Part shown: piece by piece, positions 1 to 64,000 of the stretch | How positions within the stretch are numbered: the stretch's first letter is position 1 | Layout: each line of letters starts with the position of its first letter | DNA from: Flavobacterium sp. | GTDB lineage: Bacteria > Bacteroidota > Bacteroidia > Flavobacteriales > Flavobacteriaceae | NCBI RefSeq assembly: GCF_046296355.1 | Contig: NZ_JBKBLM010000004.1 | Span: forward strand, 7,767 to 71,766 | DNA: 64,000 nucleotides | Direction: 5' to 3' | Notes under the pieces: generated by a model | Database searches by the model: none | Told to the model about the DNA's origin: nothing | What the model saw: only the letters and a program-made list of their open reading frames with translations | Made by a program: the position numbers and the translations under genes

Positions 1-52
1 TTTTTTCTAATTAGTTAGTGTTTTGTTAATAAAAATATAGTTCAAAAACTAA

Positions 53-685
53 TTATCCTTTGTTACTCATAGCAGATAACATACCACCGTATACATTGTT
101 TAATGTAGACAAGTTAGATGTTAAAGATTGCATTTGATCTTTTAATTTTAGGTTGTTTTCAGCAACTTCGTTGTTGATTTGAGCGTTTCTTTCAGCACTT
201 TGTAACTGCACTTGGTATAAACCATTTAAAGTTTCCATGTTGGCAGCTGCCTTTGTCATCTCTTCAGCATATTTCTTTTGTCCTGCCATAGCATCTACCG
301 TTGGAGAAATTGATTTGGCTGCACCTTCGAAGTTTTTAATACTGTTTCCTAAGCTTTCCATTAATTGGCCATCAATTTTAGCTTCTTTCAACATAGCGTC
401 TAATTTTTGAGACAATAAACCTTGAGCATCCTTTGCCTCTTCTTTTTTACCTCTTTCTTTTGCTTCTCCCCCTGCTAATTCTGGATATACTAATGACCAG
501 TCTAATTCTTTATCTACCGGATCAAAAGCTGACAAACCGAAGATTAATGCCTCAACTGAAAGCCCAATGATAAGCATTAAACTTGCTCCAGTCCAGTGTT
601 GTATTTTGAATAGTGCTCCGATGATTACAACCGCCGCTCCCATCCCGTAAGCGAAATTCATTGCTTTTTTGCTTAATAATGCCAT
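53..685 (-). CDS. gldL: Gliding motility / T9SS motor protein GldL
   Basis: N-term 'NFAYGMGAAVVIIGALFKIQHW' with two TM helices, coiled-coil C-term ending 'VYGGMLSAM'; directly downstream of gldK. Confidence 0.96.
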   Translation of the reverse strand: MALLSKKAMNFAYGMGAAVVIIGALFKIQHWTGASLMLIIGLSVEALIFGLSAFDPVDKELDWSLVYPELAGGEAKERGKKEEAKDAQGLLSQKLDAMLKEAKIDGQLMESLGNSIKNFEGAAKSISPTVDAMAGQKKYAEEMTKAAANMETLNGLYQVQLQSAERNAQINNEVAENNLKLKDQMQSLTSNLSTLNNVYGGMLSAMSNKG

Positions 686-738
686 AATAATAAAAATTTT
701 AGTTAGTTAAGTTAAATATAATTAAGTTGGTTTTGAAA

Positions 739-2154
739 TTACTTTTTAGGTGCTTTACCATTTTTAGTTACTTGAGTTCCCATGTAATCTTGTACAGTTC
801 TGAAACCGATATAACTTCTTGCAGTATCAGCATATTCAAAATCTCTAGTTCCTACTTGTAAAAAGTAAGCTACGTCTTTCCAAGATCCACCACGAACAAC
901 TTTTCTCATGTTTTTTGAATCACCAACAGTAGGGTTCATCGTAGAAACATATTCGTAAGCAGCAGCATCATAAGATGAATCTGTCCATTCTGCAACGTTT
1001 CCAGACATGTTATACAAATTGTATCCGTTAGGCTCGTATGATTTTGCTTCAACTGTATATAAAGCTTGATCAGCTGCATAATCTCCTCTGTTTGGTTTGA
1101 AGTTTGCCAAGAAACAACCTCTGTCATTTTTAGCATATGGACCACCCCAAGGATAAGTTGCTGATTCTAAACCACCTCTGGCGGCATATTCCCATTCTGC
1201 CTCTGTCGGCAATCTGAATGAGTTGATTAAATCAGGTCTGTTTTTCTTCTTTTTTGACTTAATGTATGAATTCTTGTTTAATGTTCTCCATGCACAAAAC
1301 GCTTTAGCTTGTTTCCAAGTAACCCCTACTACAGGATATTCGCCATAAGCTTGGTGCCAGAAATAATCATTATGCATTGGCTCGTTGTAAGAATATGCAA
1401 AGTCTTTAATCCAAACAGTTGTGTCAGGATAAACTTCTTGTTGCTCAGTTCTGATGAACGAACTTCTTTTTCCTACTTTTGCTTTAGCTGCAGCTTGAAT
1501 ATCCATCCAAGAATATCTGAACTTTAATTTTCTCACATCAACAGTTCTAAGACCATTAAATGATTCCGCTACCGGCAAATACATGGTATCCATTACTTCT
1601 GAATAGTATTCATCAGGATATTTGCTGGTATCTTTAATAAGTTTAACTTTTTTATTCAATCTTCTACCTGCATATGGATCATCATCAGTCCCAACACTGT
1701 AATAATTCTCATACATGTATTTATCATAAGGCGTCATCTTTGCAGGATCTTTGTCATCAAAGGCAAAATCACCAATACTACCACCTTTTCCGCCTTTACC
1801 ACCCTTACCTGTTGAAGTTTGTCCAACTTCATCGGCAAGTATAGCCAAACGAACTCTGATTGTAGAATCTTTAACCCACTCCACAAACTGACGATATTCA
1901 CTGTTAGTTATTTCAGTTTCATCCATGTAGAATGATCTAACCGTTACTGTTTTAGTTGGGGCGTCTTGTACATTAGCTAAATCATCATCAGATTTACCCA
2001 TAATGTATGCTCCACCCGGAATTAAAGTCATACCAAATGGCTTCTCAGGATGCCATTTCTTTCCTTTAACTCCTACTAACTCACCTTTGTCGCTTGACCG
2101 TCCACAGCTCGTTAATAAAGCTAAAACTGATGCGAATGCAATGACCTTCTTCAT
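739..2154 (-). CDS. gldK: Gliding motility lipoprotein GldK (FGE-sulfatase/SUMF1 fold)
   Basis: Lipobox LTSC, 'GELVGV', 'RLPTEAEWEYAARGG', 'YNMSGNVAEW', 'RGGSWKD...IGFRTV'. Confidence 0.96.
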   Translation of the reverse strand: MKKVIAFASVLALLTSCGRSSDKGELVGVKGKKWHPEKPFGMTLIPGGAYIMGKSDDDLANVQDAPTKTVTVRSFYMDETEITNSEYRQFVEWVKDSTIRVRLAILADEVGQTSTGKGGKGGKGGSIGDFAFDDKDPAKMTPYDKYMYENYYSVGTDDDPYAGRRLNKKVKLIKDTSKYPDEYYSEVMDTMYLPVAESFNGLRTVDVRKLKFRYSWMDIQAAAKAKVGKRSSFIRTEQQEVYPDTTVWIKDFAYSYNEPMHNDYFWHQAYGEYPVVGVTWKQAKAFCAWRTLNKNSYIKSKKKKNRPDLINSFRLPTEAEWEYAARGGLESATYPWGGPYAKNDRGCFLANFKPNRGDYAADQALYTVEAKSYEPNGYNLYNMSGNVAEWTDSSYDAAAYEYVSTMNPTVGDSKNMRKVVRGGSWKDVAYFLQVGTRDFEYADTARSYIGFRTVQDYMGTQVTKNGKAPKK

Positions 2155-2415
2155 ATAAATTGGGGTTATTTGAATGTTTTATTTTTAAGGGCGTAAACCT
2201 ATTTATTATTTTTCAAAAAAGCAATTAAATAGTATTAAATTTTACCATACTATTTTTAAACATAGACTTTCACTTTCCAAAAATAGAATTTAAAATGCTA
2301 TTAAAAAAATATTTTATCGACAAAATACACTTTTTATCTGATAAAATACACTTTTTAATACATTTTGTAAGTATTTGTGTATGTATGTGCTTCTTTTTTT
2401 ATTTATTTTTTAAAA

Positions 2416-3567
2416 TTAAATACTGTTTTTTCGTTGTGCTTTCCACCATCTTTCCGGTATTTCATGATTACAAGCAGCTAAATATTCATCATGCGAACAA
2501 GGTAATAACGTATTTTTTTTCAATTTATTGTGTTGCCCCGAAAAAAAGTTTATTTCTATCCACCATCTGTCGGTTTTATTGCTTTTATAAAAAACCAATT
2601 CTTCATTTTCCAAAGGAACGATATATTTTAAATAATGCTCTTTGGTACCAAATGGATATTCATTAGAACGATAATTAACACCTTCTGTAAAATACCAAAT
2701 CATTTGAGCAATCAACACTGCTTCTTCTTTAATATTGTTGTGATTAAATATACCTAATGAACTTACTTTATCACTTATACCGGCATATCTAGATAGGCTA
2801 CAGATTTCTTTTCCATCAAAGCCGTTTGGAGTAAAGTTAATTAAATTTCCTGAATCTGAGGACTTTACAGAATTTAAATCTATACTAACAATGTCTGCAT
2901 CGCGGAAAACAGGCTCAGACAAAGCAATATTGTTGGAAATTTCTCCCAATCTGTAAGCATCAAAATACAATTTTTCGATCAAATCGATCTCTTCCTGCGA
3001 GTTATAATAGGTTTGGAAACCAATATTACTAAAGTTAAACAGGTTATTCGGCTCGTCTAAGATGATTTTAGACAAATAAGAACCTGAAGAAATACCTTCT
3101 TCTTGTTTACCAATATCGAACTTCTTGTCAATAGAAACCAAATTGACCATTTGCTCCAAACTGTCGTAAGCTCTGTACAAAGGATAAGTCAAGTCTTGTG
3201 TTCCGCCAATAATTACCGGAATTACTCCTTTGCGAATTAATTTGGCAGCAACCTTTTGCAAGGCAAAAAAAGTGTCTTCTAAGGAATTACCTGGAAGTAT
3301 ATCACCTAAATCTGCCATAGAGCTTTGCCAATTGCCCGGAAACAAACTGTACAATTCTTTGCGAATGGCATTCAGATTGACTTCCTCAAAAACTTTTACA
3401 TCACCTCTGTTTTCTAAAACGCCAACAATAGCAATCTTAATCTTATCGGTATCCGGAAATTCTTTATCTGTATGAAATGCAACTTTACTGCCCAAGTGTT
3501 GAGATGACAATGCCTTTACATATTGTATAATCTCAGAATCAACGGGTGAAAGAAAATCGAATTCCAT
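2416..3567 (-). CDS. Arginase/ureohydrolase-fold protein (usually annotated formimidoylglutamase); metal ligands degenerate
   Basis: Ureohydrolase-like motifs 'GGTQDLT', 'SIDKKFD', 'SIDLNSV', 'PNGFDG' plus a C-terminal extension. Confidence 0.75.
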   Translation of the reverse strand: MEFDFLSPVDSEIIQYVKALSSQHLGSKVAFHTDKEFPDTDKIKIAIVGVLENRGDVKVFEEVNLNAIRKELYSLFPGNWQSSMADLGDILPGNSLEDTFFALQKVAAKLIRKGVIPVIIGGTQDLTYPLYRAYDSLEQMVNLVSIDKKFDIGKQEEGISSGSYLSKIILDEPNNLFNFSNIGFQTYYNSQEEIDLIEKLYFDAYRLGEISNNIALSEPVFRDADIVSIDLNSVKSSDSGNLINFTPNGFDGKEICSLSRYAGISDKVSSLGIFNHNNIKEEAVLIAQMIWYFTEGVNYRSNEYPFGTKEHYLKYIVPLENEELVFYKSNKTDRWWIEINFFSGQHNKLKKNTLLPCSHDEYLAACNHEIPERWWKAQRKNSI

Positions 3568-3570
3568 AGT

Positions 3571-6087
3571 TTATTTCTTTTTAGCAGGTGATTTTTTTGC
3601 AGTAGTTTTTTTAGCAGCCGGTTTTTTTGCAGCAGTTTTCTTTTCAGGTGTTTTCTTGGCAATCATTTCCTGAACTTGTTCCAAAGTCAATTTGGAAGCA
3701 TCAATATCTTTATTCAATTCGATTTTGATTTTACCTTTAGTAATCACCGATTTTCCCCAACGGGCTTTTTCCACCAAAATTCCTTCTTCCTTCCAATTGT
3801 GGATTACTTTATCGATGTCTTTTTGCAACTTCTCTTCAATCAATTCGGCCACATCTGATTGTGACAAATTATCAAAGTTGTATTTTTTATTAACATTGAT
3901 AAATATGCCGTTCCATTTTAAGAATGGTCCAAAACGACCTACGCCTTTTTGAACATCCATGTCTTTATAAACCGCAATTGGCGCATCGGCTTTGGCTTTG
4001 TCATCAATTAATTCCTGTGCACGAACCATGGTTACATCCAAAGGATCTTCGCCTCTAGGCAAGGAAATAAATTGTTTTCCGAAACGAACATACGGTCCGA
4101 AACGACCATTGCTCACTTCTATTTCTTCGCCTTTGTATTCGCCCAAGTTCTTTGGTAACAAGAATAAATTCAACGCTTCTTCTAAAGTAATATTACCAAT
4201 ATTTTGCTCCTGACGCAAACTCGCAAATTGCTTTTCTTCATCTTCGGCATCGCCAATTTGAGCCATCGGACCAAATTTCCCTAAACGAACCGATACCGGT
4301 TTGCCTGTTTTTGGGTCGGTACCCAATATTCTCTCTCCGCTTTCACGGTCAGCATTTTTCTCTACTTCAACCACATTAGGATGGAACTTATTGTAGAAAT
4401 CCTGCATCATTTTGGCCCAATCGATATTTCCTTCGGCGATTTCGTCAAAATCTTGCTCCACTTTCGCTGTGAAATTATAATCTAAAATTGCCGCAAAGTT
4501 TTTAACCAAAAAGTCATTTACAATGGTTCCAATATCTGTTGGTACCAATTTTCCTTTATCGGAACCGGTGTTCTCCTTTAAAATCTTTTCGTCCACTTTG
4601 CTTTCTTTCAACGTCAGCTGAACATATTTTCTTTCTACACCTTCTAGGTTTCCTTTTTCAACATAGTTTCTATTGATGATAGTAGAAATCGTTGGTGCAT
4701 ACGTTGAAGGACGACCAATACCCAATTCTTCCAATTTCTTTACCAAAGAAGCTTCTGTATATCTTGATGCCGGACGAGTATATCTCTCGGTTGCTGTAAT
4801 ATTGTTGTTGGCCAATTTTTCATTGACTTTCAACGCCGGCAACATGCCTTCTTGTTCTTCATCGTCATCGTCGCTTCCTTCTAAGTATACTTTTAAGAAA
4901 CCTTCAAATTTGATTACTTCTCCTGTAGCTTGGAAAACTTCTGAATGGTTATTGGCTTCAATTTTTACGTTGGTTCTTTCCAATTCAGCATCGCTCATTT
5001 GTGACGCCAAAGTTCTTTTCCAAATCAATTCGTATAAACGGGCTTGGTCTCTTTCTACATTCACAGTGTGACGCGACATGTCTGTTGGACGGATTGCTTC
5101 GTGGGCTTCTTGAGCGCCTTTTGATTTGGTATTGAAATTTCTCGGTTTGCTGAATTCCGCTCCGTAGTAACTGGTGATTTCTGCTTGAGCCGCGGCTTGT
5201 GCTTCTTGCGAAAGGTTCACACTATCCGTTCTCATATAAGTAATGAGTCCCGCTTCGTACAAACGTTGCGCGATTTGCATGGTAATACCAACGGGTAAAT
5301 ATAATTTTCTGGCTGCTTCCTGTTGCAACGTTGATGTTGTAAACGGTGCGGCCGGTGTTTTCTTGGTGGGTTTGGTTTCTAAATCGGCTACTTTATAAGC
5401 AGAACCGATGTTTTTTTGCAAAAAGTCTTCTGCTTCTTTTTTGGTGGCGAAGTTTTTCGGCAGTTTGGCTTTCAACACTTTTCCGGCTTCATTCGTGAAT
5501 TCGGCTGTAACGGAATAAGAAGCTACGGCTTTGAACTCTTGGATCTCTCTTTCGCGTTCAACAATTAATCTAACCGATACGGATTGAACACGTCCGGCAG
5601 ACAAACCGCCTTTTACTTTTTTCCATAAGACCGGAGACAATTCGTAACCAACTAAACGGTCTAAAACTCTTCGGGCTTGTTGGGCATTGACTAAATTATA
5701 ATCAATTCCGCGTGGGTTTTCAATCGCTTTTTGAATCGCGGTTTTGGTGATTTCGTGGAAAACAATTCTTTTGGTTTTGTTTTTGTCTAATTTTAATTCT
5801 TCCGCCAAGTGCCAAGAAATGGCTTCTCCTTCGCGGTCCTCATCGGAAGCCAGCCAAACCATTTCGGCATTTTTGGCTAATCCTTTTAATTTGGTGACCA
5901 AAGCTTTTTTATCGGAGGAGACTTCATATTTAGGTTTAAAACCATTCTCAACATCTACTCCAATTTCTTTGGAAGGCAAGTCGGCAATGTGCCCGTAACT
6001 CGACTCTACTTGGTAATCACTACCCAGAAATTTTTCGATTGTTTTTGCCTTTGCCGGCGACTCCACGATAACTAAATTCTTTGCCAT
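3571..6087 (-). CDS. topA: DNA topoisomerase I
   Basis: 'LVIVESPAKAKTI', 'DEDREGEAI', 'GRVQS', catalytic 'ITYMRTDS', C-terminal repeats and Lys/Ala-rich tail. Confidence 0.98.
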   Translation of the reverse strand: MAKNLVIVESPAKAKTIEKFLGSDYQVESSYGHIADLPSKEIGVDVENGFKPKYEVSSDKKALVTKLKGLAKNAEMVWLASDEDREGEAISWHLAEELKLDKNKTKRIVFHEITKTAIQKAIENPRGIDYNLVNAQQARRVLDRLVGYELSPVLWKKVKGGLSAGRVQSVSVRLIVEREREIQEFKAVASYSVTAEFTNEAGKVLKAKLPKNFATKKEAEDFLQKNIGSAYKVADLETKPTKKTPAAPFTTSTLQQEAARKLYLPVGITMQIAQRLYEAGLITYMRTDSVNLSQEAQAAAQAEITSYYGAEFSKPRNFNTKSKGAQEAHEAIRPTDMSRHTVNVERDQARLYELIWKRTLASQMSDAELERTNVKIEANNHSEVFQATGEVIKFEGFLKVYLEGSDDDDEEQEGMLPALKVNEKLANNNITATERYTRPASRYTEASLVKKLEELGIGRPSTYAPTISTIINRNYVEKGNLEGVERKYVQLTLKESKVDEKILKENTGSDKGKLVPTDIGTIVNDFLVKNFAAILDYNFTAKVEQDFDEIAEGNIDWAKMMQDFYNKFHPNVVEVEKNADRESGERILGTDPKTGKPVSVRLGKFGPMAQIGDAEDEEKQFASLRQEQNIGNITLEEALNLFLLPKNLGEYKGEEIEVSNGRFGPYVRFGKQFISLPRGEDPLDVTMVRAQELIDDKAKADAPIAVYKDMDVQKGVGRFGPFLKWNGIFINVNKKYNFDNLSQSDVAELIEEKLQKDIDKVIHNWKEEGILVEKARWGKSVITKGKIKIELNKDIDASKLTLEQVQEMIAKKTPEKKTAAKKPAAKKTTAKKSPAKKK

Positions 6088-6107
6088 ATCCCGTTTGTTT
6101 CTGCGGA

Positions 6108-6115
6108 CAAAAGTA
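6108..6115 (-). promoter_or_regulatory. Bacteroidota sigma70 -7 element for topA
   Basis: Minus strand reads TACTTTTG (TAnnTTTG), 20 nt before the topA start. Confidence 0.65.
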
Positions 6116-6258
6116 AACGTTTTTTTTAAAATACCGATTTAGTGTAATTTTTTAACGATGATTGACTCAAAAAAGTTGGATTTACACCTTAATATAATAT
6201 GCTGTTTTTTACCATTATTTTGAATTAAAATTCCCAACACAAAAGACGCCAACTCATT

Positions 6259-6373
6259 AGCCCCGATTGCAGAGGAAATCAACTTTGTCAAAGTTTTGAA
6301 CTTTGACAAAGTTATTGCAACGGAAAGCGGGAACACGGATTCCAAGCGCGCCCAAACCTCTCGCTCCAAAACT
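6259..6373 (+). repeat. Flavo-1-like dispersed element, copy 1, with a nested palindrome in its loop
   Basis: AGCCCCGAT-TGCAGAGGAAATC-[AACTTTGTCAAAGTT TTG AACTTTGACAAAGTT]-ATTGCAACGGAAAGCGGGA; 3' tail resembles that of 40605-40696. Confidence 0.7.
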
Positions 6374-6420
6374 TTTGTTAAACCATCTCTGCCATCTTGT
6401 CATATTTTATAATTTAGTAT

Positions 6421-6428
6421 TATCTTTG
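6421..6428 (+). promoter_or_regulatory. Bacteroidota -7 element for miaB
   Basis: TATCTTTG, with TTG at 6397-6399 (21 nt spacer). Confidence 0.65.
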
Positions 6429-6453
6429 CTCTCCCGAAAGCGAAACATTAGAT

Positions 6454-7902
6454 ATGGAAAAGGAAATTGACGAGAAAAAACAAGGTACCAGTATGGTGCT
6501 GGAATATAAAGAAGGCAATACTAAAAAACTATTTATAGAAAGCTATGGCTGTGCGATGAATTTTTCGGACAGTGAGATTGTGGCTTCTATTTTGACCGAA
6601 CAAGGTTATAATACGACTCAGAATTTGGAGGAAGCCGACTTGGTTTTGGTAAACACTTGTTCCATCCGAGACAAAGCAGAGCAAACCGTGAGAAAGCGTT
6701 TGGAGAAATACAATGCGGTAAAACGCAGTATCAATCCGGGCATGAAAGTGGGTGTTTTGGGTTGCATGGCGGAACGTTTGAAAGACCAATTTTTGGTTCA
6801 GGAAAAAATAGTAGACATGGTCGTTGGCCCTGATGCTTACAAGGATTTACCGAATCTTTTGAAAGAAGTAGACGAAGGTCGAGATGCGATTAATGTTATC
6901 CTTTCTAAAGATGAAACTTATGGCGATATTTCACCGGTTCGTTTGAACAGTAACGGCGTGAATGCTTTTGTTTCGATTACGCGTGGCTGTGACAATATGT
7001 GTACGTTTTGCGTAGTGCCTTTTACCCGCGGACGTGAGCGTAGCCGTGAGCCACAAAGCATTTTAGAAGAAATCCAAGATTTGTGGAACAGAGGTTTTAA
7101 AGAAGTTTGTCTTTTGGGTCAAAATGTCGACAGTTACCTTTGGTATGGCGGCGGTTTGAAAAAAGATTTCGACAAAGCCACTGAAATGCAAAAAGCGACA
7201 GCCACTGATTTTGCGCAATTATTAGAACAATGTGCGATTGCTTTCCCGAAAATGCGTTTCCGTTTTTCGACATCGAATCCTCAAGATATGCATGAAGAAG
7301 TGTTACATGTGATTGCAAAATATGACAACGTTTGCAATTATATTCACTTACCTGTTCAGAGCGGAAGTACCAGAATTTTAAAAGAAATGAACCGCCAACA
7401 CACCCGTGAAGAATACATGGCGTTGGTGGATAAAATCAAAAGAATTATACCGGATTGTTCGATTTCTCAAGATATGATTTCAGGTTTCCCAACCGAAACC
7501 GAAGAAGATCACCAAGATACATTGAGTTTGATGGAATATGTCGAATATGATTTCGGTTATATGTTTGCTTATTCAGAAAGACCCGGAACTTTGGCAGCAA
7601 GAAAAATGGAAGACGATGTTCCGGAAGAAGTAAAGAAAAGACGTTTACAAGACATAGTAGACTTACAACAAATACTAAGCGAAAAGCGAACCAAACGTTT
7701 CTTGGGACAAACAGTAGAAATTTTGATTGAAAAAGAATCGAAGAAATCCGATAAACATTGGAGCGGGAGAAACTCTGAAAATATGGTGACCGTTTTCCCG
7801 AAAGGTGATTACAAAGTTGGTGATTTCGTTATGGTTAAAATAAGCGATTGTACAACAGCCACTTTGATTGGTGAAGCGGTTGGATACAGCGAAATGAATT
7901 AA
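6454..7902 (+). CDS. miaB: tRNA-2-methylthio-N6-dimethylallyladenosine synthase MiaB
   Basis: 'ESYGCAMN', 'NTCSIR', 'LGCMA', radical SAM 'GCDNMCTFC', C-terminal TRAM domain. Confidence 0.97.
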
Positions 7903-7911
7903 TAATTATAA

Positions 7912-9174
7912 ATGGAATCAGTTCAAAACATAAAACAACGCTTTGAGATTATCGGGAATGACCCGAAACTCAATCGCGCCATAGAAAAAGCGATTCAGGT
8001 TGCTCCTACTGATATTTCTGTATTGGTTGTGGGTGAAAGTGGTGTTGGTAAAGAAAGCATTCCTAGAATTATCCATTCGCTTTCACATAGAAAACACGGG
8101 AAATACATCGCGGTAAACTGTGGTGCGATTCCCGAAGGAACCATTGACAGTGAATTATTCGGACACGAAAAAGGTGCTTTTACCGGTGCCAATAACGCCC
8201 GTGAAGGTTATTTTGAAGTAGCCGATGGCGGAACGATTTTCCTGGATGAAGTAGGTGAATTACCGCTGACAACACAAGTGCGTTTGTTGCGTGTTTTGGA
8301 AAATGGAGAGTTTATTAAAGTCGGTTCCTCGCAAGTGCAAAAAACGAATGTTAGAATTGTAGCTGCGACGAATGTGAATATGTTTGATGCCATTGAAAAA
8401 GGCAAATTCCGTGAGGATTTGTATTATAGATTGAGTACTGTTGATATTCCTTTGCCGCCGTTGCGCGACAGAAAAGACGATATTCATTTATTGTTTAGAA
8501 AATTTGCTGCTGATTTTGCACACAAATACAAAATGCCACCGATAAGATTGAGCGACGATGCCGTTCAATTTTTACAAAAATACCGTTGGAGTGGCAACAT
8601 CCGCCAGTTGCGTAACGTTGCTGAACAGATTTCGGTTTTGGAAACCAACCGTGACATTTCGTTAGCAACTTTACAATCCTATCTTCCTGTAGAAGGCAGC
8701 AATTTGCCTTCGGTGATTAGCGGAAAGAAATCGGATACTGATTTTTCGACGGAAAGAGACATTTTGTACAAAGTCCTTTTCGACATGAAAAGCGATTTGA
8801 ATGATTTGAAAAAACTGACTTTGGAACTGATGAAAAACGGCGCTAAATTACAGGATATCAATCCGAGTTTGATTCAAAAAGTCTATGGCGCCAAAGAAAA
8901 CGAAAGCGAAATTTCGTTTGAAGAAACCCCGAGAGTCAATGTAATTCCGACGCAAAGTCAAGCACACCAAGAAGAATTCGAAGAGGATGATGATCAAAAT
9001 TACCTTGATGCAGAAACGGTGGAAGAAGAAGAAATATTGAAATTAGAGCAAAAAGAAATTGAGCTCATCAAAAAATCATTGGAACGCCACAAAGGCAAAC
9101 GAAAAGCGGCCGCAGATGAATTGGGAATTTCAGAAAGAACTTTGTACCGAAAAATTAAGCAGTTTGATTTGTAA
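7912..9174 (+). CDS. Sigma54-interacting AAA+ activator (bEBP) with Fis-type HTH and no N-terminal sensor domain
   Basis: Walker A 'GESGVGKE', 'GAFTGA', Walker B 'FLDEVG', C-term 'AADELGISERTLYRK'. Confidence 0.93.
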   Translation: MESVQNIKQRFEIIGNDPKLNRAIEKAIQVAPTDISVLVVGESGVGKESIPRIIHSLSHRKHGKYIAVNCGAIPEGTIDSELFGHEKGAFTGANNAREGYFEVADGGTIFLDEVGELPLTTQVRLLRVLENGEFIKVGSSQVQKTNVRIVAATNVNMFDAIEKGKFREDLYYRLSTVDIPLPPLRDRKDDIHLLFRKFAADFAHKYKMPPIRLSDDAVQFLQKYRWSGNIRQLRNVAEQISVLETNRDISLATLQSYLPVEGSNLPSVISGKKSDTDFSTERDILYKVLFDMKSDLNDLKKLTLELMKNGAKLQDINPSLIQKVYGAKENESEISFEETPRVNVIPTQSQAHQEEFEEDDDQNYLDAETVEEEEILKLEQKEIELIKKSLERHKGKRKAAADELGISERTLYRKIKQFDL

Positions 9175-9204
9175 AATAATTGGACAATAAAAACCGAAAA
9201 AGAA

Positions 9205-9212
9205 TATCTTTG
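9205..9212 (+). promoter_or_regulatory. Possible internal -7 element for lptE
   Basis: TATCTTTG 8 nt before the ATG at 9221. Confidence 0.45.
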
Positions 9213-9220
9213 GAATCGAG

Positions 9221-9724
9221 ATGAAAAACACAAAATACATTTTACTTTTAATAATCGCCATCAGCCTTAACAGTTGTTCGCACTATAACTTTACAGGAAC
9301 CGGAAAGATTGATGCCAAGACATTTCAGGTAAATTATTTTCAAAATTCTGCCGAATTAGTCGAGCCGGGAATTGAAAGAACCTTCACTTTGCGATTGCAG
9401 GATTTGATTCAGAATCAAACCAATTTGAATTTGACGAATTCCAACGGCGATTTGATGTACGAAGGAGAAATTACCGATTACCGAATTACTCCAATGACCG
9501 CAACAGCCGATCAGAAAGCAGCCCAAAACCGCTTAACAGTTAGAGTAAATGTTCGTTTTACAAACAAAAATAAAGAAACGGATAACTTTGAAAAGTCATT
9601 CTCCTTTTTCTACGATTACAGCGGAGACAGCCAATTGGTTGGTTCGCAATTAACCGAAGCTTTAGACGTGATTTTTGAAAGAATTACCCAAGATATTTTT
9701 AATGAATCCTTGGCTAAATGGTAA
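9221..9724 (+). CDS. lptE: LPS assembly lipoprotein LptE family
   Basis: Lipobox LNSC, 'GEITDY', 'NRLTVRVNVRFTN', Bacteroidota LptE-like size and pattern. Confidence 0.8.
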   Translation: MKNTKYILLLIIAISLNSCSHYNFTGTGKIDAKTFQVNYFQNSAELVEPGIERTFTLRLQDLIQNQTNLNLTNSNGDLMYEGEITDYRITPMTATADQKAAQNRLTVRVNVRFTNKNKETDNFEKSFSFFYDYSGDSQLVGSQLTEALDVIFERITQDIFNESLAKW

Positions 9725-9731
9725 TTTACAA

Positions 9732-10556
9732 ATGAATTTAACTGATTATACATACTTACTCAACAAACCCGATGCCATCAACGATAGGTATGCGGAAACC
9801 TTAGACAATGTGCTGAGTGCTTTTCCGTATTTTCAAAGTGCGCGTGTGTTGAAGTTAAAACATTTGTACAATCAGGATAGCTTCAATTACAATTATGCTT
9901 TGAAAGTTTCTGCTGCTTACACTACTGACAGGAGTATTTTATTCGACTTTATCACTTCGGATTCTTTTGTTTCAGTACAAAAAGGGTTGTATGAAAAAAA
10001 ACTCGAAGAGTTGATGAATATGAATGTGGTGGGCATGGAAGAAGTGGTTGTAACCTACAAACCGGTTGCTATTGACCCATTGGAACAATCGATTTTAACT
10101 TCCATTAAAGAAGCAACAACTTCTGAAGAGCAAAAAGTGGAAGAAAAACTAGGCGTTGGCAAACCTTTAGAATTCTCCAAAGACGAAAAACACTCTTTTC
10201 AGGAATGGTTACAATTGTCACGCTTAAAACCCATTGTTCGCGAAGAAACCACAAAAAGTATTACTCCTGAGGAAGAAGAAAAGAAGAAAAAACAGGAATT
10301 AATCAATAAGTTCATAGAAAATAATCCAAAGATTACACCTATTGCCAAAGATGCTATTGTACCTGTAATAGAGCCAATTACAGATGACGCTTCTTATTTG
10401 ATGACCGAAACTTTGGCCCGAGTTTATTTGGAACAAAAAAAATATTCCAAAGCGATACAAGCTTATGAAATATTAATTTTGAAATATCCGGAAAAAAGTA
10501 GTTTCTTTGCAAACCGAATTTCGGATATTAAAATTTTACAAGAGAATAACAATTAA
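9732..10556 (+). CDS. Conserved hypothetical protein with a C-terminal TPR-like motif
   Basis: 'MTETLARVYLEQKKYSKAIQAYEILILKYPEKSSFFA'; start placed at ATG 9732, just after the lptE stop. Confidence 0.75.
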   Translation: MNLTDYTYLLNKPDAINDRYAETLDNVLSAFPYFQSARVLKLKHLYNQDSFNYNYALKVSAAYTTDRSILFDFITSDSFVSVQKGLYEKKLEELMNMNVVGMEEVVVTYKPVAIDPLEQSILTSIKEATTSEEQKVEEKLGVGKPLEFSKDEKHSFQEWLQLSRLKPIVREETTKSITPEEEEKKKKQELINKFIENNPKITPIAKDAIVPVIEPITDDASYLMTETLARVYLEQKKYSKAIQAYEILILKYPEKSSFFANRISDIKILQENNN

Positions 10557-10568
10557 TTACAATATATC

Positions 10569-10907
10569 ATGTTTACCATTTTTCTAGCATTAATAACTTT
10601 AGTTTGTTTCTTATTGATTATTGCCGTTATGGTTCAAAATCCTAAAGGTGGCGGTTTATCTTCTTCTTTGGGTGGATCTCAAATGTTGGGTGGCGTTCAA
10701 AAAACTACCGACTTTTTAGATAAAAGTACTTGGACATTAGCCGCTGCATTAATCATTTTGATTTTGTTATCAAGCTTAAGTTTCCCAAGTATGGTTGGAC
10801 AATCTGATTCAAAAGTGATTGACCAAACAGAAGTAGCTCCAAAAACAGCTGCGCCAACAACACCGGCAACTACTGCTCCGGCTACTCCGACAGAAGAGAA
10901 AAAATAA
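10569..10907 (+). CDS. secG: Preprotein translocase subunit SecG
   Basis: 'VMVQNPKGGGLSS...GG', 'TTDFLDKSTW', two TM segments. Confidence 0.93.
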   Translation: MFTIFLALITLVCFLLIIAVMVQNPKGGGLSSSLGGSQMLGGVQKTTDFLDKSTWTLAAALIILILLSSLSFPSMVGQSDSKVIDQTEVAPKTAAPTTPATTAPATPTEEKK

Positions 10908-10927
10908 TAAAGAGATATCTTTATCCC

Positions 10928-10959
10928 AATGCCAGCGCTGACATGCTGGCATTTTTTTT
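10928..10959 (+). terminator. Intrinsic terminator after secG
   Basis: AATGCCAGC-8nt-GCTGGCATT followed by a T run. Confidence 0.85.
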
Positions 10960-10985
10960 AGGAAAAAATGGCAGATGCATTGGCT

Positions 10986-11000
10986 TGGCATAATTTCTGA
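10986..11000 (+). promoter_or_regulatory. Candidate sigma54-type -24/-12 promoter for groES-groEL
   Basis: TGGCATAATTTCTGA has the TGGCA-N7-TG spacing of TGGCAC-N5-TTGC, with GA instead of GC. Confidence 0.4.
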
Positions 11001-11043
11001 AAAATTGAAAACAACATTATAATAACACAAAATATAAAATACT

Positions 11044-11319
11044 ATGGCATTAAACATTAAACCTCTTTCAGACAGAGTGATTGTGGAACCGGCTGCTGCT
11101 GAAACGCAAACGGCTTCCGGAATTATTATTCCCGATACGGCAAAAGAAAAACCGCAAAAAGGAAAAGTGGTAGCGGTTGGAAACGGTAAAAAAGATGAAC
11201 CCATAACGGTTAAAGTCGGCGATACTGTTTTATACGGAAAATATGCCGGAACCGATTTAAAATTCGATGGCAAAGATTATCTGATCATGCGTGAGGATGA
11301 TATACTTGCAATTATCTAA
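11044..11319 (+). CDS. groES: Co-chaperonin GroES
   Basis: '[10 protein letters not shown]', '[22 protein letters not shown]', 'EDDILAII'. Confidence 0.98.
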
Positions 11320-11354
11320 TTAGTATTAAGATTTGAGAATTAAGTATTAAGACT
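11320..11354 (+). repeat. Degenerate 7-mer tandem tract in the groES-groEL spacer
   Basis: TAGTATT AAGATTT GAGAATT AAGTATT AAGACT, starting 1 nt after the groES stop. Confidence 0.7.
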
Positions 11355-11356
11355 AA

Positions 11357-13006
<1,650 letters not shown>

Positions 13007-13044
13007 AATCTCCTTTGGAAATAAATTCCACTATTTAAAATACG

Positions 13045-13086
13045 AATACCAAAAACGTCTCGAAAAATCGGGGCGTTTTTGGTATT
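13045..13086 (+). terminator. Terminator hairpin after groEL
   Basis: AATACCAAAAACGTCTCG-AAAAAT-CGGGGCGTTTTTGGTATT. Confidence 0.85.
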
Positions 13087-13140
13087 TATTTTGTAAACAA
13101 AATTTTATATTTTTGAACAACAAACCAGATTTGTCTTGCC

Positions 13141-15498
13141 ATGCCGAAAAACACTTTCTTCCTTTTTATCCTAATGATGTCCAACATCATTTTCAGTCAA
13201 GAAGCAATTGATGAGAATAGATCAAGAATTATTTCGGCTCTTGAAAATTATTTTTTCTTAGAAAGAGAAGCTATTCATCTTCATTTGGATAAAACAACCT
13301 TCCTTACCAATGAAAAAATTTGGTATCAAGGTTATATCATTAATCGCAAAACCAAGAAACCCTTTTTTACCACCAATGTTTTTGTCGTACTTTATGATGA
13401 AAAAGGGAAACAGGTTTCGGAAAAATTAATTTATGCCTATAACGGTATTTTTTCAGGTGTCATCGATTTAGATGCCAAGATGACTTCGGGCAATTATTAC
13501 ATCCAAGTGTACACTAATTGGATGAATAATTTTAGCGAAGATGAATCGGGTATTTTTAAAATCAACATCATTAATCCAAGTGAAGGAGTCAAAAATGACA
13601 AAAAAATAGACGATGACTCCTTGGAATTATATCTGACGCCCGAAGGAAAAAACTTGGTAGCCAATGTCAGCAATACCATTGGCATTAGAGTAAAAGATTG
13701 CCGTGGCAATTCGCCTGAAAATCTCGAAGCAACACTACAAAATGCCAAAGGGGAAACCCTCAAAAACATTCATATCAATGCTGCCGGTTTTGGAAAGTTT
13801 GAAGTCAATCCTGAAGACGATTTTGACAAAGTTGTCCTAAAACACAATGATAAAACAATTGTCAAAACACTACCATACAAACAGAGCGTCGGATTTGGTT
13901 TAGAGGTTAATAATTTTTCTTTTGAAACAAAGACCATTATTAAAATTAAAACCAATCTTGCTACAATAGAATCCTTTAAAGCCCAAAAAGCCTATCTGAT
14001 TGTCCACCAAGACAGCAAACATTTTATCTATGACCTTGTTATGGACAAAAACAGTTTAGAACAAACCATCTCTCTACAAAATACCGATTTATTTTCGGGA
14101 ATTAATACCATACGAATTGTAGATAGCAATCTCAAAGAATGGGCAAATCGTGTGATTTATAATGCCCCAAAAAAAGAAACGCCAATCAGTATCACAAAAA
14201 ATTACCGCAAGGAAGATAAAATTGGATTTGTAGGCTACAGTAGTGCGCCTAATACAAGCTTCAGTATAACAATTGTTCCGACAGAAACCAAATCATTAAA
14301 AGAAAACTATAGTATTTTAGCTGGTCTTGGCATAAATCCCTATATCACAGAATCTTTACCAAATGCCAATTATTACCTCTTTGAGCCTAAGAGAATTAAA
14401 AATTATGAATTGGATTTATTTCTATTGAATCAAGCGGTTCCCAAATACGATTGGGAGAACATCAAGACGACAAAACCCGCTACTAACTTTAGTTTTGATA
14501 TCGGACTTACTTTAAAAGGAAACATCAATAAAAACGTCAAAAACTACAGCGATTACAAAGTCAAAATAACTTCTTTTAAAGACCAAATTATAAAGTCGAC
14601 TGAAATCAATGAAAAAGGAGAATATGTTTTCGAAAATTTAATACTGACCGATTCTACCACACTAGCCATGACTTTGCTCAAACTACCTAACTTTGAAATT
14701 ATTGACACTAAAATAGGACACCAGGTTTTAAACCGAAAAAAACCATTTTATAAACCGTTTAAGCCAAACATGAGCCAAGTATGTCCCGAAATTAAAGCGG
14801 AAAACACCATCGTCGACCTTGACCTCCCGAAATTTTCCTCTCAAGCCATACAATTGGAAGAAATTAAAGTGGAAAAAAAATTAACCTATCAAAGATCCAT
14901 TGGAAATGGCCATCTTATGGGTTATAAAGTAGATGAAATAATGGAGAATATCGATTTGCTCAGTTTTATCGAACGAAATGGTTTTACAGTCATCAGAAGA
15001 TTTGGCGATGCCACGATTTACAGTCGGGTCATAAACACCTTAAACGCCGAAAGACCAACACCACAAATTATCATAGACGGAAGAGTACTTATGAATCAGT
15101 TTGAATTTACTACCATGCGAATGTCAGACTTTGACGAAATCTACATCAGTTCGAATGCCTTGGTTCCAGGAATGCTTAACCGTTCAGGAATTATAAAGGC
15201 TTATACAAAAAAGAATTTTAAACCAAACCATATCAAAGCAGACCCAAATAATGTACTAATCAAAGAAGCCTTTTCATTGTATCCGATTTTTAAAAATGCC
15301 GACTACAAAAACACAAATAATTTGGGATTTGACCATTTTGGGTTAATAGAATGGGCATCATTATTAAACAGCGGTGAAGAAGGACAATTTCTTTTTAAAA
15401 TAACAGATTACAACAAACCCACAGTAAAAGCCATTATCGAAGGAATGACTCAGGAAGGCAAACTAATACACGATGAAATAATTATTGAAATGAAATAA
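13141..15498 (+). CDS. Secreted hypothetical protein with a macroglobulin-like N-terminus and a TonB plug-like C-terminal region, no beta-barrel
   Basis: Signal peptide; 'HLHLDKTTFLTNEKIWYQGY', 'SGNYYIQVYTNWMNNF'; plug-like 'IIIDGR...DEIYIS...GIIKAYTKK'. Confidence 0.6.
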   Translation: MPKNTFFLFILMMSNIIFSQEAIDENRSRIISALENYFFLEREAIHLHLDKTTFLTNEKIWYQGYIINRKTKKPFFTTNVFVVLYDEKGKQVSEKLIYAYNGIFSGVIDLDAKMTSGNYYIQVYTNWMNNFSEDESGIFKINIINPSEGVKNDKKIDDDSLELYLTPEGKNLVANVSNTIGIRVKDCRGNSPENLEATLQNAKGETLKNIHINAAGFGKFEVNPEDDFDKVVLKHNDKTIVKTLPYKQSVGFGLEVNNFSFETKTIIKIKTNLATIESFKAQKAYLIVHQDSKHFIYDLVMDKNSLEQTISLQNTDLFSGINTIRIVDSNLKEWANRVIYNAPKKETPISITKNYRKEDKIGFVGYSSAPNTSFSITIVPTETKSLKENYSILAGLGINPYITESLPNANYYLFEPKRIKNYELDLFLLNQAVPKYDWENIKTTKPATNFSFDIGLTLKGNINKNVKNYSDYKVKITSFKDQIIKSTEINEKGEYVFENLILTDSTTLAMTLLKLPNFEIIDTKIGHQVLNRKKPFYKPFKPNMSQVCPEIKAENTIVDLDLPKFSSQAIQLEEIKVEKKLTYQRSIGNGHLMGYKVDEIMENIDLLSFIERNGFTVIRRFGDATIYSRVINTLNAERPTPQIIIDGRVLMNQFEFTTMRMSDFDEIYISSNALVPGMLNRSGIIKAYTKKNFKPNHIKADPNNVLIKEAFSLYPIFKNADYKNTNNLGFDHFGLIEWASLLNSGEEGQFLFKITDYNKPTVKAIIEGMTQEGKLIHDEIIIEMK

Positions 15499-15528
15499 AA
15501 AAAGCCTAAATTTCTTGAGGCTTTTTTT
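15497..15528. terminator. Bidirectional terminator between convergent genes
   Basis: AAAAAAAGCCT-10nt-AGGCTTTTTTT. Confidence 0.8.
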
Positions 15529-16216
15529 ATTCTTCAGTTTCCGTTTTCGGAGTCTTTTTAATCATTTTAAGAAAGACTGGAAAAGTGGAAATCAAGATGA
15601 TGGCAATTACAATCTTTTCAATGTGATGTTTTAAATCGATATCAAACTTCTCTAAAAACATCCCGTACAAATAATGTCCGGAAAAGATTAAGATAAATGA
15701 CCAAAGGAAAGAACTAACCACATTGTAGAACATAAATTTCTTTTTGTCCATGGTTACAATTCCGGCCACTATTGGAGCAAAAGTTCTCACAATCGGTAAA
15801 AAACGCGCAAAAATGATGGCCTTTCCACCATATCTTTCAAAAAAATCTTTAGACTGAATTAAATATTTTTTCTTGAACCAAAAACTATCTTCTTTTTTAT
15901 ACAAATAGTAACCACTCTTAGAGCCAAACCAATAGCCAACCATATTCCCGACAATTCCGGCTATGGCAACTAAAACAGACAATAATGTAACATTAATCAA
16001 ATCGCTTTCAATGAAAGTAAAATTCTCAACTAAATCACGGCTGTAAATTCCGGCTAAAAATAACAAACTGTCACCAGGCAAAAAGAAACCTGCAAACAAA
16101 CCGGTTTCGGCAAATACAATAAACAACACAATCCAAAGTCCAACTCTCACACCGCCAAGTGTCATGGTTATGTAGAATTCAGGATTAAGGAGTTGCATCC
16201 AATCAAAATCACTCAT
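15527..16216 (-). CDS. DedA/SNARE-associated membrane protein
   Basis: 'FAETGLFAGFFLPGDSLLFLAG', 'ARFLPIVRTFAPIVAG'. Confidence 0.93.
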   Translation of the reverse strand: MSDFDWMQLLNPEFYITMTLGGVRVGLWIVLFIVFAETGLFAGFFLPGDSLLFLAGIYSRDLVENFTFIESDLINVTLLSVLVAIAGIVGNMVGYWFGSKSGYYLYKKEDSFWFKKKYLIQSKDFFERYGGKAIIFARFLPIVRTFAPIVAGIVTMDKKKFMFYNVVSSFLWSFILIFSGHYLYGMFLEKFDIDLKHHIEKIVIAIILISTFPVFLKMIKKTPKTETEE

Positions 16217-16316
16217 GAATTATAAAATTAAATAGGTAAAAAATCGAGCGTGAAATTAGTGCTTTTTTTTGGGATTCCTCATGCTTTTAACTTAAAACTA
16301 AGCATCTTTTTAAACC

Positions 16317-16349
16317 AAAAAAAAACTCCTTAAAAGTTAAGGAGTTTTT
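16317..16349 (-). terminator. Intrinsic terminator after the HMA gene
   Basis: AAAAACTCCTTAA-AAG-TTAAGGAGTTTTT, with an A run giving the U tail on the minus strand. Confidence 0.85.
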
Positions 16350-16353
16350 AAAA

Positions 16354-16695
16354 TTATTTTCTTTCATACAGACAACAACCATGAAGTTTTTCATACTCTT
16401 CTTCCGTTGCTTTAACATCTTCAGTATCATGACCAACTTTGGCAATGGCTTTCTTAACATCAACCAAAGAACATTTTTCTTCATTAATAATCAAATGCAA
16501 CATATGGTCGTCAATATGCCAATCTGCACTCTTTACACCCGAGACGGAAAAAGCCGCTTTCTCTATTCGTTTTTTACACATTTCACAATTGCCATTGACT
16601 TCAATAGTATGTTTGGCATTTTTATTTTTTTTCTCTTGAGCTTGAGTTGTAAAAGCTACAAAAAGCAACATCATTCCTAAAACTATATTTTTCAT
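16354..16695 (-). CDS. Exported heavy-metal-associated (HMA) domain protein
   Basis: Signal peptide, 'VNGNCEMCKKRIE' CxxC, C-term 'LHGCCLYERK'. Confidence 0.88.
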   Translation of the reverse strand: MKNIVLGMMLLFVAFTTQAQEKKNKNAKHTIEVNGNCEMCKKRIEKAAFSVSGVKSADWHIDDHMLHLIINEEKCSLVDVKKAIAKVGHDTEDVKATEEEYEKLHGCCLYERK

Positions 16696-16713
16696 AATCT
16701 ATATTTTAAATTG

Positions 16714-18735
16714 TTATTTTATTTTAAATCTTAATCCGGCATAATACATGGCGCCGAAAACAGGCGCATACACAATTGATGTATCAAAAGTAGATCCAAA
16801 AGGATTATCTGCACCCAAAACCGCTTGGTCTTGTGTATAATTTCCAATGTTTTCGCCACCAACATATACCTCAAATGTGCTTGAAAAAGTGCGTGTAATT
16901 TGTGCATTCATTAAGCTAAAGGTAGGCGAAAATTCAGGAAAACTGTCCGCTACAGCATTACTTCTTGTATTGGGCAATTGTTGTTTGCCTAACCAATTCC
17001 ATGTATAATCAAATTTCCATTGCTGTCCTTTTTCTTTGATATGTGTTTCAAATTCTAAGTTTCCAAAGAAACGATGTTTCGCTTGCAAAGGTCTTTGATA
17101 ACTACCTGAAAGATAATCGGTAGAAATGTCATAGTATTTATAAGCCGTTCTCAAATTCAAGTGTTTGATAATTTCTAAGTTAAAATCCATTTGCAAACTG
17201 TTGGCATAAGATTTTCCATCTAAATTATAAAACAAAACTTCTTGAGGCGAATTCATCACATCAACCACCGCTTGATTTTGAAAATCAGTTCGGTAAAAGT
17301 CAATGGTTGAGTCGGCTTTCATTCCGAAAAGCATAAAATTTTGTGTAAAACTCAATCCGTAATTCCATGCAATTTCGGGATCTAAACCATATATTTTCCC
17401 ATTGGTATCCAAGACTGAAAAAGTTCTTGAACTGGCAAAAAGGTTTTGATTTTCGGCAAAAATATTGGCGGCACGCTTGCCTCTTCCGGCAGAGAATCTA
17501 ATCACTGATTTGTCTCCGGGATTATATTTAACGTGTAATCTTGGGGTGAAAAATGCCCCTAACCTATTGTGGTAATCCATTCTTCCTCCTAAAATGTAAC
17601 TGAACTTGTCGTTGTCATCATAAGTATATTCGAAGAAAGCACCAACCGAATTGTCTATTCTGCTAACGTCATTCGAGTTCACAAATTCAGCATATTTATC
17701 ATAAGAAAAGTTCAATCCTGTGGCGAATTTGTGCATCGTGTTACTAATAATCGAATTAAAAATCAGGTTCGAATAATAACTTTGCTGTTTGATATCATAT
17801 TGGTTCAAACCGAAATACGATTCTTGATTGTGGGTGGTAAACGCATTTTGAAAACCGATACTTTGGTATGGCATATCTTTAAAAACATAGCCAATTTTAG
17901 AAGTGAAATCCAAACGCTCGGTATTGATTTCAGAACCCCAATAATTGGTGGTCAATCTATCTCTGTCGGGATCAAATTCAAGTTGTCCGGTTTGCTTTTC
18001 GTCGTTCATATAACGAACATTCAAAAACGAAACCCAACCCGATTCCGGATCATAATACTGCCAACGATTCGCGATATTCAATTGTTTTCCCAAAGGATTG
18101 TCCATAAAACCATCATCATTCATATCGTTTTTGGAAACGCGAGTATTGCCGTGAACGAATAAACTCGTCGACCATTTATCAGAAACTTTTTTATTAAAAT
18201 GGGTATTGATTTCGAAACGACTTCCGGTATCGCCATAAGCATTTAAAAAGAATGGAATATCGCCCAAAGGTTTGATTAACTCGGTATTGATTTGACCCGA
18301 AATGCTTTCGTAGCCGTTAACAACACTTCCGGCGCCTTTGGTAATTTGAATACTTTCTACCCAAGTTCCAGGTGTAAAAGACAAGCCATAAGCTTGCGAA
18401 GCGCCACGAACTGAAGGAATATTTTCCTCGGTAATCATGATATACGGACTGGTTAATCCAAGCATTTTGATTTGCTTAGTTCCGGTCAAAGCATCCGAAA
18501 AATTCACATCTATTGACGGATTGGTTTCGAAGCTTTCGGCCAAGTTACAACAAGCAGCTTTTAGTAGTTCTTTGCTCGTGACCAAAGTAGTATTGGCCGC
18601 GCCTTTTATTGATTTTTTTATTCCTTTTCGGTTGCCTTCTACGGTCACGGTTTTCAAAGTGTCTTGTTTCAAAGATTCCTGTGAAAATCCCAAAGTAGAA
18701 AATAACAACGTTAGGAATAACGGTATATTTTTCAT
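16714..18735 (-). CDS. TonB-dependent outer membrane receptor (putative metal-related)
   Basis: Plug 'KAACCNLAESFETNPS', 'IQITKGAGSV...GQIN', barrel ending 'YAGLRFKIK'. Confidence 0.9.
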   Translation of the reverse strand: MKNIPLFLTLLFSTLGFSQESLKQDTLKTVTVEGNRKGIKKSIKGAANTTLVTSKELLKAACCNLAESFETNPSIDVNFSDALTGTKQIKMLGLTSPYIMITEENIPSVRGASQAYGLSFTPGTWVESIQITKGAGSVVNGYESISGQINTELIKPLGDIPFFLNAYGDTGSRFEINTHFNKKVSDKWSTSLFVHGNTRVSKNDMNDDGFMDNPLGKQLNIANRWQYYDPESGWVSFLNVRYMNDEKQTGQLEFDPDRDRLTTNYWGSEINTERLDFTSKIGYVFKDMPYQSIGFQNAFTTHNQESYFGLNQYDIKQQSYYSNLIFNSIISNTMHKFATGLNFSYDKYAEFVNSNDVSRIDNSVGAFFEYTYDDNDKFSYILGGRMDYHNRLGAFFTPRLHVKYNPGDKSVIRFSAGRGKRAANIFAENQNLFASSRTFSVLDTNGKIYGLDPEIAWNYGLSFTQNFMLFGMKADSTIDFYRTDFQNQAVVDVMNSPQEVLFYNLDGKSYANSLQMDFNLEIIKHLNLRTAYKYYDISTDYLSGSYQRPLQAKHRFFGNLEFETHIKEKGQQWKFDYTWNWLGKQQLPNTRSNAVADSFPEFSPTFSLMNAQITRTFSSTFEVYVGGENIGNYTQDQAVLGADNPFGSTFDTSIVYAPVFGAMYYAGLRFKIK

Positions 18736-18813
18736 TTTGTTGATTTAAAATTAATTCTATTTCAAATGATTCTCAGTAGAAATAATGAGAACCTGAACGG
18801 AATTCAAAATAAA

Positions 18814-19233
18814 TCAGGCGTAAAAAGTGTATTGGCAGTAGAGTTGGTAGAGCGGCGGCGCATTAGAATCGCAGTAAAATGCCACTTTTTCATCCACAAA
18901 TTGGGGAGCATCAGCTACCGAAAAAAAGTGATTTTTGTATTCAGAGAAATAAGCCGGTTCAAAATCAAGAGAAATGGTCTTGATGATGATTTTTTCGGTC
19001 TTGTTTTTTAAGTCAACTTTCTTATCAGAACAACAGTCTTTGTGAGTCGTTTCAACATTGGCACAGCAGGTTTTTTCAACCACAACCGGCATTTCGCAAA
19101 CTTCTTCCTTAGAAAAAACAGAAGAGATAGAAGCTATTTTCCCTTCGCAATAATGCACACTAAACGCCAAGCCTGAATTGGAAACCAATATCAGCAAAGC
19201 GGTTAAAATACTAATGTGCTTTTTAAAGTTCAT
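18814..19233 (-). CDS. HYC_CC_PP family protein
   Basis: 'SVHYCEG', 'TCC', 'DCC', 'APPLY' signature; upstream of the TBDR. Confidence 0.85.
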   Translation of the reverse strand: MNFKKHISILTALLILVSNSGLAFSVHYCEGKIASISSVFSKEEVCEMPVVVEKTCCANVETTHKDCCSDKKVDLKNKTEKIIIKTISLDFEPAYFSEYKNHFFSVADAPQFVDEKVAFYCDSNAPPLYQLYCQYTFYA

Positions 19234-19237
19234 GACG

Positions 19238-19245
19238 CAAAGTTA
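19238..19245 (-). promoter_or_regulatory. -7 element for the HYC_CC_PP-TBDR-HMA operon
   Basis: Minus strand TAACTTTG, only 4 nt before the ATG. Confidence 0.6.
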
Positions 19246-19285
19246 GTAATAATCAATTACCCAAAACTTAAAATGTTCTTAAAAC

Positions 19286-20641
19286 TTACAAATCAAACTC
19301 TTGTCCCATCAAAGGAACTGAGCAATCAATCCCATATTTTTCTTGAATTTTGATGCGCAATTCATCTGCCGGTTCGTTTTCGCCATGGACTAAAAACACT
19401 TTCTTTGGTTTAGGGTTTAGTTCCGAAAGCCAATTAAGCAAATCATTTTGGTCACCATGTGCTGATAATCCTTCGATTTCTAAAGTTTTGCCCAAAACCG
19501 GGTAATATTTGCCATAGATTTTAATGTCTGTTGCGCCTTCGAGTAGTTTTCTTCCGCGAGTTCCTTCCGCTTGATAGCCAACAATGATTACTGTAGTTTC
19601 GGGCAAACAGATGTAGCGTTCTAAATAACTCAATACTCTTCCACCGGTAATCATTCCACTGGCAGCGATAATTACTTTGGGTTGTTTGTCAAAAATAGTC
19701 GCAATGGTTTCCTGATATTCTGAGTTCATGGTAAACATTTTACACATATCAACGCATTCCTGTTCGGATAATTTGTGCCAATTTCGGTTTTCCATAAAGA
19801 CCTCTAAAACACTAATGCCCATTGGCGTATCAATCACATAAGGAATATTGGGAATCCTATCTTCTTTTTTAAGTTGCCAAAGTAGGAACATCAAAGTCTG
19901 CGCACGTTCAACCGCAAAACTCGGAATAATAACTGTTCCCCCATTTTCAACTGTATTGTTGATGTAGGTTTCCAATAACAATTTCACATCTTCTTCGGGA
20001 TGAATTCGATTGCCGTAAGTGCTTTCTAAAAAAACATAATCTGCTTTCTTTGGTTTTACCGGTGCATACATCAACACATCATCATCTCGACCGATATCAC
20101 CCGAGAATACTAAAGCTTTATTTTCTAAAGTCAATTCAATACTACAAGCACCTATAATATGTCCGGCATTAGTAAACTTGGCCGTGATTTCTGCATCCAA
20201 AGCCACTTCTTCATTAGGTTTAACAACTCGAAACAGCGGAAAGACTTTTTCGGCTTGGGCTAAATCGTATAAAGGTTCGGCTTTTTCGTGTTTGGAAAAA
20301 TGCTCTTTGTTGGCTCGCTCAGCTTCTTCTTCTTGTATTTTGGCACTGTCTAACAAAATTAATTTGGTGATGTCTTTTGTCGGACTCGTGCAATAAATTT
20401 TGCCTTCGAATCCTTGATTGACTAATCTTGGCAACCAACCGCAATGGTCTAAATGGCCGTGTGTCAACAACACAAAATCGATGGTATTGGATAAAATCGG
20501 TAAAGGTTCCCAATTGAGTTCACGTAAAGGTTTAATCCCTTGAAACAATCCACAATCTATCAAAATTCGGATGCCGTTACTTTCGATTAATGTTTTGGAA
20601 CCGGTTACTGTTCCTGCGCCGCCTAAGAATTTAATTTTCAT
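19286..20641 (-). CDS. Metallo-beta-lactamase/beta-CASP ribonuclease family protein
   Basis: 'HGHLDH', 'AGHIIG', 'FSGD', 'ESTYG', 'SAHGD', 'VHGE' motifs all intact. Confidence 0.92.
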   Translation of the reverse strand: MKIKFLGGAGTVTGSKTLIESNGIRILIDCGLFQGIKPLRELNWEPLPILSNTIDFVLLTHGHLDHCGWLPRLVNQGFEGKIYCTSPTKDITKLILLDSAKIQEEEAERANKEHFSKHEKAEPLYDLAQAEKVFPLFRVVKPNEEVALDAEITAKFTNAGHIIGACSIELTLENKALVFSGDIGRDDDVLMYAPVKPKKADYVFLESTYGNRIHPEEDVKLLLETYINNTVENGGTVIIPSFAVERAQTLMFLLWQLKKEDRIPNIPYVIDTPMGISVLEVFMENRNWHKLSEQECVDMCKMFTMNSEYQETIATIFDKQPKVIIAASGMITGGRVLSYLERYICLPETTVIIVGYQAEGTRGRKLLEGATDIKIYGKYYPVLGKTLEIEGLSAHGDQNDLLNWLSELNPKPKKVFLVHGENEPADELRIKIQEKYGIDCSVPLMGQEFDL

Positions 20642-20642
20642 T

Positions 20643-21473
20643 TTAAATATATTTACAAAGCTCGGAAGCTTCTTTAATCACATTTTTGATTCGAATCGGA
20701 CTAAGTCCGATTTTTTCCAAAGTTTCAACATTATCGACAACTTCCTTTGCCAAGATAATATCAAGGACTAATAATTTGTCTTTTTCCGCCAAAGTCAAAG
20801 TGGTCAGGCAAGTGACCGGATACAATTGTCCTTCATCAATTCTTTTTCGCAAACTCATTTTTTCAGGATAATCCCAACTCAGCAATTGTAATCCGGAGCA
20901 ATGCGCAAAAGTCAGTGCATCACCTGTAAATCGATTATTGGTTACAATCCAACAACCGGAAATTTTATCTTTTCGAGTAAAAATGATATGATTTCTGTCT
21001 TTTAAATCGTTAAAACGGGAAAGTATGTACATCGGCACTTTTACATCTGAATTGGTTTCACTTTTGGGATGAAATTTACATTCGACCATTTCTACCCAAT
21101 CATTTTTCTTAATGGCAACGTCTATTTCATGTCCTACGCATTTTCCGGACAAAAGAAGGTTGGTTTGTGCCAAATAGCCTTCCGAGATAAATAATCGAGC
21201 GATATATTTTTCAAAGAAAAAACCAGCTGGACCAAGCATTTGAATGGCTGTTTTGAGATTATAGCGCGCGGCGTTTGCATTGGAAACTTTTTTCAACAAT
21301 CCGAAAGCCAACTTGTAGATTTTTTTGGTAGAAATACCTTCGTAGATTTGTTTATCAATTTCTTGTAAAATATCTTCTACTACATGCTTATTGGCGCCCG
21401 ATTTGAGCAGAGAATTTTTAAGTTTGTCCCGATTGAAATCAACGATATTCCCAGAATGCTTTACTATTTTCAT
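20643..21473 (-). CDS. ATP-cone domain fused to an Mrr-like PD-(D/E)xK endonuclease domain
   Basis: N-term 'IVKHSGNIVDFNRDKL'; 'FFEKYIARLF', 'EIDV...VECK', 'IVTNNRFTGDA'. Confidence 0.82.
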   Translation of the reverse strand: MKIVKHSGNIVDFNRDKLKNSLLKSGANKHVVEDILQEIDKQIYEGISTKKIYKLAFGLLKKVSNANAARYNLKTAIQMLGPAGFFFEKYIARLFISEGYLAQTNLLLSGKCVGHEIDVAIKKNDWVEMVECKFHPKSETNSDVKVPMYILSRFNDLKDRNHIIFTRKDKISGCWIVTNNRFTGDALTFAHCSGLQLLSWDYPEKMSLRKRIDEGQLYPVTCLTTLTLAEKDKLLVLDIILAKEVVDNVETLEKIGLSPIRIKNVIKEASELCKYI

Positions 21474-21529
21474 GGTAAACGAAATTAAATTTCAGTTTAA
21501 ACAACCTTAGTAAAGTTACGAAAAATCGC

Positions 21530-21976
21530 TTACTTTTTGGCTAGTTTTTGGTAATAAAACGCCGGAATAAAAAGCATTATAAAAATCGGCTGGATTAGAA
21601 ATCTTCTGAGGTAGAATAGGGTCATTTTGTTTTCTTCACCAAAGAAAGTCAGCACAAAAATGAAGCTTATCATTAGCATTGACCCTAAAATCATATAAAG
21701 CAACATCGAGAACTTAACGATTTTGGTGTCTTTAAAAATCACATACAGCAAAAACAACGAAATCACCGAATTGAAATAAAACCGCATGCCCAAGCTGAAA
21801 AAAAGCTTAAAAACATTGAACTGCGGCAACTTCGCATGCGCATATTCGCTTTTGAAATAAGCCAAAAACGGATCATAAAACAAATTGTCTTCGAAAAGCC
21901 TGATGCAGATTAACAATCCAATCAGAAACAAAGACCAAAACACTTTCGATTTATTTTTTAGTAGCAGCTGTAGCAT
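21530..21976 (-). CDS. Exosortase F system-associated membrane protein
   Basis: 'IRLFEDNLFYDPFLAYFK', 'FYLRRFLIQP'; overlaps the xrtF end; start set at 'MLQLLLKNK' (21976). Confidence 0.85.
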   Translation of the reverse strand: MLQLLLKNKSKVFWSLFLIGLLICIRLFEDNLFYDPFLAYFKSEYAHAKLPQFNVFKLFFSLGMRFYFNSVISLFLLYVIFKDTKIVKFSMLLYMILGSMLMISFIFVLTFFGEENKMTLFYLRRFLIQPIFIMLFIPAFYYQKLAKK

Positions 21977-22508
21977 GTAATGAAAATTTATTGACCCAAA
22001 CGACCCAAAGTAAAAATACAATTCCGTAAATAACTAGTGGAAAAACAATGCCGTGAAGTATGTGTTCGTATTCCGGGAAACTGTATAGTGCCATACAAAG
22101 TAAAGCGATTCTGGTGATATTTAAAACATGAATTAAAACACTTCCGAATAAAATAAAAAGAAGCGTTTGCTTCCATTTTCCGGTAAAAGCAATCACAAAA
22201 GAAATGAATAGAATAATTACACTCAAAGCGTTACAACCTTCAATAATTCGGGATATATATTGACCTTTGTAAATGATTTTTATGCTTGGTTCTGTTGGAT
22301 GTGACTCAATGTAAGTTTCGGTATCAAATAAAGTTAGAACAGATTTAGTTTGATTAGCCACTAATTGTGAAAACGAATCGATTTCATTTTTCGCAGTATC
22401 AAATCGATTCAAATAAGTTTGATAAATGATGGTTAAGACCAAATACGTCAGCAAAAATTTCCCCAGAAAAATTAAAAACGGTTTGTATTGCTGTAGCAGA
22501 TTCTTCAA
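21951..22508 (-). CDS. xrtF: Exosortase family protein XrtF
   Basis: Catalytic Cys in 'IIEGCNALS', 'NITRI', 'HGIVFPLVIYG'. Confidence 0.88.
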   Translation of the reverse strand: MKNLLQQYKPFLIFLGKFLLTYLVLTIIYQTYLNRFDTAKNEIDSFSQLVANQTKSVLTLFDTETYIESHPTEPSIKIIYKGQYISRIIEGCNALSVIILFISFVIAFTGKWKQTLLFILFGSVLIHVLNITRIALLCMALYSFPEYEHILHGIVFPLVIYGIVFLLWVVWVNKFSLHATAATKK

Positions 22509-22555
22509 AATGGAATTTTTAACAAATTTATATAAAATAAAAAAAGCGCAGTCGT

Positions 22556-22563
22556 TACTTTTG
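22556..22563 (+). promoter_or_regulatory. -7 element for the GAF gene
   Basis: TACTTTTG 15 nt before ATG 22579. Confidence 0.6.
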
Positions 22564-22578
22564 CATAAAAATTTGAAA

Positions 22579-23034
22579 ATGAATTTCGAAAACTTAAAAC
22601 CTCAAGTAATTACTATTCTTTCTGATGCGAATGCGGAAAGAGATACAAAATTAAAAACACTTTGTCAATTCTTATCGGACAATGTTGATTACTACAATTG
22701 GGTTGGTTTTTATTTTGCCAATCATGAAAACCGAACATTACATCTTGGACCTTACGTTGGTGCCGAAACGGATCATACGGTAATTCCGTTCGGAAAAGGC
22801 ATTTGTGGACAAGTCGCGGAATCTAACGCGAACTTTGTTGTTCCCGATGTATCGGCTCAGGACAATTACATTGCTTGTAGCTTTACAGTGAAATCGGAAA
22901 TCGTTGTCCCGCTTTTTGTTAACGGTGTAAACATAGGCCAAATCGATATCGACAGTCATGTGATTGATCCTTTTACCGAAGCCGATGAAAGATTTCTAGA
23001 GTTTGTAAATGAGGAAGTTGCCAAACTTTTTTAA
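22579..23034 (+). CDS. GAF domain protein (free Met-R-sulfoxide reductase MsrC-like)
   Basis: 'NWVGFY', 'LGPYVG', 'GKGICG', 'IACSFTVKSEIVVP', 'DIDS'; start set at MNFENLK. Confidence 0.85.
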   Translation: MNFENLKPQVITILSDANAERDTKLKTLCQFLSDNVDYYNWVGFYFANHENRTLHLGPYVGAETDHTVIPFGKGICGQVAESNANFVVPDVSAQDNYIACSFTVKSEIVVPLFVNGVNIGQIDIDSHVIDPFTEADERFLEFVNEEVAKLF

Positions 23035-23053
23035 GTTAGACTTATCTTTTTAC

Positions 23054-23083
23054 TTGCCTAATCAAAAAAGAAGATTATCTTTG
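23054..23083 (+). promoter_or_regulatory. Bacteroidota sigma70 promoter of rpsO
   Basis: TTG (23054-23056), 19 nt spacer, TATCTTTG (23076-23083). Confidence 0.8.
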
Positions 23084-23088
23084 CACAC

Positions 23089-23109
23089 GAATTGAGAAAA
23101 CCTCAATTC
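23089..23109 (+). promoter_or_regulatory. rpsO leader hairpin (candidate S15 autoregulatory leader)
   Basis: GAATTGAG-AAAAC-CTCAATTC, a perfect 8-bp stem at the predicted transcript 5' end. Confidence 0.55.
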
Positions 23110-23140
23110 ATACATAATAATCATTTAAAATAATATTGGA

Positions 23141-23410
23141 ATGTATTTAACTAAAGAAACAAAAGCTGAAATCTTCGCTAAACACGGAGGAAAAGCTGAA
23201 AACACTGGATCTGCTGAAGGGCAAATCGCTTTGTTTACTTTCAGAATCTCTCACTTAACAGAGCACTTGAAAAAAAATCGTCACGATTACAACACTGAGC
23301 GCTCGTTAGTACTTTTAGTAGGTAAAAGAAGAAGTCTTCTTGACTACTTGAAGAAAAAAGAGATTAACAGATATCGTGAGATTATCAAAGAATTAGGTAT
23401 TAGAAAATAA
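23141..23410 (+). CDS. rpsO: 30S ribosomal protein S15
   Basis: 'NTGSAEGQIALFT', 'HLKKNRHD', 'LVGKRRSLLDYL'. Confidence 0.98.
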   Translation: MYLTKETKAEIFAKHGGKAENTGSAEGQIALFTFRISHLTEHLKKNRHDYNTERSLVLLVGKRRSLLDYLKKKEINRYREIIKELGIRK

Positions 23411-23419
23411 TACATATCT

Positions 23420-23445
23420 AAAGAGGTGCTTGCGCGCCTCTTTTT
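23420..23445 (+). terminator. rpsO terminator
   Basis: AAAGAGGTGC-TTGC-GCGCCTCTTT plus T run. Confidence 0.8.
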
Positions 23446-23564
23446 GTTTTATAAATAAAGAAGAAAAGTTTCGGTTTTTCATTGGGTTACACACAACAAC
23501 TACTACAACACAACTAATTCTGTCGACAGGCGGAGACCAATGTAAAATTAAAAAAGAATAATTT

Positions 23565-25712
23565 ATGATTCCACAATTATTTGTAGAAACTATCGATTTA
23601 GGTGATGGCAGAAGCATCACAATCGAGACAGGACGATTGGCAAAACAAGCTGACGGATCTGTAGTAGTAAGAATTGGAAAAACTGTTATTTTAGGAACAG
23701 TAGTATCCGCAAGAAAAGCAAGTCCGGGTATCGACTTTTTACCGTTAACGGTAGATTATCGCGAAAAATTTGCCGCAGCAGGTCGTTTCCCTGGTGGTTT
23801 CTTCAAAAGAGAAGCTCGTCCAAGTGACAACGAAGTATTAACCATGAGATTAGTTGACCGTGTTTTACGTCCGCTTTTCCCATCAGATTACCATGCAGAA
23901 GTTCAGGTTATGATTCAGTTAATGTCTCATGATGATGAAGTAATGCCGGATGCCTTAGCAGGATTAGCCGCTTCAGCAGCGCTAGCTTTGTCTGACATTC
24001 CATTTGAAACTCTAATTTCTGAAGCCAGAGTGGGAAGAATTGACGGTAAATTTATCATCAATCCATCTCGTGCCCAATTAGAATTGTCTGATATCGACAT
24101 GATGATTGGTGCTTCTACTGATTCTATCGCGATGGTAGAAGGAGAAATGAAAGAGATTTCAGAAGCAGAAATGGTAGAAGCCATCAAATTTGCTCACGAA
24201 CATATTAAAGTACAAATTGCAGCCCAAGAAAGATTGGCTCAAGCGTTTGGAAAAAAAGAAGTTCGTACCTATGAACAAGAAAAAGAAGACGAAGCTATTT
24301 ACGCTAAAGTAAAAGCAGCGGCTTATGATAAAATTTACGCTATTGCTAGCAAAGGTTCAGCTAAACACGAACGTTCAGCTGCTTTTGATGCGGTAAAAGA
24401 AGAAGTAAAAGCATTATTTACTGAAGAAGAATTGGCAGAAAACGGAGATTTAGTTTCTAAATATTTCTACAAAACCAACAAAGAAGCAGTTCGTAACGTA
24501 ACTTTAGATTTAGGAACTCGTTTAGACGGAAGAAAAACTACTGAAATTCGCCCAATCTGGTGTGAAGTAGATTATTTACCATCGGTACACGGTTCGGCTT
24601 TATTTACTCGTGGAGAAACTCAAGCTTTGGCTACAGCTACTTTAGGAACATCTAGAGAAGCCAACCAAATTGATTCCCCATCTGAACAAGGAGAAGAAAA
24701 ATTCTATTTACACTATAACTTCCCACCATTTTCAACAGGAGAAGCTCGTCCGTTAAGAGGAACTTCAAGAAGAGAAGTTGGTCACGGAAACTTGGCTCAA
24801 AGAGCGTTAAAAAATATGATCCCTGCTGATTGTCCTTATACAATCCGTGTGGTTTCTGAAGTATTAGAATCGAATGGTTCGTCTTCTATGGCAACTGTTT
24901 GTGCCGGAACTTTATCATTAATGGACGCTGGTGTTCAAATGATTCGTCCTGTTTCAGGAATTGCTATGGGATTGATTACTGACGGTGATCGTTTTGCAGT
25001 TTTGTCTGATATCTTAGGTGATGAAGATCACTTAGGCGATATGGATTTCAAAGTAACCGGAACTTCAGAAGGAATTACGGCTTGTCAAATGGACATCAAA
25101 ATTGACGGATTGAAATACGAAATTATGGAGCAAGCTTTGGCTCAAGCTCGTGATGGTCGTTTGCATATCTTAGGAAAATTGACTGAAACATTAGCCCAAC
25201 CAAGAACTGACGTTAAAGTTCACGCTCCAAAAATCATTATGAGAACCATTCCTGGTAACTTCATTGGTGCTTTAATCGGACCTGGCGGAAAAGTGATTCA
25301 AGAATTACAAAAAGCTACGGGAACTACTATCGTTATAAACGAAGTAGATGAACAAGGTGTGGTTGAAATCTTAGGAACTGATCCGGACGGAATTGCAGCT
25401 GTATTAGCGAAAATTGATTCTATAATTTTCAAACCGACAGTTGGCGAATCTTACGAAGTGAAAGTAATTAAAATGTTAGACTTTGGCGCTGTTGTAGAAT
25501 ATACCGCTGCTCCAGGAAATGAAGTTTTATTACACGTTTCGGAATTGGCTTGGGAAAGAACAGAAAACGTTGCCGACGTTGTAAAAATGGGCGATGTGTT
25601 TATGGTAAAATACTTAGGTGTTGACCCTAAAACCAGAAAAGAAAAAGTGTCGAAAAAAGCACTTTTACCAAGACCTCCAAGAGAAGAGAAAAAAGACGCT
25701 CCACAAGGTTAA
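23565..25712 (+). CDS. pnp: Polyribonucleotide nucleotidyltransferase (PNPase)
   Basis: '[11 protein letters not shown]', 'FFKRE', 'FTRGETQ', 'RREVGHG', '[10 protein letters not shown]', KH and S1 domains. Confidence 0.98.
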
Positions 25713-25734
25713 TATTCTAAATATATTAATTCAT

Positions 25735-25769
25735 AAAAAACCCCGATTCAGCAATGAGTTGGGGTTTTT
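25735..25769 (+). terminator. pnp terminator
   Basis: CCCCGATTCA-GCAA-TGAGTTGGGG flanked by A and T runs. Confidence 0.85.
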
Positions 25770-25868
25770 ATTTTAGATAAACAGAAAAATTAACAGTTTA
25801 TCGATTATTCTTTTACTTGGCAAATATGTTAAATATCTTTAATACACTAACCAATAACATCTTATGTC

Positions 25869-26546
25869 ATGAAAAAATTATTTTTTATCCTTCTCACGGT
25901 AGTTATAGCACTTTCCTGCTCAAGCGATGATTCCTCCGGTCCAGCTTTATCAGACACGCCACAAGCCAAGGCAGAATTTGACAACAGTGGCTTTGGGATT
26001 TATAAAGGCGTATTCGTTGGCTCTTCAGGAACTATTTTAATCAACATTAATAATGATGGAGAAGTATTTGCTGAACTTATCATTAATGGTAACAGTACAA
26101 CTTATACAACTACAGAAACAATATATGAAGACTCTACAATAAATATAACTTTCACTAACGGCAGTTCATCTTTTGACTTTTATGTAGATTATACAGGATA
26201 TTCTCCAGAAGTTTATAATTTATCAATTAGTGGGCATCCAAACGCAAACATTTTTATTGTCAAAGAATTCTCAAACACTTTGGTAGAATGTTTTCAAGGC
26301 ACTTTCAATGGGGATGACTCAGGCGTTTTTAATCTGATTGTTTACAATGGTTCTATTAGAGGTTTAGCAAAATCTAACGATTCAACAGAATCAATATTCT
26401 TATATGGTTCAGTGACAAATAATAATTTGGCAGGATCATTTGAAGGTGGTGGATTTATAGGCTCTAGAAACGGAAATAACATCAGTGGTGATTGGGAAAA
26501 TGATTTCGCTGAATCTGGCGGATGGTCAGGAAGAAGAAAACTTTAA
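25869..26546 (+). CDS. Hypothetical surface lipoprotein
   Basis: Lipobox ALSC followed by SSDD (Bacteroidota surface-export-like signal); Gly/Ser/Asn-rich beta-type sequence. Confidence 0.8.
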   Translation: MKKLFFILLTVVIALSCSSDDSSGPALSDTPQAKAEFDNSGFGIYKGVFVGSSGTILININNDGEVFAELIINGNSTTYTTTETIYEDSTINITFTNGSSSFDFYVDYTGYSPEVYNLSISGHPNANIFIVKEFSNTLVECFQGTFNGDDSGVFNLIVYNGSIRGLAKSNDSTESIFLYGSVTNNNLAGSFEGGGFIGSRNGNNISGDWENDFAESGGWSGRRKL

Positions 26547-26568
26547 TTCTTTAAAAATATTACGCAAT

Positions 26569-26602
26569 AAAACCCCAATTCAAATCCAGAATCGGGGTTT
26601 TT
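26569..26602. terminator. Terminator-like hairpin after the lipoprotein gene (inverted copy of the pnp terminator)
   Basis: AAAACCCCAATTC-AAATCCA-GAATCGGGGTTTTT. Confidence 0.75.
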
Positions 26603-26687
26603 AAATTTATTATTAAAAAATTGTAACTTTTTTGGTTTTTTGCACGTACAACCAACTGAACACTTTAAAGTAAAGGAGATACATTAA

Positions 26688-27551
26688 ATGAGACAACTCA
26701 AAATCACCAAGCAGGTAACTAACCGTGAAACTGCTTCCTTAGACAAGTACCTACAAGAAATTGGAAAAGTAGATTTAATTACTGCCGATGAAGAAGTTGA
26801 ATTAGCCCAAAAGATTAAAGCCGGAGATCAAAGAGCTTTGGAAAAATTGACAAAAGCTAATTTACGTTTTGTCGTTTCTGTAGCAAAACAGTACCAAAAT
26901 CAAGGTTTAACATTACCCGATTTGATTAACGAAGGAAATTTAGGTTTGATTAAAGCTGCTCAACGTTTTGATGAAACCCGTGGTTTTAAATTCATTTCAT
27001 ATGCCGTTTGGTGGATTCGTCAATCTATTCTACAAGCTCTAGCGGAACAATCTCGTATTGTACGTTTGCCTTTGAATAAAATTGGCTCTATCAATAAAAT
27101 CAACAAAATGTACGCCTTATTAGAGCAATCTAACGAACGCGCACCTTCTGCTGAAGAAATTGCCAAAGAATTAGACATGACTGTAAATGATGTAAAAGAG
27201 TCTATGAAAAACTCAGGTCGTCATTTATCTATGGATGCGCCACTTGTTGAAGGAGAAGATTCTAACCTTTACGACGTTTTACGTTCAGGAGAATCACCAA
27301 ATCCGGACAGAGAACTGATTCACGAATCATTGCGTACCGAAATTGAGCGTTCTTTAGAAACCTTAACCCCAAGAGAAGCCGACGTAGTTCGTTTGTATTT
27401 TGGTTTAGGTGACCAACACCCAATGACTTTAGAAGAAATTGGAGAAACTTTCGACTTAACCCGTGAGCGTGTGCGTCAAATTAAAGAAAAAGCCATTAGA
27501 AGATTAAAACATACTTCCAGAAGTAAAATTTTAAAAACATATTTAGGATAA
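26688..27551 (+). CDS. rpoD: Primary sigma70-family factor (Bacteroidota type, lacks region 1.1)
   Basis: '[13 protein letters not shown]', '[18 protein letters not shown]', '[11 protein letters not shown]', 'TRERVRQI'. Confidence 0.93.
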
Positions 27552-27567
27552 TCCTAATTACGACAAC

Positions 27568-27692
27568 AACAGTCTGATTAACTGTTCGTTTTTTGATTGA
27601 TGATTGAAACTCCGGCTGATTACCGGAGTTTTATTTTTTGCACGGCAAATAAAACTCCAGTCTGTTCGCTACGCTCGGGTTTCCGGAGTTTT
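27568..27692. repeat. Three stacked related hairpins after rpoD (terminator plus REP-like units)
   Basis: AACAGT-CTGATTA-ACTGTT; AAACTCCGG-CTGATTA-CCGGAGTTT; AAAACTCC-26nt-GGAGTTTT. Confidence 0.65.
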
Positions 27693-27715
27693 ACTTTTTT
27701 ATTTCTTTTCTATTT

Positions 27716-27804
27716 GGGCGTTGCCTTCGGCCGGGCTATCCACTACAATCTTTTTGATTTCCCTTTGGGTAATCAAAAAGGATTTCCGTTCCTATCCCTA
27801 ACGC
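27716..27804 (-). repeat. Flavo-1-like dispersed element, copy 3
   Basis: Minus strand GCGTTAGGGAT-AGGAACGGAAATC-[hairpin]-GATTGTAGTGGATAG-CCC-GGCCGAAGGC-AACGC; same core as 6259-6373. Confidence 0.7.
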
Positions 27805-27830
27805 AATCTCTTTAAAACAGAATCTTTTGT

Positions 27831-27838
27831 TATCTTTG
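27831..27838 (+). promoter_or_regulatory. -7 element for rpe
   Basis: TATCTTTG 32 nt before the ATG. Confidence 0.65.
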
Positions 27839-27870
27839 CGCCAAACAACACACATAACTACAAACTACAA

Positions 27871-28533
27871 ATGAAAAACACAATTATTGCACCATCAGTG
27901 CTCGCAGCCGATTTTGCCAATCTACAACGCGATATCGAAATGATCAATGCCAGTGAAGCCGATTGGTTCCACATCGACATTATGGATGGTGTTTTTGTTC
28001 CGAATATCTCTTTTGGAATGCCGGTTTTGGAAGCGATTTCAAAACACGCTAAAAAAACAATCGATGTTCACTTAATGATTGTTGACCCTGACCGATACAT
28101 CAAAACTTTTGCCTCATTAAGCGCTAATATTTTAACGGTGCATTACGAAGCTTGTCCTCATTTACACAGAACGTTACAAGCCATCAAAGCCGAAGGCATG
28201 AAAGCTGGTGTAGCGTTGAATCCGCATACGAATGTGGCACTTTTGGAGGACATTATCAAAGACATTGATATGGTTTGCCTTATGAGTGTAAATCCCGGTT
28301 TTGGCGGACAATCTTTTATCGAAAACACTTACTCAAAAATTGAAAAGCTAAAAGAACTAATCATCCGCAAAAATGCATCAACTATCATCGAAATTGACGG
28401 TGGTGTTACCGATAAAAATGCCAAAAGATTAGTGCAAGCCGGAGCCGATGTTTTAGTCGCCGGAAACTTTGTTTTCAAAGCGGAAAATCCAATGCAGACT
28501 ATCGTTGATTTGAAGAAAATCACAACGTTATAA
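27871..28533 (+). CDS. rpe: Ribulose-phosphate 3-epimerase
   Basis: 'IAPSVLAADF', 'HIDIMDGVFVPN', 'DVHLM', 'MSVNPGFGGQ', 'EIDGGV'. Confidence 0.97.
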   Translation: MKNTIIAPSVLAADFANLQRDIEMINASEADWFHIDIMDGVFVPNISFGMPVLEAISKHAKKTIDVHLMIVDPDRYIKTFASLSANILTVHYEACPHLHRTLQAIKAEGMKAGVALNPHTNVALLEDIIKDIDMVCLMSVNPGFGGQSFIENTYSKIEKLKELIIRKNASTIIEIDGGVTDKNAKRLVQAGADVLVAGNFVFKAENPMQTIVDLKKITTL

Positions 28534-28538
28534 TCTTC

Positions 28539-29537
28539 TTAAATAGAATTTCTTAGTATTAATTTGGAGTTGTTCTTTACATGCAACTTCAAATTAGTAT
28601 TAATCATTTCGGCCAAAATTTTACCCATTTCTTTAAAATCTGTAGAAATGGTTGTAATGCCGTTTTCTACTACTTTTTTAAGAGAAGTATCATTATAAGA
28701 AATGATTCCGTAATCAATTCCCAATGCCAAGTTTTGAATCTTAGCTTGTTCAATCACATTCACCAAATGTCGATCGCTCGGAATAATAAACAAACTACCT
28801 TTCTTAATCTCATCTTTTTCAAAAGTCGAAACAACGGAATGCTGACAATTATTTTCAGAACAAAATTTTTGAAATCCGGTAACCATTCCAATCGGTTCTT
28901 TATCTCCGGGAAAGATCAAAATCAACTCTTCGTACTTTTTGATTTTATCCAATCCATTCATTAAAGCATTATACATATCTGCCACAAAATCCTGATAAAC
29001 CGCCGGATATTCCTTAAATGCTTCTGTGGTTTGGTCTAAAATATAAGTGTGGTTCAATGGCAATGACTTAATAATTTCCGTTGGAATTTCCAAATTAGAC
29101 GGCATAATAATGTATTTCGAATAATTTCCTTTACTCTCGTTGACCAATTTTTTAAACATCTCCAAATTGAAATGGTGAAAGAAAATATCAATTTGAAAGT
29201 TCTTATTCACATGATATAAAAAGGACGTATACAAATCTTCTTTAAAAGCATTTAACTCATCAAAGAGCAGAAATATCCTTTGTTCCAAAGTAAATTCAAT
29301 GCTTTTCACATAATACCCTTTGCCCAGAACCGCATAGATAATTCCGCGTTTCTTTAATTCGTCATAGGCTAACAAAACCGTATCGCGAGAAATAGAAAAC
29401 TCCAAACTCACTTTATTCACCGAAGGTAATTTCTCATCGCGTTTCAATCGTTTTTCCGCAATAGCCATTTCAATCGACAACACAATTTGCTTGTATTTCG
29501 GTTGGGCCGAATTTGGATTTATATTGATGATTTTCAT
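28539..29537 (-). CDS. GntR-family regulator with a C-terminal periplasmic-binding-protein-like effector domain
   Basis: wHTH 'KLPSVNKVSLEFSISRDTVLLAYDEL...GKGYYV'; C-term 'GIISYND...GITTISTDF'; divergent from the gal locus. Confidence 0.88.
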   Translation of the reverse strand: MKIININPNSAQPKYKQIVLSIEMAIAEKRLKRDEKLPSVNKVSLEFSISRDTVLLAYDELKKRGIIYAVLGKGYYVKSIEFTLEQRIFLLFDELNAFKEDLYTSFLYHVNKNFQIDIFFHHFNLEMFKKLVNESKGNYSKYIIMPSNLEIPTEIIKSLPLNHTYILDQTTEAFKEYPAVYQDFVADMYNALMNGLDKIKKYEELILIFPGDKEPIGMVTGFQKFCSENNCQHSVVSTFEKDEIKKGSLFIIPSDRHLVNVIEQAKIQNLALGIDYGIISYNDTSLKKVVENGITTISTDFKEMGKILAEMINTNLKLHVKNNSKLILRNSI

Positions 29538-29640
29538 CTAAATACAATTAACTGGTGGTAAGTTACAAAAAAACCGGTAGGTAGTGGTATGTACAATAAG
29601 AATAAAACAATAATTTCGTTATCAGATTGATAAAAAAGTC

Positions 29641-30687
29641 ATGATAAAAAATCATATTTCACAAATATACGATGCGTTAAATACGAAATTGTACGGTTTA
29701 ATGCCTGACAACAAGGAGGTTTTATGCTATACTTTAAGCAACAAAAAAGGCATGGAATTCTCCATAATCAATTATGGTGCAACAATTACCTCAATAAAAA
29801 TCCCAACTTCAAACGGACAAAAAACGGATGTAGTTCTGGGTTTTGACACTTTAGAAGATTATATCAATTCTTTTGATTTACCAAGTGCACCTTATCTCGG
29901 AACGGTTGTAGGAAGATATGCCGGACGAATCAACAACGCTTCTTTCAAATTAAATGGAGAAAAAGTACAACTAACCAAAAACCACAATTCCCATCAAATT
30001 CATGGTGGATTAGAAGGTTTTAGTCGAAAGTTTTGGGAAGTCACTTCAATCCATTCTGATAAAAACCCATCGATTACCTTAGAATATACAAGCATAGATA
30101 ACGAAGAAAACTTTCCGGGAGAACTAAAGGTAAAAGTGACTTATACTTTAACTGAAAGTAATGAACTCAAAGTAACTTTTCAAGCCAAATCTACCGAAGA
30201 CACTATAATCAATTTAACCCAACACAGTTATTTCAATCTTGACGGACATTCGAAAGATATCAAAATGCAAAAGCTCTTTATCAATGCCAAAAACCTATTA
30301 GAAACCACTCAAGAATTGATTCCAACCGGAAATTATACCAACTTAAAAAATCATGCTTTCGATTTTTCTAACCCAAAAAATTGTCCAACATCCATAGACA
30401 ACACTTTTGTTTTAGAAAGCAAAGAAGCGGTAACACTTTACAGCGAAAACACTAAAATAAAAATGACGATTTTAACCAATCAACCCGGAGTTCATATTTA
30501 TGTCGGCGGTAATTGTTTTGGCCAAATCAAAGGAAAAGAAAACGCCGATTACCATACAACCAGCGCCATTTGCTTTGAAACACAGAACTTTCCGGACGCA
30601 CCTAATCACAATCATTTCCCAAGTGCAATCCTGAAAAAGAATGAAGAGTATTTACACCAAACCACATTCAAATTTGAAAATTTATGA
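29641..30687 (+). CDS. galM: Aldose 1-epimerase (galactose mutarotase)
   Basis: 'GRYAGRI', 'HQIHGG', 'NLTQHSYFNL', 'CFETQNFPDAPN'. Confidence 0.93.
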   Translation: MIKNHISQIYDALNTKLYGLMPDNKEVLCYTLSNKKGMEFSIINYGATITSIKIPTSNGQKTDVVLGFDTLEDYINSFDLPSAPYLGTVVGRYAGRINNASFKLNGEKVQLTKNHNSHQIHGGLEGFSRKFWEVTSIHSDKNPSITLEYTSIDNEENFPGELKVKVTYTLTESNELKVTFQAKSTEDTIINLTQHSYFNLDGHSKDIKMQKLFINAKNLLETTQELIPTGNYTNLKNHAFDFSNPKNCPTSIDNTFVLESKEAVTLYSENTKIKMTILTNQPGVHIYVGGNCFGQIKGKENADYHTTSAICFETQNFPDAPNHNHFPSAILKKNEEYLHQTTFKFENL

Positions 30688-31757
30688 TCATGAAGAAGCT
30701 GTTTTTTATTTTATTGTCAATCTTATTATTTTCATGTTCTTCAGACAGTAATTCTGAAAACGAACCAATAATAGAAGACGAATTTATTCGTGGTGCCGAT
30801 ATGTCTTACTTACCTTTAATTGAAAGCGAAGGCACCGTTTACAAACACGATGGCGCAAATCAAGACCCAATTGTAACCTTAAAAAATGCGGGCTGCAATA
30901 CTATTCGAATGAGGCTTTGGCAAAATCCATCCAACGCACATTCCGGAATGGTCGAAGTAAAAGCCTTTGCTCAGAGAGTGAAAGCTGCCGGATTAAAAGT
31001 GTGGCTAACCGTTCATTATTCAGACACTTGGGCTGATCCGGTAAACCAAACCAAACCTGCTGCTTGGCAAACCATGAGTTTTACAGCCTTAAAAACAGCA
31101 GTTTCAGATTACACAAATTTGGTAATGACCGAAATCAACCCGGATATTTTTCAAATCGGAAACGAAACCAACGACGGCATGCTTTGGCCTGAAGGCAGAT
31201 TGTCTACTAATGAAACCCAATATTTAGAACTGGTTTCAAGTGCGACTGCAGCCATCAGAGGCCAATCTACCACAACCAAAATCATGTTACACCACGCCGG
31301 AACATCAGGCGCAGATTGGTATTACAGCAAAGTAGCCAACATCGATTATGACTATATCGGTCTTTCCTATTATCCGATTTGGCACGGAACTGATTTGGTG
31401 GCTTTGCAAAACACAATGAACACTTTGGGACAATTGTATGACAAAAAAGTGATTATAGCCGAAACAGCTTATCCGTTCACTTTTGGATACAACGACTACA
31501 CTAATAATATAATTGGTTTGTCCAACCAAATTCTCCCTGCTTTTCCTGCTACAGAAATCGGTCAGAAAGCATTTCTTTCCACAATAAAAAACACCATAAA
31601 CCAGAGCACTCACGGCATTGGATTTTGCTATTGGGGTGCTGAATGGGTAGCTTTCAGAGGACCAACATCAACCAACGGTTCGCCATGGGAAAACCAATCG
31701 CTTTGGGATTTTAATAACAATTCACTTCCTGTTTTGGAGGTTTTTAATGCTGAATAA
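30684..31757 (+). CDS. GH53 endo-beta-1,4-galactanase, lipoprotein
   Basis: Lipobox LFSC, 'RGADMS', 'HYSDTWADP', acid/base 'QIGNE', nucleophile 'IAET', 'YWGAEW'. Confidence 0.92.
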   Translation: MIMKKLFFILLSILLFSCSSDSNSENEPIIEDEFIRGADMSYLPLIESEGTVYKHDGANQDPIVTLKNAGCNTIRMRLWQNPSNAHSGMVEVKAFAQRVKAAGLKVWLTVHYSDTWADPVNQTKPAAWQTMSFTALKTAVSDYTNLVMTEINPDIFQIGNETNDGMLWPEGRLSTNETQYLELVSSATAAIRGQSTTTKIMLHHAGTSGADWYYSKVANIDYDYIGLSYYPIWHGTDLVALQNTMNTLGQLYDKKVIIAETAYPFTFGYNDYTNNIIGLSNQILPAFPATEIGQKAFLSTIKNTINQSTHGIGFCYWGAEWVAFRGPTSTNGSPWENQSLWDFNNNSLPVLEVFNAE

Positions 31758-31759
31758 TT

Positions 31760-32776
31760 ATGAAACTAAAATCAATCATCTTTTTGATACTTCTGATAAC
31801 TGAAGTAAGCTTTGGACAAAATAAAAAAGCCGCTTTTTCAAAAGGTGCCGATGTCGGTTGGTTACCCCAAATGGAAGCCACAGGCTATAAATTCTACGAT
31901 TCAGATGGCAGTGAAAAAGATTGTCTGCAACTGTTAAAAGACCGTGGCATGAACTCTATTCGGCTTCGTGTTTGGGTTAATCCCAGTGATGACAAAGCCA
32001 GTGGACATTGTAGTAAAGAAGAAACCGTTACCATGGCATTGCGCGCCCAAAAAATGGGATTCCGAATCATGATTAACTTTCACTACTCTGATTCTTGGGC
32101 TGATCCGGCGAAACAGTTCAAACCCAAAGCTTGGGAAAAACATTCTTTTCCTGAATTACTTAACGATGTTTATAATCATACTTTTGACGTAATCAATGCT
32201 CTAAAAGTAGCTGGCGTTACTCCGGAATGGGTACAAGTAGGGAACGAAATTCCGGGCGGTATGATGTGGCCGGATGGAAGCACAGAAAATTGGCCTCAAC
32301 TCGGACAACTTTTAAACAAAGGTTACGATGCGGTAAAAGCCGTGGACAAAAACATCAAAGTAATTGTTCATGTCGATGAAGGAAACAATAACGCTAAATT
32401 CAGAAAGTTTTTCGATAACGCAACGGAACAAAAGGTGAGATACGACGTAATTGGATTATCTTACTATCCGTATTGGATTAAAAAAGATTATTCTGAAACC
32501 ATAGCCGATTTACAATTCAACCTAAACGATATGGCCAAACGCTACGATAAAGAAGTCATGGTAGTTGAAGTTGGTGGTGAAGATGACAAAGTGCAAAATA
32601 CTTACGAACTTTTAGCCGCAACCATTAAAGCCGTAAAAAGTGTTCCAAACAACAAAGGAATTGGCGTTCACTACTGGGAGCCACAAGGCGCCAGAAGTTG
32701 GAGTCATTATGCTTTGAGCGCTTGGCAAGCCGACGGAAAACCTTCTCCTGCTTTGGACGCTTTTAAAGAAAATTAA
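31760..32776 (+). CDS. GH53 endo-beta-1,4-galactanase, signal peptide I
   Basis: 'KGADVG', 'HYSDSWADP', 'QVGNE', 'VVEVG', 'YWEPQ'. Confidence 0.92.
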   Translation: MKLKSIIFLILLITEVSFGQNKKAAFSKGADVGWLPQMEATGYKFYDSDGSEKDCLQLLKDRGMNSIRLRVWVNPSDDKASGHCSKEETVTMALRAQKMGFRIMINFHYSDSWADPAKQFKPKAWEKHSFPELLNDVYNHTFDVINALKVAGVTPEWVQVGNEIPGGMMWPDGSTENWPQLGQLLNKGYDAVKAVDKNIKVIVHVDEGNNNAKFRKFFDNATEQKVRYDVIGLSYYPYWIKKDYSETIADLQFNLNDMAKRYDKEVMVVEVGGEDDKVQNTYELLAATIKAVKSVPNNKGIGVHYWEPQGARSWSHYALSAWQADGKPSPALDAFKEN

Positions 32777-32779
32777 GAT

Positions 32780-35188
32780 ATGAAAAAAACACCATACCAA
32801 TTTATTCTTGTCCTCTTTTTAATCGTTGACCTTTCAGCGAATGCACAAGAAAAAATAAGTCTCGACGAAGATTGGAAGTTCCATTTCGGGCATGCCGCTA
32901 ATCCTGAAAAAGATTTTGATTATAGCAAAACCGCCTTGCTTCATAAATCAAATGTATTTGCTACTACAGTGGTCAACCCAAAATTTGTGGATACTGCTTG
33001 GGCATCCGTAAACATTCCTCATGATTGGGTTGTCGAACTTCCTTTTGTCAATTCTCCACAAGTAGAAATGGACAGTCACGGTTACAAACCGGTTGGCGGA
33101 ATGTATCCTGAAACGAGTATTGGTTGGTATCGCAAACATTTCACAGTAGACAAATTAAAAAGCAACAAGCGCTTCGAACTTCAATTCGATGGCATCTACA
33201 GAAATGCTGAAATTTGGATTAACGGGTTTTATGTAGGCACCAATTTCAGCGGCTATGTTGGCAATTCTTATGATGTTACCGATTACATCAATTTTGAAGG
33301 AGAAAATGTAATGGTCGTTCGCGTTGATGCCACACAATATGAAGGTTGGTTTTATGAAGGCGCCGGAATTTACCGCCACGTTTGGCTAAACATAACCGAT
33401 AAAGTATTTATTCCGAATGATGGCATTTTTGTACATGCTGAAGTAAAAGGGAAAAATGCCACTGTAAACATTGAAACTACAGTTCAAAACAACAATTTAC
33501 AAACTTCCAATGGTTCTGTCTACAGTTATATTACGGATAGAAGCGGAAAGGTTTTGGCCAAAACTGCTGAACAAAAAATTACTTTGGGTATCCGAAAAGA
33601 CGTTACGGTTAAGCAAAAATTAAATTTGAACAACGCTCACCTTTGGTCATTAGACGATCCTTACTTATACCGAGTAATATCTGTGGTAAAATCCGGAAAT
33701 CAAATAGTGCATCAAACCAAAACACGTTTCGGAATCAAAACCGTAAAATTCGACGCCAATAAAGGGTTTTTCTTGAATGGCAAAAAAATCAAGATTCAAG
33801 GCACCAACAACCACCAAGATCACGCCGGAATTGGCAGTGCATTACCAGATTACATGCAATATTATCGCGTAAAATTGTTGAAAGAAATGGGATCAAACAG
33901 CTACAGAGCAAGCCATAATGCGCCCACTTCCGAACTTTTAGACGCATGTGATAGCTTAGGCATGTTAGTTTTAGATGAACAACGTTTGTTAAACAGTAGT
34001 CCGGAATATATTGACCAATTCAAACGATTAATCAAACGCGACAGGAATCATCCGTCCGTATTCTTGTGGTCGATAGGCAATGAAGAACAAAACATTCAAG
34101 GTAACGATTATGGCAAAAAAATTGCCCAAACCCTTTTGGCGATTCAACAAGATTTAGACCCAAGCAGAACCAGCACTTATGCCGCTGATATGGCCAATGC
34201 TTACAAAGGCGTAAACGAAGTTATTCCGATTCGCGGCTTCAATTATCGGGAATATGCAGTAGCTGATTACCATCGAGATCATCCTAACCAACCTTTGTTG
34301 GGAACCGAAATGGGAAGTACAGTAACGACTCGCGGCATCTATGAAAAAGACAGCATACGAGCTTATGTTCCCGACCAAGACATTACCCATCCATGGTGGG
34401 CAAGCAAAGCAGAGACTTGGTGGAAACTCGCTGCCGAAAATGATTTTTGGCTTGGTGGTTATGTGTGGACCGGATTCGATTATCGCGGTGAACCAACGCC
34501 TTACAAATGGCCGAATATCAGTTCGCATTTCGGGATTATGGATGTTTGCGGTTTCCCGAAAAACATTTATTACTACTATCAAAGTTGGTGGACAGATAAA
34601 GATGTATTACACATTTCTCCGCATTGGAACTGGCCGGAAAAAGTAGGTAAACCAATCGAAGTTTGGGTAAATTCGAATGCAGACGAAGTAGAGTTGTTTC
34701 TAAACGGAAAAACTTTAGGCAAAAAAACAATGCCGAGAAACAGTCATTTGAAATGGCAAGTCGATTACGAACCGGGAATACTGGAAGCCATTGGTTACAA
34801 AAAAGGCAAAAAAATAACTTCCAAAGTCGAAACCACCGGAACAGCTTACAATGTAGTACTGTCACCTGACAAAACCACTTTAACCGCCGACGGAAAAGAT
34901 GCTTCTGTCGTCAATATTTCTATCAAAGATGAAAAAGGACTTGAAGTACCGACTGCGGATAATATGGTGAAATTCTATCTTTCGGGCGATGCCAAAATCA
35001 TTGGCGTCGGTAATGGCGATCCAAGTTCGCACGAACCGGATAAATGTCGTGATGGTGCTTGGCAAAGAAGTGCGTTCAACGGAAAATGCCAAGTGATAAT
35101 TCAAGCCGGAAAAACGTCAGGCTCCATAAAATTAGAAGCAAAAGCTAGCGGATTGGTTTCAGCTTCAACAATTATACTTTCCAAATAA
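32780..35188 (+). CDS. GH2 beta-galactosidase
   Basis: 'GTNNHQDH', 'YRASHN', 'WSIGNEE', 'GTEMG', 'WTGFDYRGEP'. Confidence 0.92.
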   Translation: MKKTPYQFILVLFLIVDLSANAQEKISLDEDWKFHFGHAANPEKDFDYSKTALLHKSNVFATTVVNPKFVDTAWASVNIPHDWVVELPFVNSPQVEMDSHGYKPVGGMYPETSIGWYRKHFTVDKLKSNKRFELQFDGIYRNAEIWINGFYVGTNFSGYVGNSYDVTDYINFEGENVMVVRVDATQYEGWFYEGAGIYRHVWLNITDKVFIPNDGIFVHAEVKGKNATVNIETTVQNNNLQTSNGSVYSYITDRSGKVLAKTAEQKITLGIRKDVTVKQKLNLNNAHLWSLDDPYLYRVISVVKSGNQIVHQTKTRFGIKTVKFDANKGFFLNGKKIKIQGTNNHQDHAGIGSALPDYMQYYRVKLLKEMGSNSYRASHNAPTSELLDACDSLGMLVLDEQRLLNSSPEYIDQFKRLIKRDRNHPSVFLWSIGNEEQNIQGNDYGKKIAQTLLAIQQDLDPSRTSTYAADMANAYKGVNEVIPIRGFNYREYAVADYHRDHPNQPLLGTEMGSTVTTRGIYEKDSIRAYVPDQDITHPWWASKAETWWKLAAENDFWLGGYVWTGFDYRGEPTPYKWPNISSHFGIMDVCGFPKNIYYYYQSWWTDKDVLHISPHWNWPEKVGKPIEVWVNSNADEVELFLNGKTLGKKTMPRNSHLKWQVDYEPGILEAIGYKKGKKITSKVETTGTAYNVVLSPDKTTLTADGKDASVVNISIKDEKGLEVPTADNMVKFYLSGDAKIIGVGNGDPSSHEPDKCRDGAWQRSAFNGKCQVIIQAGKTSGSIKLEAKASGLVSASTIILSK

Positions 35189-36375
35189 TGAAGAAGAAAC
35201 TCATCCAACATACAACGGAACATTTTGAAAAAATCTTTCAAAAAACACCCGAAACTATTTTCCTTTCACCGGGAAGAATCAATATCATTGGCGAGCACGT
35301 TGACTACAATGATGGTTTTGTAATGCCTGCCGCTATTAACAAATACATCTGTTTTGCCATTTCGAAAAACGACAATTCAGAATGTACATTAGTGGCCAAA
35401 GATTTAAACGAAACTTACAAATTTGATTTAAACGAAGAATTAAAACCAATAGACAAAATGTGGGTCAACTACATTTTAGGCGTGTTGCACCAATTGAAAG
35501 ACAAAGGTCTAATCAATGGTTTCAACATCGTTTTCAGCAGTACAATTCCAATGGGCGCCGGACTTTCTTCTTCAGCCGCATTAGAATGTGGCATTGGTTA
35601 TGCCATGAACAAGCTATTTAATTTGGGTTTAACTAAAGAAGAAATTGCCTTGATTGGTCAAAAATCCGAACATACTTTTGTGGGTGTTAATTGTGGCATA
35701 ATGGATCAATTTGCCTCGGTTTTCGGGAAGAAAAATAGCGTTATTAAACTCGATTGCAATACTTTGGAATATCAATATTACAAAGCCGATTTCAAGAAAT
35801 ATTCGTTACTTTTATTAGACAGTAATGTAAAACATACCCATTTGACTTCAGGCTACAATGTCAGAAGGCAAGAAGTAGAACAAGGTTTAGCGATAATAAA
35901 AAACCATTTTCCACAGGTGAAAACTTTCAGAGATTGTAATGAAAACATGGTTTTAGGATTGAAAGAAACTTTGGGTGATGTTATTTTCAGACGTTGTCAT
36001 TTTGTGGTAAAAGAAATCCAACGCGTCTTAGATGCTGCGGATGCTTTGACCATTTCTGATTTCAAAAAATTGGGCCAATTGATGTCGGAAACGCATGAAG
36101 GTTTGTCCAAAGAATACGAAGTAAGTTGTGCCGAAATTGATTTTCTAGTGGATGCCGTACAGCATGAAAAATCAGTGCTCGGCTCCAGAATGATGGGCGG
36201 CGGATTTGGGGGTTGTTCCATCAATTTGATTGAAAAAGGAACAGAAAATGACTTAATCGAACGCATTTCATTACAATACCGAAACGCCTTTGGTATCGAA
36301 TTAAAAGCTTACAAAGTAAAAATTTCAAAAGGCACAACGCTATACAAAACCAACAATGACATCATTCAACAATAA
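35188..36375 (+). CDS. galK: Galactokinase
   Basis: 'PGRINIIGEHVDYNDG', 'GAGLSSSAA', 'CGIMDQ', 'MGGGFGGC'. Confidence 0.97.
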   Translation: MKKKLIQHTTEHFEKIFQKTPETIFLSPGRINIIGEHVDYNDGFVMPAAINKYICFAISKNDNSECTLVAKDLNETYKFDLNEELKPIDKMWVNYILGVLHQLKDKGLINGFNIVFSSTIPMGAGLSSSAALECGIGYAMNKLFNLGLTKEEIALIGQKSEHTFVGVNCGIMDQFASVFGKKNSVIKLDCNTLEYQYYKADFKKYSLLLLDSNVKHTHLTSGYNVRRQEVEQGLAIIKNHFPQVKTFRDCNENMVLGLKETLGDVIFRRCHFVVKEIQRVLDAADALTISDFKKLGQLMSETHEGLSKEYEVSCAEIDFLVDAVQHEKSVLGSRMMGGGFGGCSINLIEKGTENDLIERISLQYRNAFGIELKAYKVKISKGTTLYKTNNDIIQQ

Positions 36376-37408
36376 CGAACATCCACATAGAAGATACAAT
36401 CCTTTGCTCGACGAATGGATTTTGGTTTCCCCACATCGCGCCAAGCGTCCGTGGCAAGGTCAAAAAGAAACGGTTCATGAAGACAATCGTCCGGAACACG
36501 ACAAAGATTGCTATTTATGCGCCGGAAATGTTCGTGCCAATGGCGTAAAAAATCCCGATTATACCGATTGCTATGTCTTTGAAAATGACTTTTCGGCTTT
36601 GCTGAAAGAAGAAGTAACTTTTGAAAGTAAAGCACAATCACTGTTCCAATTAAAACCGGAACGCGGTATTAATAAAGTGGTTTGCTTTTCACCCAAACAC
36701 AATCTCACGCTGCCTGAAATGGAAGTTTCAGACATCGAAAAAGTAGTCCAAACTTGGGCAGCGCAATACATCGAATTGGGCAGTCATGATTTTATCAATT
36801 ATGTCCAAATTTTCGAAAACAAAGGCAGCGTTATGGGTTGCAGTAATCCACATCCGCATGGGCAAATTTGGGCGCAATCTTCGTTACCAACACAAGTCGA
36901 TAAAACGCAAAAAAACCTTCGCGCGTATTACGAAAAAAACAAAACCAGCTTGCTGAAAGATTATTTGGACCAAGAATTAAAAAAGGAAGAACGCATCGTT
37001 TTAGAAAACGAGCACTTTGTGGTTTTAGTTCCGTTTTGGGCGACTTGGCCTTATGAAACGATTATTATCAGCAAAAGACATTTTGGCAATATCATCGCAA
37101 TGAGCAATGAAGAAACCAAAGCTTTTGCGGAAATCATCAAAGGCATAACGATGAAATACGACAATCTTTTCGAAACGTCTTTCCCCTATTCTTCCGGAAT
37201 TCACCAAGCACCGACTGACAGGGTTTCGCATCCTGAATGGCATTTCCACATGCATTTTTATCCACCGTTATTGAGAAACGCTACTGTGAAAAAATTCATG
37301 GTTGGCTACGAAATGCTGGGCGAAGCACAACGCGATATTTCACCTGAACAAAGTGCCAAAATTTTAAGAGACTTACCAAACCAACATTACAAAACTAAAA
37401 CCACCTAG
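36356..37408 (+). CDS. galT: Galactose-1-phosphate uridylyltransferase
   Basis: 'HPHRRYNPL', 'CYLC', 'MGCSNPHPHGQ'. Confidence 0.97.
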   Translation: MTSFNNNEHPHRRYNPLLDEWILVSPHRAKRPWQGQKETVHEDNRPEHDKDCYLCAGNVRANGVKNPDYTDCYVFENDFSALLKEEVTFESKAQSLFQLKPERGINKVVCFSPKHNLTLPEMEVSDIEKVVQTWAAQYIELGSHDFINYVQIFENKGSVMGCSNPHPHGQIWAQSSLPTQVDKTQKNLRAYYEKNKTSLLKDYLDQELKKEERIVLENEHFVVLVPFWATWPYETIIISKRHFGNIIAMSNEETKAFAEIIKGITMKYDNLFETSFPYSSGIHQAPTDRVSHPEWHFHMHFYPPLLRNATVKKFMVGYEMLGEAQRDISPEQSAKILRDLPNQHYKTKTT

Positions 37409-37409
37409 T

Positions 37410-39080
37410 ATGCAAACTTTAGCCACCCAAGATTATATTGTTTTCTTCGCGTATTTCGTCATTATTGTCGGCTACGGATTTTGGATTTACAACCGAAAAA
37501 AGAAAGCACAAACCAGCAGTAACGATTATTTCCTGGCTGAAGGTTCGCTGACTTGGTGGGCGATTGGCGCATCATTGATTGCGAGTAACATTAGTGCGGA
37601 ACAATTTATTGGGATGAGCGGAAGCGGTTTCAAAATGGGATTGGCAATTGCGACTTACGAATGGATGGCAGCGGCTACGTTAGTAATTGTTGCGATTTTC
37701 TTTATGCCGGTGTATTTGAAGAATAAAATCTTCACGATGCCTCAATATCTCAATAAGCGATACAACAGCAATGTGGCGATGATTATGGCGGTATTTTGGT
37801 TGTTGCTTTATGTCTTGGTAAACTTGACTTCTATTCTGTATTTAGGTGCTTTGGCGATTAGCAGTATTTCAGGGTTGAACATTACTTTTTGTATGATATT
37901 CTTAGCTTTCTTTGCCGTGATGATTACGTTGGGCGGCATGAAAGTAATTGGTTATACCGATGTGATTCAGGTGTTCTTTTTGATTTTGGGTGGATTGGTA
38001 ACGACTTATTTGGCTTTGAATTTAGTGGCTACCGAATTTGGTTCCGAAGGCGTAATCAACGGATTTAATTTAATGCGAGAGAAAGCGGATGACCATTTCC
38101 ACATGATTTTCGACAAATCGAATGCAAATTACATGGATTTACCGGGATTGTCGGTGTTGATTGGCGGAATGTTGATTATCAATTTGAATTATTGGGGTTG
38201 TAACCAATACATCACGCAAAGAGCTTTGGGCGCCGATTTAAAAACGGCTCGTGGCGGCATCTTATTCGCAGCTTTCTTAAAACTATTAATGCCTGTCATC
38301 GTGGTTTTACCGGGAATCGCCGCTTATGTTTTATACCAAAACGGGCATTTCCAAACCGAAATGTTACAAGATGGCAGTGTAAATCCTGATAGAGCGTATC
38401 CTATTTTATTGAACTTATTACCGGTTGGTTTAAAAGGATTGTCGTTTGCGGCTTTAACCGCTGCGATTGTGGCTTCGTTAGCCGGAAAAGCCAATAGCAT
38501 TGCGACGATTTTTACTTTAGACGTTTATAAAACCAAATTGAATGTCGATGCCGATGAGAAAAAATTAGTCAACATTGGAAAACTGACCATCATAACGGCA
38601 ATGATAATTGCAGTAGTGGTTGCACCGTTTTTAGGGATTGACAAAAAAGGAGGTTTCCAATACATTCAGGAATATACCGGTTTTGTGAGTCCGGGTGTTT
38701 TTGCGATGTTTATTCTTGGTTTCTTCTGGAAAAAAACGACTTCTAATGCGGCACTTTTTGCTACCATTGGCGGTTTCTTATTCTCTATTCTATTCAAGTT
38801 TATGCCGGCTTTTGTCGATTTGTCATTCTTGAATCCGATGGGATTTGCGGTGCCAAATGCCGATGGCGTTTACGAAATTCCGTTTATTGACCGTATGGGA
38901 TTTGTATTTGCGATTTGTGTGATTGGAATGTACTTTATCAGTATGTATGAAACTCGCAAAGGCGTTAAACCAAACGGTTTAGAAGTTGATAAAACGATGT
39001 TTAAAATGTCGCCAAGTTTTACCGTTGGAATGCTGGTAATCGTATCTATTTTAGCGGCTTTGTATACAATGTTCTGGTAG
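37410..39080 (+). CDS. Sodium:solute symporter (SSS) family sugar transporter, probably galactose
   Basis: 'YFLAEGSLTWWAIGASLIASNISAEQFIGMSG', 'YWGCNQYITQR'; ends the gal operon. Confidence 0.92.
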   Translation: MQTLATQDYIVFFAYFVIIVGYGFWIYNRKKKAQTSSNDYFLAEGSLTWWAIGASLIASNISAEQFIGMSGSGFKMGLAIATYEWMAAATLVIVAIFFMPVYLKNKIFTMPQYLNKRYNSNVAMIMAVFWLLLYVLVNLTSILYLGALAISSISGLNITFCMIFLAFFAVMITLGGMKVIGYTDVIQVFFLILGGLVTTYLALNLVATEFGSEGVINGFNLMREKADDHFHMIFDKSNANYMDLPGLSVLIGGMLIINLNYWGCNQYITQRALGADLKTARGGILFAAFLKLLMPVIVVLPGIAAYVLYQNGHFQTEMLQDGSVNPDRAYPILLNLLPVGLKGLSFAALTAAIVASLAGKANSIATIFTLDVYKTKLNVDADEKKLVNIGKLTIITAMIIAVVVAPFLGIDKKGGFQYIQEYTGFVSPGVFAMFILGFFWKKTTSNAALFATIGGFLFSILFKFMPAFVDLSFLNPMGFAVPNADGVYEIPFIDRMGFVFAICVIGMYFISMYETRKGVKPNGLEVDKTMFKMSPSFTVGMLVIVSILAALYTMFW

Positions 39081-39083
39081 GAA

Positions 39084-39899
39084 TTAGTGTTTGTGATTCA
39101 GCATTTTGCTGACATTCTCAAACAGTTCCGGGAATTGTGTTTTAAATTCATTAGGCGTTTCAAAATAATGCTCAATGATGACTGAAATGAATTCGAAATG
39201 ATTGGTATAAGCATAAATCCGAAAATACTCGGAATCGATTAGCTTTTGTCTGTTGGGCGCATGATTAACTTCTTTGTGAAGTCGGTCATGTTGCTTCCGA
39301 AAAGCCAACGAACTGCCGTCATCGCTGCGCAAACTATGGTGATGGATGACATGAGAAAACTCGTGAATGCCTAAGTTTAAGTTGTCATTACCGATTTCAT
39401 ATCCGGCTATAAAATCTTTCCACGAAAAGACCACAGCTTTCATTCTCGGATTGAATTCGCCTTTGTGGTATTGCTCGGTATGGCTGGAATAATATTCTTC
39501 GGGGTAAATAATGATTTTGTCAAAAGAATTTATCAGATAACGTCGCATACCGAAGGTTAACATCACATAAGTACCGGCAATCAGGGTTTGTACTTCTCTG
39601 TCGATTTGAAAATCCTCTCTTGGGATAAATTGATAGGTTTCTTTAAAACTCGCCAACCTATGGTGAAAATATACTTTGTGTTTCTCTGAAAGTTTTTGGT
39701 AAAAAGGGAATTTTTGTCTGAGAAAAGATTCTTCTTCAAGGCTTATTTTTTTTGGATTCAAATACAGATGAATATAAAGTGGTCTGTGGAGAAGAGCGAT
39801 TGAGATATCATCGAGCACACTCATGATGAACATAAAAAAGAAGAAGAAAAAAGCGCCCAAAAGAAGTAGGCCAACCACTATGATAAAAATAACTTCCAT
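39084..39899 (-). CDS. MtfA-like zinc-dependent peptidase with an N-terminal TM anchor
   Basis: 'IIIYPEEY', 'GIHEFSH' HExxH, 'YAYTNHFEFISVIIEHYFE'. Confidence 0.82.
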   Translation of the reverse strand: MEVIFIIVVGLLLLGAFFFFFFMFIMSVLDDISIALLHRPLYIHLYLNPKKISLEEESFLRQKFPFYQKLSEKHKVYFHHRLASFKETYQFIPREDFQIDREVQTLIAGTYVMLTFGMRRYLINSFDKIIIYPEEYYSSHTEQYHKGEFNPRMKAVVFSWKDFIAGYEIGNDNLNLGIHEFSHVIHHHSLRSDDGSSLAFRKQHDRLHKEVNHAPNRQKLIDSEYFRIYAYTNHFEFISVIIEHYFETPNEFKTQFPELFENVSKMLNHKH

Positions 39900-39944
39900 T
39901 GGCTAAAGATATAAAAAAAGCCCAAGTAATTCTTGAGCTTTGTG

Positions 39945-40018
39945 TGACCCTGAAAGGAGTCGAACCTTCAACCGCTGGAGCCGAAATCCAGTGCTCTATC
40001 CAATTGAGCTACAGAGCC
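39945..40018 (-). tRNA. tRNA-Arg (anticodon UCG)
   Basis: Minus strand GGCTCTG TA GCTC AATTGGATA GAGC A CTGGA TT-TCG-GC TCCAG CGGTT GAAGG TTCGACT CCTTT CAGGGTC A; full cloverleaf, CCA not encoded. Confidence 0.96.
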
Positions 40019-40022
40019 ATTT

Positions 40023-40104
40023 TAAAGTTTGAAGTACGAAGTACAGAGTTTGAAGATAAATCTACTTCGTACTTCGTACTTCCAACTTCGCACTTTGTAC
40101 TTTT
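40023..40104. repeat. Inverted pair of 7-mer tandem arrays with no gene between them
   Basis: 5 units like YGAAGTW (40023-40057), AAATC spacer, 6 units like WACTTCG (40063-40104). Confidence 0.85.
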
Positions 40105-40106
40105 AA

Positions 40107-40556
40107 TTATGTCAATAATTTTTTAACAATAGTCGAAATGGTTTTACCATCGGTTTTACCGGCTAAGGCAGCTGAAGCTTTCCCCATAACTTGTCCCATG
40201 GATGCCATACCTGAGAAACCGCCTTCAGTGATAATTTTTGCAACCGTAGTTTCTACTTCTGCTTCAGATAATTGTGCCGGCAAAAACTTTTCGATTACGG
40301 CTACTTGAGCCAATTCGGGTGCGGCTAAGTCGGCACGGTTTTGCTCGGTATAAATGTTGGCGCTGTCTTTTCTTTGCTTAACCAAACGTTGCAACAATTT
40401 AATTTCATCTTCAGAAGATAAAGTATCGCTGGCACCGGCTTCGGTTTTGGCTAAAATGATGCCTGATTTTATGGCTCTTAAAGCTTCTAAAGCAACGGTG
40501 TCTTTGGCTCTCATGGCGTTTTTCATTTCGTCCATGATTTGTGTTTCTAAACTCAT
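40107..40556 (-). CDS. GatB/YqeY domain protein
   Basis: 'MKNAMRAKD...LRAIKS', 'VKQRKDSA', 'MGQVMG...GKTDGK'. Confidence 0.93.
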   Translation of the reverse strand: MSLETQIMDEMKNAMRAKDTVALEALRAIKSGIILAKTEAGASDTLSSEDEIKLLQRLVKQRKDSANIYTEQNRADLAAPELAQVAVIEKFLPAQLSEAEVETTVAKIITEGGFSGMASMGQVMGKASAALAGKTDGKTISTIVKKLLT

Positions 40557-40558
40557 CT

Positions 40559-40593
40559 TGATATTAGATTTTAAATATTAGATATTAAATATG
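40559..40593. repeat. Solo 7-mer tandem arm directly upstream of the yqeY start
   Basis: TGATATT AGATTTT AAATATT AGATATT AAATATG; same unit as the four-helix-bundle flanks. Confidence 0.8.
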
Positions 40594-40604
40594 ATTGGCT
40601 TTTA

Positions 40605-40696
40605 AGCCCCGATGGGAGCAAGTATCCTCGAAGAGATACTGCGGACAGCGGGAAAATGGATTACTGAAACTGCCCGAACCTTTCGCTTCCCAAACT
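40605..40696 (+). repeat. Flavo-1-like dispersed element, copy 2
   Basis: AGCCCCGAT-GGGAGCAAGTATC-CTCGAAGA-GATACTGCGGACAG-CGGGA plus a tail 'GCCCGAACCTTTCGCTTCCCAAACT' like copy 1. Confidence 0.7.
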
Positions 40697-40731
40697 AAAT
40701 TTGGGACTAGCCTAAAAAGCACTGCGAAGTT

Positions 40732-40773
40732 AAAAAAAATAACCCGAAAATCTCAGTGAAATTTTCGGGTTAT
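40732..40773 (-). terminator. Terminator ending the dcw cluster after ftsZ
   Basis: ATAACCCGAAAAT-9nt-ATTTTCGGGTTAT with an A8 run. Confidence 0.85.
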
Positions 40774-40796
40774 GCATTAAGGGCAAAAACTGTAGA

Positions 40797-42767
40797 TTAG
40801 TCTACATTATCATGCAAGAAGGAATTATTGGTTCTGATTTGTAAATCATCGTTACTATCAGTTCCCAATGACATTCTTGAGTTTGAGCTATTGTCGGCGT
40901 TGTTTGACAGTTCAACTCCTAATCTTTTGTAAGCCGGTTCTTTTTCCATTTCCTCAATTCTTGACGGATTGTTGTGGAATTTGTAATTGAACTCTTTTAA
41001 TTTTCTTCTGCGCTCGTCGGCTCTGTGTTTCAACGTTTCTTCGATAGTCATTTCTACCGGAGAAGCGTCGTCGAAGTAATTAACTGAAGTGGTTTGAGGT
41101 TTCTCGGTTTCCACAACTTGTTTCATGGTGATGTTTAACTCTTCAGCGATTGGCTCTTCTACGATTTTTGCGACCGGTTTAGAATTCAATAAGTCGTTTT
41201 CTAACTCCATGTACTCTTCCAAAGAATATTTGATTACGCCACCTTCGTTCAATTCCGTTACCGGAACGAATTGTACAGGCTCGTTTACCACTATTTCATT
41301 GGCCTCAGACAAATCGAAAACGATTCTGCTTTCTTCCACTTCTTGAACCACTTCTATCGTTTCCACTTTTTCAAATACAGGCGTTGCAGCCGGCATATCA
41401 AAAGTAAAAGTGATTTGCTCTTCTTCGATGATGTCTTGTGGTTCAACCACTTTCATTTCACGAACTTCAGGTGTGGTTACTTTGTAATCGATGTCCATGA
41501 TAGGCGATACGATTTCGAAAGTCACGTCTAAATTGCGGATGAATTGGTTCATCGCGATTAATTCGTTGTCATTGATAGCCGTTGGAGCTGCTACTATGGT
41601 TTCAATTTCTTCTTCGATTAATTCGAATACGATTTTTTCTTCTTTAACTTCTGCTTTAGGTGTATCAACAATAGTTTGGAAAACTTCTACCGGTTTTTGG
41701 GTTAAGTCGCGCACCAATTTTTGATCGTCTTCTAAAGCGTGAACTATTTTCTTGGCTTCAATGTTTAAAAGTCCGTTTTGTTGTTCTTGATTAAAACCTG
41801 TAGCAATTATAGTTACTGCGATAGAATCTCCTAACGTTTCGTCTTCACCAACTCCCATGATGATGTTGGCATTGTGACCGGCTTCCGATTGGATATGGTC
41901 GTTGATTTCTCCAATTTCGTCAATGGTGATTTCGTTATTACCAGAAACGATAAGCAACAATACGTTTTTGGCACCAGAGATTTTATTATCATTTAACAAT
42001 GGAGAATCTAAGGCAGAAATGATAGCATCTTTTGCTCTATTTTCGCCATTAGCCGTAGCAGAACCCATGATGGCTCTTCCGCTATTTTCCAATACTGTTT
42101 TCGCGTCTTTTAAGTCAATGTTTTGCGTGTAGTGGTGTGTAATTACTTCCGCGATACCACGAGAAGCAGTCGCCAACACTTCATCAGCTTTTGAGAAACC
42201 GGCTTTGAAACCTAAGTTTCCGTACACTTCTCTCAACTTATTGTTATTGATAACAATCAAAGAATCTACTTGTTTTCTTAATTTTTCAACACCCAACAAG
42301 GCTTGTTCCGAACGAACTTTTCCTTCAAACTGGAAAGGAATCGTGACGATACCAACGGTAAGAATGTCTCTTTCTTTGGCCAATTGCGCAATTACGGGAG
42401 CCGCACCAGTTCCTGTTCCACCGCCCATACCGGCAGTGATGAACACCATTTTGGTATTGCTGTCCAACATTTTTTCGATGTCGCCCACACTTTCCAAAGC
42501 GGATTGTTGTCCAACATCCGGGTTAGCGCCTGCGCCAAGACCTTCGGTTAAGTTCACACCCAACTGAATTTTATTGGGTACCGGACTGTTTTGAAGTGCC
42601 TGTGAGTCGGTATTACAAACGATGAAATCTACACCTTTGATTCCCTGTTTGAACATGTGATTGATAGCGTTACTTCCGCCGCCACCAACACCGATTACTT
42701 TAATCACATTTGATTGATTCTTTGGTAAATCAAATGAGATGCTTCCAAATTCTGAGTTGCTTATCAT
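40797..42767 (-). CDS. ftsZ: Cell division protein FtsZ with a long acidic C-terminal linker
   Basis: 'IKVIGVGGGGSNA', 'GMGGGTGTG'; about 300 aa Glu-rich extension. Confidence 0.97.
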   Translation of the reverse strand: MISNSEFGSISFDLPKNQSNVIKVIGVGGGGSNAINHMFKQGIKGVDFIVCNTDSQALQNSPVPNKIQLGVNLTEGLGAGANPDVGQQSALESVGDIEKMLDSNTKMVFITAGMGGGTGTGAAPVIAQLAKERDILTVGIVTIPFQFEGKVRSEQALLGVEKLRKQVDSLIVINNNKLREVYGNLGFKAGFSKADEVLATASRGIAEVITHHYTQNIDLKDAKTVLENSGRAIMGSATANGENRAKDAIISALDSPLLNDNKISGAKNVLLLIVSGNNEITIDEIGEINDHIQSEAGHNANIIMGVGEDETLGDSIAVTIIATGFNQEQQNGLLNIEAKKIVHALEDDQKLVRDLTQKPVEVFQTIVDTPKAEVKEEKIVFELIEEEIETIVAAPTAINDNELIAMNQFIRNLDVTFEIVSPIMDIDYKVTTPEVREMKVVEPQDIIEEEQITFTFDMPAATPVFEKVETIEVVQEVEESRIVFDLSEANEIVVNEPVQFVPVTELNEGGVIKYSLEEYMELENDLLNSKPVAKIVEEPIAEELNITMKQVVETEKPQTTSVNYFDDASPVEMTIEETLKHRADERRRKLKEFNYKFHNNPSRIEEMEKEPAYKRLGVELSNNADNSSNSRMSLGTDSNDDLQIRTNNSFLHDNVD

Positions 42768-42801
42768 ACTATTTTGGTGTTAGGTATTTATTCTGTTTAA
42801 T

Positions 42802-44181
42802 CTATTCTGCGTTATCTAAAAAATCTTTAATCTTGTCCACATAGCGGTCAAAAAACGAGCGTCTGATTTTGTCTTCTGTAGTTTCCGCTTTAGGCTTTTC
42901 TTCAACGGCTTCTTCATTAACAATTTCTTCTTCTTTGGGTTCAAAAACCGGTTGTTGTACTATTGGTTTTGGTGCTTCCGGCGCTACCTCTTTTAATTCA
43001 ATTTTGTAAGCACTGTTCGAATTGTTTTCGATACTGTTCATTACCAATCCTACTGCGGTAGCATATAACGGACTCGAAATTTCTTCTCCCGAATTACCTG
43101 CCAAATGTTCGTTTGGATAGCCAATTCTCGTGTCCATTCCCGTGATGTATTCCACCAATTGCTTGATGTGTTTCAATTGTGAACCACCACCGGTTAATAC
43201 GATTCCGGCAATTAATTTTTTGCGTGGATCTTCGTGTCCGTATGCTTTGATTTCGGTGAAAACCTGTTCGATAATCTCCACTACTCTGGCGTGAATGATT
43301 TTCGATAAATTCTTAAGCGAAATCTCTTTGGGATCTCTTCCGCGTAAACCCGGAATGGAAACAATCTCGTTGTCTTTATTTTCTCCCGGCCATGCTGAGC
43401 CGAATTTAACCTTCAATAACTCTGCCTGTTTTTCAATAATTGAACAACCTTCTTTAATATCATCCGTAATTACGTTTCCACCAAAAGGTACGACCGCTGT
43501 GTGACGAATGATACCATCTTTGAAAATGGCTAAATCTGTTGTTCCCCCACCGATGTCAATTAAGGCAACACCAGCTTCTTTTTCTTCCTGACTCAAAACC
43601 GCATCGGCTGAGGCTAATGGCTCTAAAGTCAATCCTGACAATTCAATGCCCGAACTTTGAATACATCTTCCAACATTTCTGATAGAAGAGGCCTGTCCGA
43701 CTACCACGTGGAAACTTGCTTCCAATCTTCCACCATACATTCCGATAGGTTCTTTGATTTCAGATTGCCCGTCAATCTTGAATTCTTGTGGCAATACGTG
43801 GATAATTTCTTCTCCCGGTAGCATCGCCAATTTGTTTACTTGGTCGATTAACAATTGGATGTCTCTTCCGCTGATTACTTCTTCAGGGTTTGTTCTGATT
43901 ACGTAATCGGTGTGTTGTATACTGCGAATGTGCTGTCCGGCAATGCCCACTACCACATCGTTTATTTTGTAACCTGAATTATTTTCTGCTTCAAGAACTG
44001 CCTGTTGAATGGATTGAATCGTTTGCGTGATATTGTTAACAACGCCACGAGCCACACCAAGACTTTTGGATTTTCCGACACCCAAAATTTCCAATTTTCC
44101 ATACTCATTTTTCTTGCCAATCATGGCCACAATCTTGGTTGTCCCAATGTCTAATCCGACTGCAATATTCTCTTTTTCCAT
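42802..44181 (-). CDS. ftsA: Cell division protein FtsA
   Basis: 'GLDIGTTKI', 'DIGGGTTD', 'LTGGGS'. Confidence 0.97.
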   Translation of the reverse strand: MEKENIAVGLDIGTTKIVAMIGKKNEYGKLEILGVGKSKSLGVARGVVNNITQTIQSIQQAVLEAENNSGYKINDVVVGIAGQHIRSIQHTDYVIRTNPEEVISGRDIQLLIDQVNKLAMLPGEEIIHVLPQEFKIDGQSEIKEPIGMYGGRLEASFHVVVGQASSIRNVGRCIQSSGIELSGLTLEPLASADAVLSQEEKEAGVALIDIGGGTTDLAIFKDGIIRHTAVVPFGGNVITDDIKEGCSIIEKQAELLKVKFGSAWPGENKDNEIVSIPGLRGRDPKEISLKNLSKIIHARVVEIIEQVFTEIKAYGHEDPRKKLIAGIVLTGGGSQLKHIKQLVEYITGMDTRIGYPNEHLAGNSGEEISSPLYATAVGLVMNSIENNSNSAYKIELKEVAPEAPKPIVQQPVFEPKEEEIVNEEAVEEKPKAETTEDKIRRSFFDRYVDKIKDFLDNAE

Positions 44182-44187
44182 AATCTT

Positions 44188-44910
44188 CTATTTAATGCAC
44201 ACCACTTGCTTGGTAAACTTCAAATTAATTCTTCGGTACTTGTCCAAAGTGCTATCTAAAACCGCCTTCTGAAAAAAGGCTTTGTAATTCTTAAATTTTC
44301 TCTCGATGTTAATAGTTCTCCCGAAATCAATTTGATAATCGTAATTTCTGTTCGCCATAATTAAGCCACCGCTAGGCAAAACCTGTACACCAATGATATT
44401 TTTCTTCAAAAAATCATCTTCCGCAATCATCCCTAAAACTTCAGATAATTTTTCCTTTTTTACTGCTGTAATTTCCCCCGATAATAGTGGCACTCTGGCG
44501 GTGTAATTCTCCGATAACGGCATTTTATTCCCCTCATTATCAATATAAAAAGAACCCGTTTCGTCAAACACTCTGCCTACTGGTGTTTTTTGTTCCACTA
44601 CTGCTTTTAAAACCCCATCAACACTGACAAATACATCTGCTTTTTGAATCATTTGATGACTACTGACGGATTTTTCCAATTTATTCAAATCTAAACCATC
44701 TTTATTGATAGTTTTTAGGTCCTGATTTTTTTCTATTAACAATTTATTAACCATTTCAGGTTTCAAAAAAAGACTGTTTTCACCTACAAAAACCACTTCG
44801 GTTTTCGATATTTTTCGCAGGGCATTTCGGTGCGAAGTGAACGAAAATAGGAAGATAACGACCGAAATCATTAGCACTAATCTGATATTTGTCCAAGTGA
44901 AAACCTTCAT
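44188..44910 (-). CDS. ftsQ: Cell division protein FtsQ/DivIB
   Basis: N-term TM, POTRA-like region, position between murC and ftsA. Confidence 0.85.
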   Translation of the reverse strand: MKVFTWTNIRLVLMISVVIFLFSFTSHRNALRKISKTEVVFVGENSLFLKPEMVNKLLIEKNQDLKTINKDGLDLNKLEKSVSSHQMIQKADVFVSVDGVLKAVVEQKTPVGRVFDETGSFYIDNEGNKMPLSENYTARVPLLSGEITAVKKEKLSEVLGMIAEDDFLKKNIIGVQVLPSGGLIMANRNYDYQIDFGRTINIERKFKNYKAFFQKAVLDSTLDKYRRINLKFTKQVVCIK

Positions 44911-46247
44911 GATAAAGCCAATTTAATTTTTGGAACCAATTCACCAATATCTCCTGCGCCGATGGTGACAATTATTTTAGCGCTGCTTTCTAAAATTGAC
45001 GGAATTAATTCACCTTTTGTAACCAATTTTTTATTGTTATTTTCCATTTTTGAAAGCAACCAACTTGAGGTAACTCCTTCCATCGGTAATTCTCTGGCGG
45101 GATAAATATCTAACAGTAAAACTTCATCGAATTGCGACAAACTTTTGGCGAAATCATCTGCAAAATCTTTGGTTCTACTGAACAAATGCGGTTGGAAAAT
45201 CGCCAACACTTTTTGGTTCGGATACAACTCACGAACGGCTTGATGCACTGCGTTAATTTCTGTCGGATGATGCGCATAATCATCTATGTAAACCAAGTCA
45301 TTTGTTTTGATTTGGTACGAAAATCTGCGCTGAATTCCTTTAAATGAAGCCAAGGCTTTAGCAATGGACTCGGTCGGGGTACCAAAAGTCTTAGACATTG
45401 CTAAAGCCATCAAGGCATTCATTAAATTGTGTCTTCCGGGTAAACCGAATTTCAAATCGGTAATTGTTTCAGATGGCGTTTGCACATTAAAAACATAGAA
45501 TCCGTTTTCAATTCGGATGTTGAAAGCTTTATAGGTTGAATCTTCATTAATTCCGATGGTTAAACCTTCGAGCGGCAAACCTTTTGGAACGAATAAATTG
45601 TTTTTATCTTCTACTTTATGGGCAAATTCACGGAATGAATCTTCAATCGCGGTTGCATCGCCATAAATATCCAAATGATCTGCATCCATTGAGGTTACGC
45701 AAGCAATATTTGGATGCAAATGCAAAAATGAACGATCGAATTCGTCAGCTTCTACTACCGTAACTGTTTTTCCGTTTCCGATTAAGTTGGAATTATAATT
45801 TTCTACAATTCCGCCTAAGAAAGCGGTAACATCTGCGCCACTTTCGTAAAGAATATGTCCCAAAATACTGGATGTGGTTGTTTTTCCGTGCGTTCCGGCA
45901 ACGGCGAAACAAAACGTGTCTTTGGTGATGATGCCTAAAACCTCGGCACGTTTTTTTACCGTATAATTTCTTTCCAAAAAGTAATTCCATTCCGAGTGCG
46001 ACACAGGCACTGCAGGTGTGATGATTACTAAAGTGTTTTCGGTGTAATAATCGCTTGGAATTAAACCAATATTATCTTCAAAATGAATATTCATTCCGGC
46101 CGCAATCAATTCGTCGGTTAACATGGTTGGCGTTTTGTCATACCCTGAAACATTTTTGCCAATGTTTTGGAAATAACGCGCCAAAGCACTCATTCCGATG
46201 CCTCCGATGCCGATGAAATAGACGTTATGGATTTGGTTTAGGTTCAT
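44907..46247 (-). CDS. murC: UDP-N-acetylmuramate--L-alanine ligase
   Basis: 'FIGIGGIGMS', 'GTHGKTTT', 'EADEFDRSF', 'DDYAHHP'. Confidence 0.97.
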   Translation of the reverse strand: MNLNQIHNVYFIGIGGIGMSALARYFQNIGKNVSGYDKTPTMLTDELIAAGMNIHFEDNIGLIPSDYYTENTLVIITPAVPVSHSEWNYFLERNYTVKKRAEVLGIITKDTFCFAVAGTHGKTTTSSILGHILYESGADVTAFLGGIVENYNSNLIGNGKTVTVVEADEFDRSFLHLHPNIACVTSMDADHLDIYGDATAIEDSFREFAHKVEDKNNLFVPKGLPLEGLTIGINEDSTYKAFNIRIENGFYVFNVQTPSETITDLKFGLPGRHNLMNALMALAMSKTFGTPTESIAKALASFKGIQRRFSYQIKTNDLVYIDDYAHHPTEINAVHQAVRELYPNQKVLAIFQPHLFSRTKDFADDFAKSLSQFDEVLLLDIYPARELPMEGVTSSWLLSKMENNNKKLVTKGELIPSILESSAKIIVTIGAGDIGELVPKIKLALS

Positions 46248-46286
46248 TTAGTTACTGAGTAGCTGAGTCACTGTGTGGCTGAGTTA
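46248..46286 (-). repeat. 8-mer tandem tract filling the whole murG-murC spacer
   Basis: Minus strand: TAG|TAACTCAG CCACACAG TGACTCAG CTACTCAG TAACTAA|ATG. Confidence 0.8.
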
Positions 46287-47381
46287 CTATGCTTTTATTA
46301 ATTTAATTATTTCTTCTACTATATCTTTGGTGGCGTTGGGTTTGGCCAATTTTTTAATATTTTGACTCAAATCTTTCTGCAATTCTTCATTTGAAATCAA
46401 ATCTGAAAACGTGGTTTCAAACTTTTCATCCAATTCGTTTTCTTTTAAAAGAATGGCGCCATTTTTATCTACTATGGCTTTGGCGTTTTTGGTTTGATGG
46501 TCTTCGGCCACATTGGGTGACGGAATGAAAATGGTTGGTTTCCCGACCAAACACAATTCCGAAACAGATGAAGCTCCGGCTCGTGAAATCACAAAATCGG
46601 CTGCGGCATAAATCAAATCCATTCTATCAACAAAGGCAACGACTTGGACATTTTCTCTTTCGTTGAAATGTTGGTATTCGTCGAAATACAATTTCCCGCA
46701 TTGCCAAAAAACCTGAATACCGCTTTCCAAAAGAAAATCTAGTTCTTTCGCAATTAATTGATTTACTCTTCTGGCGCCTAAACTTCCGCCTAAAACCAAC
46801 AAAGTTTTTTTATTGGTGTCTAATTTAAAGTAGGCTTTACCTTCTTCTGTTTTAGTTGCCACATCAAGCAAATCCTGACGAACGGGATTTCCGGTGAATA
46901 CTATTTTCTCTTTTGGAAAAAATCTTTCTAAATTTTCATAGGCCACACAAATGGCATTGGCTTTTTTGCTCAACAGTTTATTCGTAATTCCCGGATAGGA
47001 ATTTTGTTCCTGAATGACGGTAGGTATGTTCAAGCTATTCGCCATTTGCAATAACGGTCCGCTGGCAAAACCACCGGTTCCGATTACCACATCGGGTTGG
47101 AAACTTTTTAATATTTGACGTGACGTCCACAAACTGCTTACTAATTTTAAGGGAAACATGGCATTTTGCAACGTCAATTTTCTTTGCAAACCGGTTATCC
47201 AAAGTCCGTTGATTTGGTAACCGGCTTGTGGTACTTTTTGCATTTCCATTTTGTCTTTGGCGCCAACAAAAAGGAACTCTGCTTCCGGGAAACGAGACTT
47301 TAATTCATTGGCAATCGCAACCGCCGGATAGATATGTCCGCCTGTTCCACCACCGCTTAATATGAATTTTAATTTGCTCAT
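46287..47381 (-). CDS. murG: MurG glycosyltransferase
   Basis: '[10 protein letters not shown]', 'GNPVR', 'GGSLGA', 'SRAGA'. Confidence 0.97.
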
Positions 47382-47384
47382 TTT

Positions 47385-48695
47385 TTATTTTCCTTTCAAA
47401 ATTGGTTCCAATGGATTGGCTTTATCTTCGATAGAATAGCTTTCCAATTCGGCTTGTAATGCTGCTTTTTCTGCTTCTTCCTCTTCTTGTAATTGTTTGT
47501 CAATCATTCGTTGCAAAGCGTCTTCGCGTTTTTGCTTGTCGGCTAATTCTTCAGCGATTTCTTCTTCTTTTTTCGTCACACTTAAAATAATGCCGAGTGC
47601 GATACAAGTCATCCAAATGGAGCTTCCACCAGAACTAATCAAGGGTAACGTTTGTCCGGTTACGGGTAATAATTCTACCGCTACTGCCATATTGGTCATC
47701 GCTTGAAAAATAATTGGGAAGCCTAAACCGATGACGACGAGTTTGCCAAAAAGCGAATTGGATTTATGAGCTGCGACAACGAATCGGAACAACAAAAGTA
47801 AGTACATAAACAAAACTAAAATCCCTCCGAACAATCCGTATTCTTCAACAATAATCGCATAAATGAAATCGGAAGATGATTGTGGCAAGAAATTTTTCTG
47901 CACACTTTTTCCCGGACCTAAACCGTAAACACCGCCTGATGCGATGGCGATTTTGGCTTTTTCGATTTGGTAATCATCTTCATCGGGCTTATCGCTGGTG
48001 AAATTATCGATACGGTTTATCCAAGTGTCTACACGATTAGGGAAAGCTTCCGGAAATGCTTTGGCTACTAAGATGAAAAATGTCAGTCCTATAATTCCGG
48101 CACCGATTATGATTCCAATATATTTCAATGGATATTTTCCAATAAAAGCCAACATCAAAACCATTGAAAATATCAACGCTGCAGTGGATAAATTGGCCGG
48201 TAGAATTAGGATTACCGTGATAAAAACCGGTGTCCATAAATCCCATAAAGAGGATTGAAAAGTGATGGGTGTTTCTCTCGTTTTGGATAAATATCTCGCT
48301 ACAAAAACGTATAAAACAATAGAAGCCAAAGCTGATGTTTGGAATGTAATTCCGATGAACGGAATCTGAATCCAACGGCTGGCATTGGCACCATCGATAA
48401 TCGTTCCTTTGAGTAATGTATAAATCAACAATACCCAAACGACAGGCAATAACAAACGTGAAATCGTTCGGAAATAGTGATACGGTACTTTGTGGATTTT
48501 GTAAAGAATAAAAAATCCAACTAATACTTGCGCGCCGTGTTTTAATAAATACGTCAACGCATTTCCTGAACCGTGACGCATGTAAGCCAAATTACTACTC
48601 GCACTAAACACCGGCATAAACGAAAACAACGCCAACAAGGCCACGAATGCCCAGATGACTTTATCTCCTTTTAAGCTGTGAATTAGTTCTTTCAT
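47385..48695 (-). CDS. ftsW: SEDS protein FtsW
   Basis: 'GASRWI', 'SDFIYAII', 'LPLISSGGSS'; dcw position. Confidence 0.93.
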   Translation of the reverse strand: MKELIHSLKGDKVIWAFVALLALFSFMPVFSASSNLAYMRHGSGNALTYLLKHGAQVLVGFFILYKIHKVPYHYFRTISRLLLPVVWVLLIYTLLKGTIIDGANASRWIQIPFIGITFQTSALASIVLYVFVARYLSKTRETPITFQSSLWDLWTPVFITVILILPANLSTAALIFSMVLMLAFIGKYPLKYIGIIIGAGIIGLTFFILVAKAFPEAFPNRVDTWINRIDNFTSDKPDEDDYQIEKAKIAIASGGVYGLGPGKSVQKNFLPQSSSDFIYAIIVEEYGLFGGILVLFMYLLLLFRFVVAAHKSNSLFGKLVVIGLGFPIIFQAMTNMAVAVELLPVTGQTLPLISSGGSSIWMTCIALGIILSVTKKEEEIAEELADKQKREDALQRMIDKQLQEEEEAEKAALQAELESYSIEDKANPLEPILKGK

Positions 48696-48697
48696 TT

Positions 48698-49131
48698 TAA
48701 TATTAAATTTTAGATTTTAGATTTTAGATATTAAATATTTATATGTTTTGTTGTTCAATCTGTTGTTTACTGTTTTTAAGGTTGAAACGAAAATTGCCAC
48801 TAGTTCACTTGATTCTTTTAGAGGAAATGCTAATTCAGATTTACTTATCCAGTTCATTTCGGCTATAATTTCAAGCCAAAATTGAGCTTCATCAACTTCT
48901 TCTAAAACAATATTCAACTTTGCTACAAACTCTTTATCACTTCTTGCTCTACAAACCGCTCTATAATTTGCTCCAACAGAAGTTGAGCTCTTGGCCAATT
49001 GATTAATGACAACTCTTGATGAAATTGAATTCGGCATTTTCTCGACTAAATTTAAAATCAGTAAAGAGAATTGCTTAGTTCTATTTTTTAACTCATCGTT
49101 TGTCATATTTGATATTTAATATCTAATATTT
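48698..49131 (-). mobile_element. Putative four-helix-bundle cassette: gene plus inverted 7-mer repeat arms, between murD and ftsW
   Basis: Left arm 48698-48739 (ARATWTT x6), right arm 49104-49131 (reverse-complement unit x4); 13-bp perfect inverted core. Confidence 0.6.
48717..49106 (-). CDS. Four-helix-bundle protein (23S rRNA IVP / TIGR02436 family, Avd-like fold)
   Basis: 'QLAKSSTSVGANY', 'EFVAKLNIVLEEVDEAQFWLE'; 129 aa. Confidence 0.9.
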   Translation of the reverse strand: MTNDELKNRTKQFSLLILNLVEKMPNSISSRVVINQLAKSSTSVGANYRAVCRARSDKEFVAKLNIVLEEVDEAQFWLEIIAEMNWISKSELAFPLKESSELVAIFVSTLKTVNNRLNNKTYKYLISKI

Positions 49132-49135
49132 TATA

Positions 49136-50470
49136 TTATAAATTCTGTACGGCTACTTTAAACTGGTTTCCTCTGTCTTCGTAGTTTTGGAACAAATCAA
49201 AACTCGCGCAAGCCGGAGATAATAAAACCGCGTCACCTTTTTCGGTTAAATGTTTGGCTGTGTTAACTGCGTCACGCATGTTGTCTACTTCTACCATCAT
49301 ATCGACTACATCACTGAACGCGTCGATGATTTTTTTGTTGTCTAAACCAAGGCAAATAATGGCTTTTACTTTTTCGCGAACTAACGGCATCAACTCGCTG
49401 TAATCGTTTCCTTTATCAACTCCGCCGACAATCCAAACGGTTGGAACCGTCATGCTGTCTAAAGCAAAGAAAGTCGCGTTGACATTGGTCGCTTTGCTAT
49501 CGTTGATGTACTGCACATTTTGAATTTTGAGTACTTTTTCCAAACGGTGTTCTACGCCTTGGAAATTGGACAAACTCTCGCGAATGGTTTGCTTTCTGAT
49601 TTTCATCAATTGGGCGACAGAAGTGGCAGCCATAGCGTTTTTCATGTTGTGTTTTCCTTCCAAAGAAATGTCCGCTGTTTTCATTTCAAATTCCTCGTTG
49701 TTGATGATGATGTCCATAGTATCGTTTTTTATAAAGGCTCCGTTTTCAAAAGTTTGTAATAGTGAAAATGGAATTAATTGTGCTTTTGTTTTGTTGTTTT
49801 GAAACCATTCTGAAATCGCTTCTTCATCGGCGTCATAGATGAAGAAATCGTCTTCAGTTTGGTTCATTGTTATTCTAAATTTTGATGCGATATAATTTTC
49901 ATATTTGTATTCATATCGATCCAAATGATCGGGACTGATGTTTGTTAGAATTGCGATGTCCGGTTTATAATTTATTATGCCGTCCAATTGAAAACTGCTT
50001 AATTCTAACACATAGCAATCGTAGTTTTCTTCCGCCACTTGCCAAGCAAAACTCTTTCCGATATTACCGCCTAATCCAACATTCAATCCGCCTTCTTTGA
50101 GCAAATGGTAAGTCAACATGGTTGTCGTTGTTTTACCGTTGCTTCCTGTGATTCCTATGGTTTTGGCGTCGGTAAACGGATAAGCAAATTCTATTTCGGA
50201 AATAACTGAAATTCCTTTTTCCAATAGTTTTTTAACCAATGGCGCTTTCTCAGGAATTCCGGGACTTTTCATGACTACATCGGCATTGAGGATTAATTCC
50301 TCTGTATGCTTTTCGTCTTCCCATTGAATTTCATATTTGTTAAGAACGTCTCTGTATTTTTCTTTTATTTTTCCCATATCGGATACGAAAACCTCGTATC
50401 CTTCTTTCTTTCCTAAAATGGCGGTTCCAACCCCACTTTCTCCTCCGCCAAGTACAACCAATCGCTTCAT
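49136..50470 (-). CDS. murD: UDP-N-acetylmuramoyl-L-alanine--D-glutamate ligase
   Basis: Start set at '[13 protein letters not shown]'; 'GSNGKTTT', 'ELSSFQL', 'NDSKATN', 'SPACASFD'. Confidence 0.97.
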   Translation of the reverse strand: MKRLVVLGGGESGVGTAILGKKEGYEVFVSDMGKIKEKYRDVLNKYEIQWEDEKHTEELILNADVVMKSPGIPEKAPLVKKLLEKGISVISEIEFAYPFTDAKTIGITGSNGKTTTTMLTYHLLKEGGLNVGLGGNIGKSFAWQVAEENYDCYVLELSSFQLDGIINYKPDIAILTNISPDHLDRYEYKYENYIASKFRITMNQTEDDFFIYDADEEAISEWFQNNKTKAQLIPFSLLQTFENGAFIKNDTMDIIINNEEFEMKTADISLEGKHNMKNAMAATSVAQLMKIRKQTIRESLSNFQGVEHRLEKVLKIQNVQYINDSKATNVNATFFALDSMTVPTVWIVGGVDKGNDYSELMPLVREKVKAIICLGLDNKKIIDAFSDVVDMMVEVDNMRDAVNTAKHLTEKGDAVLLSPACASFDLFQNYEDRGNQFKVAVQNL

Positions 50471-51690
50471 TATCTCAGTTTTAATGTCACAATGGAAACG
50501 ATGGCTAACAATATCGCAACGATCCAAAAACGGGTTACGATTTTACTTTCGTGATAGCCTTTCTTTTGGTAATGATGGTGCAATGGCGACATGAGGAAAA
50601 TTCGCTTTCCTTCGCCAAAGCGTTTTTTGGTGTATTTGAAGTAGGAAACCTGCATAATCACGGATAAGTTTTCGGCAAAGAAAATGGCGCACAATACCGG
50701 TAACAACATTTCTTTGCGAACCGAAATTGCCAAAACCGCTATAATTCCGCCAATAGTTAAACTTCCTGTATCACCCATAAATACCGATGCCGGGAAAGAA
50801 TTGTACCAAAGAAATCCGATTAAAGCTCCGACGAATGCCGAAATGAAAACCGTCATTTCACCAGAATTCGGGATGTACATAATATTTAAATAGCCTGAAA
50901 GAATCACGTTACCCGAAACGAAAGTGAAAATTCCCAATGCGAGTACGGAAATAGCAGAAGTTCCTGCGGCTAATCCATCGATGCCATCGGTTAAATTGGC
51001 TCCATTGGAAACTGCAGTGATGATAAAAATTACGATTGGAATAAAGATTAACCAAGCCCAGTTTTCATAACCTTCTCCGGTCCACTCAATGAATTTGGCA
51101 TAATCCAACTCATTATTTTTAGTGAATGGAATGGTTGTCGTTGTTGATTTGTGCTCAATAGGTGTTTGAGAAATTACGTTTTCTGTTTGGTTAACAGTAG
51201 TTACGGCTTTTTCTCTAACGGTTACGCCCGGATGAAAATACAAAACCGAACCTACGATTAATCCTAAACCTACTTGCCCGATTACTTTGAAAATCCCTTT
51301 TAACCCTTGTTTGTCTTTTTTGAAGATTTTGATGTAATCATCAATGAATCCGATAGTTCCCATCCATAGTGTGGTTACTATTAAAAGGATGATGTAGATA
51401 TTATTCAACTTCGTCAAAAGAATCACCGGAATCAACGTCGCAATAATGATGATTAATCCACCCATTGTTGGTGTTCCCGCTTTTTCATTTTGTCCTTGCA
51501 AGCCAAGTTCTCTAACCGTTTCTCCTACTTGTTGATTCCTCAAAAAGTTGATGATTTTTTTACCGTAAATGGTCGAAATCATCAAGGAAAGGATCAATGC
51601 TAAAGCCGAACGAAAAGTAATGTATTGGAAAACTCCGGTTCCCGGAACATCCATGGTTTTGTCGAGGTATTCAAATAAATAATATAACAT
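50470..51690 (-). CDS. mraY: Phospho-N-acetylmuramoyl-pentapeptide transferase
   Basis: 'GTPTMGG', 'GFIDDY', 'NLTDGIDGL', 'FMGDTGS', 'PLHHH'. Confidence 0.97.
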
Positions 51691-51694
51691 AGGT

Positions 51695-53158
51695 TTATTT
51701 GTTTAGCTGTTCTAATATTTCTTTTACAATTTTCATATCGTCAAAATCATGGCGAACGCCTTGAATTTCCTGATAGGTTTCGTGTCCTTTTCCGGCAATT
51801 AGGATGATATCATTTGGGCTTGCCAATTGACAAGCGGTTTTAATAGCTTGTTTTCTATCTACAATCGACAAGGTTTTTTTGTGATTTTGTGGCTCTACTC
51901 CTTTTTCCATATCGGCTATTATGTCAATAGGATCTTCGGTTCTTGGATTGTCAGACGTGATTATAACCTGGTTGCTCATTGTGGTTGCAATGTTGGCCAT
52001 GATTGGTCTTTTGGCTTTATCTCTGTCACCGCCACAACCTACTACTGTGATTAATTTTTCGTTATTGGTGCGAATATCATTTATCGTACTCAACACATTT
52101 TCCAAAGCGTCCGGTGTGTGTGCATAATCAACGATAGCTGTGATTTTTTGGTTGGAAACAATAAATTGGAAACGACCCGAAACACTTTCTAATTCAGAAA
52201 GCAATCGCAACACTTCTAATTTATCCAAGCCTAATTCAACCGCCGTTCCGAAAATCGCCAATAAATTATAGGCATTGAAAGTTCCGATTAGTCTAACCCA
52301 AACTTCATTTTCATTGATTTTCAATAACAATCCTGACAATTGATTTTCTAAGATTTGTGCTTTGTAATCGGCATACGATTTTAGCGCATAAGTTAGTTTT
52401 CGGGCAACCGTATTTTGAAGCATTACCAAACCGTTTTTATCATCGATATTGGTCAAAGCAAAAGCGGTTTTTGGCAAATGGTCAAAAAACGATTTTTTTA
52501 CATCTCTGTATTCGGCAAACGTTGGATGGTAATCTAAATGGTCGTGTGACAAATTGGTGAAAACGCCACCGGCAAAGTGTAAACCTTCGGTACGTTTTTG
52601 ATGAATCCCGTGTGAGCTCACTTCCATGAAGCAATATTCCACACCAACCTCGTTCATTTGGGCCAAATAATGATTTATCGTTAAAGAATCCGGAGTTGTG
52701 TGAGTGGCTTTGTATTCGGTATCATCTACCATAATTTTTACGGTAGACAACAAACCAACTTTGTAACCAGCTTTTTTGAACAATTGGAACAAAAGTGAAG
52801 CGATGGTTGTTTTGCCATTCGTTCCTGTGATTCCGACTAACTTTAAATTTTGGGATGGATTGCCGTAATAATTCGAAGCCAAAAATGCTAACGCTGAATT
52901 GGTGTCTTTTACTTGAATATAAGTCACACCGGTTACAATAACTTCCGGCAAAGTATCGCAAACGATGACTGTTGCGCCGAGATTAATCGCTTTTTCGATA
53001 AAGTCATGTCCATTAGAAACACTTCCTCGAATGGCTACAAAAACATCATTCTCTTGTACTTTTCTGGAGTCGAATTCGATTTTGCCAATAGTCATTTCGG
53101 TCGAACCTTTTACGACTTCGATAGCGACTTTATACAATATGTCTTTTAAAATAATCAC
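51695..53158 (-). CDS. murE: MurE ligase
   Basis: 'GTNGKTT', 'HTTP', 'MEVSSH', 'DYAHTPD', 'DNPR', 'AGKGHE'. Confidence 0.97.
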
Positions 53159-55164
53159 GATAATTCGAGTATGATGATTTGATTTTTACTTAAAGCTGAA
53201 CCGGGTTGAATGGATTGTCTTTTTACCTTTCCAAACCCAATTACTTTTACTTTCACTTTCATATTTTCCAAAAGCGCTACAGCGTCCATACCGCTCATGC
53301 CTTTTACATTGGGAATTGTTTTTCCGTCAGCATTTGACCTGTCTAGGAATGCGTTATATGCTTTTTCTTGCTTGGCAATTTTTCGGTTCAAATTTTTGAC
53401 TTCATTGGTTGACGGCGCATCGGTAAAAATCTTCTGAGCTACGCGTTTGAAAACCGGTCCGGCCACATCAGCACCGTAATAATTATTGCCTGAAGTATTG
53501 GGTTTATGTACCACAACGATACAAGAATATTTAGGGTTTTCTGCTGGGAAAAAACCAACGAAAGAAGAAATATAATGTTTGTCGTTTCCGCCGTTTTTGC
53601 CGTAATTGGCTTGTGCTGTTCCAGTTTTTCCTGCCATCGAGAAATCTTTGGAGTACAATTTAGAACCTGTACCACTTTTGACTACATTTTCTAAAACCGC
53701 TTTTAGTTTCTTAACGGTTTCATCGGAACAGATTTTCGGATTGATGACTTCCTTGTTGTATTTTTTGATGGTTTTGTTCCATTCTTTGATTTCGGAAACG
53801 AATTGTGGTTTTACCATTTCACCGTTATTCGCTACTGCATTATATAAGGTCAAAGTCTGTAGCGGCGTAACGGAAACTCCGTATCCAAAAGCCATCCATG
53901 GCAAAGAAATAGCACTCCAATGTTTGTCACCAGGTTGCGGAATATAAGGTTTGCCTTCACCTTGGAATGGCAATCCTAATGGTTTATTCAAACCCATTCT
54001 GTCGATTCTGTCTACGAATTCCTTTGGGTTGTTTTTATAATTTTCATAAACGGCTTGTACCAAAACAGTATTGGAAGACACTTCAAAACCTCTTCCTAAA
54101 GAAATTTTACCATAACCGCCTTCGTGAGAATCGCGTACTTTTTTACCACGATACTCTACTATTCCGCCACGACTGTCGTATACTTTACTCGTATCCACTT
54201 TTCCATCATCTAACAACGCAATCATATCAACTAGTTTGAACGTTGAACCCGGTTCGTGAGATTCAGCAATAGCATAATTCGTGGTTTCGAAATAAGTCGA
54301 ATCCGATTCTTTTAGTTTTCCTAAATTGGAAATTGCTCTGATTTTACCGGTTTTGGTTTCCATTACAATTACACAACCGTGTTCGGCTTTGAACTCTTGT
54401 AATTGTTTCAATAAAGCATGATGGGCAATGTCTTGGATATAAACATCGATAGTAGAAATAACGTCATAACCATCTTGCGGATCAACTTCGTTTACATCAC
54501 GGATTGGTTTCCATTGGCCTTTGGCGATTTTTTGTTTTAAAACTTTGCCGTCTTTTCCGTTTAAATATTTTCTGAATGACCATTCAATTCCTTTGCCGTC
54601 AGGTTTTCCTTCAGGTGTAATTCTTTCGTAACCAATGGTTCTTTCGGCAATTTTCCCGATGGGATGTTCGCGAACGGTTTCTTGTTCGGTAATCATTCCG
54701 CCTTTATTGGCGCCTAAATTGAACAATGGAAAACTCTTGATTTTAATATATTGCGTGTAGCTCAAATCGCGAGCGACTAATAAATACCTGTTTTTGTTGG
54801 CTCTCGCCATTCTCAATTGGGAATGATAAAACGAACTTGGTTTGCCCAACATCAAGGCCAATGAATCTGCCAATGGTCTGACATTTTTTTCAAAAGCTTC
54901 GCCTTTTGGCGCAACAGCATCGAATCGGATGTTGTAGTTGGGAATAGACGTCGCGAGTAAACTTCCGTCAGCCGAATAAATATTTCCTTTATTAGCAGGA
55001 ATCACGAAGTTCTTTACGGTTCTTTCTTTGGCCAATTTTCGGTAATAATCACCTTCAACCCACTGAATTCTTGTGAGTTTGAAAGTAATAGCCAAAGCCA
55101 TTAAAAAGAGACAGAAAGCTACTAGGTAGATTCGGTAAGAGATATGTTTATCTTCTACTGCCAT
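53155..55164 (-). CDS. ftsI: Class B penicillin-binding protein FtsI with a PASTA domain
   Basis: SxxK 'STFK', SxN 'SSN', 'KTG'; C-terminal PASTA. Confidence 0.93.
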   Translation of the reverse strand: MAVEDKHISYRIYLVAFCLFLMALAITFKLTRIQWVEGDYYRKLAKERTVKNFVIPANKGNIYSADGSLLATSIPNYNIRFDAVAPKGEAFEKNVRPLADSLALMLGKPSSFYHSQLRMARANKNRYLLVARDLSYTQYIKIKSFPLFNLGANKGGMITEQETVREHPIGKIAERTIGYERITPEGKPDGKGIEWSFRKYLNGKDGKVLKQKIAKGQWKPIRDVNEVDPQDGYDVISTIDVYIQDIAHHALLKQLQEFKAEHGCVIVMETKTGKIRAISNLGKLKESDSTYFETTNYAIAESHEPGSTFKLVDMIALLDDGKVDTSKVYDSRGGIVEYRGKKVRDSHEGGYGKISLGRGFEVSSNTVLVQAVYENYKNNPKEFVDRIDRMGLNKPLGLPFQGEGKPYIPQPGDKHWSAISLPWMAFGYGVSVTPLQTLTLYNAVANNGEMVKPQFVSEIKEWNKTIKKYNKEVINPKICSDETVKKLKAVLENVVKSGTGSKLYSKDFSMAGKTGTAQANYGKNGGNDKHYISSFVGFFPAENPKYSCIVVVHKPNTSGNNYYGADVAGPVFKRVAQKIFTDAPSTNEVKNLNRKIAKQEKAYNAFLDRSNADGKTIPNVKGMSGMDAVALLENMKVKVKVIGFGKVKRQSIQPGSALSKNQIIILELS

Positions 55165-55502
55165 AATTTTTGGAAAAAAGTTTTTTCGACTGGTTTTTTA
55201 ATTTTTATTTTTTGTGGTGGAACCGACGAAGGAAAAATATTTCTCTCTTTCATTGTTTCGGAAACGGTCGATTCCATTTTTAATTTCATTAGTTCGGAGC
55301 GTTTGTCTACAAATTCAGAACGCAATTCTTTTACTTCATTGGTCAACTCGGCTATTTTGAAAATCTTTTGGTCGTAACGGTGTTCGTTGGCAATCATCAA
55401 AATGGCAAGCAAAATCAGAAACACGATGAACCGCCAGTTTTTAGTTGCGTCTTCGTTGACTAGAAATCGAGCTTTTAATATGCTGTAAACTCCTTTTTTC
55501 AT
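55155..55502 (-). CDS. ftsL: FtsL-like cell division protein
   Basis: Single TM plus coiled coil 'ELRSEFVDKRSELM'; between rsmH and ftsI. Confidence 0.8.
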   Translation of the reverse strand: MKKGVYSILKARFLVNEDATKNWRFIVFLILLAILMIANEHRYDQKIFKIAELTNEVKELRSEFVDKRSELMKLKMESTVSETMKERNIFPSSVPPQKIKIKKPVEKTFFQKLWQ

Positions 55503-56407
55503 CGTTTTTCTGCTATTCTTAATTTGGCACTTCGCGCTCTGTTGTTGATTTTAATTTCAGCATCATCAGGAACGATTAGTTTTCCAACCAACTTGAACGG
55601 CACTGAAAAGTTTCCGAAGAAATCGCGTTCCGGTTCGCCTTCAAATAATCCGTTTTTCATGAAACGTTTTACCAGTCTATCTTCTAAAGAGTGGTACGAA
55701 ATCACGCTTAATCTGCCTTCCGGTTTCAATATTTCAAGTGATTGTTCCAAAAACTCTTTAAGCACTTCCATTTCTTGGTTTACCTCAATTCGAATCGCTT
55801 GATAGATTTGTGCCAAGATTTTATTTTTGAACTGATCGGGTAAAAATTTGGCCAAAACCATTTTCAATTCGTCAGTCGTATTGATTGTTTTGTATTCTCT
55901 GGCTTCGATGATGGTTCTTGCGATGGCCGGCGCGGCTTTTAATTCGCCATAATCCAAAAACACTCTTTTCAAATTGGCGTCATCGTACTCATTAATCACT
56001 TTGTGTGCGTCGAGTTCGTTTCTTTTGCTCATTCTCATATCCAAATCGGCATCAAAACGAGTAGAAAATCCTCTTTCCGGAACGTCAAATTGGTGAGATG
56101 AAACCCCTAAATCGGCTAAAATGCCATCGACACTTTTCACACCGTGAAATCTCAAAAAACGTTTGATATACCTGAAATTCTCATGAATTAAAGTGAATCT
56201 TTCATCGGGTAACGCATTGGCTAAAGCATCTTCATCTTGGTCAAATCCGAATAATTTTCCATTTGGCCCTAGCCGACTCAAAATCTCTTTCGAATGTCCG
56301 CCACCACCAAAAGTCACATCTACATAAATTCCATCAGGTTTGATATTCAAGCCATCGACAGTTTCCTTCAACAAAACCGGATTATGATATCCCATCTCCA
56401 TCGTCAT
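55499..56407 (-). CDS. rsmH: 16S rRNA m4C1402 methyltransferase
   Basis: 'HNPVLL', 'DVTFGGGGHS', 'DLGVSSHQ', 'SYHSLEDR', 'RARSAKLR'. Confidence 0.97.
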   Translation of the reverse strand: MTMEMGYHNPVLLKETVDGLNIKPDGIYVDVTFGGGGHSKEILSRLGPNGKLFGFDQDEDALANALPDERFTLIHENFRYIKRFLRFHGVKSVDGILADLGVSSHQFDVPERGFSTRFDADLDMRMSKRNELDAHKVINEYDDANLKRVFLDYGELKAAPAIARTIIEAREYKTINTTDELKMVLAKFLPDQFKNKILAQIYQAIRIEVNQEMEVLKEFLEQSLEILKPEGRLSVISYHSLEDRLVKRFMKNGLFEGEPERDFFGNFSVPFKLVGKLIVPDDAEIKINNRARSAKLRIAEKR

Positions 56408-56855
56408 TAATATTTCCCATTACATCTTCCGCTAAATCGGCAAAGTTGATATCGTCGCCTGCAATTGATTTTTCGTATAAATCTTTGTCCCAAATTTCCA
56501 CGATGTTCACCGCTGAGGAAAGCACGATATCTTTTGAAATGTGACCAAAAGCCACTAAATCTTTCGGTATTAACAAACGGCCCAAATCATCGACTTCAAC
56601 CACTTTCACTCCGGCCGTAAAACGTCGGATGAAGTCATTGTTTTTCTTTACAAATCGGTTGAGTTTGTTGATTTTTTGCATCATCAAATTCCATTCGGTC
56701 ATTGGATATAATTCCAAACACGGCTGAAACACAGAACGCTTCAAGACGAAGCCATCTTGAAGAGAATTAGCCAGTTGCTTCTTTAAAGCCGAAGGAATCA
56801 TCAGTCTTCCTTTGGCGTCAACTTTGCATTCATATGTTCCTATTATGGAGTTCAA
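56382..56855 (-). CDS. mraZ: Division/cell wall cluster repressor MraZ
   Basis: 'CKVDAKGRLMIP', 'VDDLGRLLIP'; TTG start set at 56855, downstream of the predicted promoter. Confidence 0.95.
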   Translation of the reverse strand: MNSIIGTYECKVDAKGRLMIPSALKKQLANSLQDGFVLKRSVFQPCLELYPMTEWNLMMQKINKLNRFVKKNNDFIRRFTAGVKVVEVDDLGRLLIPKDLVAFGHISKDIVLSSAVNIVEIWDKDLYEKSIAGDDINFADLAEDVMGNINDDGDGIS

Positions 56856-56878
56856 TTGCAGTTTATTTTGGTTATCAG

Positions 56879-56886
56879 CAAAAATA
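56879..56886 (-). promoter_or_regulatory. -7 element of the dcw operon promoter
   Basis: Minus strand TATTTTTG, 23 nt before the mraZ TTG. Confidence 0.65.
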
Positions 56887-56896
56887 TAAAAAAAAG

Positions 56897-56943
56897 TACC
56901 ACAATTTACCACAAAATACCACTTTGTTGATAAGTTTTACCAC
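56897..56943 (-). promoter_or_regulatory. Candidate MraZ operator (GTGGTA boxes)
   Basis: TACCAC at 56897, 56907, 56917 (10-bp period) and 56938. Confidence 0.7.
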
Positions 56944-57209
56944 TTCATTCCATTTTTGAATAAAAACACAAGGAATTAGACTTTACTGAATTCTTGACAA
57001 ATGTTTAATGAATTTAGATTTGAGAAGAAAAAAAGTTATAAAAAACTCATTTTAAGGCATTTTGTTGCATAAAATTGATTTTATTGACATGAAAATAATT
57101 GATTGTAATTTTGAAATTGACCAGTAGATTTTTTGAAAATTTGTTGATGAAAAACTACATTTTAGTAGTAAATATTCCTCCTATAACCGAATTTTTAGCT
57201 ATAAAATCA

Positions 57210-57217
57210 TATATTTG
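57210..57217 (+). promoter_or_regulatory. -7 element for the alpha/beta hydrolase gene
   Basis: TATATTTG 27 nt before the ATG. Confidence 0.55.
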
Positions 57218-57244
57218 TTGCCGAGGTAAAAAGTTAAAAATTAC

Positions 57245-58009
57245 ATGGAAGGAAATTTTAAAAAAGAAGGCAGGTATTCCTATTTCGAAGCAGGAGAAGG
57301 CACACCAATCGTTGTTTTACACGGATTAATGGGAGGATTGAGTAATTTTAATGGTGTTGCCGATTATTTTTCCTCACAAGGTTATAAAGTTGTGATTCCC
57401 GAGTTGCCAATTTACACCCAAAATATCTTAAAAACCAATGTGAAAGCTTTTGCTAAGTATGTGAAAGACTTCATCACTTTTAAAGGTTTTGATCGCGTTA
57501 TTCTTCTTGGAAATTCCCTTGGCGGACACATCGCTTTGTATCATTCTAAAATGTATCCTGAAAAAGTAGCCGGATTAGTAATTACCGGAAGTTCCGGGCT
57601 TTACGAAAGCGCTATGGGTGATAGTTACCCAAAACGAGGAGATTATGAGTATATCAAAAAGAAAGCGGAAGCCGTTTTTTACGACCCTAATGTAGCCTCT
57701 AAAGAAATTGTTGACGAAGTTTTTGCTGTTGTTAATGACAGAATAAAAGTGATTAAAACCTTGACGATTGCCAAAAGTGCTATTCGCCATAACATGGCCA
57801 AAGATTTGCCTAAAATGCACGTGAAAACCTGTATTATTTGGGGCAAAAATGACCAAGTTACCCCACCGGAAGTAGCAGAAGAATTCCATAAATTAATGCC
57901 TAATTCTGAATTGTATTGGATTGACAAATGTGGCCACGCCGCGATGATGGAACATCCTGACGAGTTCAACCGATTATTGCATGAATGGTTAAAAGAAGTT
58001 CATTTATAA
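57245..58009 (+). CDS. Alpha/beta fold hydrolase
   Basis: 'LHGLMG', nucleophile 'GNSLGG', 'WGKNDQV', 'CGHAAMME'. Confidence 0.92.
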   Translation: MEGNFKKEGRYSYFEAGEGTPIVVLHGLMGGLSNFNGVADYFSSQGYKVVIPELPIYTQNILKTNVKAFAKYVKDFITFKGFDRVILLGNSLGGHIALYHSKMYPEKVAGLVITGSSGLYESAMGDSYPKRGDYEYIKKKAEAVFYDPNVASKEIVDEVFAVVNDRIKVIKTLTIAKSAIRHNMAKDLPKMHVKTCIIWGKNDQVTPPEVAEEFHKLMPNSELYWIDKCGHAAMMEHPDEFNRLLHEWLKEVHL

Positions 58010-58011
58010 AC

Positions 58012-58034
58012 AAAAGTCCTTTTCGGACTTTTTT
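58012..58034 (+). terminator. Short terminator hairpin
   Basis: AAAAGTCC-TTTTC-GGACTTTT plus T run. Confidence 0.65.
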
Positions 58035-58048
58035 ATTTTAACAATACC

Positions 58049-58666
58049 ATGAAAATTACCAGTGCCGAATTTATCATCAGCAATTCCGATGTGAGCAAAT
58101 GCCCGAAAGATCCTTTACCGGAGTATGCTTTTATTGGTCGTTCCAATGTGGGGAAATCATCTTTGATTAACATGTTGACCAACCATAAAAATTTGGCCAA
58201 AACCTCGGGAAAACCGGGGAAAACGCAGTTAATCAATCACTTTAAAATCAATTTGAATTGGTTTTTGGTCGATTTACCGGGTTATGGTTATGCTCGTGTT
58301 TCTAAGAAAACCAAAGAAGTTTTTCAGGAGTTTATCACCGATTATTTTGAAAAAAGGGAACAATTGGTTTGTGCGTTTGTTCTAATTGATATCCGACTAG
58401 AAGCTCAAAAAATTGATTTGGAATTTATTACTTATTTGGGCGAAATTGAAGTGCCGTTTTGTATCATTTTTACCAAAGCCGACAAAATTAGTAGAGGCAA
58501 AATTGATTCTCACATTGCAGCCTATCGAAAAGCCCTTTTGGCGAACAACTGGGAAGAAATGCCACAACATTTTGTAACCTCAGCCACTGAAACCACCGGC
58601 AGAGATGATGTTTTAGGTTTTATTGATGGTGTGAATGAGGAAATGTTTAAAAGCGGAAATCTGTAA
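58049..58666 (+). CDS. engB: Ribosome biogenesis GTPase YihA/YsxC (EngB)
   Basis: 'GRSNVGKSS', 'PGKT', 'DLPGYG', 'TKADK'. Confidence 0.96.
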   Translation: MKITSAEFIISNSDVSKCPKDPLPEYAFIGRSNVGKSSLINMLTNHKNLAKTSGKPGKTQLINHFKINLNWFLVDLPGYGYARVSKKTKEVFQEFITDYFEKREQLVCAFVLIDIRLEAQKIDLEFITYLGEIEVPFCIIFTKADKISRGKIDSHIAAYRKALLANNWEEMPQHFVTSATETTGRDDVLGFIDGVNEEMFKSGNL

Positions 58667-58671
58667 TTTCT

Positions 58672-59007
58672 TTATTTCTTCAATTCTAATTTCTCTGCAA
58701 AATAATCACAGAAATCTTTCATCGTATCCGCCATTTTCTCATCGGCTGTAGCGCGTTGGAAAGTATCCGACATAGCCACTAAAGTTTGGTGAAAAAATAA
58801 TTTCATTTCATCTACCGGCATGTCTTTGGTCCACAAATCAATACGAAGTGTTTCTTGCGCTTTACTGTCCCAAATAGAAACCATCATGGCTTTGGCTTCT
58901 TCTTGTTCTACTCCGCCATCTTGAGCTGTCCAAGTTAATTTTTCCGGGATACGGTTTTCATCTAATTCAACATTGAATTTTATTTCGGATTTGATGGTAT
59001 TACTCAT
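58672..59007 (-). CDS. gldC: Gliding motility protein GldC
   Basis: 'SEIKFNVELDENRIPEKLTW', 'IDLWTKDMPVDEMK'; follows gldB; start set at MSNT. Confidence 0.92.
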   Translation of the reverse strand: MSNTIKSEIKFNVELDENRIPEKLTWTAQDGGVEQEEAKAMMVSIWDSKAQETLRIDLWTKDMPVDEMKLFFHQTLVAMSDTFQRATADEKMADTMKDFCDYFAEKLELKK

Positions 59008-59962
59008 TCTTTTTAGGTTTGTATTTTGATTTTTCAAATAATTCTTTGGCGTCCATTTTTAGCATATCTTGCAAACTTACTTCGTTATTTTCCATAAACG
59101 AACGCACAATTTGCCAACCAACCCATCGCCCTACACTTCCTGGAGATTCATTATCAACTTCGAGAAAAAATTTAGAAAACGGCGCCGGATTTATAAAGCG
59201 ATTAGACAATCTTGAATCAGAACTAAAAAGCAAATCTTCTTCTATAAAATAGCGCCAAATGTAGCTTTCATTTTCCTGACACCAAGTTAATTTCTCGGGT
59301 AAGTACCCAATTTTTTCAGCATCGGTATGATTGGGAAGTACCAAATCTTTCAAATATAATTCTTTACCGTAATAAATCATTTCACCTAATAATGTTTTAT
59401 CGGTTGGCGGAGGATTTTTCAACATCGCATAGCTGGTCACAATATCCGGCATCATTTGTCGTTCTTCAAAATTTTGCCTTAAATATTTTGGAAAAGTATA
59501 GAACTTGGCCTCTTTTCCGAGATACAATTCCAACGCAATAACTAATTTGTCATTGGCATAAATGGCTTTTTTATTATAGTCCATCTCACCAATAACGGTG
59601 TAAACTCTTGGCAAAATAGTTTCCGGGAAATAGTATTTTAGGTGTTTGAATAAATCTTGGATTTCGTTGGTTTGCTTGCCAAAATCAGGATACTTTTTTT
59701 GGACTTCGGCATACAAATCTCGCCAATCTTTGTTTTCCATTTTTTCAATCCAAACCTTGTCATCGAACCTTTCCGGAAAGAAAAAAGGATATTCTGCTTT
59801 CAAATTAGTCAACTCACTCGGCTTGGCTTCAAAAAAAGCTTGGTCAAATCGATCGACTTTTAAAGCTACCGGAATTTCTTCGACAGCTTTTTCTACCTTG
59901 GATTTCTTATTACAAGAAACCAGCAGGAAAACCAACATTATTATTACAAAATACTTTTTCAT
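59000..59962 (-). CDS. gldB: Gliding motility lipoprotein GldB
   Basis: Lipobox LVSC, 'LDLYLG'-like 'LELYLG', 'PAPFSKF', 'SPGSVGRWVGWQIVRSFM'. Confidence 0.92.
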   Translation of the reverse strand: MKKYFVIIMLVFLLVSCNKKSKVEKAVEEIPVALKVDRFDQAFFEAKPSELTNLKAEYPFFFPERFDDKVWIEKMENKDWRDLYAEVQKKYPDFGKQTNEIQDLFKHLKYYFPETILPRVYTVIGEMDYNKKAIYANDKLVIALELYLGKEAKFYTFPKYLRQNFEERQMMPDIVTSYAMLKNPPPTDKTLLGEMIYYGKELYLKDLVLPNHTDAEKIGYLPEKLTWCQENESYIWRYFIEEDLLFSSDSRLSNRFINPAPFSKFFLEVDNESPGSVGRWVGWQIVRSFMENNEVSLQDMLKMDAKELFEKSKYKPKKNE

Positions 59963-60011
59963 TATAGAGAATTTATATGACAAAAATGGGACTGAAAAGT
60001 TTGTGATTTTT

Positions 60012-60027
60012 TACATTTGCAAATATA
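60012..60027. promoter_or_regulatory. Abutting opposite-strand -7 elements for nadE (+) and gldB (-)
   Basis: TACATTTG|CAAATATA; both strands read TAnnTTTG. Confidence 0.55.
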
Positions 60028-60058
60028 CATTTACGTTTCTAAAAACTTTCATAAAAAA

Positions 60059-60871
60059 ATGGCTAAAAAAAGTAAAATCAAAGTAGGGGAAACCAATGCC
60101 CATATTGTTACATGGTTAAAGGAATACGCTACAAAAGCTAAAGTAAATGGTTTTGTGATTGGCATTTCAGGCGGTATTGATTCGGCTGTAACCTCAACCT
60201 TGTGTGCCCAAACAGGCTTAACGACTTTGTGCATTGAAATGCCGATTCATCAAGATCCAAGTCAAGTAAGTCGAGGAAGAGAACACATCGAGCAATTGAA
60301 AAAGCGTTTTCCAAACGTAAAAAATGCGGAAGCTGATTTGACTGCTGTTTTTGAAACATTTAAGAGTACTGTTCCGAGTTCTGACAATGAAACCAAATTT
60401 AATTTATCACTGGCCAATACAAGAGCGCGATTGCGCATGACCACATTATATTATTTTGCAGGAATTCATGGTTTGTTAGTTGCCGGAACCGGAAATAAAG
60501 TAGAGGACTTTGGGGTTGGTTTTTATACCAAATATGGAGATGGCGGTGTTGATTTGAGTCCGATTGCCGATTTGATGAAAAGCGATGTTTATGCTTTAGG
60601 CCAATATCTAGAAATTCCAAAGTCGATCCAAAATGCAGCACCAACCGATGGTTTATTTGGTGATTCAAGAACCGATGAAGATCAATTAGGTGCGAGTTAT
60701 GACGAACTCGAATGGGCAATGTCTGAAGCAGAAAACAACAGAAAAAGTGATGATTTTACCGGCAGAGAGCGAGAAGTTTTTGAGATATACAAGAAGCTAA
60801 ACACAATAAATCAGCATAAAATGACTCCAATTCCTGTATGTATAATCCCAAGTTTCTTTAAAATAATATGA
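60059..60871 (+). CDS. nadE: NH3-dependent NAD+ synthetase
   Basis: 'GISGGIDSAV', 'NTRARLRM', 'GTGNKVE', 'FYTKYGDG', 'APTDGL'; start set at MAKK. Confidence 0.96.
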   Translation: MAKKSKIKVGETNAHIVTWLKEYATKAKVNGFVIGISGGIDSAVTSTLCAQTGLTTLCIEMPIHQDPSQVSRGREHIEQLKKRFPNVKNAEADLTAVFETFKSTVPSSDNETKFNLSLANTRARLRMTTLYYFAGIHGLLVAGTGNKVEDFGVGFYTKYGDGGVDLSPIADLMKSDVYALGQYLEIPKSIQNAAPTDGLFGDSRTDEDQLGASYDELEWAMSEAENNRKSDDFTGREREVFEIYKKLNTINQHKMTPIPVCIIPSFFKII

Positions 60872-60949
60872 ATTTTATTAACATTTTTACAATATAATTT
60901 TTTAACTTTACAGTAAATTTCTATTAATTTTTTATCAAATACCACAATT

Positions 60950-61579
60950 ATGATAAATGTATGTATTGCTGATAACTTTCCAGTTGTACACTTTGGAATG
61001 AAAGCATATTTTAAGGATCATCCTGAAATAAGCATCGTATCCAACGTAGGAAATTTTTTTATGGTTCCCGATGCCTTGAGAAACAAAGAAATTGACGTCT
61101 TAATCATCGATTTAGAGCTTGAAGGACTTAAAAGTATTTATGAGGTCAAGTCAATCATAAGAAATTTTCCAAAAACTAAAGTTATCGTCTTCAGTAGTTT
61201 GTCTGAACACATTTACGCGCCAAATGCGATTAAAGCAGGTTGTGCCGGTTATGTTCACAAAACATCAAAGCTTGAAAATTTAGGTATAACTATTGTCAAA
61301 GTAAATCAAGGGCAAATTATCCTAAATGAAGAAATCAAGAGAAACTTGGCATTAATTGCGAAACAAAACAAATCAGAGCGTTTGTATCGAAAACTTTCGA
61401 ACAGAGAAATTGAGGTGTTGCGTTTCCTTAGTGACGGTAAGAAAAACAACGAAATTGCTAAAATTTTAGCACTTAACGAAAAAACCATCAGTACGTACAA
61501 ACTTCGTTTACTGACGAAGCTTAACGTAACAAATTTGGTCGACCTTGTTAACAAAGCCAAAACTTTAGAAATCGTTTAA
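60950..61579 (+). CDS. NarL/LuxR-family response regulator (no adjacent kinase)
   Basis: REC domain 'IAD', 'IIDL', 'GYVHK'; HTH 'LSNREIEVL...KTISTYK'. Confidence 0.92.
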   Translation: MINVCIADNFPVVHFGMKAYFKDHPEISIVSNVGNFFMVPDALRNKEIDVLIIDLELEGLKSIYEVKSIIRNFPKTKVIVFSSLSEHIYAPNAIKAGCAGYVHKTSKLENLGITIVKVNQGQIILNEEIKRNLALIAKQNKSERLYRKLSNREIEVLRFLSDGKKNNEIAKILALNEKTISTYKLRLLTKLNVTNLVDLVNKAKTLEIV

Positions 61580-61583
61580 AACT

Positions 61584-61610
61584 AAAAACCCGCTAAACGC
61601 GGGTTTTTTT
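61584..61610. terminator. Bidirectional terminator between the regulator and dnaG
   Basis: AAAAACCCGC-TAAAC-GCGGGTTTTT. Confidence 0.85.
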
Positions 61611-63588
61611 ATAGGTATGTGGAACGTATTCTTCCAATTTTGTTGGTTAAACTGACTTTTAACTTATTGTAATCGTTGATAGTCGCCATAATTTCTACTG
61701 AATCATTTTCTTCCTCAGCTTTGAAATTATTCATCAAATCCAGAATCAATTTGTTGATCAAATATTCGCGAAGTGAAATAATTGTTTCGGAAACATATTG
61801 ACTTACATTTTGGATTTTGGTTTTCACGTAAATATGTTTGGTTTCCCAATTGTGCAGCAACTCTTTTTCTTCAGACATTAAAATATCAGTAACCATTTGG
61901 GAATGTTCTGGCGACAGTTGCATTAAATAATGCTCAATATTGAACTCCTCGTTTTGGTTAAAATAATTGATTAAATCAGTATAAATTTCCTGAAATATCG
62001 GATTGGCCAATTCTACTTCGTCTTCTTGCAGACTGAGATAGATTCTCTGAAACACTTTAAAGGTATTGGTTTCCTTTTCTTCTGTCATTTCACCTTCTTC
62101 ATTGGCTTTTAGAATATAATCGTCGAAATCGGCTTCTTGTGAGCCGTATAGCAATAACATTTCTAAAATCTTTCGCTCTAAGTCATAAACGATATTGACT
62201 TTCTCTTGAGCAACTTGCAGTTCATTCTTAACCACTTCAAAAGCCTTTTGCTCGGTTTTGAGTTTTTTGCCGGCTTCCGAAATGTCTTTTTGCACTAATT
62301 GCGCTAGGGTATTTAGCAAAACCTGTTCAGAAATGTCCATAATTCGGGCCGTTTCCTGAATGTAGATTTCTCTTTTGATTCGGTCCGGAATTTTGGAAAT
62401 ACTCACCACCATATCGCGAATTAAATCGGCTTTCTTGATAGGATCATTATTGGCTTCATTCATCAAAAGTGACGCTTTGAACTGAATAAAATCCTTGGCA
62501 TTGTTTTCTAAATAGGAAACTAAATCTTCATACGAGTTCTTTCGCGCAAAACTATCCGGATCATCGCCATCAGGAAAAGTACAGACTTTTACGTTCATGC
62601 CTTCTTCCAAAATCAAATCGATTCCGCGAACAGAAGCACGCAATCCGGCGGCATCGCCATCAAAAAGTACGGTAATATTTTTGGTCAAACGATTGATTAA
62701 TCGAATTTGGTCAGGAGTCAAAGCCGTTCCCGAAGATGCAACCACATTTTCAATGCCGGCTTGATGCAACTGAATCACATCGGTATAACCTTCGACTAAA
62801 TAACAGTTGTTTTGCTTGGCAATGGCTTGTTTGGCATGGAAAATTCCATACAAAACTTTACTTTTATGGTAAATATCGCTTTCGGGCGAATTGAGGTATT
62901 TGGCCGCTTTTTTATCATTGGTCAAAATCCTACCACCAAAACCTAAGTTTCTTCCGGACAAACTTTGAATCGGAAACATGACTCTGCCTTTGAATCGGTC
63001 AAAATGTTTTCCGTCTTCTCTGGTGATGGTCAGTCCGACTTTTTCTAAGAATTCTAATTGGTAACCTTTGGCCAAAGCTTCTTTGGTAAAGGCATCCCAA
63101 GATTCGGGCGAATAACCTAAACCAAATTTGGCAATGGTTTCATTGGTAAAACCTCTTTCTTTGAAATAAGACAACCCAATGGCTTTACCTTCTTCGGTAT
63201 TTAAAAGCGTATCGTGGAAATAACTTTTGGCAAATTCCGATACCAAATACATGCTTTCCTTCTCATTGGCTTCAATTTTATCTTCTTGAGAAACTTCGGT
63301 TTCTTCAATCTCGATATTGTATTTATTGGCCAAAAAACGAATCGCTTCCGGATATGTAAAGTGCTCGTGTTCCATCAAGAAAGTCACGACACTTCCGCCT
63401 TTTCCTGAACTAAAATCTTTCCAAATTTGCTTTACGGGTGACACCATAAACGAAGGTGAGCGCTCATCCGAAAACGGACTCAAGCCTTTGTAATTGCTTC
63501 CGGCGCGTTTAAGTTGGACGAAATCACCGATGACTTCTTCCACGCGTGCGGTTTCAAATACTTTATCTATGGTTTCGCGGGTAATCAA
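61609..63588 (-). CDS. dnaG: DNA primase
   Basis: Zn-finger-like 'GLSPFSDERSPSF', 'FGGR', 'KYLNSPE', TOPRIM 'VEGYTD', 'FDGDAAG', 'DPD'; TTG start. Confidence 0.97.
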   Translation of the reverse strand: MITRETIDKVFETARVEEVIGDFVQLKRAGSNYKGLSPFSDERSPSFMVSPVKQIWKDFSSGKGGSVVTFLMEHEHFTYPEAIRFLANKYNIEIEETEVSQEDKIEANEKESMYLVSEFAKSYFHDTLLNTEEGKAIGLSYFKERGFTNETIAKFGLGYSPESWDAFTKEALAKGYQLEFLEKVGLTITREDGKHFDRFKGRVMFPIQSLSGRNLGFGGRILTNDKKAAKYLNSPESDIYHKSKVLYGIFHAKQAIAKQNNCYLVEGYTDVIQLHQAGIENVVASSGTALTPDQIRLINRLTKNITVLFDGDAAGLRASVRGIDLILEEGMNVKVCTFPDGDDPDSFARKNSYEDLVSYLENNAKDFIQFKASLLMNEANNDPIKKADLIRDMVVSISKIPDRIKREIYIQETARIMDISEQVLLNTLAQLVQKDISEAGKKLKTEQKAFEVVKNELQVAQEKVNIVYDLERKILEMLLLYGSQEADFDDYILKANEEGEMTEEKETNTFKVFQRIYLSLQEDEVELANPIFQEIYTDLINYFNQNEEFNIEHYLMQLSPEHSQMVTDILMSEEKELLHNWETKHIYVKTKIQNVSQYVSETIISLREYLINKLILDLMNNFKAEEENDSVEIMATINDYNKLKVSLTNKIGRIRSTYL

Positions 63589-63590
63589 AA

Positions 63591-63630
63591 TAGATTGTTA
63601 GATTGTTAGATTATTAGATTGTTAGAAATC
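63591..63630 (-). repeat. 8-mer tandem tract ending 2 nt before the dnaG start codon
   Basis: Plus strand TAGATTGT TAGATTGT TAGATTAT TAGATTGT TAGAAATC. Confidence 0.85.
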
Positions 63631-63666
63631 TTGAAAAGAAATCAAAGAGGGTAAATTTACACATTC

Positions 63667-63692
63667 AGAATTTAAAATTTAAAATTTAAAAT
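63667..63692. repeat. Short 7-mer tract next to the terminator upstream of dnaG
   Basis: AGAATTT AAAATTT AAAATTT AAAAT. Confidence 0.55.
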
Positions 63693-63726
63693 AAAAAAAA
63701 GATGCTCCATTGCTGAAACATCTTTT
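63693..63726 (-). terminator. Intrinsic terminator with a GCAA tetraloop
   Basis: Minus strand AAAAGATGTTTCA-GCAA-TGGAGCATCTTTT plus T run. Confidence 0.85.
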
Positions 63727-63754
63727 CGAAGTATAAACTAACCTAACAAATTTT

Positions 63755-64000
63755 CTAATTGAAGTCGAAACGAACCCCAAGTGATATATTATTTTGCTTG
63801 ATAGCATTGTCTTTGAACAACGGATTCAAGTCGTATTTCAAATAAAGACTGGTTTCTTTGTACCCAATGTAAGTACTCACGCCGTAGATTAAATCATTAG
63901 CATTGAAATCCCCTTTTTCTTTAACAGAAACATCATTTCCGTCTAATTCGTAACACAATTTTTGTTTAGATTTTACTCTAACTCCGGCATAACCACCGAT
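63755..64000 (-). CDS. 3' end of a probable outer-membrane beta-barrel protein (truncated by the window edge)
   Basis: Frame is open to position 64000 (IGGYAGVRVK...); alternating beta-strand pattern ending 'ISLGVRFDFN'. Confidence 0.6.
   Translation of the reverse strand: MGGYAGVRVKSKQKLCYELDGNDVSVKEKGDFNANDLIYGVSTYIGYKETSLYLKYDLNPLFKDNAIKQNNISLGVRFDFN

Follow-up and report, generated by a model that had tools for sequence, protein, structure and literature searches.

The window, by which we mean the whole 64-kb stretch of Flavobacterium DNA that was analysed, carries two consecutive genes, here called A and B, whose features are collected in Table 1. Both open reading frames and the single base between them were read directly from the sequence, which confirms the observation of two genes 1 bp apart from which this analysis started.

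Table 1. Features of the A-B cassette and of its borders, in window positions.
Feature	Positions	Strand	Evidence
Gene A, ATP-cone / PD-(D/E)xK nuclease / AF1548-like C-terminal domain protein, 276 aa	20643..21473	-	ORF, Pfam, PDB 1Y88, AF2, Foldseek
ATP-cone domain of A, ~aa 1-80, predicted ATP/dATP-binding allosteric sensor	21234..21473	-	PF03477, NrdR superposition
PD-(D/E)xK nuclease core of A, aa 84-198, with E116, D118, E131, K133	20880..21224	-	PF04471, AF1548 alignment
AF1548-like C-terminal helical domain of A, aa 218-272, helix-hairpin-helix-like	20658..20822	-	PF22357, 1Y88 alignment
A/B spacer, one base between A stop (TAA) and B start (ATG)	20642..20642	-	Direct sequence reading
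Gene B, MBL / beta-CASP / RMMBL ribonuclease, TTHA0252 type, 451 aa	19286..20641	-	Pfam, PDB matches, motifs
Region 5' of A, 56 nt, with TAACTTTA at 21511-21518	21474..21529	-	Sequence
Spacer 3' of B, 52 nt, with TAACTTTG at 19238-19245 just ahead of the next gene	19234..19285	-	Sequence

The single-base spacing has the form expected of translational coupling. The A-to-B offset is the same (5 nt, as estimated by tblastn) in 12 of 18 Flavobacterium loci, and in Criblamydia the two genes overlap by 4 nt. Transcription across the A/B junction is seen in metatranscriptome contigs of relatives that are 90-95% alike, for which DNA carry-over is possible. The window's own organism was encountered only in a hot-spring metagenome.

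Upstream of A, TAACTTTA resembles the Bacteroidota -7 element TAnnTTTG and may be part of a promoter of A's own. At the other end, the spacer with TAACTTTG is the putative downstream limit of the cassette, and its TAnnTTTG-ATG layout recurs at the empty sites of relatives described below. A scan for sigma-70 promoters and terminators from 15400 to 22700 gave no matches above shuffled sequence. The promoters of Bacteroidota differ from the sigma-70 consensus. Boxes of the FNR/CRP type (TTGAT-N4-ATCAA) were not enriched over background in the regions 5' of A at 80 loci.

Three Pfam domains are annotated in gene A: the ATP-cone (Pfam: PF03477) with 29.0 bits against a cut-off of 25.8 at aa 1-65, covering profile positions 1-72 of 88, Mrr_cat (Pfam: PF04471) with 21.6 bits against a cut-off of 21 at aa 84-198, and AF1548-like_C (Pfam: PF22357) with 26.5 bits against a cut-off of 23.9 at aa 218-272. 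The Mrr_N winged-helix domain is absent from the same Pfam scan, which returned these three domains only. A was thus rejected as an Mrr-type (type IV) restriction enzyme, as its N-terminus is an ATP-cone and not Mrr_N. Residues 84-271 match AF1548 (PDB: 1Y88) with an E-value of 1.9e-25, and the AlphaFold2 model of A, which has a pLDDT of 96.2, aligned to the same structure by Foldseek with a TM-score of 0.83 normalised by the target. By Foldseek the core of the nuclease is also similar in fold to the corresponding domains of Can2, Cdn1 and MspJI. The motifs 'HEIDV' (aa 115-119) and 'ECKFH' (aa 131-135) contain E116, D118, E131 and K133, all four of which are invariant in 32 diverse relatives with 33-56% identity. 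Pfam annotation, the 1Y88 match and the invariant residues agree on the fusion of an ATP-cone to a PD-(D/E)xK nuclease with intact motif, as described in the earlier note. The C-terminal domain probably binds nucleic acid. Its helix-hairpin-helix-like form fits DNA as well as RNA.

For the ATP-cone we relied on fold comparison, because the sequence-only search of the PDB with the 82-residue domain was too weak, returning noise and one marginal match to NrdR (E=0.76). In the AlphaFold2 model the N-terminal domain has the beta-hairpin and four-helix fold of a cone. It superposes on the cones of E. coli and Streptomyces NrdR with an RMSD of 1.4-1.9 Å over 79-80 columns, and on those of ribonucleotide reductase (RNR) with 2.3-2.9 Å. 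Among the 32 relatives K5 never varies, and conservation is 90% or higher at G8, F13 and K17; the positions of K5 and K17, in the N-terminal hairpin and the first helix, are consistent with phosphate binding. Of the 150 best representative relatives of A, nearly all retain the cone. The proposed idea of a nucleotide-sensing nuclease fits this architecture, as judged from the Pfam domains and the fold match. A was rejected as NrdR itself, given that the cone begins at residue 1 and a zinc-ribbon match was not found.

Gene B has the Pfam domains Beta-Casp (1e-30), RMMBL (Pfam: PF07521; 1.9e-17) and Lactamase_B (1e-14). Its best solved relatives are the nuclease part of Cas14 (1e-65) and RNase TTHA0252 (7e-60). 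Motifs 1-4 of the MBL fold and motifs A, B and C of the beta-CASP family are represented by D29, H61/H63/D65/H66, H161, D182, E206, H395 and H419. All seven motifs are intact, as had been noted before, and they are invariant in 55 sequences, namely the B of the window and 54 neighbour-derived homologues. Motif C of B is His419; a histidine at this motif reportedly marks the RNA-acting beta-CASP branch, a distinction attributed to Callebaut et al. 2002. With an RMMBL domain and a histidine at motif C, B reads as a member of this RNA-acting branch. Several better known families were considered for B and rejected. The Cas14 model (NF045584) has a cut-off of 800 bits, of which B reaches 378.9, and only profile positions 1-436 of 612 align. 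B is surrounded by xrtF, a TonB receptor, HMA and the like, and not by cas7/cas5 genes and a CRISPR array. For aCPSF1/FttA (TIGR03675) the score is 266.7 bits where 580.2 would be needed, and since alignment begins only at profile position 176, the N-terminal KH region is absent. The ligase-associated exonuclease model gives 49 bits against a cut-off of 325 bits, and RNase Z was discarded on score and architecture.

To find further loci with A, genomes were scanned with an alignment of eight sequences as query. B lies on the same strand as A in 57 out of 80 independent genome loci holding A, mostly adjacent to it and in either gene order. The pairing is not due to chance, since it is conserved in these 57 loci. 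Together with the 1-bp gap this bears out the tight coupling claimed before: the two genes co-occur often rather than rarely.

Fuller operons are found elsewhere. On plasmids of Pontibacter and Criblamydia, A and B are followed by an AMP-phosphorylase-like gene of the thymidine phosphorylase family (TP) and a PRPP-synthetase-like gene (Prs), and the four genes A-B-TP-Prs overlap or nearly abut. B-TP-Prs without A is found on proteobacterial plasmids, with examples in Ralstonia, Legionella and Sphingobium. Conversely, A-LGT-TP-Prs without B is found in Acidobacteriota, and at three loci (L049, L068 and L070) A adjoins TP-Prs and B is absent. Around a quarter of the A loci have neither B nor TP-Prs nearby. 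The partner TP scores above the TIGR02645 cut-off, and the partner Prs belongs to the PRK07199 subfamily. The most frequent neighbours of A in the 80 loci are universal stress proteins (Usp, 21 loci), cation P-type ATPases (20), TP (17), Prs (14), AAA_28 kinase-like proteins (12), type II GAPDH (10), class I aldolase (9), a PAS kinase plus RR-Crp (9) and D-2-hydroxyacid dehydrogenase (7). The cassette neighbourhoods elsewhere hold universal stress proteins, P-type ATPases, and fermentation and metal-resistance genes. The linkage to TP and Prs and to low-oxygen and metal-stress genes in other lineages was missing from the earlier note. Genes for TP, Prs and Usp were not found within the 64-kb window, so the salvage link at this locus is an analogy with other lineages. 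By that analogy, the ties of A and B to TP, Prs and low-oxygen and metal-stress genes point to recycling of nucleic acids and nucleotides in times of stress.

The same site was compared in Flavobacterium relatives. Among 67 syntenic loci the pair is present in 35 and absent from 32, and the empty sites have a spacer of just 40-85 nt. The A-B cassette is dispensable and accessory, and the description of an insert between the xrtF and metal modules is borne out by the 32 empty sites. Between lineages that keep the pair, identity is 76-88% for B and 66-83% for A, compared with only 50-73% for xrtF. The divergence of the cassette follows that of the flanking genes, as in vertical descent, and its sequences are highly conserved and not fast-evolving. 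The cassette appears to descend vertically and to be lost repeatedly. Copies are also found on plasmids, and the genomic context of A varies even inside Flavobacterium (loci L014-L018).

Our leading reading, which we hold tentatively, is that A and B may form one co-transcribed and translationally coupled accessory cassette, a stress module in which the adenine-nucleotide status of the cell governs the breakdown of nucleic acid, most likely of RNA. In this model A would act as an endonuclease and take up ATP or dATP at its N-terminal cone, and binding would trigger an oligomeric or conformational switch that turns the PD-(D/E)xK site on or off, by analogy with RNR and NrdR. B, as an enzyme of the CPSF73/TTHA0252 type, would cut RNA and degrade it in the 5'-to-3' direction to 5'-mononucleotides, so that A makes the entry cuts and B completes the degradation. 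In the fuller cassettes the mononucleotides would pass to the AMP-phosphorylase-like and PRPP-synthetase-like enzymes, by which base and ribose phosphate are recovered. The module would be in use at shortage of energy or oxygen or under metal stress. Four elements of this model are inferences, namely what A cuts, in which direction nucleotides exert control, that A and B cooperate, and what the physiological trigger is. A bolder version, which we regard as rather doubtful, makes A the gatekeeper of a widespread and as yet undescribed bacterial 'self-digestion' route: ATP or dATP would fall in oxygen or energy starvation, A and B would dismantle ribosomal or other RNA, and the AMP-phosphorylase-like and PRPP-synthetase-like enzymes would yield bases and ribose phosphates that sustain dormant cells.

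Other readings of the same genes have to be weighed against this one. Processing of DNA damage is unlikely in our view. Here A would be a structure- or damage-specific DNA endonuclease regulated by dATP/ATP, and B would digest DNA as a 5'-3' exonuclease in the manner of SNM1/Artemis or of the ligase-associated enzyme, with both acting in repair of damage from metals or reoxygenation. A PD-(D/E)xK core with a helix-hairpin-helix-like domain is a common layout in DNA repair, some members of the A family are annotated as YraN or Holliday-junction-resolvase-like, one Chitinophaga locus has a PolX/PHP-like gene directly 3' of A, and metal-stress genes are frequent around the pair. However, B carries the RMMBL 'RNA specificity' domain and the histidine at motif C, its nearest characterised relative is RNase TTHA0252, and it scores far below the ligase-associated exonuclease cut-off. 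Furthermore, the genes that do recur as partners encode nucleotide phosphorylase and PRPP synthetase, and no ligase, helicase or recombinase is among the recurrent neighbours. The label 'DNase plus RNase' that the pair had been given is not established. A purely regulatory A, an NrdR-like, nucleotide-responsive DNA-binding protein without enzymatic activity that controls B and downstream genes, seems highly improbable. It would suit the cone, whose closest likeness is to that of the repressor NrdR, the first place of A in the operon and the helix-hairpin-helix-like C-terminal domain, but the four catalytic residues, invariant at 33-56% identity, would be superfluous in a pure binding protein, and the search for FNR/CRP-type boxes at 80 loci did not reveal a conserved operator.

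Anti-phage defence, as suggested in the earlier note, is quite unlikely. In such a system the cone would sense an infection-driven collapse or surge of ATP and dNTPs and set both nucleases loose against nucleic acid of the phage or the host, as in abortive infection. The combination of a sensor with a PD-(D/E)xK nuclease recalls Can2 and Cdn1, which are activated by cyclic oligoadenylate, A has a weak match to the PADLOC model CARF_PDDEXK (E=3e-4 over 62 residues), and both the presence or absence of the cassette at a fixed site (35 versus 32 loci) and the plasmid-borne copies would suit a defence system. On the other hand, PADLOC-DB 2.0 gave no significant match for A and no match at all for B. 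Among the neighbours of the pair in the window no gene is a defence gene, the sole PADLOC match there being a generic sigma-54 activator, and the recurrent neighbour clusters identified in the 80 loci include no defence gene either. Searches of 50,697 phage genomes and of IMG/VR for homologues of A came back empty, and the conserved partner genes encode metabolic enzymes. Conserved sequences that diverge in step with the flanking genes also speak against this role. Housekeeping maturation or turnover of RNA, such as rRNA or mRNA processing, had been left as an option and is very unlikely, given that the pair is missing from half of the close relatives. B is a member of the CPSF/RNase J superfamily, and the opposite strand carries rpsO and pnp at a distance of 1.7-4 kb, so that a tie to these genes could be imagined. 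However, the proximity looks incidental, since the rpsO-pnp neighbourhood is kept with or without the cassette, and the changing context of A within Flavobacterium likewise argues against such a role. Taken together, the cassette looks like regulated recycling of nucleic acid under stress rather than phage defence. The earlier interpretation is supported in its domains, the coupling of the two genes, the sensing idea and the insert, but not in the anti-phage role, and the assignment of a DNase and an RNase is not established.

To our knowledge, work on ATP-cones has dealt almost exclusively with RNR and NrdR, where they regulate the synthesis of deoxyribonucleotides. An ATP-cone wired to a nuclease, if that is what A is, would extend this allosteric switch to the degradation of nucleic acids, and it would be the first case of ATP-cone allostery governing a nuclease. 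Literature searches found no functional study of the fusion or of the operon. The linkage of A-B, B-TP-Prs and A-TP-Prs over Bacteroidota, Chlamydiota, Acidobacteriota and Proteobacteria describes a coherent module in low-oxygen and metal-stress islands. It leads to a hypothesis on the recycling of RNA and nucleotides by aerobic bacteria in dormancy-like states, and to a likely role for two large families that databases label merely as 'ATP cone domain-containing protein' and 'MBL fold metallo-hydrolase'.

Parts of the cassette can be compared with known systems. AF1548 of Archaeoglobus fulgidus is a structural-genomics protein and a predicted restriction-endonuclease-like nuclease (PMC1821046). 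Its nuclease core and C-terminal domain match those of A with 31% identity and the same D...ExK residues, whereas its PDB chain has no ATP-cone and A adds an N-terminal cone of ~80 residues. The cones of NrdR and RNR share the fold of the N-terminus of A, with 23% identity to E. coli NrdR and an RMSD of 1.4-1.6 Å over 79 columns in the NrdR superposition, and by analogy ATP/dATP regulation through a change of oligomeric state would be expected in A; in contrast to both, the output of A is a nuclease and not a zinc-ribbon DNA binder or a reductase. Can2/Card1 and Cdn1, effectors of type III CRISPR systems, also fuse a sensor of small nucleotides to a PD-(D/E)xK nuclease, and their nuclease domains are structurally similar to that of A. 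They differ in that A has a cone and not a CARF domain, that its ligand would be ATP/dATP and not cyclic oligoadenylate, and that neither CRISPR nor defence genes surround A. TTHA0252 of Thermus thermophilus (PDB: 2DKF, 3IEK) is of the same length class as B, shares the MBL/beta-CASP/RMMBL composition without extra domains, and matches it over the full length (E=7e-60), whereas B is nearer, with 40-45% identity, to proteobacterial 'MBL fold metallo-hydrolase' genes of TP-Prs operons.

For the fuller cassettes there are further points of reference. The main text of the paper on the Burkholderia lxa low-oxygen locus, which is thematically similar, does not mention the cassette genes. In Bradyrhizobium diazoefficiens the operon bll3117-bll3116-bll3115 (TP-Prs-MBL) is induced in microoxia in a FixK2-dependent manner (PMC6515984; PMC9104804). 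Its gene order differs from that of the B-TP-Prs sets and an ATP-cone gene is not reported for it, whereas its three gene products are the same as in B-TP-Prs, with bll3115 provisionally placed in the B family by annotation and identical gene composition. The archaeal nucleotide-degrading pentose bisphosphate pathway consists of AMP phosphorylase, R15P isomerase and RuBisCO (PMC9700705). In the fuller cassettes a PRPP-synthetase-like gene adjoins TP, and R15P isomerase and RuBisCO were not seen there. The partner TP reaches 497 bits against the archaeal AMP phosphorylase model, below its cut-off of 535 bits, and the two share the logic of channelling RNA-derived mononucleotides into central metabolism; the self-digestion route, if true, would be the bacterial counterpart of this archaeal pathway.

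Gene A contains three domains above the Pfam cut-offs: an ATP-cone (residues 1-65), Mrr_cat (84-198) and AF1548-like_C (218-272). The structural-genomics protein AF1548 (PDB 1Y88), whose own nuclease role is only a prediction (PMC1821046), aligned with residues 84-271 (E=1.9e-25). An AlphaFold2 model of gene A, computed from 32 diverse relatives (pLDDT 96.2, pTM 0.91), was matched by 1Y88 in Foldseek with a TM of 0.83, normalised by target. The N-terminal 79 residues matched the E. coli and Streptomyces NrdR ATP-cones at 1.4-1.9 Å and then the cones of ribonucleotide reductase (RNR), and the nuclease domains of Can2, Cdn1 and MspJI were also among the structure matches. The earlier note had described an ATP-cone joined to a PD-(D/E)xK domain with an intact 'EID...ECK', and this is borne out: E116, D118, E131 and K133 are invariant in 32 relatives at 33-56% identity, in which K5 of the cone is also invariant and K17 at least 90% conserved. 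Judged by these domains, gene A belongs to the AF1548/Mrr_cat nuclease family and has a true ATP-cone. It was rejected as an Mrr restriction enzyme, lacking the Mrr_N domain, and as NrdR, lacking the zinc ribbon. The family is large and uniform, with 2329 matches in a word-indexed search and 420 representative clusters at E<1e-30 in an exhaustive search; among the best 150 representatives, almost every one is full length at 270-300 aa. C112, H115 and C192 (window about 20898-21140) are also at least 90% conserved in the 32 diverse relatives; both cysteines are found in AF1548 too, and the three residues are a possible metal or redox site.

Three domains were recognised in gene B: Lactamase_B, Beta-Casp (1e-30) and RMMBL (1.9e-17). 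Among solved structures it comes closest to Cas14, in the nuclease part of that protein (1e-65), and to the Thermus RNase TTHA0252 (7e-60). It has all seven catalytic motifs, already recognised in the earlier note, and they do not vary across 55 sequences (gene B and 54 homologues). Gene B is classified as a TTHA0252-type beta-CASP RNase. Cas14 (378.9 bits against 800, with the C-terminal third missing), aCPSF1 (no KH domains) and a ligase-associated exonuclease (profile comparison) were rejected.

Features around the gene pair in the window
Feature	Positions	Strand	Remark
Sigma-54-dependent activator	7912-9174	plus	
VTT/DedA protein	15527-16216	minus	downstream of pair
HMA-like protein	16354-16695	minus	downstream of pair
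TonB-dependent receptor	16714-18735	minus	downstream of pair
Small Cys-rich secreted-looking protein	18814-19233	minus	downstream of pair
TAACTTTG box	19238-19245	minus	Bacteroidota -7 element TAnnTTTG
Gene B	19286-20641	minus	ORF, 451 aa
Gene A	20643-21473	minus	ORF, 276 aa
xrtF (exosortase F) and associated membrane protein	21530-22508	minus	directly upstream of pair
GAF-domain protein, rpsO (S15), pnp (polynucleotide phosphorylase)	22426-25712	plus	1-4 kb from pair

Gene A is followed by gene B with one base (20642) between them, the 1 bp spacing noted before. We collected 80 loci with A, one genome per species, mostly from many families of Bacteroidota, and the reported pairing recurs: 57 of the 80 have a B homologue no more than 6 kb from A and on its strand, as the next gene downstream in 42, just upstream in three and 1-4 genes apart in the rest, making B by far the commonest neighbour of A. 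Two metatranscriptomes yielded contigs, of organisms 90-95% alike to one of these loci (L014), that span the A/B junction, which fits a single transcript, DNA carry-over being possible. Two loci labelled 'Candidatus Nitrotoga' (L003) and 'uncultured Citrobacter' (L072) are of Bacteroidota type, the former with Flavobacterium synteny and the latter with the gene order of a Terrimonas locus (L069); the labels are probably MAG binning errors.

The exosortase-F-associated gene upstream of A served as probe in a metagenome scan, which gave 80 Flavobacterium-like loci with common xrtF synteny, and the 67 with room downstream were scored. A follows directly in 35 of the 67, with B next wherever the contig is long enough, while in the other 32 the small Cys-rich gene and TonB receptor come next, after a spacer of only 40-85 nt. 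The pair is thus an insert between the xrtF and metal modules, as the earlier note had it. Occupied and empty sites are interspersed over the entire divergence range. In loci with the cassette, A and the flanking genes show correlated identity to the window (Spearman 0.51-0.68), and B is more conserved than xrtF (76-88% vs 50-73% identical). The simplest reading is vertical descent with repeated loss; the cassette is dispensable, yet under strong constraint where kept.

The downstream module (VTT/DedA to small Cys-rich gene) keeps its synteny both in Flavobacterium relatives that have the cassette and in those that lack it, and HMA and VTT genes also flank an MBL-TP-Prs operon on a Ralstonia insidiosa plasmid. 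Only 4 nt separate the end of the TAACTTTG box from the ATG of the small Cys-rich gene, a layout repeated at empty sites of relatives, which suggests that the transcript is leaderless or the start codon wrongly assigned. The listed TTG start of the exosortase-F-associated protein (22021) is probably too early, because homologues of 147-148 aa fit an ATG at 21976, which gives a 26-nt overlap with the end of xrtF (21951).

Clustering and naming all genes near A in the 80 A loci gave universal stress proteins (21 loci), cation P-type ATPases (20), a thymidine-phosphorylase-family protein (TP) of about 500 aa (17), a ribose-phosphate diphosphokinase-like protein (Prs; 14), AAA_28 kinase-like ATPases (12), type II GAPDH (10), class I aldolase (9), a PAS histidine kinase with a response-regulator/Crp regulator (9) and D-2-hydroxyacid dehydrogenase (7), besides BON proteins, metal efflux components and multicopper oxidases in several loci each. 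TP scores above the TIGR02645 cut-off and below that of the archaeal AMP phosphorylase model (497 bits vs 535). Annotated plasmids of Pontibacter actiniarum and Criblamydia sequanensis (Chlamydiota) have the full order of ATP-cone protein, MBL fold metallo-hydrolase, thymidine phosphorylase family protein and ribose-phosphate pyrophosphokinase, with gene ends overlapping or almost abutting; the former operon adjoins a 2-hydroxyacid dehydrogenase, the latter phosphoketolase, acetate kinase, glycogen phosphorylase and a P-type ATPase. Among plasmid or chromid records, 236 carry a B homologue, most of them proteobacterial, and only two carry A. B leads a B-TP-Prs operon with 4-nt overlaps within metal-resistance islands of Ralstonia, Legionella and Sphingobium, and lies amid Crp/Fnr, hemerythrin, Usp and P-type ATPase genes in Sinorhizobium and Thiothrix. 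In Acidobacteriota the genes after A encode LGT, TP, Prs and a CBS protein, B is missing, and the surroundings are of the MerR, copper-oxidase and CzcD kind; in some Bacteroidota loci, too, A adjoins TP-Prs without B. Given these partial and full combinations across lineages, A, B, TP and Prs act like exchangeable parts of a single functional set. The bll3117-bll3116-bll3115 operon (TP-Prs-MBL) of Bradyrhizobium diazoefficiens has a FixK2 box, is microoxia-induced at the RNA and protein level and falls by as much as 30-fold when fixK2 is mutated (PMC6515984; PMC9104804). The surroundings of A and B point to nucleotide recycling and stress, not defence.

The anti-phage role raised in the earlier note found no backing and is quite improbable. 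PADLOC gave no significant match for A or B, relatives of A were absent from 50,697 phage genomes and IMG/VR contigs, and the G+C content at the pair shows no anomaly. Core genes (sigma-54 activator, lptE, secG, groEL, rpsO, pnp, rpoD, rpe) surround it in the window, with the xrtF pair and the TonB-receptor/HMA/VTT module, and presence and absence across loci is by itself no sign of defence. The sigma-54 activator hits the PADLOC RtcR models (E=1.8e-103) via its generic AAA+/HTH part only (profile 164-416); it was rejected as evidence of a defence system because the CARF domain is absent.

DNA-damage processing by the pair is unlikely; its only hint of a DNA-repair context is in Chitinophaga ginsengisegetis (L031:6881-8383), where a 500-aa ORF after A, in place of the beta-CASP gene, looks PolX/PHP-like (DNA-repair polymerase) by eye. 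For housekeeping RNA turnover we see very little likelihood; the closeness of another RNA-decay gene, pnp, looks incidental, because synteny holds with or without the cassette. That A, with its NrdR-type cone, acts as an NrdR-like regulator is the least probable of these readings.

Regulated nucleic-acid breakdown with salvage is our tentative reading, somewhat short of an even chance, and the probability left over goes to other, unspecified explanations. It is seen directly that a nuclease whose catalytic residues are intact carries an ATP-cone of the sensor type, that a beta-CASP nuclease of the RNA type is coupled to this protein, and that there is linkage to nucleotide phosphorolysis/PRPP and low-oxygen/metal-stress genes. 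ATP or dATP in the cone would toggle the activity of A, by analogy with the oligomeric-state switching of RNR and NrdR. A would make endonucleolytic entry cuts and B would degrade the fragments 5'-to-3' to mononucleotides, from which the TP-like and Prs-like enzymes of full cassettes may regain base and ribose phosphate, by analogy with the archaeal AMP phosphorylase route (PMC9700705). We found no functional study of the A fusion or the A-B(-TP-Prs) operon in the literature searched; domain-architecture surveys beyond it may list the fusion. In outline, a nucleotide sensor with a PD-(D/E)xK nuclease, A resembles Can2/Card1, but it differs from them in sensor, in ligand and in context.

Follow-up and report, generated by a model that had tools for sequence, protein, structure and literature searches.

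A hairpin with inverted heptad arms between yqeY and tRNA-Arg of Flavobacterium, a candidate RNase III processing site

Why should a long, imperfect palindrome built from units of seven nucleotides separate a protein-coding gene from a tRNA gene? The question is raised by a short spacer in a Flavobacterium sequence whose source organism belongs to a hot-spring metagenome, and we addressed it in the window, by which we mean the whole stretch of 64,000 nucleotides that was analysed. Both neighbours lie on the minus strand: yqeY (40107..40556), taken from the open reading frame list and matched to PF09424 with E = 4e-41, encodes a GatB/YqeY-domain protein of 149 aa, and the tRNA-Arg gene with anticodon TCG (39944..40018) was detected by ARAGORN and by Rfam (RF00005, 64.7 bits). 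Read on the minus strand, the 88-nt spacer between them opens with TT after the yqeY TAA and closes with AAAT. The 5′ arm (40063..40104, minus strand), which starts 2 nt after that TAA, is a G-rich and C-poor run of six CGAAGTA-like heptads (AAAAGTA CAAAGTG CGAAGTT GGAAGTA CGAAGTA CGAAGTA); the sequence GATTT (40058..40062, minus strand) forms the centre between the two arrays; and the 3′ arm (40023..40057, minus strand), composed of five inverted heptads (ATCTTCA AACTCTG TACTTCG TACTTCA AACTTTA), is more degenerate, contains C, is poor in G and ends 4 nt short of tRNA-Arg. An earlier note on this DNA had divided positions 40023-40104 into these same heptads, and a re-reading of the sequence found both its coordinates and its parsing to be exact.

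The two arrays are complementary as well as periodic. Tandem Repeats Finder describes 40063-40102 as a period-7 array of 5.7 copies with 81% matches, and an inverted-repeat finder returns 25-nt arms that are 88% complementary. The predicted free energy of the spacer is -31.2 kcal/mol, compared with -14.1 +/- 2.6 kcal/mol for 200 dinucleotide shuffles of the same spacer (z = -6.47), and none of the 200 shuffles folds equally well. In the predicted stem-loop (40024..40089, minus strand), which we propose as a substrate of RNase III, the main stem of 6+15+3 bp pairs 40089..40064 with 40049..40024 over about 24-26 bp and excludes the first two heptads of the 5′ arm; the poorly paired apical zone is wider than GATTT, extending over about 40050-40063, with a loop of 5-14 nt. 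The minimum free energy (MFE) structure contains 30 pairs in total, in agreement with the imperfect hairpin of roughly 30 bp that had been estimated by eye. The hairpin between yqeY and tRNA-Arg is real. Its stem has the length of about two helical turns or more that is typical of elements of the intervening sequence (IVS) type, and its arrays have at least three tandem 7-nt copies, are non-coding and exceed chance expectation, as heptanucleotide simple-sequence repeats do. No Rfam family covers the hairpin, and relaxing the threshold produces chance matches to microRNA precursors alone; such matches are typical for any long hairpin. The loop holds no gene remnant. An Rfam scan found no rRNA in the 64-kb window, and the hairpin, placed between yqeY and tRNA-Arg, lies outside 23S and 16S rRNA helices.

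A stable hairpin immediately past a stop codon could act on yqeY as an intrinsic terminator or an attenuator, or could mask a promoter of the tRNA gene. The -7 box of Bacteroidetes has the consensus TAnnTTTG, and the apical TAGATTTA of the hairpin matches it at 7/8 positions. The details of the junction speak against both functions, which we consider very improbable: no T run follows the stem, which is succeeded by AAACTTTAAAAT; the terminator scan omits the hairpin; no exact TAnnTTTG occurs on the minus strand between 39944 and 40760; and a sigma-70 scan of the spacer yields matches at chance level. The sole terminator-like site found by that scan between yqeY and the next gene is instead a hairpin with a T run directly 3′ of tRNA-Arg (39917..39941, minus strand). 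In some other species the spacer is just 8-25 nt long, so that tRNA-Arg requires no promoter within it.

The sequence around the junction points to a single transcription unit. Just after the ftsZ terminator, a putative -7 promoter box, TAACTTCG (40725..40732, minus strand), corresponds to a TAnnTTCGCA motif that is conserved in relatives and is the likely promoter of a yqeY–tRNA-Arg unit. RNA-derived contigs from F. covae and the F. johnsoniae group cover yqeY, the spacer and the tRNA, although these contigs are assembled and DNA admixture is possible. Co-transcription is further supported by ten species whose spacers of less than 30 nt leave little or no room for a promoter. From the short spacers, the position of the only terminator-like site after the tRNA and the spanning RNA contigs, we infer that yqeY and tRNA-Arg are co-transcribed.

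Taken together with the comparative evidence set out below, our analysis favours, with about an even chance of being right, the reading of the element as an ORF-less, IVS-like stem-loop in the yqeY–tRNA-Arg co-transcript, probably serving as an RNase III processing or stability site. A single transcript would start at the promoter just past the ftsZ terminator, run through yqeY and tRNA-Arg and end at the terminator after the tRNA. Within it, the arms are predicted to pair into a helix of ~24-26 bp, reaching from a few nucleotides after the yqeY stop codon to 4-6 nt before position +1 of the tRNA. By analogy with known stems of this type, a helix of such length would be recognised and cut by RNase III, which is specific for double strands. 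The cut would free the tRNA precursor from the yqeY mRNA, leave the mRNA with part of the stem as a barrier to 3′ exonucleases, and leave the tRNA with a short leader that RNase P would remove. At the DNA level, comparison among relatives shows that units slip, stretches of the arms are deleted and alleles recombine, so that the sequence changes quickly whereas the place of the hairpin, its period, its inverted build and its polarity endure.

How general this arrangement is can be judged from a comparison set of 81 junctions, that is, the window and 80 orthologous Flavobacterium loci (~430 kb). The tRNA-Arg gene follows yqeY in 79/80 loci, and the sequence of the other (L020) stops before a complete tRNA. 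A significant hairpin (z <= -3) is present in 51/81 junctions; the best arm period is 7 nt for 33 of these hairpins, 8 nt for eight and 9 nt for seven. The median distance from the stop codon to the start of the stem is 4 nt, and that from the end of the stem to the tRNA is 6 nt. Ten of the 81 junctions combine a spacer of less than 30 nt with absence of the hairpin, the shortest spacers being 8-10 nt, and three have spacers of more than 200 nt, each with an unrelated GIY-YIG insertion. Overall, between roughly one fifth and one third of species lack the hairpin, which is thus dispensable. Throughout the ~430 kb, periodic arrays are nearly confined to the yqeY–tRNA-Arg spacer and to the site just before the yqeY ATG. 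The arm units themselves are unrelated among lineages (GAAGTAC, TTAGAC(N2-3), GGAATTA, AGAATTT, GTTTCAG, AAATTCC, TTCGATTA, TAAGAC and more); the genetically tractable F. johnsoniae carries an ATTTTAG-type hairpin at this junction. As far as the compared sequences tell, the position of the hairpin is kept in most Flavobacterium species while its sequence turns over.

The turnover is rapid even among close relatives. When the junctions are ordered by the yqeY tree, the unit families form a mosaic: neighbours in the tree include the window with GTAC, L002 (F. buctense) and L003 with TTAGAC, L004 with a spacer of 8 nt that retains just TCTAAAAG, L025 with GGAATTA and L033 again with GTAC. Simple vertical drift of the hairpin was rejected on the comparison with F. 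buctense, the nearest named genome (YqeY identity 98%), in which the flanks share 93-100% nucleotide identity with those of the window, yet the hairpin and the array in front of yqeY are unalignable and much of the tRNA gene is replaced, all with sharp borders. As for the target-site duplication that accompanies the terminal inverted repeats of a MITE, no direct repeat is seen at the hairpin borders (TAATT / AAAATGG), nor in the comparison with F. buctense, sharp as its borders are. Each of the four possible pairings of hairpin type with tRNA type is found, which argues for recombination between alleles and not for gradual drift. Close strains in metagenomes have TTAGA-type or ACGATTT-type arrays at the same site, and one strain of ~95% identity lacks 23 nt of the 5′ arm, a difference in copy number that probably reflects unit slippage.

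Such fluidity would also be expected if the hairpin had no function and were a side effect of DNA mechanics, or selfish DNA: a heptad repeat grown by polymerase slippage, turned into a quasi-palindrome by template switching or by correction of one arm against the other, and simply tolerated in a spacer that is required for nothing else. Heptamers are the commonest long simple-sequence repeats of prokaryotes, with slippage as the proposed cause, according to the summary of Mrazek 2007 given in PMC4679880. Consistent with this view are the copy-number differences between strains, the absence or clean deletion of the hairpin in about 10-20 species, L004 among them, and the dispersal, in multiple copies within the same metagenomic genomes, of arrays with the hairpin's unit. 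Nor do the pairs themselves betray selection on an RNA: G-U pairs show no strand bias (72/1291 pairs in the sense orientation vs 81/1285 in the antisense orientation; Wilcoxon p = 0.47), and compensatory change within unit families is almost nil, the TTAGAC and GTAC families holding too few variable pairs to be informative. RNA-level selection on pairing is not demonstrated by the G-U and covariation tests, and the scarcity of compensatory change suggests that pairing is possibly kept by a process at the DNA level.

Three observations nevertheless weigh against a mere by-product. The first is that, in dozens of species, arrays gather at exactly the yqeY–tRNA-Arg junction even though the unit has changed completely. 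The second is polarity. Of 49 hairpins scored, 46 have unequal numbers of G and C in the 5′ arm, and G exceeds C in 41 of these 46 (nominal p = 4e-8, the species not being independent); the metagenomic GAAGTAC hairpins have the G-rich arm on the 5′ side in 25 cases and on the 3′ side in 9. Because a palindrome reads alike on both strands, this polarity is an intrinsic property of the element, and it is a rule that neutral palindromes should not follow. The third is that complementary arms persist 400 nt apart around genes for four-helix-bundle (4HB) proteins, to which we return below. In view of these, we regard the by-product explanation as possible, though rather unlikely, and retain processing by RNase III as the favoured reading.

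The hairpin is one of several periodic elements in the window. A scan of the 64 kb for arrays of period 7, 8 or 9 nt found five period-7 arrays and one period-8 array, whereas five shuffles of the window contained no periodic array of any tested period. The six arrays fall at four loci: the leader of yqeY, the yqeY–tRNA-Arg hairpin, a cassette between murD and ftsW, and the region upstream of dnaG. The yqeY leader array (40560..40592, minus strand), which reads ATATTTA ATATCTA ATATTTA AAATCTA ATATCAAG, is unpaired, adjoins the yqeY ATG and is multi-copy in the source metagenome. The array upstream of dnaG (63588..63628, minus strand) has a period of 8 nt, repeats AATCTAAC 4.5 times at the listed dnaG start (TTG 63588) and is likewise of the unpaired leader type; these two leader arrays fold no better than shuffles, or worse. 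The window thus holds two kinds of heptad element: paired ones, in the hairpin and at murD–ftsW, and unpaired ones, in the leaders of yqeY and dnaG.

The unpaired arrays suggest yet another function, in which the repeats would be sites for a protein that reads heptads in single strands, such as a cold-shock protein, S1 or some other factor, and the hairpin a regulatory switch that hides or exposes them and thereby controls yqeY or the downstream gene. TCTAA-type unpaired arrays adjoin the starts of yqeY, ftsW and dnaG in the window and have weaker folds than their shuffles, in the manner of the TAACTGA leaders described elsewhere (PMC4679880). In the TTAGAC family, moreover, TTAGA/TCTAA stays constant as a pentamer, whereas the linkers differ and are often mismatched, a hint of motif recognition over pure pairing. 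In F. buctense, a 21-mer is common to the leader array and the 3′ arm of that species' own hairpin, so that the 5′ arm could pair with either. A switch of this kind is hard to reconcile with a downstream gene that is a tRNA and offers no translation start to control, with the lack of complementarity between the leader array and the hairpin arms in the window, and with the many units, which would demand many readers or one non-specific reader; we judge it quite improbable. Pairing of the leader array with the 5′ arm was rejected as a general mechanism, being possible in F. buctense and not in the window. Also rejected for the hairpin was an insulator with stops in three frames: TCTAA/TTAGA carry TAA/TAG, but GAAGTAC arrays are stop-free in every frame, and in one GAAGTAC locus (L109) an ORF reads through them.

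The cassette between murD and ftsW shares the architecture of the hairpin but encloses a gene. Its 5′ arm (TATAAAATATTAGATATTAAATATCAAAT; 49107..49135, minus strand) extends from the murD stop to the ATG of a 4HB gene (48717..49106, minus strand), whose product of 129 aa belongs by profile match to PF05635, the family of 23S rRNA-intervening-sequence proteins. The 3′ arm (48696..48742, minus strand), ATATTTA ATATCTA AAATCTA AAATCTA AAATTTA ATATTAAA, adjoins the ftsW ATG, and the 4HB stop codon falls inside it. Orthologs of this gene occupy the same position across Flavobacterium with 68-100% identity, always with a TTAGAnn array 5′ and an nnTCTAA array adjoining ftsW. The likeness between the two loci that had been proposed from the sequence is borne out: in both, a G-containing 5′ arm follows a stop codon, an inverted 3′ arm precedes the next gene, and the period is 7.

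Similar pairs of arms occur far beyond this genus. A metagenome scan for AAGTACRAAGTACRAAGTA recovered at least 120 loci with 30-68% G+C, about 34 of them gene-less hairpins, and gene-less hairpins outnumber gene-bearing cassettes by ~10:1. A 4HB gene lies between GAAGTAC arms in L109 and between AAAGTAC-type arms in L196, where it is truncated at the N-terminus, the initial ~30 positions of the Pfam profile being absent. In L088, GAAGTAC arms stand 121 nt apart, and all that remains of a 4HB gene between them is its initial ~25 codons; to judge by these codons, the locus is a real deletion derivative of a 4HB cassette. In other phyla, 4HB genes are flanked by inverted arms of five other units, including GAGTGGA/TCCACTC in L209 (argJ–4HB–argB), GAAGGAA-GAAGTAA/TTACTTC in L219 and TGACGAG/ACTCGTC in L225, and in these three it is the G-rich arm that lies 5′, beginning at the stop codon of the preceding gene. 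Arm duplexes across the ~400-nt gene have z = -2.6 to -9.1, with 0/200 shuffles as good in 7/10 cassettes; matching arms at such a distance fit RNA pairing, in our view, more readily than a DNA hairpin. Ordinary genes, def and others, may also be flanked by such arrays (L101, L105, L186). The rule stated in the earlier note, of a changing arm unit with constant period and inversion, holds both at the junction in 81 species and around the 4HB genes of other phyla.

The same note had read the hairpin as an empty or deleted cassette. Taken as a claim about origin, this would make it the leftover of a 4HB cassette that lost its gene, a non-autonomous derivative comparable to a MITE, which descends from an insertion sequence. 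Several findings are consistent with such an origin: architecture and polarity are identical to those of 4HB cassettes, the GAAGTAC/AAAGTAC unit flanks 4HB genes in L109 and L196, the ~25 codons of L088 and the truncated gene of L196 could be stages of loss, and the ORF of the Coxiella IVS decays, including by a 176-bp deletion (PMC4990558). We further reason that a purine-rich 5′ arm could have been the ribosome-binding leader of the ORF, in which case the polarity could be a fossil. At the junction itself the picture is different, as none of the 80 orthologous spacers contains a 4HB ORF or a recognisable remnant, or indeed any ORF, the loop measures just 5-14 nt, and such arrays elsewhere also enclose ordinary genes. 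Of the two findings that the note had itself named as jointly contrary to its proposal, the lack of an ORF in relatives is what we observed; the lack of 4HB genes flanked by the same unit is not, given L109 and L196, with L088 as a deletion derivative. Because the murD–ftsW 4HB gene is stably kept whereas the yqeY–tRNA-Arg junction is universally ORF-less, the claim of an emptied cassette is unsupported at this locus, though on the note's own terms not refuted, and repeated gain and loss at the junction with no surviving intermediate is not parsimonious. We therefore hold a deleted-cassette origin to be distinctly doubtful; it is compatible with processing by RNase III, and it may just as well be the stem that is primary, with a gene enclosed only sometimes.

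A broader conjecture would unite these observations. Under it, 4HB genes and inverted heptad arms would form one cross-phylum IVS family that inhabits operon spacers as well as rRNA and is excised by RNase III, while a dedicated process, possibly involving the 4HB protein, a relative of the accessory protein Avd of diversity-generating retroelements, would maintain the match between the arms or renew them; the far more numerous gene-less hairpins would be non-autonomous derivatives, some of them co-opted as processing sites at conserved junctions. We consider this unlikely. IVSs and S23p/4HB genes are usually treated as oddities of rRNA genes, whereas our data suggest that a G-rich heptad arm, an optional 4HB gene and a complementary C-containing arm are common between ordinary genes in several phyla, and that across most of a genus an ORF-less version has stayed at the yqeY–tRNA-Arg junction through repeated replacement of its sequence. 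If RNase III cuts these stems, they would represent a widespread, overlooked means of splitting operon transcripts in bacteria whose translation is not led by Shine-Dalgarno sequences, and three separate literatures, on heptamer repeats, on IVSs and on 4HB proteins, would be linked. In the papers that we searched, we found neither an account of 4HB genes outside rRNA that are flanked by inverted heptad arms nor one of an ORF-less heptad hairpin conserved where an mRNA meets a tRNA.

Among known systems, REP/BIME elements are, like the hairpin, imperfect palindromes past stop codons in operons; they are multi-copy, as arrays with the hairpin's unit are in metagenomes, and they are thought to stabilise upstream mRNA against 3′ exonucleases. 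They differ from it in having no internal 7-nt periodicity, a single species-wide consensus and a tie to RAYT transposases; the hairpin is heptad-periodic, and neither such a consensus nor a link to RAYT was seen. Intergenic heptamer repeats offer a second comparison. The STRR heptamers of cyanobacteria are intergenic heptanucleotide direct repeats, and such repeats share with the yqeY–tRNA-Arg element tandem, non-coding 7-nt units that often stop a few nt short of a gene start and vary among close relatives; they have been described as direct, in contrast to the inverted pair that forms the hairpin. TAACTGA leader arrays occur in Beggiatoaceae, Cyanobacteria and some Bacteroidetes, and in the BOGUAY genome a single inverted set was noted among 170 (PMC4679880). 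The yqeY and dnaG arrays are like these leaders, as forward direct repeats that end near a start codon; the hairpin is not, since what lies 4 nt beyond its 3′ arm is a tRNA and no start codon.

Closer parallels are found where heptamers form the arm of an RNA stem. In the hmw 5′ UTR of H. influenzae, a transcribed ATCTTTC heptamer array folds into a long hairpin that is processed by RNase III, and the number of repeats varies between strains (PMC12721329); changes in that number are reported to depend on RNase III. There, repeats make up the left arm alone, facing a G-rich right arm that has none, and the element controls a phase-variable adhesin, as opposed to two arrays and housekeeping neighbours at the yqeY–tRNA-Arg junction.

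The nearest likeness is with the 23S rRNA IVSs of Coxiella burnetii and Leptospira, which share with the hairpin an inverted-repeat stem, tandem heptamers on the 5′ side and a strain-variable copy number. ORF-less IVSs occur in Salmonella. The Coxiella IVS has a 28-bp stem of terminal inverted repeats with an S23p (PF05635) ORF in its loop, two or three tandem GACAGAT heptamers, depending on the strain, in its 5′ part, and a stem that is cut by RNase III; its ORF is decaying, and one strain carries the 176-bp deletion noted above (PMC4990558). IVSs have been known for ~35 years, since a 1990 report on Salmonella cited in PMC4990558. In the loop of a 23S IVS the 4HB ORF is optional and prone to decay, a range matched by the ORF-less hairpin on the one hand and by its murD–ftsW sibling (48696-49135), with its PF05635 gene, on the other. 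The differences concern place and form: the 23S IVS sits in helices 25 or 45, the hairpin between an mRNA and a tRNA and the sibling between murD and ftsW; both arms of the hairpin are visibly heptad arrays; and RNase III cutting is known for the IVS and proposed here. The element is accordingly best placed with the IVS and heptamer-hairpin kind, as an extra-ribosomal, ORF-less and doubly heptad-armed member that lies outside the rRNA location by which IVSs are defined.

In a set comprising the window hairpin of the yqeY–tRNA-Arg(TCG) spacer (5' arm 40063-40104, 3' arm 40023-40057, minus strand) and 49 orthologous hairpins, the two arms differ in composition: the one closer to the preceding stop codon contains G but little C, and the one closer to the following gene shows the opposite, in 41 of 46 hairpins. 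One idea is that this polarity is left over from a time when the first arm was the ribosome-binding leader for a four-helix-bundle ORF; another is that it reflects avoidance of a C-rich Rho-loading site that would be transiently exposed. In F. buctense, an identical 21-mer, CTAAGAAGTCTAATTATCTAA, is found both in the array before the yqeY ATG (L002:2440-2500) and in the 3' arm of the downstream hairpin (L002:2950-3037). This gives the 5' arm two potential partners, one close by and one at the opposite end of the yqeY mRNA. Another orthologous locus (L077) has a comparable 18-mer.

In relatives the yqeY leader contains apical insertions that vary (TGTCACCCTGAGCG...GTCGAAGGGC in the orthologous loci L033, L051, L057 and L075). 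In the window, the leader region contains, on the strand opposite to yqeY, a third, sub-threshold match to the Flavo-1 RNA motif (40601-40659, plus strand; 33.6 bits against a gathering score of 42), in addition to the two full motifs at 27725-27807 (minus strand) and 6255-6338 (plus strand), each scoring 56 bits. The S15-Flavobacteria ribosomal-protein leader at 23076-23143 (plus strand; RF03161, 78.6 bits) is unremarkable and agrees with the assignment of the window to Flavobacterium.

The four-helix-bundle (PF05635) gene of the murD–ftsW cassette encodes 129 aa in the window, against about 120 aa for the majority of the closest homologues among the matches listed; its frame extends into the 3' heptad arm and ends at the array TAA (48717-48745, minus strand), adding ...YKYLISKI to the protein. 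In F. piscisymbiosum the preceding junction, mraY–murD, also contains a PF05635 gene, the second in this genome's dcw cluster (L208:1-100), adjoining short periodic TTTTTAATT-type arrays; the cluster can therefore carry more than one such cassette. Among the heptad-armed four-helix-bundle genes of distant bacteria, L219-L230 include two paralogous loci, both present in the same samples and each comprising a Laminin_G_3 protein of about 2900 aa, the four-helix-bundle gene and a protein of about 300 aa. Their heptad units differ between the two loci (GAAGGAA/GAAGTAA versus TGACGAG), and within either locus the arms match each other.

Among very close relatives, tRNA-Arg(TCG) comes in two quite different sequences (window 39944-40018 versus the loci L002, L003 and L033), one shared by the window and F. 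terrisoli, the other by F. buctense and most others. The tRNA type is independent of the hairpin type, and the window and F. buctense differ in tRNA although their flanking sequences are almost the same. In three orthologous loci with spacers of 322-786 nt (L018, L041 and L030), a small GIY-YIG nuclease gene (L018:2947-3374; PF01541, E = 5e-15) sits directly 5' of tRNA-Arg, preceded by a duplicate of the tRNA 5' half as far as the anticodon, in five tandem copies in L030. The D loop of the duplicated half contains a 20-nt palindrome, CCTG(C/T)CTGCCG(G/A)CAGGCAGG, a pattern found at unrelated sites. All nine exact-pattern matches lie in these half-tRNA D loops, and none in the window. By eye, similar palindromes are seen in the yqeY leader of L022 and in a metagenomic GAAGTAC-array locus (L089). 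The palindrome is possibly a small Flavobacterium element of REP-like type, scattered over several sites, and the GIY-YIG gene with its half-tRNA looks like a homing-type element with this tRNA-Arg as its target.

Follow-up and report, generated by a model that had tools for sequence, protein, structure and literature searches.

A heptanucleotide array before yqeY in Flavobacterium, an instance of an abundant repeat class and a likely part of the yqeY leader

How the ribosomes of Bacteroidia, which make no use of Shine-Dalgarno (SD) sequences (PMC6847099), find their start codons is a standing question, and it is one on which an A/T-rich segment directly in front of yqeY in a Flavobacterium genome may bear. 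A first-pass annotation of the sequence had described this segment as a solo arm, sharing 20 identical bases with a four-helix-bundle cassette 8.5 kb away, and had proposed that it doubles as an SD-less translation initiation region. This raises the questions of what the segment is, whether it derives from the cassette and what it may do before yqeY, which are addressed here using the whole 64,000-nucleotide stretch of DNA in which it lies (the window) and loci from related bacteria.

The array and the yqeY leader

The segment is a tandem heptanucleotide array on the minus strand (40557-40593), recognised both by TRF (period 7, 4.7 copies, 40560-40592) and by a lag-7 detector, which found no arrays in 20 shuffles of the window. 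In mRNA sense it reads ATATTTA ATATCTA ATATTTA AAATCTA ATATCAAG, after which comes the ATG (40556-40554) of yqeY, an ORF of 149 amino acids on the minus strand (40107-40556) encoding a GatB/YqeY-domain protein (Pfam PF09424, E 4e-41). Its units conform to WATYTAA with a single G, at -1, and no SD sequence lies between the array and the ATG, the leader ending in AATCTAATATCAAG-ATG with that one G. Folding predicts the array to be mostly unpaired in the yqeY leader; no complementary (G-type) partner arm was found in cis between the ftsZ terminator and the array, and the one sequence that complements it perfectly belongs to a different transcription unit, at a distance of 8.5 kb. The mRNA-strand units of the arrays before yqeY and ftsW are alike WATYTAA and essentially G-free, and both arrays place A at -3, -6 and -13 in an identical register to the ATG. 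Across the ortholog loci, A-frequency by position gave no conserved register of repeat to ATG, the pattern there being a general A at -3 and G depletion, with the last 20 nt upstream of yqeY and ftsW poor in G in all orthologs. With G depleted before start codons generally, the arrays may be oriented as they are because this is tolerated, not because it is useful. Each reading frame meets a TAA in the array no more than 31 nt from the yqeY ATG, as also happens in AT-rich DNA and in G-type arrays.

On the minus strand the gene order is tRNA-Arg (39944-40018), yqeY, ftsZ (40797-42767), then ftsA, ftsQ, murC and murG; ftsW (47385-48695), the cassette gene and murD (49136-50527) are on the same strand. 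A canonical intrinsic terminator of ftsZ was predicted at 40739-40773 (minus strand), and its T-run is overlapped by a candidate -7 box for yqeY, TAACTTCG (40725-40732, minus strand), found by motif scan and matching 7 of the 8 positions of TAHHTTTG, the Bacteroidia consensus from which transcripts start 4-5 nt downstream (PMC6847099). This box is kept in orthologs, including those with leaders of about 35 nt, and its use would place the transcription start near 40720 and give a yqeY leader of about 160 nt, of which the array would form the last ~36 nt; a motif scan of the array itself gave no -7 box on the yqeY strand. No terminator was predicted between yqeY and tRNA-Arg, so the unit probably comprises promoter, leader, yqeY, a heptamer hairpin, tRNA-Arg and terminator. 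The hairpin in question, between the yqeY stop and tRNA-Arg, is an inverted pair of heptamer arrays (GAAGTAC / GTACTTC; 40021-40095, minus strand; MFE -31.2 kcal/mol, z -5.7), and orthologs carry hairpins of other units there. The sequencing runs that matched the window consisted of a hot-spring metagenome DNA run, with no RNA run, and the RNA-seq of F. covae is stored as contigs of 14-19 kb which span the whole region and carry no transcript ends.

The predicted leader also carries the reverse complement of a Flavo-1-like RNA element (RF01705), which lies on the plus strand, opposite to yqeY, at 40601-40700 (Rfam match at 40601-40659, with conservation on to about 40700). Its score of 33.6 bits (E 1e-05) is below the Rfam gathering score of 42 because its variable hairpin is shortened, and we read it as a degenerate member of the family since orthologous copies in the same position score 44-78 bits (best 78.5).

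Relationship to the cassette between murD and ftsW

The cassette gene, placed between murD and ftsW (48717-49106, minus strand), encodes a four-helix-bundle (4HB) protein of 129 amino acids belonging to the 23S rRNA intervening sequence (IVS) protein / S23p family (PF05635, E 2e-13; TIGR02436, E 2e-21; closest solved structure PDB 2RLD, E 2e-16); a PADLOC scan of this protein for a link to defence systems gave one weak match (E 0.008, 13.8 bits). Two minus-strand arrays of TRF period 7 flank it, a 3' array at 48696-48743 (5.9 copies) and, at 49107-49135, a 5' array of the mRNA-sense TTAGATA type (4.7 copies) which fills the entire spacer from the murD stop to the 4HB ATG. Both MFE and centroid folds predict a 15-bp long-range stem around the ORF with the ATG-proximal heptamers single-stranded. 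In this fold the loop-proximal units of the 3' array would make up the stem together with the 5' array, leaving the ATG-proximal units as an unpaired ftsW leader.

The sequence identities that drew attention to the solo arm were all found again. The 20-mer AAATATTAGATATTAAATAT is present exactly at 40573-40592 on the plus strand and at 49112-49131 on the minus strand, the 13-mer AGATATTAAATAT is common to 40580 and 48726 (48726-48738) on the plus strand with a third copy at 49124 on the minus strand, and from the ORF coordinates both the yqeY-side and the ftsW-side arms stop near an ATG, at 2-3 nt. The 20-mer also stands above the background of the window, 5 matches being obtained with up to 3 mismatches, all of them in the three arms, against 0.05 from shuffles. 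The first-pass annotation had remarked that low complexity weakens the identity somewhat, but had overlooked that all three arms are tandem 7-mers (period 7 throughout by TRF, 4.7-5.9 copies) built of common units, which on the plus strand are ATATTAG, ATTTTAG, ATATTAA and ATTTTAA. As a 20-mer covers about three such units, sharing one is far less improbable than it would be in unique DNA, and a rough hand estimate puts the chance of a common 20-mer between two arrays of four unit types at about 1 in 10. Equally absent from that annotation is the closest counterpart of the solo arm, which has direct rather than inverted orientation and lies in the arm abutting ftsW (40561-40592 against 48707-48738, 29/32). 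Beyond the window, 45 Bacteroidota loci (from Flavobacterium, Lutibacter, Gelidibacter, Aquaticitalea and other genera) contain the same 20-mer at a total of 47 sites, 41 of which are outside long ORFs, and 19 of 41 non-Bacteroidota matches fall inside coding sequence, by chance. The bias of the exact 20-mer towards start codons, which had been expected of it, exists in a weak form (10 of the 47 Bacteroidota sites on the G-poor strand, 6 on the other strand). Judged by their sequences, the 20-nt identity with the cassette arm probably reflects common units (ATATTAG/ATATTAA) and not a specific copying event.

The description of the segment as a related arm is thus supported in that it forms one repeat family with both cassette arms and that its mRNA strand has the features to be expected of an SD-less initiation region in Bacteroidia; that it is an arm of the cassette, or derived from it, finds no support. 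Against an origin from the cassette speak the 97 of 151 Flavobacteriia arrays that are not near a 4HB ORF, the lack of a 4HB gene within 1.5 kb of yqeY in the window and in all 80 orthologous loci, and the cassette-free repeat hairpins or solo arrays that the majority of Flavobacterium species have at murD-ftsW. Nor is the solo arm a recent copy of the ftsW arm, because it is orthologous to other yqeY arrays, that of F. mekongense among them.

The cassette itself is a recurrent arrangement. A 4HB ORF lies directly upstream of ftsW in 13 of about 80 Flavobacterium species (77-80), and every cassette inspected has inverted arrays at its flanks, the units of which are clade-specific yet complementary inside each element: TTTTAGA / TCTAAAA in Flavobacterium, GTTAGAG / CTCTAAC in Moheibacter, GGATGAA / TTCATCC in Indibacter and TGGTAAT / ATTACCA in a Gemmatimonadales genome. 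A second dcw cassette, with AATTAAA-type arms, exists in the F. johnsoniae clade. Where the unit families are distinct, duplexes between cognate arms are far stronger than those between non-cognate ones, one cognate duplex reaching -39.9 kcal/mol where the non-cognate median is -10.1. The ftsW arms of the window and of F. buctense are exactly one 7-nt unit apart, and a 2-nt indel extends the 4HB ORF of the window into the arm (129 amino acids compared to 121 in F. buctense). A literature search, with most subscription journals outside it, found no account of heptamer arms flanking 4HB genes outside rRNA.

Where the cassette is absent, murD-ftsW spacers (35-130 nt) contain hairpins of clade-specific tandem units in 32 of 55 cases (z <= -3). 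In these the 15 nt preceding the ftsW AUG almost always stay single-stranded, often with additional copies of the 3'-arm unit among them; other murD-ftsW spacers hold a solo G-poor array (three loci, L239, L245 and L224) or a Flavo-1 element. The nearest FtsW relatives of the window (97% and 96% identity) lack a cassette, and their hairpins are of unrelated units. One locus that had been considered as a cassette-deleted site (L258) was rejected, a 4HB ORF being present. The earlier proposal that the initiation-region arm would make insertions harmless is plausible in a weaker form, with the cassette sitting in the loop of a hairpin of a pre-existing type and the 3' extension remaining as the leader of the downstream gene.

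Array turnover and the likely role of the array before yqeY

The window comes from a Flavobacterium close to F. buctense (YqeY 98% identical; murD/cassette junction near-identical to that of JCM 30750). Between the two the yqeY leader and coding sequence are almost identical, with the array swapped exactly between CCAATCAT and the ATG, being of heptamer type ATATCTA in the window and of octamer type AATCTAAY in F. buctense, while a yqeY array of the window's type is present in F. mekongense and F. macrobrachii, which are more distant. On this comparison of sequences, the history of the array is incongruent with that of its flanks. A metagenome search with tight flanks gave no match; with looser flanks it gave 5 relevant contigs, which add further array variants between the same flanks and do not show copy-number polymorphism. 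Periodic runs of 7 or 8 nt occur within 60 nt before the yqeY ATG in 17 of 80 species (shuffles: mean 2.2, maximum 5) and upstream of ftsW in 34 of 77 (2.6 in shuffles), ending 0-8 nt from the ATG in 6 of 8 and 15 of 25 cases respectively, the stronger yqeY runs at 2-5 nt. Nearly all of these runs have more C than G, and in the yqeY arrays a core TCTAA recurs, the arrays being otherwise sharply different between species. About 60 of the 80 yqeY orthologs have no array at all, so an array is unnecessary for yqeY expression.

Such arrays are common. The lag-7 detector found 5 in the 64-kb window, compared to none in 20 shuffles, and TRF added two 8-mer arrays; among them ATTAAGA x4 occupies the groES-groEL spacer, an 8-mer array takes up the whole murG-murC spacer as far as the murC ATG and two further arrays are at 63583-63700. 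Flavobacteriia loci amounting to 743 kb contained 151 arrays of many unrelated units, counts that are not a genome-wide census as the locus sets are biased, having been fetched via the 20-mer, yqeY, ftsW and 4HB. Despite this richness of the set in 4HB genes, 97 of the 151 are more than 100 nt from any 4HB ORF, and about 40% of these 97 have a local complementary partner, compared to 17% in the control, the remainder being solo. In 38 of 133 oriented arrays the G-poor strand has the ATG of an ORF of at least 70 amino acids within -7 to +25 nt, whereas for the G-rich strand this is so in 8 of 133, mostly 4HB genes. The element before yqeY is an ordinary instance of this abundant and poorly understood repeat class.

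We consider it reasonably probable that the solo array is the 3' end of the yqeY leader, belonging to a fast-evolving class of 7-nt (sometimes 8-nt) repeats, and that it acts as an SD-independent loading region; of the roles that can be deduced for it, that of a leader and translation initiation region is the most likely. In their single form the members of the class would present the G-poor strand as the mRNA strand immediately 5' of a start codon, and as inverted pairs they would form A/U-rich hairpins between cistrons, some with a 4HB (IVS-protein) gene in the loop. The yqeY array would then give the mRNA a nearly G-free, weakly structured A/U/C tract onto which ribosomes could load without an SD sequence, and may perhaps also provide a row of 7-nt sites for a single-stranded RNA-binding protein such as bS1 or a cold-shock-domain protein. 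Low structure helps initiation in F. johnsoniae, as does A at positions -3, -6, -12 and -13, and bS1 is suspected to touch positions -12 to -15 (PMC6847099). At the DNA level the arrays would change through slippage in steps of 7 nt and through exchange of the whole array between constant borders, a possible means of adjusting expression. Were the arrays to be loading pads or protein-binding platforms, they would be natural and easily engineered modules for the control of translation.

Several other explanations of the solo array were weighed against a loading region. It could be a relic half-hairpin, the surviving 3' arm of a former hairpin or of a lost IVS-like cassette, tolerated as a G-poor A/T-rich sequence. 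In its favour, one yqeY ortholog (L161) has both arms and no cassette, three others (L086, L088 and L120) retain a short vestige of TTAGAG type upstream of the array, every state (cassette, empty hairpin, solo array, plain) is seen at murD-ftsW across species, and at four loci (L171, L183, L186 and L189) the cassette ORF is broken with its arms persisting. The window and the nearest relatives of its array (L109 and L074) nevertheless bear no trace of a 5' arm, the 80 species surveyed have no 4HB gene near yqeY, and about 60% of cassette-free arrays are without a local partner, so that the solo state is a normal one; we think the relic unlikely, if the most arguable of these alternatives. Being an account of how the array arose, it could hold together with a leader function today. 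That the whole is chance low-complexity AT-rich sequence without family kinship has practically no probability left: the sequence is repetitive and A/T-rich and its 20-mer does match coding sequence in unrelated phyla (19 of 41 matches there), but the shuffle controls (5 matches against 0.05, and 0 lag-7 arrays in 20 shuffles) already refute this reading, and periodicity, strand bias and position all recur in orthologs.

The array might instead serve the opposite strand, as a promoter for an antisense Flavo-1 small RNA, since a plus-strand -7-like box, TAAATATG (40586-40593), would start transcription about 5 nt downstream. The box matches TAHHTTTG at 7 of 8 positions, is properly spaced, with the Flavo-1 match (from 40601) 8 nt further on, and is found with the same spacing in F. 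mekongense; a sigma-70-like match at 40558-40586 was disregarded, as that consensus is inapplicable to Bacteroidia. We regard this promoter as highly improbable, however, since the motif is information-poor in AT-rich DNA (a perfect match without obvious role is present 100 nt away), Flavo-1 also precedes yqeY in array-free orthologs (L087 and L093), the two other Flavo-1 copies in the window adjoin no array, and Flavo-1 is found antisense inside murD-ftsW operon spacers down to about 110 nt, which favours a cis element in the mRNA over an independent antisense gene. Pairing in trans between the yqeY leader and the cassette 5' arm in the dcw transcript, which would couple the translation or stability of yqeY to dcw expression, draws on a predicted 20-bp duplex (-19.5 kcal/mol, compared to -14.1 for the 15-bp stem of the cassette itself). 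The yqeY arrays of F. buctense, the closest cassette-bearing relative, and of F. cheonhonense consist of another unit type that is unable to pair, so the complementarity is not conserved, which weighs heavily against the idea, and the duplex is made of A-U pairs only, with common units accounting for it without selection; such coupling seems very improbable indeed. In its general form this idea would make G-type arrays the antisense partners of C-type leaders.

A wider interpretation, to which we give a low probability, is that the position upstream of a start codon is in Flavobacteriia a slot for hypervariable repeat modules, the arms of which co-vary to keep a hairpin, and that their replacement is active or templated, or else regulatory. 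The modules would host IVS-protein (Avd-like four-helix-bundle) genes or Flavo-1, the unpaired 3' extension would be the ribosome loading site, and solo arrays such as that of yqeY would be one state of a cycle. Boundary-exact swaps might then be array-to-array conversion, possibly with the participation of 4HB proteins, and not plain slippage, or else regulation might proceed by register-shifting or by pairing in trans. Whatever its mechanism, the system-level pattern of interchangeable occupants of one operon spacer is a more interesting lead than the solo arm. Within it the arms co-vary and the arrays are hypervariable. A spacer which holds an empty hairpin, an IVS-protein cassette or Flavo-1, and in which an unpaired leader is always left, offers a handle on two old puzzles, namely the purpose of rRNA intervening sequences and S23p/Avd-like proteins, and the strand and mode of action of Flavo-1.

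Comparison with known repeat systems

The nearest known counterparts of the solo array are the TAACTGA heptamer repeats of some Bacteroidetes, which end a few nucleotides upstream of start codons, mostly without a ribosome binding site, and are known in the Flavobacteriia Gramella and Aequorivita beside 'other heptamer direct repeats'; their function is hypothetical, binding sites for S1, Csp or Csr having been suggested (MacGregor 2015, PMC4679880). Shared with these are the 7-nt unit in 2-6 or more tandem copies, interspersed variant units, an intergenic location in 'forward' orientation, the placement before housekeeping genes and strain differences in 7-nt steps (PMC4679880). The units differ, being ATATCTA / ATATTTA / AAATCTA (WATYTAA) and not TAACTGA, and the loci examined here have many unit families per genome, frequent inverted hairpins and full unit turnover between close relatives. 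On these structural features the solo array is of the same kind as MacGregor's repeats, with a different unit family. We take repeats of this type to be akin to long simple-sequence repeats and to the STRR heptamers of cyanobacteria.

The cassette, by comparison, resembles 23S rRNA intervening sequences. In the IVS of Coxiella burnetii, GACAGAT heptamers in tandem (3-4, depending on the strain) precede the S23p ORF, and the first of these repeats is where RNase III cuts the stem (Warrier 2016, PMC4990558). The cassette likewise has a PF05635 ORF inside an inverted-repeat stem, heptamers of variable copy number directly 5' of the ORF ATG, and an ORF that decays as the RNA element persists (PMC4990558). 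It differs in lying in the mRNA spacer of the murD-ftsW operon with dcw neighbours rather than in rRNA, of which Rfam found none in the window. The solo arm is not an IVS, as it has no partner arm and no PF05635 / TIGR02436 ORF and does not lie in rRNA.

REP/BIME elements are enterobacterial intergenic palindromes of conserved sequence that are mobilised by RAYT transposases. The hairpin forms of the heptamer arrays are like them in being short structured inserts between co-transcribed genes, and by analogy it is plausible that such hairpins (for example that at 40021-40095 between yqeY and tRNA-Arg) protect mRNA 3' ends or give segmental stability. They differ in being tandem repeats without conserved sequence or evident transposase, and the unpaired solo array falls outside this comparison.

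Heptanucleotide simple-sequence repeats (SSRs) of Haemophilus influenzae are also intergenic, and according to two reports (PMC8262952, on HMW1A, and PMC12721329) slippage alters their copy number and expression, one of the two describing a 5' UTR RNA element targeted by RNase III. The H. influenzae SSRs control contingency genes for surface proteins by phase variation, while the heptamer arrays described here front housekeeping genes and are known from differences between genomes rather than from switching within a population.

Repeats in the murD-ftsW spacer and other spacers

In the spacer between murD and ftsW, compared in 77 species of Flavobacterium (loci L193-L272), a cassette encoding a four-helix-bundle (4HB) protein of the 23S rRNA IVS / S23p family was found in 13 species, and 32 of the 55 short spacers held an empty tandem-repeat hairpin (folding z <= -3) built from clade-specific units, the remaining states being a solo array, the Rfam RNA element Flavo-1 or plain AT-rich sequence. 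The hairpin units were unrelated even between species with 96-97% identical FtsW, and the ~15 nt preceding the ftsW AUG were unpaired in nearly all of these spacers.

Beyond the 3' end of yqeY, between its stop codon and tRNA-Arg (40021-40095), lie two heptamer arrays in inverted orientation (GAAGTAC / GTACTTC), which fold as a strong hairpin (z -5.7); no terminator was found between the yqeY stop and tRNA-Arg in the window. At this site the orthologous loci carry hairpins or arrays of very different units (GGAATTA, GAATTTA, AATTCAT and TTTTAGA). Further tandem arrays are present in other operon spacers of the window: the 8-mer ACTCAGNN (x3.8, 46248-46286) occupies the murG-murC spacer as far as the murC ATG, ATTAAGA (x4, 11320-11352) follows groES in the groES-groEL spacer, and TAGATTGT (x4.5) with AAATTTA (x5.6) lies upstream of ORF 61609-63588 (63583-63700).

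Strand and extent of Flavo-1

The window has three copies of Flavo-1 (RF01705), at 40601-40700 (+), at 27725-27807 (-), upstream of ORF 27871-28533, and at 6255-6338 (+); in other species copies lie at yqeY (for example L074, L150, L129, L162 and L117) and at murD-ftsW (L202, L215, L209, L242 and L232). In all unambiguous cases (at yqeY in 13 orthologs, in the operon spacer of 5 murD-ftsW loci, and before ORF 27871-28533 in the window) Flavo-1 is antisense to the downstream gene, whose start codon lies 30-65 nt downstream of the element, and therefore the mRNA leader bears the Rfam model in reverse-complemented form. This leaves two readings: the functional strand of Flavo-1 is not the one modelled in Rfam, or the element acts in antisense or at the level of DNA. 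Conservation runs past the 3' end of the model by ~40 nt.

The small hairpin cccaaacTAAATTTGgg contains a perfect match to the Bacteroidia -7 box, TAAATTTG (40696-40703, +), which is directed at the 3' end of ftsZ and probably arose by chance. The S15-Flavobacteria ribosomal protein leader (RF03161; 23076-23143, +, 78.6 bits) is an ordinary annotation without bearing on the heptamer array.

The 4HB cassette and its arms

Compared with F. buctense (L168), the window has one additional 7-nt unit in the repeat arm at 48717-48745; through a 2-nt indel its 4HB ORF has lost the ancestral stop codon and extends into the arm (129 aa versus 121). Truncated ORFs were found in cassettes of other species (48 aa in L171, 77 in L183, 64 in L186 and 37 in L189), with the arms retained.

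Genomes of the F. johnsoniae clade carry a second 4HB cassette (L182 and L184, 632-1091) in the same dcw cluster, ~1.8 kb upstream, with arms of different units complementary to each other (AATTAAA / TTTAATT type; cognate arm duplex -39.9 kcal/mol). Inverted tandem heptamers, of lineage-specific units such as GGATGAA and CAATTAC, also flank 4HB genes of Cytophagia, Gemmatimonadales and Patescibacteria (L187, L188, L190 and L017), and thus the heptamer-arm architecture seems to accompany the 4HB protein family across phyla.

Follow-up and report, generated by a model that had tools for sequence, protein, structure and literature searches.

In the 23S rRNA IVS of Coxiella burnetii (helix-45), terminal inverted repeats formed a 28-bp stem and the loop contained an S23p (PF05635) ORF, just upstream of whose ATG there were three to four tandem copies of GACAGAT that varied in number by strain; RNase III cleaved where the first of these repeats begins (Warrier et al. 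2016, PMC4990558). IVSs with S23p ORFs have also been found in Leptospira, Brucella, and Haemophilus (PMC4990558). As cited in the same paper (PMC4990558), a Xanthomonas homologue from this four-helix-bundle (4HB) family was a homopentameric toroid.

Another relative was Avd, the DGR accessory variability determinant, a small basic four-helix-bundle protein from the same Pfam family. Avd assembles into pentamers and binds an RNA that is encoded beside its own gene. To our knowledge, heptamer arms are not a described feature of Avd, and we know of no function assigned to PF05635 outside DGRs. For decades, heptamer repeats have themselves been known from the genomes of Cyanobacteria and Bacteroidota as an orphan feature. 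TAACTGA repeats were reported in Beggiatoaceae, Cyanobacteria, and Bacteroidetes (MacGregor 2015, PMC4679880), and TTTTGAA arrays were shown to precede 21 genes in Nostoc 7120 (bioRxiv 10.1101/2022.06.06.494920). In the open-access text, we found no literature linking heptamer repeats with 4HB genes or describing 4HB cassettes in operons.

The window, that is, the whole 64-kb stretch analysed here, was Flavobacterium DNA of low GC content (37%), derived from a hot-spring metagenome. Its dcw cluster was located on the - strand in the order murE, mraY, murD, 4HB gene, ftsW, murG, murC ... ftsZ. Therefore, the claim of an earlier note on this DNA that a 4HB gene resides inside the dcw operon was borne out, and the gene was encoded in the same direction as murD and ftsW, i.e., in sense to the operon (Table 1). 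It was the only 4HB gene copy in the window. The product matched PF05635 (23S_rRNA_IVP) with an E-value of 2e-13 (50.8 bits vs the Pfam cut-off of 33.8) and TIGR02436 ('four helix bundle protein') with an E-value of 2e-21 (76.1 bits vs the cut-off of 24; 107 of 109 profile positions). Residues 3-115 were similar by sequence to chain A of 2RLD (E-value 2.4e-16), and the 2RLD entry listed five identical chains. No terminator for the cassette was found at the locus. Since a sigma-70 promoter scan is not meaningful for Bacteroidota, we searched the cassette for the Bacteroidetes -7 box (TAnnTTTG) instead and found none. The Rfam search gave no family and no rRNA at the cassette, and there was no transposase, integrase, or nuclease in or beside it, the 4HB protein being its sole ORF. 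In contrast to DGRs, which have a reverse transcriptase and template/variable repeats, the cassette adjoined neither of these; its immediate neighbours were murD and ftsW.

Table 1. Features of the 4HB cassette and of the related array in the window
Feature	Position	Strand	Details
4HB protein gene	48717..49106	-	129 aa; PF05635 / TIGR02436; closest solved structure 2RLD
murD stop codon TAA, base of the stem	49136..49138	-	ORF list and Pfam
Upstream (5') arm	49107..49138	-	about 4 heptamer units; - strand reads TAATATAAAATATTAGATATTAAATATCAAAT
Perfect 13-bp inverted-repeat half ATATTTAATATCT	49112..49124		inverted-repeat analysis
Perfect 13-bp inverted-repeat half AGATATTAAATAT	48726..48738		inverted-repeat analysis
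Downstream (3') arm	48696..48746	-	about 6 heptamer units, ATCTAAA type; ends 0-2 nt before the ftsW AUG
9-codon C-terminal extension TYKYLISKI and TAA, inside the 3' arm	48717..48746	-	lineage-specific; alignment of 12 orthologues
ftsW start codon ATG, immediately 3' of the stem	48693..48695	-	ORF list, Pfam, arm pairing
Third array of the same arm type, 3'-arm orientation	40561..40592	-	directly upstream of the yqeY start codon

Heptamer arrays surrounded the gene on both sides. Tandem Repeats Finder reported period 7 for both arms, with 4.7 copies at 49105-49137 for the 5' arm and 5.9 copies at 48694-48733 for the 3' arm. The period-7 arrays filled the 29-nt spacer after the murD stop codon, the 21-nt spacer before the ftsW ATG, and the last 27 nt of the ORF. 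The arrays seen in the earlier note were thus present, with limits slightly farther out than it had given, namely at the murD stop codon (49138) and at position 48696. Its inverted pair also proved correct: the 13 bp were perfect and extended with mismatches to 26/33 (79%) over 48706-48738 / 49112-49144, while in a second register, with the murD stop and the ftsW AUG as its anchors, 19 of 22 positions were paired. The ATG of the 4HB gene directly followed the last unit of the upstream arm. The suggestion that the arms supply the start and the stop of the gene did not describe a conserved property of the locus: in the window the TAA was in the 3' arm, but this was an accident of its lineage, as the 12 aligned orthologues (119-121 aa) all ended in ...NNK/NK (...RLNNK*). 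The window ORF has lost this ancestral stop and reads nine codons into the arm.

RNA folding of the - strand, which the note had suggested as a check, gave MFE and centroid structures that both had the arms paired; about 26 pairs were expected in the ensemble. The arm duplex (about -9.4 kcal/mol, all A-U/G-U) was the weakest stem among all orthologues. The flank-to-flank inverted-repeat score reached 15, whereas dinucleotide shuffles averaged 8.5 (p ~0.002), and it was the highest among the 54 window genes (the next best was 10). The signal was modest at this single locus and became strong by comparison across loci. One may ask if the inverted match was simply a chance product of an A+T-rich low-complexity spacer, given that the arms were almost pure A/T, that their duplex reached only about -9 kcal/mol, and that the fold of the whole region (z = -1.5) was not significantly more stable than shuffles. 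The shuffle p-value and the first rank among the window genes argued against it, as did the orthologous loci described below, all 14 of which conserved the arrangement with G/C-containing arms up to 38/38 paired. These comparative data already refuted a chance origin, and we considered its probability negligible.

A genome scan with FtsW produced 80 Flavobacterium loci, about 77 of which were usable for the murD-ftsW spacer. An orthologous 4HB gene, 60-94% identical, was present at this junction in 15 of the ~77 loci, and broken orthologues numbered two (an in-frame stop in L024 and a frameshift in L073). Carriers included F. cheonhonense JCM 17064 (L006), F. hercynium DSM 18292 (L052), and F. 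cupreum CCM 8825 (L075). The remaining loci, including the five closest relatives, had no 4HB gene and a spacer of 16-181 nt. In each of the 14 occupied loci used for the stem analysis (the window included), complementary heptamer arrays were located directly after the murD stop and directly before the ftsW AUG. The stems were 22-50 nt long with 82-100% Watson-Crick pairs (38/38 in L052), ended 0-6 nt from the murD stop codon and 0-5 nt from the ftsW AUG, and were seen in the MFE structure and the ensemble of all 14 full-length folds (16-40 pairs). The earlier note had held it against its own reading if the gene were present between murD and ftsW in all relatives irrespective of repeats. The adjacency check gave a different picture: the gene was absent in about 80% of the relatives, the closest ones included, and wherever it was present it always had the arms.

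The complementarity of the arms was conserved while their sequence changed. Some orthologues had G/C-containing arms, and between clades the arms drifted from TTTTAGA/TCTAAAA to TTTCTGA/TCAGAAA and to ATATTAGAT/ATCTAATAT, with the partner arm changing along. The matched changes included TTTCTGATT/AATCAGAAA as well as the last of these pairs, i.e., the two arms co-varied. The number of heptamer units varied between orthologues, and in one clade the ATG was located 35-45 nt within the arm. RNAalifold on the concatenated arms recovered 10 pairs, five of them with double changes; the periodic arms slipped register, and per-locus pairing was used in place of the consensus. In the RNAduplex matrix of cognate and non-cognate arms, the strong non-cognate values came from long arrays and unequal flank lengths, and the matrix was set aside as a test. 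Watson-Crick complementarity was observed at 90% of 1203 positions across the stems. The stem mismatches, compared as a possible signature of selection on the RNA, consisted of 22 G:U vs 33 A:C. An excess of G:U on the sense strand was thus absent, which was if anything mildly negative for such selection, and the complementarity could equally be maintained at the DNA level.

The 4HB orthologues had dN/dS values of 0.03-0.14 with dS from 0.7 to >2, i.e., the protein was functional and under purifying selection. The identity of the 4HB proteins followed the MurD/FtsW identity of their hosts, and all close homologues (>=65% identical) checked in a collection of 5.8 billion proteins were at the murD-ftsW site. 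On the MurD+FtsW tree of 75 taxa, the presence of the gene was scattered, with at least 12 state changes. Several losses left visible deletion junctions. Namely, L007 was equal to L006 minus the segment between two copies of the 9-bp repeat ATCTAAAAT, L051 was equal to L048 minus the segment between two copies of TAATAT, and L037 was a similar deletion derivative; all three kept only the distal 3' arm, before ftsW. Additionally, a freshwater metagenome contig had an allele in which these arms enclosed a loop of 11 nt and no ORF. Taken as a record of descent, these sequences meant that the cassette was ancient at this site in Flavobacterium, vertically inherited, and repeatedly lost by microhomology deletion, for which the near-palindromic arms provide the short direct repeats.

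Some species (L052, L066, L081-L087) also had a paralogue, about 30% identical, at the mraY-murD junction. Without the cassette, mraY and murD overlapped or abutted (TAATG/TAAATG). Comparison of the occupied and the empty junctions placed the insertion precisely at the border of the mraY stop and the murD ATG and revealed no target-site duplication, i.e., no host bases were duplicated. The arms of the paralogue differed from those at murD-ftsW, being AATTAAAAATTGAGAATTAAAA / TTTTAATTCTCAATTTTTAATT (AATTGAG type) in one lineage and AATTACG / CGTAATT in another.

Such a clean insertion, together with TAATG/TAAATG in sister species, is what would be expected if the arms acted on the DNA level, as terminal inverted repeats or cruciform ends of a formerly mobile cassette that was moved in trans. 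Quasi-palindrome correction and slippage would then keep the arms complementary with no role in RNA. The patchy distribution over the 75-taxon tree, the absent G:U bias among the stem mismatches, and the highly unstable copy number of the arrays (x16 and x13 in two of the distant loci described below) agreed with this explanation, as did GTTTCAA/TTGAAAC hairpins that occurred at murD-ftsW and at murG-murC in different species. There was also an older proposal, as cited in PMC4990558, that IVSs are remnants of mobile elements. Dispersed intercistronic hairpins in operons with a fast turnover of spacer alleles are likewise known from REP/BIME palindromes and MITEs. However, REP and MITE elements have a conserved sequence and a cognate transposase (RAYT or IS), whereas the sequence of the cassettes differed per locus, only the 7-nt periodicity and the arm complementarity were conserved, and a transposase was lacking. 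Unlike IS ends, the arms also differed between the paralogues. The close homologues all shared one site and their divergence tracked the hosts, so that no recent movement was seen. The multi-copy cases were uninformative on the mobile unit, since three Nostoc flagelliforme plasmids shared an identical 4HB gene as part of larger segmental duplications. Moreover, a DNA-only element would not need arms set by the stop and start codons. With the missing enzyme and target-site duplication added, we regarded this explanation as improbable.

Most of the other 'empty' spacers contained a short-loop hairpin, the arms of which were tandem 7-mers of unrelated sequence (GGTTATT, CAGCTTT, ACGAAAC, TTGAAAC). 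Since these heptamer hairpins occupied the same spacer without an ORF, the stem may serve a role of its own, apart from the ORF. Across 753 kb of Flavobacterium DNA, period 7 was dominant among the intergenic tandem arrays (65/131), while the arrays in coding DNA peaked at 9 and 12. One could therefore regard the hairpins as a generic intercistronic device of Flavobacterium for translational coupling, mRNA stabilisation, or processing, with the 4HB gene as a passenger in the loop; similar arrays in other spacers of the window would fit as well. However, the mraY-murD cassette brought its arms to a junction that had no spacer at all (TAATG). When enclosure was scored in the 80 Flavobacterium loci, 13 of the 15 4HB ORFs had scores of 18-38, and the maximum among 496 other genes was 13. 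Thus, enclosure by long complementary arms was exclusive to 4HB ORFs among the ~550 genes tested, which made a generic device very improbable.

Distant homologues argued in the same direction because they carried their own arms in other phyla and contexts. A tblastn search of plasmids with the paralogue found homologues of 34-56% identity in Cyanobacteria, Bacteroidota, Spirochaetota, Bacillota, and Chloroflexota. Of the 19 distinct plasmid loci, 15 were enclosed by clear inverted heptamer arrays, and the heptamer was particular to the locus; three others were weak or complex, and one had none. Among these arrays were TTAGTGA x16, ACTGGTC x13, a perfect AATTCAA/TTTTGAA x4, and GTCGGAG/CTCCGAC, and the other heptamers were AATTCGT, AATTCGC, AAGTAAA, GATGAAG, CTCTCCG, AATCCCC with AATCGTA, and TTTTAGA. 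The modal arm of the distant loci had about 4-5 units (four units make ~28 nt), and the 3' arm began at the stop codon in roughly half of them. Most of the distant cassettes were co-oriented within operons, such as those of an RND pump, a type I R-M system, a helicase-methylase, and DUF1156-HEPN. Four of the 19 plasmid cassettes, two of them between cas2 and cas1, were antisense to both neighbours and still kept their arms. This means that the arms cannot depend on the transcript of the host operon and serve the cassette itself. Judging from these sequences, the arm architecture belonged to the gene family rather than to the site and generalised across at least five phyla. Such a cross-phylum, family-wide architecture appeared not to have been described before in the open-access text. 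A search of phages for Avd-type controls returned two hits, both unannotated.

The third array in the window (Table 1) had neither an ORF nor a partner arm, and the gene downstream of it was identified as yqeY by its Pfam match. The 18-mer ATATTAGATATTAAATAT, with <=3 mismatches allowed, was found only at the two arms and at this array (nine overlapping matches vs 0.26 expected). The yqeY array may be a solo arm, or else another site on which this system acts.

An array of this kind before another gene is one of the observations in favour of an alternative in which the heptamers would primarily be binding sites of the 4HB protein and the arm complementarity would be a secondary or competing structure. 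The protein would then be a pentameric Avd-like binder of nucleic acid with one heptamer per subunit, and it would regulate both its own gene, placed between its operators, and a small post-transcriptional regulon. The modal arm of 4-5 heptamers and the five chains of 2RLD were consistent with such stoichiometry. Related proteins tended to share a heptamer and clades to differ in it (GTCGGAG, AATTCGY, AAGTAAA, AATTCAA, TTTTAGA), and TTTTAGA was common to proteins of Flavobacterium, Gloeocapsa, and Chlorohelix, i.e., of three phyla, that were only 40-47% identical. However, the sharing among close homologues may equally reflect common descent of the loci. In addition, L094 and L109 were 69% identical but had different heptamers, and the Flavobacterium heptamer drifted from TTTTAGA to ATATTAGAT/ATTAAAT while the protein was still 68-94% identical. 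Solo 3' arms that persisted before ftsW after the loss of the cassette would be in line with binding sites, but simple operator arrays would not need the near-perfect complementarity of the arms. The orphan repeats of the STRR, TAACTGA, and TTTTGAA types provided a further point of comparison. Similar to the arms, they were tandem 7-mers of 2-6+ units, intergenic, typically ending a few nt before a start codon, and found in the same phyla, and the TTTTGAA/AATTCAA heptamer of Nostoc 7120 was the exact arm of the 4HB cassettes from Nostoc flagelliforme and Aulosira. On the other hand, the orphan repeats were described as direct repeats without an associated gene, whereas here they formed inverted pairs around members of the 4HB family. 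The 'interacting partner' of the arrays before 21 Nostoc 7120 genes was left unidentified in that report (bioRxiv 10.1101/2022.06.06.494920), and a 4HB protein would suit this role. All considered, we found it unlikely that the arrays were primarily binding sites.

The reading that we were inclined to prefer, with somewhat more confidence for it than against it, was that of an IVS-type 4HB cassette resident in messenger RNA, the arms of which pair in the dcw transcript. As in the Coxiella IVS, the loop of a terminal-repeat stem contained a PF05635-family ORF in the sense direction (28 bp of stem there, 22-38 bp here, i.e., at least about 20 bp), heptamers in variable number stood just upstream of the ATG, and the element was sporadically distributed among relatives. 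In contrast to the Coxiella IVS, which is hosted by rRNA, the cassette was not in a 23S rRNA helix but in an mRNA operon (dcw), and the stem closed on a stop and a start codon. Since it lay between two protein-coding genes with no rRNA found by Rfam, it should be considered a variant rather than a classical IVS. The two systems also differed in that the Coxiella S23p gene was decaying and probably untranslated, while the 4HB protein was under strong purifying selection, and in that RNase III cleavage was shown in Coxiella and is proposed here by analogy. Thus, the earlier suggestion of an mRNA analogue of an IVS was partly supported: its anatomical part (the family, the sense ORF in the loop, the terminal inverted repeats, and the heptamers) stood and was conserved in 14 loci, whereas the mechanism was drawn by analogy with the homologous elements. 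The excision, the circular RNA, and the register slippage as a switch for ftsW that the note had raised should accordingly be taken as putative.

The proposed mechanism was as follows. A unit of ~440 nt, composed of the 5' heptamer array, the 4HB ORF, and the complementary 3' array, occupies the whole spacer between murD and ftsW, in sense with the operon. Once transcribed as part of the polycistronic RNA, the arms would pair into a helix of ~20-38 bp and loop out the ORF. At its base, the murD stop codon would face the nucleotides that immediately precede the ftsW AUG, which would juxtapose the stop and the start. The helix would be long enough for RNase III and, to judge from the 23S rRNA IVSs with this protein family, was likely to be its substrate. 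The initiation regions of the 4HB gene and of ftsW would both be buried in the helix, to be freed once RNase III, or a ribosome that terminates at the end of murD, opened it. Pairing in vivo, cleavage, translational coupling, and masking of ftsW were thus all predicted. Co-transcription was observed: metatranscriptome contigs of relatives, which were assembled and carried no end information, crossed both junctions uninterrupted, so that unprocessed read-through RNA exists, and this was the only form that they showed. The 7-nt periodicity of the arms was a separate observation for which the IVS-type model did not account.

The association of 4HB genes with heptamers in an IVS architecture leads to a common testable hypothesis, namely RNase III processing and/or heptamer-specific RNA binding by the 4HB pentamer. 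IVS-like elements thus extend beyond rRNA to essential operons (dcw), to restriction-modification operons, and to positions beside cas genes. For annotation, the cassettes accounted for rapidly turning-over intercistronic spacers in Flavobacterium. A bolder proposal, which we also judged unlikely, was that the orphan heptamer repeats (STRR, TAACTGA, and TTTTGAA types) of Cyanobacteria, Bacteroidota, and other phyla would have their missing partners in the PF05635 proteins, through predicted binding of a cognate heptamer. If so, the gene of each paralogue would be flanked by inverted arrays of its cognate heptamer, each subunit of the pentamer would bind about one heptamer, and arrays before other genes (here ftsW and yqeY) would let the 4HB protein control the translation or processing of a regulon. 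The IVSs of rRNA and the Avd of DGRs would become special cases of one RNA-binding module. The family itself was very large, as one phmmer search reached 7,761 clusters at 50% identity.

In the metagenome of the window, a joint that skipped from 48717 to 49105 was considered as a trace of excision and rejected: it had only 21 letters on one side and fell in repeated arm sequence, and we treated it as an ambiguity of alignment or assembly. Finally, arrays comparable to those of the cassette were also noticed in other spacers of the window.

Alternative alleles of the murD-ftsW spacer were present in environmental relatives (metagenome run X2 and metatranscriptome run X24) and point to a standing presence/absence polymorphism of the four-helix-bundle (4HB) cassette in nature. 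One environmental allele retained the arms of the cassette while its ORF was replaced by an 11-nt loop (CCGCATTTGCC); in another, the spacer was 32 nt long.

A paralogous 4HB cassette, ~30% identical, was found at a second site in Flavobacterium relatives, where its insertion point lies precisely at the junction of the mraY stop codon with the murD ATG; in sister species this junction reads TAATG or TAGATG. This cassette had heptamer arms of its own and lacked a target-site duplication. Its distribution in close relatives was patchy, and their empty mraY-murD sites carried no footprint of it.

Motif matching identified a third copy of the cassette arm motif (ATATTAGATATTAAATAT family) that directly preceded the yqeY start codon. 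This array and the cassette arms were the only ATATTAGATATTAAATAT-family sites in 64 kb, where 0.26 hits were expected. Neither an ORF nor a partner arm accompanied the array; it may be all that remains, as a solo arm, of a cassette since lost, or the cassette's system may have a second target here. The adjacent non-coding stretch of ~200 nt was G+C-rich, looked structured and matched no Rfam family at the gathering threshold. A further heptamer-array hairpin, with a unit unlike that of the cassette arms, was located on the other side of yqeY.

We compared the murG-murC spacer of the window with those of the relatives' loci L009, L016, L020, L024, L027, L047 and L051. In the relatives, it contained 7/8-mer hairpins, either CAATGNC/TTGACAT or GTTTCAA/TTGAAAC. 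Since the TTGAAAC family was also present in the murD-ftsW spacer of L057, L065, L070 and L071, the hairpin families were dispersed among spacers and species. The window contained other period-7/8 arrays. Rfam matches to two Flavo-1 sRNAs and an S15-Flavobacteria leader are unconnected with the 4HB cassette finding.

Many distant, plasmid-borne 4HB cassettes were located within defence operons: between cas2 and cas1 in antisense orientation (L102, L105), next to cas1 (L095), at hsdS-hsdR (L096, Monoglobus), at helicase-methylase (L107, L104, L094) and at DUF1156-HEPN (L108, L109). The Monoglobus copy was a pseudogene that still kept its arms. On the Ca. Chlorohelix plasmid (L108), a ~100-nt module, itself a heptamer hairpin (GGATTTTAGATT ... 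AATCCAAAATCTAAAAT), flanked the 4HB gene on both sides as two direct copies, an arrangement unlike simple inverted arms.

Coordinates of the features (in the window unless a locus is named)
Feature	Position	Strand or orientation	Location
ATTAAGA x4, period 7/8	11325-11352		just upstream of putative groEL-like ORF
tRNA gene	39945-40018	-	
Hairpin, tandem GAAGTAC / CTTCGTA x4-5	40020-40102		between tRNA gene and yqeY 3' end
yqeY	40107-40556	-	
ATATTAGATATTAAATAT-family array	40561-40592	3'-arm	
Non-coding stretch	40593-40796		between ftsZ terminator hairpin and yqeY array
CTCAGYNA 8-mers	46248-46286	direct repeat	murG-murC spacer
Allele, X2	48732 / 49112		
Allele, X24	48697 / 49157		
TAGATTGT x4.5 + AAATTTA x5.6, period 7/8	63591-63698		near window end
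Flavo-1 sRNA	6255-6338	+	
Flavo-1 sRNA	27725-27807	-	
S15-Flavobacteria ribosomal leader	23076-23143	+	
Paralogous cassette	L052 1640-2200; L066 1680-2210; L081/L087 about 620-1100		
4HB gene and flanking modules	L108 170-800
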